From a virus, in the IMG/VR virus record IMGVR_UViG_3300045988_006127, positions 1 to 5,823 of that record: a stretch of DNA of 5,823 nt; one strand, written 5' to 3'. The position numbers were made by a program, and so were the translations under genes. Below, in pieces: positions 1 to 5,823 of this stretch. A model generated the notes under the pieces. That model had not been told where the DNA came from. It made no database searches and saw nothing but the letters and a program-made list of their open reading frames with translations. Within the stretch, counting starts at the first letter, position 1. The number at the start of each line of letters is the position of its first letter.

Positions 1-99
1 AATAATGAATGGATTAGCCGAGCTCCGCATACGCTACGCACGGCAAGGCGCTAAAGCGCCATTCAAACCAAAAAACAATTGACAAGCGACAAAAAAAAT
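1..99. repeat. Terminal direct repeat, copy A (identical to 5725-5823); circular-assembly overlap
   Basis: Base-by-base comparison: aataatgaatggattagccgagctcc...gacaagcgacaaaaaaaat is identical at both ends (99/99). Confidence 0.95.
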
Positions 100-107
100 G
101 ATATAAT
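79..107 (+). promoter_or_regulatory. Consensus sigma70/sigmaA-type promoter with extended -10
   Basis: TTGACA at 79-84, exactly 17-nt spacer, TATAAT at 102-107 preceded by TG at 99-100 (TGaTATAAT). A-rich tract at 68-78 upstream. It lies about 25 nt upstream of the peptidase start codon. Confidence 0.8.
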
Positions 108-132
108 CAAAACAGAAAGCGAGGAAACGGCC

Positions 133-525
133 ATGAGCATTAAAAGCTACCTTGTAAATACTGACGGAAACGTAAAACTAGCAAGACACTTCAAAGTAAA
201 AGAATTTGCTTGCAAAGACTTAAGTCCAGTAGTGTTTATAGATGAATATCTATGGAACGTGCTGGACATCCTCCGGCATAAACTAGGAAAACCGGTAATA
301 ATCACCAGCGGATACAGAACACCAGAGTGGAACACAAAATGCGGCGGAGCAAAATACAGCTATCATATGCGCGGTATGGCAGCAGACATCCGAGTAAATG
401 GAATGACACCGAAACAAGTAGCCAACATACTGAATGAAATTGTACCGGATGAATGCGGCATTATCGTATACAAAAGCTGGGTGCACTTTGACGTGCGCAA
501 AAGCAAATACAGAAAAGGGATCTGA
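133..525 (+). CDS. Zinc D,D- or L,D-peptidase of the LAS / peptidase M15 (M15A/M15_3, YcbK/MepK-like) family; probable cell-wall hydrolase (130 aa)
   Basis: ATG at 133 preceded by GAGGA (121-125). The track ORF starts at TTG 79, which is the -35 box. Motifs: SGYRTPEWN, H78-x6-D85 (YSYHMRGMAADI; codons at 364 and 385) and H118 in WVHFD (codon 484), i.e. the H/D/H zinc triad of LAS peptidases. No signal peptide or TM segment is visible. Confidence 0.85.
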   Translation: MSIKSYLVNTDGNVKLARHFKVKEFACKDLSPVVFIDEYLWNVLDILRHKLGKPVIITSGYRTPEWNTKCGGAKYSYHMRGMAADIRVNGMTPKQVANILNEIVPDECGIIVYKSWVHFDVRKSKYRKGI

Positions 526-609
526 ATGACCTAACGGCGCATACTGGACGGACAGGTTCCGCGAAGTCAATAGTATTAGGGCAATCAGAAACAGAAAGGA
601 GGTGTAACA

Positions 610-732
610 ATGGCACTGATTAGCATTAAAGACGTCAAACAGGCAATCCGGCTTATGATGCAGATTCTCGAAAAGCTTGACGAAATCTATCACGCGCTGC
701 ATGATAGCGTCAACGAAAAAGAAAAGGAGTAA
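610..732 (+). CDS. Small hypothetical protein, 40 aa (MALISIKDVKQAIRLMMQILEKLDEIYHALHDSVNEKEKE), not in the supplied ORF track
   Basis: Near-perfect SD AAAGGAGGTG at 595-604, 7 nt from GGAGG to ATG 610. TAA at 730-732. The stop is followed 2 nt later by the next ATG, and that gene's SD lies inside this ORF's 3' end. Predicted amphipathic helix with an acidic C-terminus. Confidence 0.6.
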   Translation: MALISIKDVKQAIRLMMQILEKLDEIYHALHDSVNEKEKE

Positions 733-734
733 CC

Positions 735-962
735 ATGATGCAAAAAACATGGAATGTACGCGACCAGACCAAAGAAGCAATTGAAGAGCTGCTCGAACGA
801 AAATACAAAGAAATTGATGGCAATTACAAAATGCTTAAAAAAGTGTCAAACATCGAGGATGCAAAAAAGCTAATAGATGAAATTTGGCAGATGAAAAGCT
901 TTGCATATGCCATGGAGTTAGAGCTAATGCGAAGGGAGTATAACAATGGGACGACATCGTAA
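735..962 (+). CDS. Small hypothetical protein, 75 aa, helical and charged, function unknown
   Basis: SD AAAGGAG at 723-729, ATG at 735 (second ATG at 738). Same strand and tight packing with neighbours. No motif I recognise. Confidence 0.65.
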   Translation: MMQKTWNVRDQTKEAIEELLERKYKEIDGNYKMLKKVSNIEDAKKLIDEIWQMKSFAYAMELELMRREYNNGTTS

Positions 963-1068
963 AGCAATGAACGGCGCAAAAGACCGCCGTATGTTTAACG
1001 TAACCGCACGAAAAACCAAAACCATCAACCTTAGCCAGAAACCTATGCGCGGTGGCATCCGGCTGTAA
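946..1068 (+). CDS. Small highly basic DNA-binding/packaging protein (phiX174 J analogue; gokushovirus ORF8/VP8-like), 40 aa
   Basis: Hand translation: MGRHRKAMNGAKDRRMFNVTARKTKTINLSQKPMRGGIRL. 12 of 40 residues are K/R. The C-terminal PMRGGIRL matches what I recall from Chlamydia-phage/gokushovirus ORF8 proteins. SD GGGAG at 934-938, ATG at 946, 17-nt overlap with the upstream ORF. Not in the ORF track because it is too short. Confidence 0.75.
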   Translation: MGRHRKAMNGAKDRRMFNVTARKTKTINLSQKPMRGGIRL

Positions 1069-1086
1069 AAAAGGAGAATAAATATC

Positions 1087-1326
1087 ATGAAACATGAATA
1101 TTTTGGTCTGTGGGACAGTGTAGCAAAGTGCTATGCATGGGTAGGCGAGAGCAAGAACAATGCAACCTTTGCACGTATGTGCAACGTAATGGCAAAGGAT
1201 GAAAAAACGTTTGTTGGACAGGCACCGGACGACTATACCGGCTTTAAACTGGCAGAGTTTAACGACGAGACCGGAACCTTTGAAAACTGCAAGGAAAAAG
1301 TATGGGAGGGCAAGCCGCTTGAATAA
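1087..1326 (+). CDS. VP5-like small non-structural protein (gokushovirus ORF5; proposed phiX174 protein C analogue), 79 aa
   Basis: SD AAGGAG at 1071-1076, ATG at 1087. Its size, its position just upstream of VP3/VP1, and the pattern YFGLWDSVA...PDDYTGFKLAEFNDETG resemble my recollection of VP5 (F.D..A...DY.L..G.FD..TG). The CDS call is solid. The functional label is moderate. Confidence 0.7.
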   Translation: MKHEYFGLWDSVAKCYAWVGESKNNATFARMCNVMAKDEKTFVGQAPDDYTGFKLAEFNDETGTFENCKEKVWEGKPLE

Positions 1327-1334
1327 ACGATACG

Positions 1335-1360
1335 AAGAAGGGCGAACGCCCTTCTTTTCT
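1335..1360 (+). terminator. Intrinsic terminator/attenuator hairpin between the VP5-like gene and VP3
   Basis: AAGAAGGGC (1335-1343), loop GAAC, GCCCTTCTT (1348-1356), followed by TTCT. 9-bp stem and a short U-tract, 9 nt after the TAA at 1324-1326. Confidence 0.6.
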
Positions 1361-1375
1361 GCATCAGGAGAAAAA

Positions 1376-1717
1376 ATGCGAAAGCAATACGTCTGGACAA
1401 AAGACGAAAAAGGACAAGAAGTGCTGCAAGAAACAGCACCAATAGACATCCAACAGGAAATTGAATCGTACTCGGAAGAGTGTGATATCAAAAACATTGT
1501 CCGAAAAGCAAGTTTTGACCCGCAATTTCTGAAAAGCCTGTCACAGGGAGCGCTGGAAGGAACAGAGGTGGATATTACAGAATTTCCGCAAAACATCCAT
1601 GAGTATCACCGCATGATTGCAACAGCACAGGTAAACGCCATGAAACTTGAAGAACTACAAAAAACGGCAACAGCGGAACCTAAAGAAGAACCTAAAGCAA
1701 AGGAGGGAGAAGAGTGA
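1376..1717 (+). CDS. VP3: Internal scaffolding protein VP3 (113 aa)
   Basis: ATG at 1376 preceded by GGAG (1367-1370). The track ORF from 1199 would overlap the previous gene and run through the terminator hairpin. ECDIKNIVRK...GTEVDITEFPQNIHEYHRMIATAQ resembles the gokushovirus VP3 scaffold core. Acidic/lysine-rich tail. The stop overlaps the VP1 start. Confidence 0.75.
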   Translation: MRKQYVWTKDEKGQEVLQETAPIDIQQEIESYSEECDIKNIVRKASFDPQFLKSLSQGALEGTEVDITEFPQNIHEYHRMIATAQVNAMKLEELQKTATAEPKEEPKAKEGEE

Positions 1718-3378
1718 ACCGAAACAATGAACGGCACTTTAACCAAATTCCGGAAATGAAAGCGAGTCGAACGCGGTTTAACCGTGACCAGACGATTTTA
1801 ACAACGTTCGATTCCGGCAAGCTGATTCCATTTTACGTTGACGAGGTATTGCCGGGCGACACCTTTAACGTAGACACGGCAGCAATCATCAGAATGACCA
1901 CACCGAAGTATCCTGTTTTCGATGACGCATTCATCGATTTTTACTACTTCTACTGTCCTAACCGTATCTTATGGGATGACTTCAAACAATTTATGGGAGA
2001 AGTCGAAAACAAGCCTTGGATGCCAACAAAGGACTACAAAGTACCGCAAATCGTAATAAAAGGAACAACAGAAAAAGGCTGCCCAAATGAAAATTCAATC
2101 TTGGACTATATGGGAGTACCAACAAAAATTGGCGCACAATTCTCAATCAACGCACTTCCAATCAGAGCATATGTCATGATATGGAACGAGTTTTTCCGAG
2201 ACGAAAACGTTGAAAACGCAGCAGTATGGAAAAGCACCAGCGAAGATGTAGAATATCAAGACACAAACGATGAAGATAACCTTGAAGGAAATTTACAGCG
2301 GGCAATCGCAGGAGGTAGGTGCTTACCGGTAAACAAATTCCATGACTACTTTACAAGTTGTATGCCTTATCCTCAGCGCGGGCCGGCAGTGACGCTGCCG
2401 ATGGAAGGTAATGCAGCTATATTCACAGGTGACATCTACGGGAGACCCAAAGAAACCTCTATCTTCCTTTGCAACACTACACCAAACCAGCAAGGACGTC
2501 TAACTTCAATAAGCTTCAAAAACAGCTATTTAACGGACGTACTAGGAAGCACAAAAGCAACCGGAACGGGTGGACAGGACACAGACGGATACTTATATGC
2601 AGACCTTAGCACAGTAACAGCAGCAACCATCAACGACTTGCGCAAGGCCGTAGCAGTACAGCAGTACTACGAAGCGCTTGCAAGAGGTGGTAGCCGTTAC
2701 CGTGAACAGGTACAAGCACTATGGGACGTAGTAATCAGCGATAAAACCGTGCAGGTGCCGGAATACCTTGGCGGTGGCAGATATCACGTCAATATTAACC
2801 AAATCGTGCAGACCAGCGGTCAGCAGACCAACGAAGACACGCCCATAGGTGAAACTGGAGCAATGTCAGTGACACCCATCAATGAAAGCAGTTTCACAAA
2901 ATCTTTTGAAGAGCATGGCTTTGTAATTGGCGTATGTTGCGTCCGACACAATCACAGTTATCAGCAAGGCTTGGAGCGTTTTTGGAGCAGAACCGACAGA
3001 CTAGATTACTATGTACCTCAGTTCGCAAACTTGGGGGAACAGCCTGTCAAAAAGAAAGAAATCATGTTGACAGGCAAAGCAACAGACGAAGAAACATTTG
3101 GGTATCAGGAGGCCTGGGCAGATTATCGCATGAAACCTAATCGGGTTTCAGGCCTCATGAGAAGCAACACAACCGGCAGTCTAGACTTCTGGCACTATGC
3201 AGACAACTACAAAAACGTACCGACGCTATCGCAGGAATGGATGAAAGAAGGAAAAGAAGAAATTGCACGCACACTCATCGTGCAAGATGAACCACAATTT
3301 TTCGGAGCAATCCGCATAGCAAACAAAACCACGAGACGGATGCCGTTATACAGCGTACCGGGCTTGTATAAACTGTAA
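1714..3378 (+). CDS. VP1: Major capsid protein VP1 (phiX174 F-protein family), 554 aa
   Basis: GTG start at 1714 overlaps the VP3 TGA (GTGA), with SD GGAGG at 1702-1706. The N-terminal ...RTRFNRDQTILTTFDSGKLIPFYVDEVLPGDTF... is the hallmark microvirus capsid motif. Size and position are typical. Confidence 0.93.
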   Translation: MNRNNERHFNQIPEMKASRTRFNRDQTILTTFDSGKLIPFYVDEVLPGDTFNVDTAAIIRMTTPKYPVFDDAFIDFYYFYCPNRILWDDFKQFMGEVENKPWMPTKDYKVPQIVIKGTTEKGCPNENSILDYMGVPTKIGAQFSINALPIRAYVMIWNEFFRDENVENAAVWKSTSEDVEYQDTNDEDNLEGNLQRAIAGGRCLPVNKFHDYFTSCMPYPQRGPAVTLPMEGNAAIFTGDIYGRPKETSIFLCNTTPNQQGRLTSISFKNSYLTDVLGSTKATGTGGQDTDGYLYADLSTVTAATINDLRKAVAVQQYYEALARGGSRYREQVQALWDVVISDKTVQVPEYLGGGRYHVNINQIVQTSGQQTNEDTPIGETGAMSVTPINESSFTKSFEEHGFVIGVCCVRHNHSYQQGLERFWSRTDRLDYYVPQFANLGEQPVKKKEIMLTGKATDEETFGYQEAWADYRMKPNRVSGLMRSNTTGSLDFWHYADNYKNVPTLSQEWMKEGKEEIARTLIVQDEPQFFGAIRIANKTTRRMPLYSVPGLYKL

Positions 3379-3389
3379 GAAAGGAGGAT

Positions 3390-3415
3390 GCCCGGGCAAA
3401 ACCCGGGCTATTTTT
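3390..3415 (+). terminator. Rho-independent terminator after VP1
   Basis: GCCCGGG (3390-3396), loop CAAAA, CCCGGGC (3402-3408), then TATTTTT (3409-3415). Begins 12 nt after the VP1 stop. Confidence 0.75.
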
Positions 3416-3417
3416 AA

Positions 3418-4278
3418 ATGGGCGCATTATCAGGATTCTTAACAGCACTAAACGTAGCGGGAAACGTAGCAAACACAATCGGAACTTTTGCAGGAGCAGC
3501 TAAAAACGTAGCCGGAGCGTTTGGCGGATGGGGACAGACAGGCAATAGCCAAAGTAGCGGCGGCAGCATAAGCCAAGGCGGCGGACATTCCGAAAGCGGA
3601 AGTCAATCCGGCACAAACGTGCAACAGGTCAACGAATGGCTAAAACAAGCATACGCATACCAAGGGCAAGAAGCAGCCATGCAAGGTAAATACAACAGTC
3701 AAAGCATGCTTAAACAAATGGGTTACAACACCTTACAAGCAATCATGCAAGGCGTATACAACCACATTGAAAACAGCGTAGCAATGAACTACAACAGTGC
3801 AGAAGCACTAGCAAACCGTGAATGGCAAGAACACATGTCAAACACAGCATACCAGCGAGCCGTAGAGGACATGAAAAAAGCAGGGCTTAACCCTATCTTA
3901 GCGTTCTCAAACGGCGGCGCAAGCACACCGGGAGGAAGTGCAGGAACAATCAGTGGAGCAAGTATGGGACTTGCAAGCAGCAGCGCACTAGGAGTAAGCC
4001 GAAGCAGCGGATTTGTACCAAATGCATACTCAAGCTCAAGCTGGAGTAAAAGTGACTGGTATAATGCTGCACAAAGCTGGCAACAAATGCTTAGTTCAAC
4101 GCACATGACACCATATGGACTGCAAAAGGCGCTTACAAAAGTCGGAAACGACACAAACAAGGCCATTACAGATGCAACGGAAAAAGGAAAATACGCAGAA
4201 CAAAGCAGAAGCATAAAGCCACAAGACAAAACAGGAACATACGGAGAAAAGCGAAAGCCGGGTGATTATTTGAAGTGA
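3418..4278 (+). CDS. VP2: DNA pilot / minor capsid protein VP2 (phiX174 H analogue), 286 aa
   Basis: Hydrophobic Gly/Ala-rich N-terminus, then a Gly/Ser/Gln low-complexity stretch (about nt 3523-3612). Conserved gokushovirus VP2 motif SNTAYQRAVEDMKKAGLNPILAF (nt 3838-3906). An in-frame TAA immediately upstream fixes the ATG at 3418. Confidence 0.88.
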   Translation: MGALSGFLTALNVAGNVANTIGTFAGAAKNVAGAFGGWGQTGNSQSSGGSISQGGGHSESGSQSGTNVQQVNEWLKQAYAYQGQEAAMQGKYNSQSMLKQMGYNTLQAIMQGVYNHIENSVAMNYNSAEALANREWQEHMSNTAYQRAVEDMKKAGLNPILAFSNGGASTPGGSAGTISGASMGLASSSALGVSRSSGFVPNAYSSSSWSKSDWYNAAQSWQQMLSSTHMTPYGLQKALTKVGNDTNKAITDATEKGKYAEQSRSIKPQDKTGTYGEKRKPGDYLK

Positions 4279-5294
4279 GTTGTTACAAGCCATTAATAAG
4301 GCTGTACGACCCTAACGACAAAAACATTAGCGGGAGGGTGTATTCACTCTCCCGCTATTCTCAGTTAGCGGGAAAGCAGCTAAAATATGAAGATCTAATG
4401 TACAGAAAAGATGTAATGCTGATACCATGTGGGCAGTGCATCGGATGCAGAATAAGGCAAAGGGAAGACTGGACAACACGAATAGAATTAGAAGCACGAG
4501 ACTATCCAAAAGAAGAAGTATGGTTTATCACATTAACTTATGATGATGAGCATGTACCGGGCATGATAGTAAACACAGGCGAAATCATGAGAAAAGTACA
4601 ATACGTCTGGAAACCGGGAGAGAAGCGCCCTGAAAGCGTCCAAACGTTGCTATATACTGACGTTCAAAAATTCTTAAAACGTCTCAGGAAGGCTTATAGG
4701 GGCAAATTACGCTATTTTGTAGCGGGAGAATACGGAGAACAGACGGCAAGGCCACATTACCATATGATTTTATACGGATGGCGGCCAACAGACCTAGAAC
4801 ATCTATACAAGATACAACACAACGGATATTACACAAGTAAATGGCTAGCAGACCTATGGGGCATGGGTCAAATACAGATAGCACAAGCAGCACCGGAAAC
4901 ATATAGATATGTTGCAGGATACGTCACGAAAAAAATGTACGAGATAGACGGTCAAAAAGCAAACACATACTACGAACTAGGGCAACAAAAGCCTTTTGCG
5001 TGTATGAGTCTTAAACCAGGACTAGGAGACCACTACTATCAAGAACACAAAGCAGAAATCTGGAGACAAGGGTATATCCAATGCACAAACGGCAAACGCG
5101 CACAAATTCCACGTTATTATGAAAAAATGATGGAAGCAGAAAACCCACAAAGGTTGTGGAGAATTAAACAGAACAGACAAGCAGCAGCCATAGCAGAAAA
5201 CCGACTAAAGTACGAAAATACAGACTTTGCAGAACAGTGCAAAACGAAAGAAAGAGTGATAAAGAAGCAGATGAAGAAGAGAGGGACACTTTAA
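4275..5294 (+). CDS. VP4: Rolling-circle replication initiator VP4 (HUH endonuclease, phiX174 A analogue), 339 aa
   Basis: GTG start overlaps the VP2 TGA (GTGA at 4275-4278). Motif I FITLTY (4524-4541), motif II HYH in RPHYHMILYG (4755-4763), motif III with two catalytic tyrosines YVAGYVTKK (4908 onward). N-terminal CGQCIGCR cysteine cluster is typical of gokushovirus VP4. Confidence 0.93.
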   Translation: MSCYKPLIRLYDPNDKNISGRVYSLSRYSQLAGKQLKYEDLMYRKDVMLIPCGQCIGCRIRQREDWTTRIELEARDYPKEEVWFITLTYDDEHVPGMIVNTGEIMRKVQYVWKPGEKRPESVQTLLYTDVQKFLKRLRKAYRGKLRYFVAGEYGEQTARPHYHMILYGWRPTDLEHLYKIQHNGYYTSKWLADLWGMGQIQIAQAAPETYRYVAGYVTKKMYEIDGQKANTYYELGQQKPFACMSLKPGLGDHYYQEHKAEIWRQGYIQCTNGKRAQIPRYYEKMMEAENPQRLWRIKQNRQAAAIAENRLKYENTDFAEQCKTKERVIKKQMKKRGTL

Positions 5295-5305
5295 CAGTGT
5301 CATGG

Positions 5306-5353
5306 TGTCACCTAGCCAAGTACCTATCAAGTAAGGTACTTGGCTAAGTGTCA
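5306..5353 (+). promoter_or_regulatory. Long imperfect hairpin immediately after VP4 (possible terminator or ssDNA structural element)
   Basis: Perfect 13-bp stem TAGCCAAGTACCT (5313-5325) / AGGTACTTGGCTA (5334-5346), loop ATCAAGTA. It extends to 5306/5353 with two mismatches. No clear T-run follows. GTGTCA occurs three times (5297, 5305, 5348). Confidence 0.6.
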
Positions 5354-5385
5354 TTTAAAAGGTCCATGTATCAGTCTATTCAGTG

Positions 5386-5418
5386 AATAAAAAGGGGCTG
5401 ACCTAAAGTCAGCCCCTT
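5386..5418 (-). terminator. Textbook intrinsic terminator oriented on the minus strand
   Basis: Minus strand reads AAGGGGCTGAC-TTTAG-GTCAGCCCCTT followed by TTTATT (11-bp GC-rich stem, 5-nt loop, U-tract). On the + strand the stem (5392-5402 / 5408-5418) is followed by GCGTCGCG with no U-tract. Confidence 0.6.
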
Positions 5419-5447
5419 GCGTCGCGCCCCAATCTTGGGGCTGCCGC

Positions 5448-5499
5448 TGTGCGCACGCGCGCACGCGCGCGCAAACGCGCACGCGCACACGTGCGCATA
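5448..5499. repeat. GC-rich perfectly alternating pyrimidine/purine tract (CG/CA/TG dinucleotides; CGCGCAC-type repeats)
   Basis: Uninterrupted Py-Pu alternation over 5448-5473 (26 nt) and Pu-Py over 5475-5499 (25 nt), separated by a single A. The outer arms TGCGCACG (5450-5457) and CGTGCGCA (5490-5497) are complementary. It is a strong compositional outlier next to AT-rich DNA. Confidence 0.85.
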
Positions 5500-5598
5500 A
5501 TATTATATAACTTGTTGTAGTCGTAGTAATAGAGGTAGTGGAAAAGTTGAAAAGTACTAAAATTTAGCGCTAAAACGTAAATAAAAAGCAAAAAACAA

Positions 5599-5710
5599 TG
5601 TTGAAAGTTTTGTTGAAAGCTTGTTGAAATGTTGAAAGTTCGTCAAAATGACGAAAAGCATTGTACAACTTTATGTTGAAAACCTGTTGAAAGTGTTGAA
5701 AGTGTTGAAA
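5599..5710 (+). repeat. Iteron-like array: eight direct copies of TGTTGAAA in two clusters of four
   Basis: Exact TGTTGAAA at 5599, 5611, 5622, 5630 and at 5674, 5685, 5694, 5703 (start-to-start spacings 12, 11, 8, 44, 11, 9, 9). One degenerate copy AGTTGAAA at 5545. All copies have the same orientation. Scanning by eye, I found no exact copy in the coding regions. Confidence 0.85.
5639..5655. promoter_or_regulatory. Small hairpin centred between the two iteron clusters
   Basis: TTCGTCA (5639-5645), loop AAA, TGACGAA (5649-5655), a 7-bp stem. It is followed by the 8-nt palindrome TTGTACAA (5661-5668). Confidence 0.6.
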
Positions 5711-5724
5711 ACGCGCACAGCGCT

Positions 5725-5823
5725 AATAATGAATGGATTAGCCGAGCTCCGCATACGCTACGCACGGCAAGGCGCTAAAGCGCCATTCAAACCAAAAAAC
5801 AATTGACAAGCGACAAAAAAAAT
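5725..5823. repeat. Terminal direct repeat, copy B (identical to 1-99)
   Basis: Same 99-nt string as 1-99. It cuts the promoter between the -35 and -10 elements, as expected for an arbitrary linearisation point and not a biological end. Confidence 0.95.

Follow-up and report, generated by a model that had tools for sequence, protein, structure and literature searches.

Gokushoviruses are among the most abundant phages of the human gut, and to our knowledge the way in which they lyse their hosts has had no experimental demonstration. An obvious candidate, a small peptidase, has been on record since 2012. Roux et al. 2012 (PMC3394797) found M15_3 peptidases in five Gokushovirinae and six Alpavirinae from human samples, argued that they were acquired horizontally, with the gokushovirus copies showing affinity to Faecalibacterium, and proposed an endolysin role. 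Kirchberger et al. 2022 classed such peptidases as lysis-associated accessory genes and described one peptidase exchange between microvirus families; papers on marine and alphaproteobacterial microviruses take the same view of them. Among the tailed phages, the ST79 endolysin (PMC5025407) and LysPM1 (PMC13461873) are experimentally muralytic, and their HxxxxxxD and WxH motifs have been described. Our full-text literature searches returned no experimental test or activity data for any microvirus M15 peptidase.

The peptidase analysed here is an ordinary member of this published class, for which the endolysin proposal has been known since 2012. The narrower question concerns a whole clade that has a soluble endolysin-type enzyme, apparently the first product of its one strong promoter, but no membrane-disrupting partner that can be recognised. 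Knowing how this enzyme gets to its substrate could bring to light an overlooked substitute for a holin, or show that it acts within the cytoplasm. To the earlier surveys we add the probable first-cistron place of the gene at a single strong promoter, the clade-wide absence of transmembrane ORFs, and a recent cross-lineage exchange (97% nt).

The genome and its M15A peptidase gene

The window, by which we mean the whole stretch of 5,823 nt that was analysed, is a complete circular gokushovirus genome of 5,724 nt; its bases 1-99 are repeated exactly at 5725-5823, the assembly overlap of the circle. All recognisable genes lie on the + strand and make up a gokushovirus-type set: the peptidase (133-525; PF08291, PHROG 894); a 40-aa ORF (610-732); a 75-aa ORF (735-962); a 40-aa basic protein (946-1068; phrog_10695); VP5 (1087-1326; PF20577); the VP3 scaffold protein (1376-1717; Chlamy_scaf); the VP1 capsid protein (1714-3378; Phage_F, E 1.4e-139); the VP2 pilot protein (3418-4278); and the VP4 replication protein (4275-5294). 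For the ORFs at 610-732 and 735-962, neither Pfam, NCBIfam nor PHROG gave a significant function, and both lack a hydrophobic segment; an Rfam search of the window found no RNA family. We do not regard a 52-aa ORF at 5648-5806, which ends in the -35 hexamer of the promoter discussed below, as coding, since an insertion interrupts it in L008, the nearest whole-genome relative.

The closest GenBank genome is that of Gokushovirus WZ-2015a KT264791 from human faeces (85% nt identity across 92% of the genome), the peptidase of which is 84% identical to ours at the amino-acid level. Other GenBank relatives are annotated as carrying a 'peptidase M15' (KX513868, KX513876, KX513877) or a protein 'similar to peptidase' (MG945xxx), and an nr entry, 'peptidase [Microviridae sp.]', is 97% identical to the window's enzyme. 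A protein search collected 1,095 homologue clusters (90% identity grouping), of which the closest 120 are mostly on contigs of about 5.7 kb. A 10.9-kb contig, L016, with an 85% identical peptidase, was considered as a tailed-phage donor; it looks like an assembly chimera instead, containing the gene sets of two different microviruses, with two copies each of VP4 and VP1 that differ in identity. The search for a host across bacterial genome contigs yielded one distant match (44% identity, in a Gastranaerophilales MAG) and nothing usable.

The peptidase CDS (133-525, +; TGA stop at 523-525) encodes a single-domain M15A (Peptidase_M15_3) zinc peptidase of 130 aa. A Shine-Dalgarno motif GAGG, read from the sequence at 121-124 (+), lies 8 nt 5' of the ATG at 133, and GAGG followed by the start codon is kept in close relatives (ATG; GTG in L021). 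A sequence-only reading that preceded this work had begun the ORF at 79, a mechanical TTG start that falls on the -35 hexamer; the true initiation codon is the ATG at 133. In an alignment of 28 homologues, each at least 76% identical to the query peptidase, every N-terminus reads M-[SN]-IKSY or MIKSY, and the longer database versions (148-200 aa) probably owe their length to a similarly misplaced upstream start. In this alignment the motif SGYRTPEWN (S59-N67; 307-333, +), which aligns with GGFRSVTCN of the zinc DD-peptidase 1lbu, has S59, G60, Y61, R62, T63, P64, W66 and N67 invariant. The first two predicted zinc ligands stand in H78-x6-D85 (364-387, +) and align to H154 and D161 of 1lbu (positions counted from the alignment, ligand numbering per PMC5025407). 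The predicted third ligand, H118, belongs to the WxH motif within W116-V-H118-F-D120 (478-492, +; W116-V-H118 at 478-486), in which the acidic D120 is given its role after D106 of LysPM1 (PMC13461873). H78, D85, W116, V117, H118 and D120 are likewise invariant in the 28 homologues.

The family assignment is firm. PF08291 (Peptidase_M15_3) matches with 83.5 bits against a cut-off of 23.2 (E 1.4e-23; profile positions 2-108 of 108), and PHROG 894 'endolysin' with E 4.9e-41. A secondary match to PF05951 (DUF882/Peptidase_M15_2) has only 31 bits, below PF08291, and the MepK equivalog (NCBIfam NF053624, L,D-endopeptidase), at 41.2 bits against a cut-off of 185, was rejected. The sole significant PDB sequence match is 1lbu, the zinc DD-peptidase of Streptomyces albus G and MEROPS type enzyme of M15A; searching the PDB with a profile of the 28 aligned sequences brought up nothing further. 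An AlphaFold2 model built with 28 close homologues has the LAS / Hedgehog-DD-peptidase fold, with moderate quality only (mean pLDDT 73, pTM 0.70). The PDB fold that matches it best is once more 1lbu (probability 1.00, E 4.6e-3, TM-score 0.45), followed by weaker matches to the M15-type cell-wall peptidases LysECD7, LdcB, ChiX and EndoT5. In BFVD, the collection of predicted viral structures, 36 matches have E<=1e-3; the named ones are mostly 'Peptidase M15A', several of them from marine microviruses.

Much of what the sequence-only reading had proposed is borne out: the 5.7-kb genome; an M15/LAS zinc peptidase; an M15_3 profile match in the suggested profile and structure comparison; and the motifs SGYRTPEWN and H-x6-D...H, both encoded, with the zinc-motif residues kept throughout the homologues. 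Its suggestion that the gene and its position be sought in related microvirus contigs led to a uniform answer, as the peptidase sits at one constant position in the window and in 32 of 32 complete relatives, and also in KT264792. The suspicion that the gene might not be unprecedented was right, given Roux et al. 2012 (PMC3394797) and the later surveys. The description of the gene as an atypical acquisition fails for this clade, with its fixed position in all relatives examined and about 1,100 homologue clusters. The median dN/dS over 492 peptidase pairs is 0.16 (range 0.06-0.30), i.e. purifying selection. Judged by its sequence, this is a genuine, functional gene of the M15A subfamily.

Promoter, transcription and exchange of the peptidase module

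A predicted sigma-70-type promoter precedes the gene at 79-107 (+), with TTGACA at 79-84, a 17-nt spacer and an extended -10, TGaTATAAT, at 99-107. No other promoter site in the window matches at 12/12, and none of 200 dinucleotide-preserving shuffles contained the extended pattern with at most one mismatch; a second, partial copy at 5803-5823 belongs to the assembly overlap. If transcription starts near 114, the predicted 5' UTR would have about 19 nt. For comparison we used 32 complete circular IMG/VR relatives which, like the window, were rotated to the peptidase start. TG-extended promoters matching at least 10/12 positions occur in the window and in 26 of the 32, only 47-464 nt upstream of the peptidase; no other such promoter is found elsewhere on the coding strand of these 27 genomes. 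Three further genomes have 12/12 promoters without TG in the same place. The -10 hexamer varies among the relatives (TATAAT, TATCAT, TACAAT, TAAAAT, TATTAT), the spacing and the TG being constant, and about half of them carry a variable hydrophilic ORF of 50-77 aa between promoter and peptidase.

No terminator-like site lies between the peptidase and the downstream genes in the window. The first G+C-rich terminator-like hairpin past the promoter, GCCCGGGcaaaaCCCGGGC followed by TATTTTT, is found at 3390-3408 (+), just 3' of VP1, and is likely the attenuation point of a transcript beginning with the peptidase; a weaker terminator-like site is present at 1919-1937. Because promoters of this kind occur only upstream of the peptidase, and no terminator comes before the downstream genes, 79-107 is best read as the single strong promoter of the genome and the peptidase as its first cistron (the second where relatives carry the extra ORF of about 60 aa). 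The sequence-only reading had the promoter elements right (12/12 plus TG) and took them for the peptidase's own; on the present comparison they would rather form the principal promoter of the genome. From established promoter knowledge, an extended -10 together with strong Shine-Dalgarno sites would be more at home in a Firmicutes-like or proteobacterial host than in Bacteroidota.

The closest peptidases (97-98% aa identity; L003-L006) are found in genomes of which VP1 is only about 40% and VP4 about 38% identical to those of the window. Between the window and L004, with a VP1 of about 41% aa identity, a promoter-peptidase block of about 626 nt (5711-5724 plus 1-612, +) is 97.3% identical at the nucleotide level (blastn), against a few short matches of 72-87% identity (blastn) in the rest of the genome. 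The 5' end of the block, 5711-5724, lies directly 3' of the last GTTGAAA repeat. The block comprises the promoter within 146 upstream nt, the CDS, and an 84-nt 3' spacer up to the next ORF (526-609, +), which holds no terminator-like site. This spacer is missing in many relatives of the same backbone, in which the 40-aa ORF follows within about 5 nt of the peptidase. The dS of the peptidase is 0.05 between the window and L003, and 0.31 between the window and L008. Across 33 genomes, median peptidase identity is 81% between the two backbone lineages and 81% within each, and 14 of the 33 peptidases have their nearest neighbour in the other lineage. The promoter and peptidase together behave as a module, exchanged by recombination between two gokushovirus backbones that are only distantly related, probably owing to common hosts. 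Peptidase exchange itself has been known since 2022 (Kirchberger et al.); the window's case is much more recent and includes the promoter. Such free exchange between distant backbones marks the gene as host-adapted and therefore useful for linking uncultured microviruses with common hosts.

Search for membrane partners and possible routes to lysis

We searched for a holin in all stop-to-stop frames of at least 25 aa in the three + frames, taking an 18-residue Kyte-Doolittle mean of at least 1.4 as transmembrane-like. No + strand frame of the window reaches this value, and none of the three + frames contains an overprinted ORF of the phiX174 E type with an N-terminal transmembrane helix. The highest coding-strand value, 1.22, belongs to the uncharged, Gly/Ala-rich N-terminus of VP2, MGALSGFLTALNVAGNVA. 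The 32 relatives contain no convincing holin-like protein, only sporadic, non-conserved windows of 1.5-1.7. The small ORFs close to the peptidase are hydrophilic; the variable ORFs of about 60 aa between promoter and peptidase in some relatives, considered as holins, were discarded, all being hydrophilic with Kyte-Doolittle values below 0.8. Minus-strand ORFs with many hydrophobic windows were set aside as artefacts of composition, the coding strand being A-rich, because there is no strong minus-strand promoter. The peptidase itself, from its N-terminus MSIKSYLVNTDGNVKLARHFKVKEF to its C-terminus RKSKYRKGI, has no signal peptide, SAR segment, membrane anchor or hydrophobic stretch. The window has no canonical holin, then, and its peptidase is neither a secreted nor a SAR endolysin. 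The sequence-only reading had noted both the missing signal peptide and the missing holin; the former agrees with a protein lacking any hydrophobic stretch, and the latter extends from the + frames of the window to the whole clade.

The lysis role for which that reading had put the enzyme forward as a candidate is also our best reading, and we infer a muralytic activity. With fair confidence we take the peptidase for an endolysin kept in the cytoplasm until a lesion opens the membrane. Behind this stand the M15A profile, PHROG and fold matches, the motifs in common with the muralytic ST79 and LysPM1 enzymes, the resemblance to the FP_oengus endolysin, purifying selection, the constant gene position, the unique and conserved promoter, and the published proposals of Roux et al. 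2012 and Kirchberger et al. 2022. The peptidase gene would be transcribed from 79-107 as the first gene of a long message running through the small ORFs, VP5, VP3 and VP1. As the first gene of a message from one strong promoter it would be made throughout infection and, having no export signal, would probably accumulate harmlessly in the cytoplasm. Lysis would then depend on a separate event breaching the cytoplasmic membrane, for which no phage gene is identifiable in the window; the soluble single-domain zinc peptidase would cut peptide links in the host peptidoglycan, and the progeny would leave the cell. Several points speak against this endolysin reading. The canonical pathway lacks a recognised component for one of its essential steps, since the peptidase lacks an export signal and neither the window nor its relatives hold a convincing holin. 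Lysis enzymes do not usually come first behind a genome's only strong promoter, and the structural model is of only moderate quality.

The mechanistically defined lysis proteins of small phages, E (phiX174), A2 (Qbeta) and LysM, all block the supply of lipid II (PMC10614894). By a related route, the peptidase might lyse the cell as a single catalytic gene product, leaving the assembled wall alone and instead, from the cytoplasm, removing D-Ala from cytoplasmic or inner-leaflet precursors (UDP-MurNAc-pentapeptide, lipid I/II), or cutting their stem peptide, in the manner of VanX/VanY, so that transpeptidation is starved and growing cells lyse without a holin. Such precursor cleavage would need neither the export signal nor the holin that are missing in the window and its relatives; the type enzyme 1lbu is a muramoyl-pentapeptide DD-carboxypeptidase; and early, constitutive transcription from a sole promoter would suit a slow clock of precursor depletion. 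We nevertheless hold it to be unlikely, for the family's near relatives in tailed phages belong to cassettes with holins or spanins and directly degrade sacculi or permeabilised cells, and no sequence feature sets the microvirus enzymes apart from those of tailed phages. If it were true, the 'protein antibiotic' strategy known from phiX174 E would have an enzymatic counterpart, with the same outcome achieved by catalysis. In a weaker variant, the uncharged Gly/Ala-rich N-terminus of VP2 would double as the membrane-breaching factor.

The sequence-only reading had also raised the option of an entry enzyme, carried in or on the virion and opening the peptidoglycan locally at DNA delivery, like the virion-associated lysins of tailed phages. 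The M15A fold does appear to be used for entry elsewhere, because in BFVD M15A domains are also embedded in phage proteins of very large size and in baseplate proteins of the Gp5 type (ranks 10, 12, 45 and 46). The window's peptidase, however, is a free-standing protein of 130 aa with no domain tying it to VP1, VP2 or VP3, and its movement between backbones with VP1 about 40% identical is hard to square with a specific capsid docking interface; we consider an entry role very unlikely. More improbable still is a non-lytic accessory role, in which the enzyme remodels the wall (to block superinfection or change a receptor) and lysis is left to an unrecognised factor. Expression from the start of infection, as judged from the promoter, and the variable small accessory ORFs of the region would be consistent with such a role. 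It is opposed by the presence of the peptidase in every relative examined, at a fixed position and under purifying selection, and by the scans of window and relatives, which gave no alternative lysis candidate; moreover, a cytoplasmic location would deny the enzyme access to the wall for remodelling too.

Comparison with described lysis systems

The closest described counterparts are the M15_3 peptidases of gut Gokushovirinae and Alpavirinae (Roux et al. 2012, PMC3394797), which share family, virus group and habitat with the window's enzyme and differ from it in nothing essential. Among tailed-phage enzymes, the M15A peptidase of ST79 (Burkholderia phage, PMC5025407; 132 aa) and LysPM1 (Proteus phage, PMC13461873; 116 aa) are of similar size to the 130 aa found here; like the window's enzyme they consist of one PF08291 domain, carry HxxxxxxD and WxH, and have their nearest solved structure in 1lbu. 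The two motifs align with those of the endolysins of ST79, the Faecalibacterium phage FP_oengus and a Vibrio phage, and H78, D85 and W116-V-H118 are kept in all three. The ST79 endolysin is only about 33-35% identical to the window's peptidase and is flanked by holin and spanin genes, whereas the window microvirus has neither. The FP_oengus endolysin is 44% (tblastn) or 46% (MAFFT) identical over its full length, including the basic C-terminal tail; directly downstream of it come a 79-aa protein whose N-terminus holds a transmembrane segment and an annotated holin of 83 aa, which have no counterpart in the window. The enzyme 1lbu is larger (213 residues against 130), with only 44-48 residues aligning by sequence, and is a DD-carboxypeptidase rather than a lysin, although its H-x6-D aligns residue for residue with that of the window's peptidase. 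With phiX174 the window shares a small genome and the need to lyse the host with minimal coding capacity. The solutions differ: E of phiX174 is an overprinted membrane protein that inhibits MraY, while the candidate presented here is a soluble enzyme with its own, non-overlapping gene.

Repeat array and non-coding element at the edge of the exchanged block

The window carries nine direct copies of the heptamer GTTGAAA at 5546-5710, all on the plus strand. In total the window holds 10 copies of this heptamer against 1.3 expected, a number reached in none of 200 shuffles. The array stops exactly where the exchanged promoter-peptidase block, the segment carrying the M15A peptidase gene together with the promoter, has its 5' edge. 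The repeat module of about 200 nt also occurs in the second backbone lineage (L003, L004, L009, L018, and L033), where it is inverted, appearing as five to seven copies of TTTCAAC, and is located between VP2 and VP4. Its presence in both orientations suggests that the array is a candidate protein-binding array on duplex DNA, functional either way round.

Between the array and the promoter lies a non-coding element of about 95 nt (ACGCGCACAGCGC...GGCGCTAAAGCGCC...; 5706-5724 plus 1-78, and again at 5725-5802) that shows almost no variation across both backbone lineages. It contains short GC hairpins; its overall single-stranded fold is not better than that of shuffled sequences (z -0.95). This element may serve both as a cis element and as a recombination anchor. 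An ORF of 52 amino acids (5648-5806) spans the array, the repeats being translated as VENLLKVLKVLK, and its TGA stop falls within the -35 hexamer of the promoter. We considered it as a coding sequence and rejected it: it is probably non-coding, because the window's nearest whole-genome relative, L008, has an insertion inside the ORF.

Hairpins after VP4 and at gene boundaries

At least three very stable single-stranded DNA hairpins follow immediately 3' of the VP4 stop (5295-5500; -62.8 kcal/mol, z -9.7). This region includes a hairpin with 20-nt arms (5306-5353), the hairpin AAGGGGCTGAC/GTCAGCCCCTT (5392-5418), and an alternating purine-pyrimidine tract of the GCGCAC type (5443-5496). The hairpins are candidates for a complementary-strand origin, for transcription terminators, or for both.

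Two further hairpins are found at gene boundaries. The only Shine-Dalgarno-like sequence of VP2, AGGAGG at 3381-3386, is situated 31 nt from the start ATG (3418), and a terminator-like hairpin (3390-3408) separates the two. Once folded, this hairpin would bring AGGAGG and the ATG nearer each other, which suggests a split ribosome-binding site where termination is coupled to translation. Between VP5 and VP3 there is a G+C-rich hairpin of 9 bp (AAGAAGGGCG-AACG-CGCCCTTCTT; 1335-1356), followed by TTCTGC on the plus strand and rated by the terminator scan as a terminator for the minus strand only; it may act in attenuation or in stabilisation of the long transcript.

Small reading frames and the surroundings of the peptidase

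The 40-aa ORF at 610-732 (MALISIKDVKQAIRLMMQILEKLDEIYHALHDSVNEKEKE) is conserved at 68-100% in relatives of the same backbone; most members of the distant lineage carry it at about 74%, placed at a different position. No family match was obtained in Pfam, NCBIfam, or PHROG; by appearance, the product would be a small, acidic, helical protein. Lineage B, the backbone lineage other than that of the window, has an alternative-frame segment (…LFLLCSVPSAVG…) that is not present in the window. It recurs in L004, L006, L009, L030, L033, L041, and L047, some 1,500-1,730 nt past the peptidase start and close to the VP1 start, and is the most hydrophobic plus-strand segment of those genomes (Kyte-Doolittle 1.3-1.7); it could be an overprinted membrane protein.

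One related contig, L016 (IMGVR_UViG_3300045988_007630, 10.9 kb), holds the gene sets of two different microviruses head to tail, with VP4 copies 30% and 94% and VP1 copies 50% and 75% identical to the window's proteins, and probably is an assembly chimera.

Variable hydrophilic ORFs of 50-77 amino acids occur about 190-230 nt 5' of the peptidase in L018, L020, L033, L039, L044, L046, L047, L050, L055, and other relatives. They belong to at least four unrelated sequence types, that of L039 carrying two CxxC pairs. Since these ORFs sit as insertions between the promoter and the peptidase of their genomes, this interval seems to act as an accessory-gene hotspot.

Follow-up and report, generated by a model that had tools for sequence, protein, structure and literature searches.

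Microviruses are the textbook example of rolling-circle replication in which Rep acts at a small origin peculiar to the phage. The origin of phiX174 occupies about 30 nt inside gene A and reads CAACTTG^ATATTAATAAC..., and we know of no need for DnaA in microviruses. In bacteria, dense clusters of high-affinity DnaA boxes are found outside oriC, where they titrate DnaA, E. coli datA and the box clusters found in B. subtilis being examples. For B. subtilis oriC, a basal unwinding system (BUS) was reportedly worked out by Richardson (2016/2019). It has been described for B. subtilis and is predicted in most bacteria; DnaA oligomerises at the so-called trios and separates the strands (Pelliciari 2021, PMC8287927). 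Its rules comprise a DnaA box or a pair of boxes, a spacer of at most 16 bp, about 4 of them G/C-rich, and a run of three or more NAN trios, 3'-GAT-5' being preferred (PMC8287927).

Host DnaA boxes beside an AT-rich region also characterize the theta origins of plasmids and phages such as P1 oriR, F, RK2 oriV and pSC101 (PMC10797057). At these origins the replicon's own Rep binds its own iterons while DnaA only assists, and contact of DnaA with single-stranded DNA has not been shown there (PMC10797057). The gokushovirus locus presented here resembles theta origins as a mobile replicon with DnaA-type boxes by AT-rich DNA, but the phage has no theta-type Rep gene, its sole repeats are the putative DnaA boxes, and trios are present. 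The theta initiator with its own iterons that goes with accessory DnaA boxes in a plasmid origin is thus absent.

A 215-nt cassette in a gokushovirus genome

The window, i.e., the whole stretch of 5,823 nucleotides that was analysed, represents a circular gokushovirus genome that is complete at 5724 nt, with positions 5725-5823 duplicating 1-99. All genes lie on the + strand, strong Shine-Dalgarno sites are found in the window, and VP4, a homologue of phiX174 gpA, is the sole replication gene. The genome is organised as follows:

133-525, + strand: peptidase M15
+ strand: several small ORFs
+ strand: VP3
1714-3378, + strand: VP1
3418-4278, + strand: VP2
4275-5294, + strand: VP4, an HUH endonuclease with the phiX174 gpA-family motifs HYH and YVAGYVTKK
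5295 through the circle junction to 132: non-coding region
79-107: perfect sigma-70 promoter TTGACA-17-TATAAT, 93 nt past the last box on the circle

The promoter at 79-107 is the only strong one found by a promoter scan, and one of three promoter-like sites flagged with TG before the second hexamer.

As described in an initial annotation of this DNA, the non-coding region contains eight exact copies of TGTTGAAA, all on the + strand (starts 5599, 5611, 5622, 5630, 5674, 5685, 5694 and 5703). Counted genome-wide on both strands, the 8-mer has no further copy outside the array. Shuffled sequences contain it 0.37 times on average and three times at most, eight copies being reached in 0 of 200. 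The span assigned to the repeats, 5545-5711, has to be read with more care: the exact copies cover 5599-5710 (+ strand), and a start at 5545 takes in a degenerate copy, AGTTGAAAA, at 5545-5553. Also present as claimed are the 7-bp inverted repeat TTCGTCA/TGACGAA with its 3-nt loop at 5639-5655, the palindrome TTGTACAA at 5661-5668 and the 12-mer CAACTTTATGTT at 5666-5677. Apart from a G+C-rich tract, the DnaA-type box is the only clustered repeat in the non-coding region.

The boxes belong to a cassette of 215 nt and always occur within this larger unit. In the window its elements are:

5498-5511: AT-only stretch (TAATATTATATAAC region), candidate DNA-unwinding element, bounded on the left by a G+C-rich tract
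5512-5517, + strand: TTGTTG, the most conserved part of the cassette, with two TTGT copies
5518-5532, + strand: in-phase trinucleotides TAG TCG TAG TAA TAG, candidate DnaA-trios (5'-TAG-3' = 3'-GAT-5')
5533-5536: 4-nt spacer AGGT between the trios and the first box; GCAA, GCAC or GGGA in relatives
5537-5553, + strand: two abutting degenerate boxes, AGTGGAAAA and AGTTGAAAA
5599-5637, + strand: array 1, four exact TGTTGAAA (starts 5599, 5611, 5622, 5630), complement YTTTCAACA
5639-5655: central inverted repeat TTCGTCA-AAA-TGACGAA
5659-5669, + strand: ATTGTACAAC; ATTGTGCAAC in relatives
5674-5710, + strand: array 2, four exact TGTTGAAA (starts 5674, 5685, 5694, 5703), spacing 11, 9, 9
5713-5722: GCGCACAGCG, the right-hand boundary of the cassette; with CGCTGTGCGC at 5445-5454 it makes up a perfect inverted repeat of 10 nt

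The relatives used for comparison comprise 12 GenBank and about 90 IMG/VR complete genomes or contigs (~100 in total), with VP4 identities of 37-96 %. A source is recorded for the GenBank genomes, which come from human, pig and monkey gut or faeces. The cassette is carried by 12/12 GenBank relatives and by about 90 IMG/VR microvirus contigs, its elements being, from left to right: an AT-only run, CTTGTTGTAG-NN-GTAGTAGTAG, a 4-nt spacer, two abutting box-like 9-mers, a spacer of ~45 nt, four boxes, a CGTCA-N3-TGACG palindrome together with TTGTGCAAC, three to four boxes, and ACGCGCACAGCGC. The alignment of relatives, which the initial annotation had proposed as a check, finds the 8-mer unchanged in every complete relative examined (~100 genomes), including those whose VP4 is only 37-57 % identical to that of the window. 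Among close relatives, with a VP4 91-96 % identical, the array is found in 75 of 77. The two array-less genomes are artefacts: one (L142) is a chimera with a tailed-phage fragment and the other (L174) is cut at the contig end.

Finer conservation was assessed on 94 unique cassettes from relatives, compared to the window. Box positions are 96 % identical to the window and inter-box spacers 76 %. An AT-only run of 12-16 nt precedes CTTGTTGTAG in all 94, and TTGTTG has an identity of 0.99, a value to be read with the caveat that the set was gathered with this very motif. TTGT is a single-strand motif reported for E. coli DnaA (PMC10797057). The trio run reads TAG GAG TAG TAG TAG in most relatives; in the window, only three consecutive trios satisfy the NAN rule. 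The 4-nt spacer that follows is conserved in length and variable in sequence (0.42 identity). The complement of the degenerate box AGTGGAAAA is TTTTCCACT; many relatives have TGTGGAAAA instead, the complement of which, TTTTCCACA, is a canonical-type DnaA box. Both trio-adjacent boxes of the window, TTTTCCACT and TTTTCAACT, carry one mismatch each.

The centre of the cassette follows a different pattern. As DNA, the central hairpin has a folding energy of -5.8 kcal/mol (z -4.3), but a perfect 7-bp stem is present in only 21/94 cassettes and no compensatory changes are found; the repeat is thus conserved as sequence (core CGTCA-N3-TGACG) and not as a covarying stem. The palindrome TTGTACAA is private to the window genome, and relatives carry TTGTGCAAC. 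A TTGTGCA(A/C)-type motif is found in 85/94 cassettes, and its complement in relatives, TGTTGCACA, fits the relaxed DnaA box TTWTNCACA at 8/9 positions, the fit of the window being weaker. The central segment contains CAACTT in 23/94 cassettes and CAACAT in 47/94.

A few readings of the repeats that involve neither DnaA nor a phage protein are highly improbable on this evidence. One is that they serve another host origin factor, e.g., a Spo0A-like protein. The Spo0A 0A box is TGNCGAA, TGTTGAA is one base from TGTCGAA, and the arms TGACGAA of the central repeat do fit TGNCGAA; however, TGTCGAAA is present in neither the host origins discussed below nor the 94 cassettes, and host box clusters show no association with the CGTCA palindrome. 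The suggestion of repeated -35-like promoter boxes fares no better, the promoter scan being empty at 5500-5724. Finally, a 52-codon ORF (5648-5806) starts in the hairpin and is open in the window, but its ATG is missing in 31/94 cassettes and the frame is shorter than 40 codons in 10 more. No Rfam family is found at gathering score in 5250-5823. Two further candidates were discarded. A long-range pairing of 5543-5558 with 5657-5672, by which a box would become double-stranded in the virion strand, was judged by eye to lack conservation among relatives. A dif-like site, GTGCGCATAA at 5491-5500, presumably resembles the XerC arm of E. coli dif; its other arm is mismatched and the motif is missing in relatives.

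Comparison with the origins of Oscillospiraceae and Ruminococcus

When 185,579 bacterial genomes, each representing a species, were scanned for the 8-mer in three adjacent copies, 120 loci were returned. About 46 of them belong to Oscillospiraceae, Ruminococcus and related Clostridia, and the densest clusters are located between dnaA and dnaN. In one locus (L231; dnaA 272-1633, dnaN 2467-3603), 22 copies lie within the intervening 833 nt. In six Oscillospiraceae/Ruminococcus genomes the dnaA-dnaN region contains 12-23 copies of TTTCAACA, the complement of the 8-mer, compared to 0-1 copies of the canonical TTATCCACA, and the flanking host protein is a normal DnaA (E 1e-105 against that of B. 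subtilis). The presence of this 8-mer at dnaA-dnaN origins, in the geometry seen in the phage, points to host DnaA as the binding protein. A prophage search revealed no gokushovirus among the 120 loci returned (no VP1/VP4 match, no CTTGTTGTAG).

The base ahead of the 8-mer is T or C in 94/107 cases in hosts and in 514/578 in phages, so that the actual unit is YTTTCAACA, one change away from the relaxed DnaA box TTWTNCACA. A very similar sequence, TT(T/A)TCAACA, has been proposed as the DnaA box of mollicutes (PMC3322544). On both sides the commonest one-mismatch variant is the canonical core TTTCCACA, with 21 occurrences in host origins and 82 in phage cassettes. The recognition helix of DnaA is GGRDH-S-TIV-Y in all six box-rich hosts, as opposed to DH-T-TV(I/L)-H in B. 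subtilis, E. coli and Aquifex. The changed positions are those that we take to correspond to the base-contacting residues T435 and H439 of E. coli DnaA. This bacterial family appears to combine a divergent DnaA box, YTTTCAACA, with the changed recognition helix. That the host box is a DnaA box at all we infer from its position and geometry; Mesoaciditoga loci, which display the same TTTCAACA-plus-trio pattern, provide independent support for TTTCAACA in this role.

The resemblance extends to the unwinding module. Five host origins each have exactly one 'TTTC[A/C]ACA + 4 nt + CTACTACTACTACTA + AT-rich' arrangement, located at the dnaN-proximal end, with cccc, tacc or gccc as the 4-nt spacer. 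The other strand of the window reads 'TTTTCAACT TTTCCACT acct CTATTACTA...TTATATAATATTAT', or in full, from the spacer on, acct CTA TTA CTA CGA CTA CAA CAA G TTATATAATATTAT, and that of many relatives 'TTTTCCACA ttgc CTA CTA CTA CTC CTA'. The agreement of the phage copy with the Oscillospiraceae/Ruminococcus origins thus includes even the 4-nt spacer and the variant of the box.

Set against the BUS of bacterial oriC, the cassette has the same elements in the same order and spacing: a tandem box pair, a G/C-rich spacer of ~4 bp, 3'-GAT-5' repeats and AT-rich DNA. Additional boxes, most of them oriented alike, lie upstream. Where the BUS calls for a species-specific consensus box with at most two mismatches, the phage has eight exact YTTTCAACA, the species being that of the likely host. 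The tandem pair is followed by the 4-nt AGGT, TAG TAA TAG adjoins the box with TCG TAG behind it, and an AT-only run lies beyond the trios. There are also differences. The phage copy resides in a 5.7-kb ssDNA phage and not beside dnaA/dnaN; its AT-only stretch is short (~14 nt, the next 30 nt in host origins being 73-97 % AT) and is bounded by a G+C-rich tract; TTGTTG is inserted between the trios and the AT stretch; and the CGTCA palindrome splits the array.

On these grounds, we consider the eight TGTTGAAA to be host-type DnaA boxes and the cassette to be a predicted DnaA-dependent origin-opening element that acts on the replicative form, with a probability of about 0.7. The host group of the phage is likely Oscillospiraceae/Ruminococcus (Clostridia), an assignment that is partly circular and for which the other hints, the Shine-Dalgarno sites and the sigma-70 promoter, are weak.

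The main rival accepts the same box evidence and gives it another meaning, namely that the boxes bind DnaA as a decoy or sensor. Replicative forms, with ~10 boxes each, would soak up DnaA and restrain host initiation, or DnaA would tune the promoter ~95 nt downstream. The host genomes themselves repeat a stereotyped unit of three boxes (spacing 12, 9) in many intergenic regions away from the origin, as in known DnaA-titrating clusters, and array 2 of the phage shares its arrangement. The promoter in question would be the perfect TTGACA-17-TATAAT at 79-107, 93 nt after the last box. The likeness to titrating clusters is one of dense boxes outside oriC, including the similar host units; the difference is that known clusters have no adjacent trio and AT-rich unwinding module. 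A decoy would need neither the trios nor the length-conserved 4-nt spacer, the invariant TTGTTG and the AT-only stretch, and yet all of these are conserved. Moreover, the cassette sits between VP2 and VP4 in one clade and elsewhere extra genes lie between it and the promoter, a variable placement that leaves no fixed relation between cassette and promoter. We therefore regard a role as decoy or sensor as rather unlikely.

Inversion of the cassette and the candidate nick site

The initial annotation had favoured Rep iterons flanking a stem-loop origin. In this case the 8-mers would be bound by VP4, or by another phage protein, e.g., VP5, and position VP4 at a nearby nick site. VP4 is indeed an HUH endonuclease with HYH and YVAGYVTKK, and AACTTG, presumably the same as the six bases before the phiX174 cleavage site, occurs at 5509-5514, ~85 nt upstream of the first exact box. 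A comparable distance is known from pMV158, where direct repeats (the bind locus) are found ~80 nt from the nick site. The origins of CRESS-DNA viruses and geminiviruses offer a further likeness, having direct repeats near a hairpin in a Rep-encoding ssDNA virus.

Several observations nevertheless make VP4 iterons improbable. Iterons would be expected to track the divergence of their Rep, whereas the 8-mer is identical over VP4 identities of 37-96 %. Bacterial chromosome origins, where there is no VP4, show the very same boxes, variants and geometry, while other gokushoviruses with a homologous VP4 do without such repeats: the box array is absent in SpV4, phiMH2K and eight random gokushoviruses, and Chp2 has merely two copies of TGTGCAAAA. 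As these eleven examined genomes lack the array, the cassette is clade-specific and no general requirement. The loop of the flanked stem is only 3 nt long (AAA) and unable to hold a nick motif, which also sets it apart from CRESS-DNA virus and geminivirus origins, as do the failure of the repeats to co-vary with Rep and the want of a fixed geometry. The 12-mer CAACTTTATGTT, which the annotation had put forward as a phiX174-like origin core at 5666-5677, is not conserved among the 94 cassettes.

The cassette also behaves as a unit. It is inverted as a whole relative to the genes in 7/75 array-bearing close relatives, the junctions falling at the GCGCACAGCG boundary, and in a distant clade (L004, L036, L084) it is both inverted and located between VP2 and VP4. 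During these rearrangements an ACTTGAT hairpin keeps its orientation relative to the genes, so that the repeats have no fixed position or orientation to this candidate nick site. Inversion and relocation as a unit fit a self-contained double-strand module read by a host protein and not Rep sites tied to a nick. What stands of the original proposal of a replication or packaging control element is that the array is a conserved, selected repeat, predicted to bind a protein and most likely to do with replication; the part that assigned it to Rep as iterons around a stem-loop falls with the constancy of the 8-mer versus the divergence of VP4, the flips and moves of the cassette, the 3-nt loop and the match to host origins.

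A better candidate site for VP4 lies outside the cassette:

5306-5353, - strand: conserved 17-bp hairpin directly after the VP4 stop codon, best candidate VP4 nick site

As DNA it folds with -16.6 kcal/mol (z -7.5), and its stem covaries: five pairs are changed on both sides, and the observed score was reached in 0/500 shuffles. On the strand opposite the genes the loop reads TACTTGAT, then GGTGACACC (AGGTACTTGGCTAGGTGACACC). It contains ACTTGATA on that other strand at 5325-5332, which we take to match an uninterrupted stretch of eight bases in the phiX174 cleavage region CAACTTG^ATATT exactly. This loop is, by its sequence, a better nick-site candidate than 5666-5677. The likeness to the phiX174 origin is confined to ACTTGATA shared with the core; the 8-mer array is no part of that origin, and in the gokushovirus the motif lies in the loop of an intergenic hairpin and not in the Rep gene.

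A coding-strand version of the hairpin occurs in the intergenic DNA of Chp2 and six uncultured gokushoviruses. It has a variable stem, an (N)CTTG(A/T)T loop and a TGACACC(A)-type 3' flank, the latter being weaker in L334 and L335. In SpV4, ACTTGAT is found on the coding strand at a stem-loop junction. In the cassette-bearing group examined (the window, L003, L004, L006, L025 and L078), the hairpin design is on the strand opposite the genes. The base composition at four-fold sites differs in parallel, with 42-53 % A and 12-14 % T on the coding strands of the cassette group and 43-70 % T in eight genomes with a coding-strand hairpin, L337, L340 and phiMH2K being the exceptions. The agreement between hairpin strand and base composition suggests, short of proof, that the strand displaced and packaged in the cassette group is the one complementary to the genes.

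Proposed role of the cassette in replication

If the boxes are indeed host-type DnaA boxes, we infer binding of DnaA, unwinding of the DNA and a series of downstream consequences. DnaA-ATP would occupy the ten boxes on the double-stranded replicative form, and the DnaA oligomer would extend from the boxes onto the trio (TAG) strand, such that the AT-rich stretch within 5498-5532 would melt. Most likely, the host helicase would then be loaded and host proteins would start replication of the replicative form. Such host-initiated replication may run independently of VP4-driven rolling-circle synthesis or in addition to it, the probable start of the latter being the separate ACTTGAT hairpin. Alternatively, the cassette might help VP4 to reach single-stranded DNA, a possible role that fits the variable geometry poorly.

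The cassette represents a familiar type of element in a new carrier, with a divergent box. A literature search found no report tying Microviridae or gokushoviruses to DnaA boxes, trios, an oriC-like module or negative-sense virions. We tentatively suggest, as a possibility that has the odds against it, that a mammalian-gut clade of gokushoviruses took a working copy of the origin-opening module of its host. DnaA could then replicate the double-stranded form without a phage Rep, perhaps in a plasmid-like manner, and the clade may package the antisense strand; it would then be the first negative-sense lineage of microviruses.

If true, a 5.7-kb gokushovirus would possess a second, host-initiated mode of replication or maintenance. 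This could help to explain how very abundant gut phages persist without integration. In addition, a large group of uncultured phages of the human and pig gut would receive a predicted host (Oscillospiraceae/Ruminococcus) on the basis of sequence.

Box clusters in the inferred hosts and in Mesoaciditoga

In the dnaA-dnaN origins of Oscillospiraceae and Ruminococcus, the inferred host group, TTATCCACA is replaced by 12-23 copies of YTTTCAACA, which is the box of the phage cassette read on the other strand. The DnaA recognition helix of these bacteria is DH-S-TIV-Y, not DH-T-TV(I/L)-H. No description of this was met with in the literature searched. Away from the origin, many intergenic sites of Oscillospiraceae genomes also carry a stereotyped three-box unit (spacing 12, 9). 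Dense TTTCAACA clusters are seen on contigs of Mesoaciditoga (Thermotogota), where an AT-rich core lies between two convergent modules of boxes and CTA trios; dnaA is absent from the 8-kb blocks around these clusters (L241, L282).

Bacterial loci carrying boxes
dnaA-dnaN origins, Oscillospiraceae and Ruminococcus: L231 1634-2466; L221 6478-7722; L269 4975-5550; L297 4932-5628; L216 1586-2335
Three-box unit TGTTGAAAAnnnTGTTGAAAnTGTTGAAAA: L240 6318-6346; L249 3908-3936; L266 428-456; L250 (R. albus); about 12 further loci
Box-plus-CTA-trio modules, Mesoaciditoga: L241 2748 and 5187; L282 7868 and 65

The cassette and its surroundings

Features flanking the cassette (window coordinates)
5392-5418: perfect 11-bp hairpin, arms AAGGGGCTGAC/GTCAGCCCCTT
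5443-5497: G+C-rich tract of alternating purines and pyrimidines with GCGCAC/GCGCGC repeats, palindromic in part
79-107 (5803-5831 circular): perfect TTGACA-17 nt-TATAAT promoter, 93 nt beyond the last box

The G+C-rich tract adjoins the AT-only stretch of the cassette and is found in relatives too, but is variable; its fold is no stronger than those of shuffled sequences. Since inverted cassettes join within it, the tract may be the recombination site at which the cassette is inverted. At its edge, GTGCGCATAA (5491-5500) resembles the arm of the E. coli dif site that XerC binds; a dif site was rejected here, the remainder of the site being missing and relatives lacking the motif. Read on the minus strand, the 5392-5418 hairpin is followed by TTTTTATT. 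It has the look of a terminator for the non-gene strand or of a signal for single-strand priming; only some relatives have it.

Within the box array, most cassettes conserve the sequence of the palindrome CGTCA-AAA-TGACG (5639-5655), which was not found near host box clusters. Its arms match the Spo0A 0A-box pattern TGNCGAA. The promoter scan marked the 79-107 site with a TG ahead of the second hexamer, as it did two weaker sites, and most genes of the window are preceded by strong GGAGG ribosome-binding sites; this promoter and these sites are consistent with a Firmicutes-type host.

Boxes and cassettes in other phage genomes

The intergenic region of the Chlamydia phage Chp2 (L332 2812-2946) reads TGTGCAAAA aag TGTGCAAAA aa TGCCCAAAA, and the complement TTTTGCACA matches TTWTNCACA. 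These repeats, about 60 nt upstream of the Chp2 ACTTGAT hairpin, may form a small pair of DnaA boxes in a classical gokushovirus. Two cassettes in opposite orientations share the 10.7-kb contig L178 (IMGVR_UViG_3300045988_004182), which may therefore represent either a dimer or two genomes joined together. Contig L142, in which gokushovirus sequence is fused to tailed-phage portal and terminase genes, is probably a misassembly.

The hairpin behind VP4 and the packaged strand

Feature directly 3' of VP4, the phage Rep
5306-5353: conserved covarying hairpin, loop 5326-5333

On the strand opposite the genes, the loop carries TACTTGAT and GGTGACACC comes after it; the hairpin may serve as the VP4 nick site. 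Chp2, SpV4 and six uncultured gokushoviruses have the same element, but on their coding strand. Four-fold sites of the coding strand are A-rich in the window's clade, whereas they are T-rich in gokushoviruses with the coding-strand hairpin. Together, the opposite-strand hairpin and this composition suggest that the window's clade may package the antisense strand.
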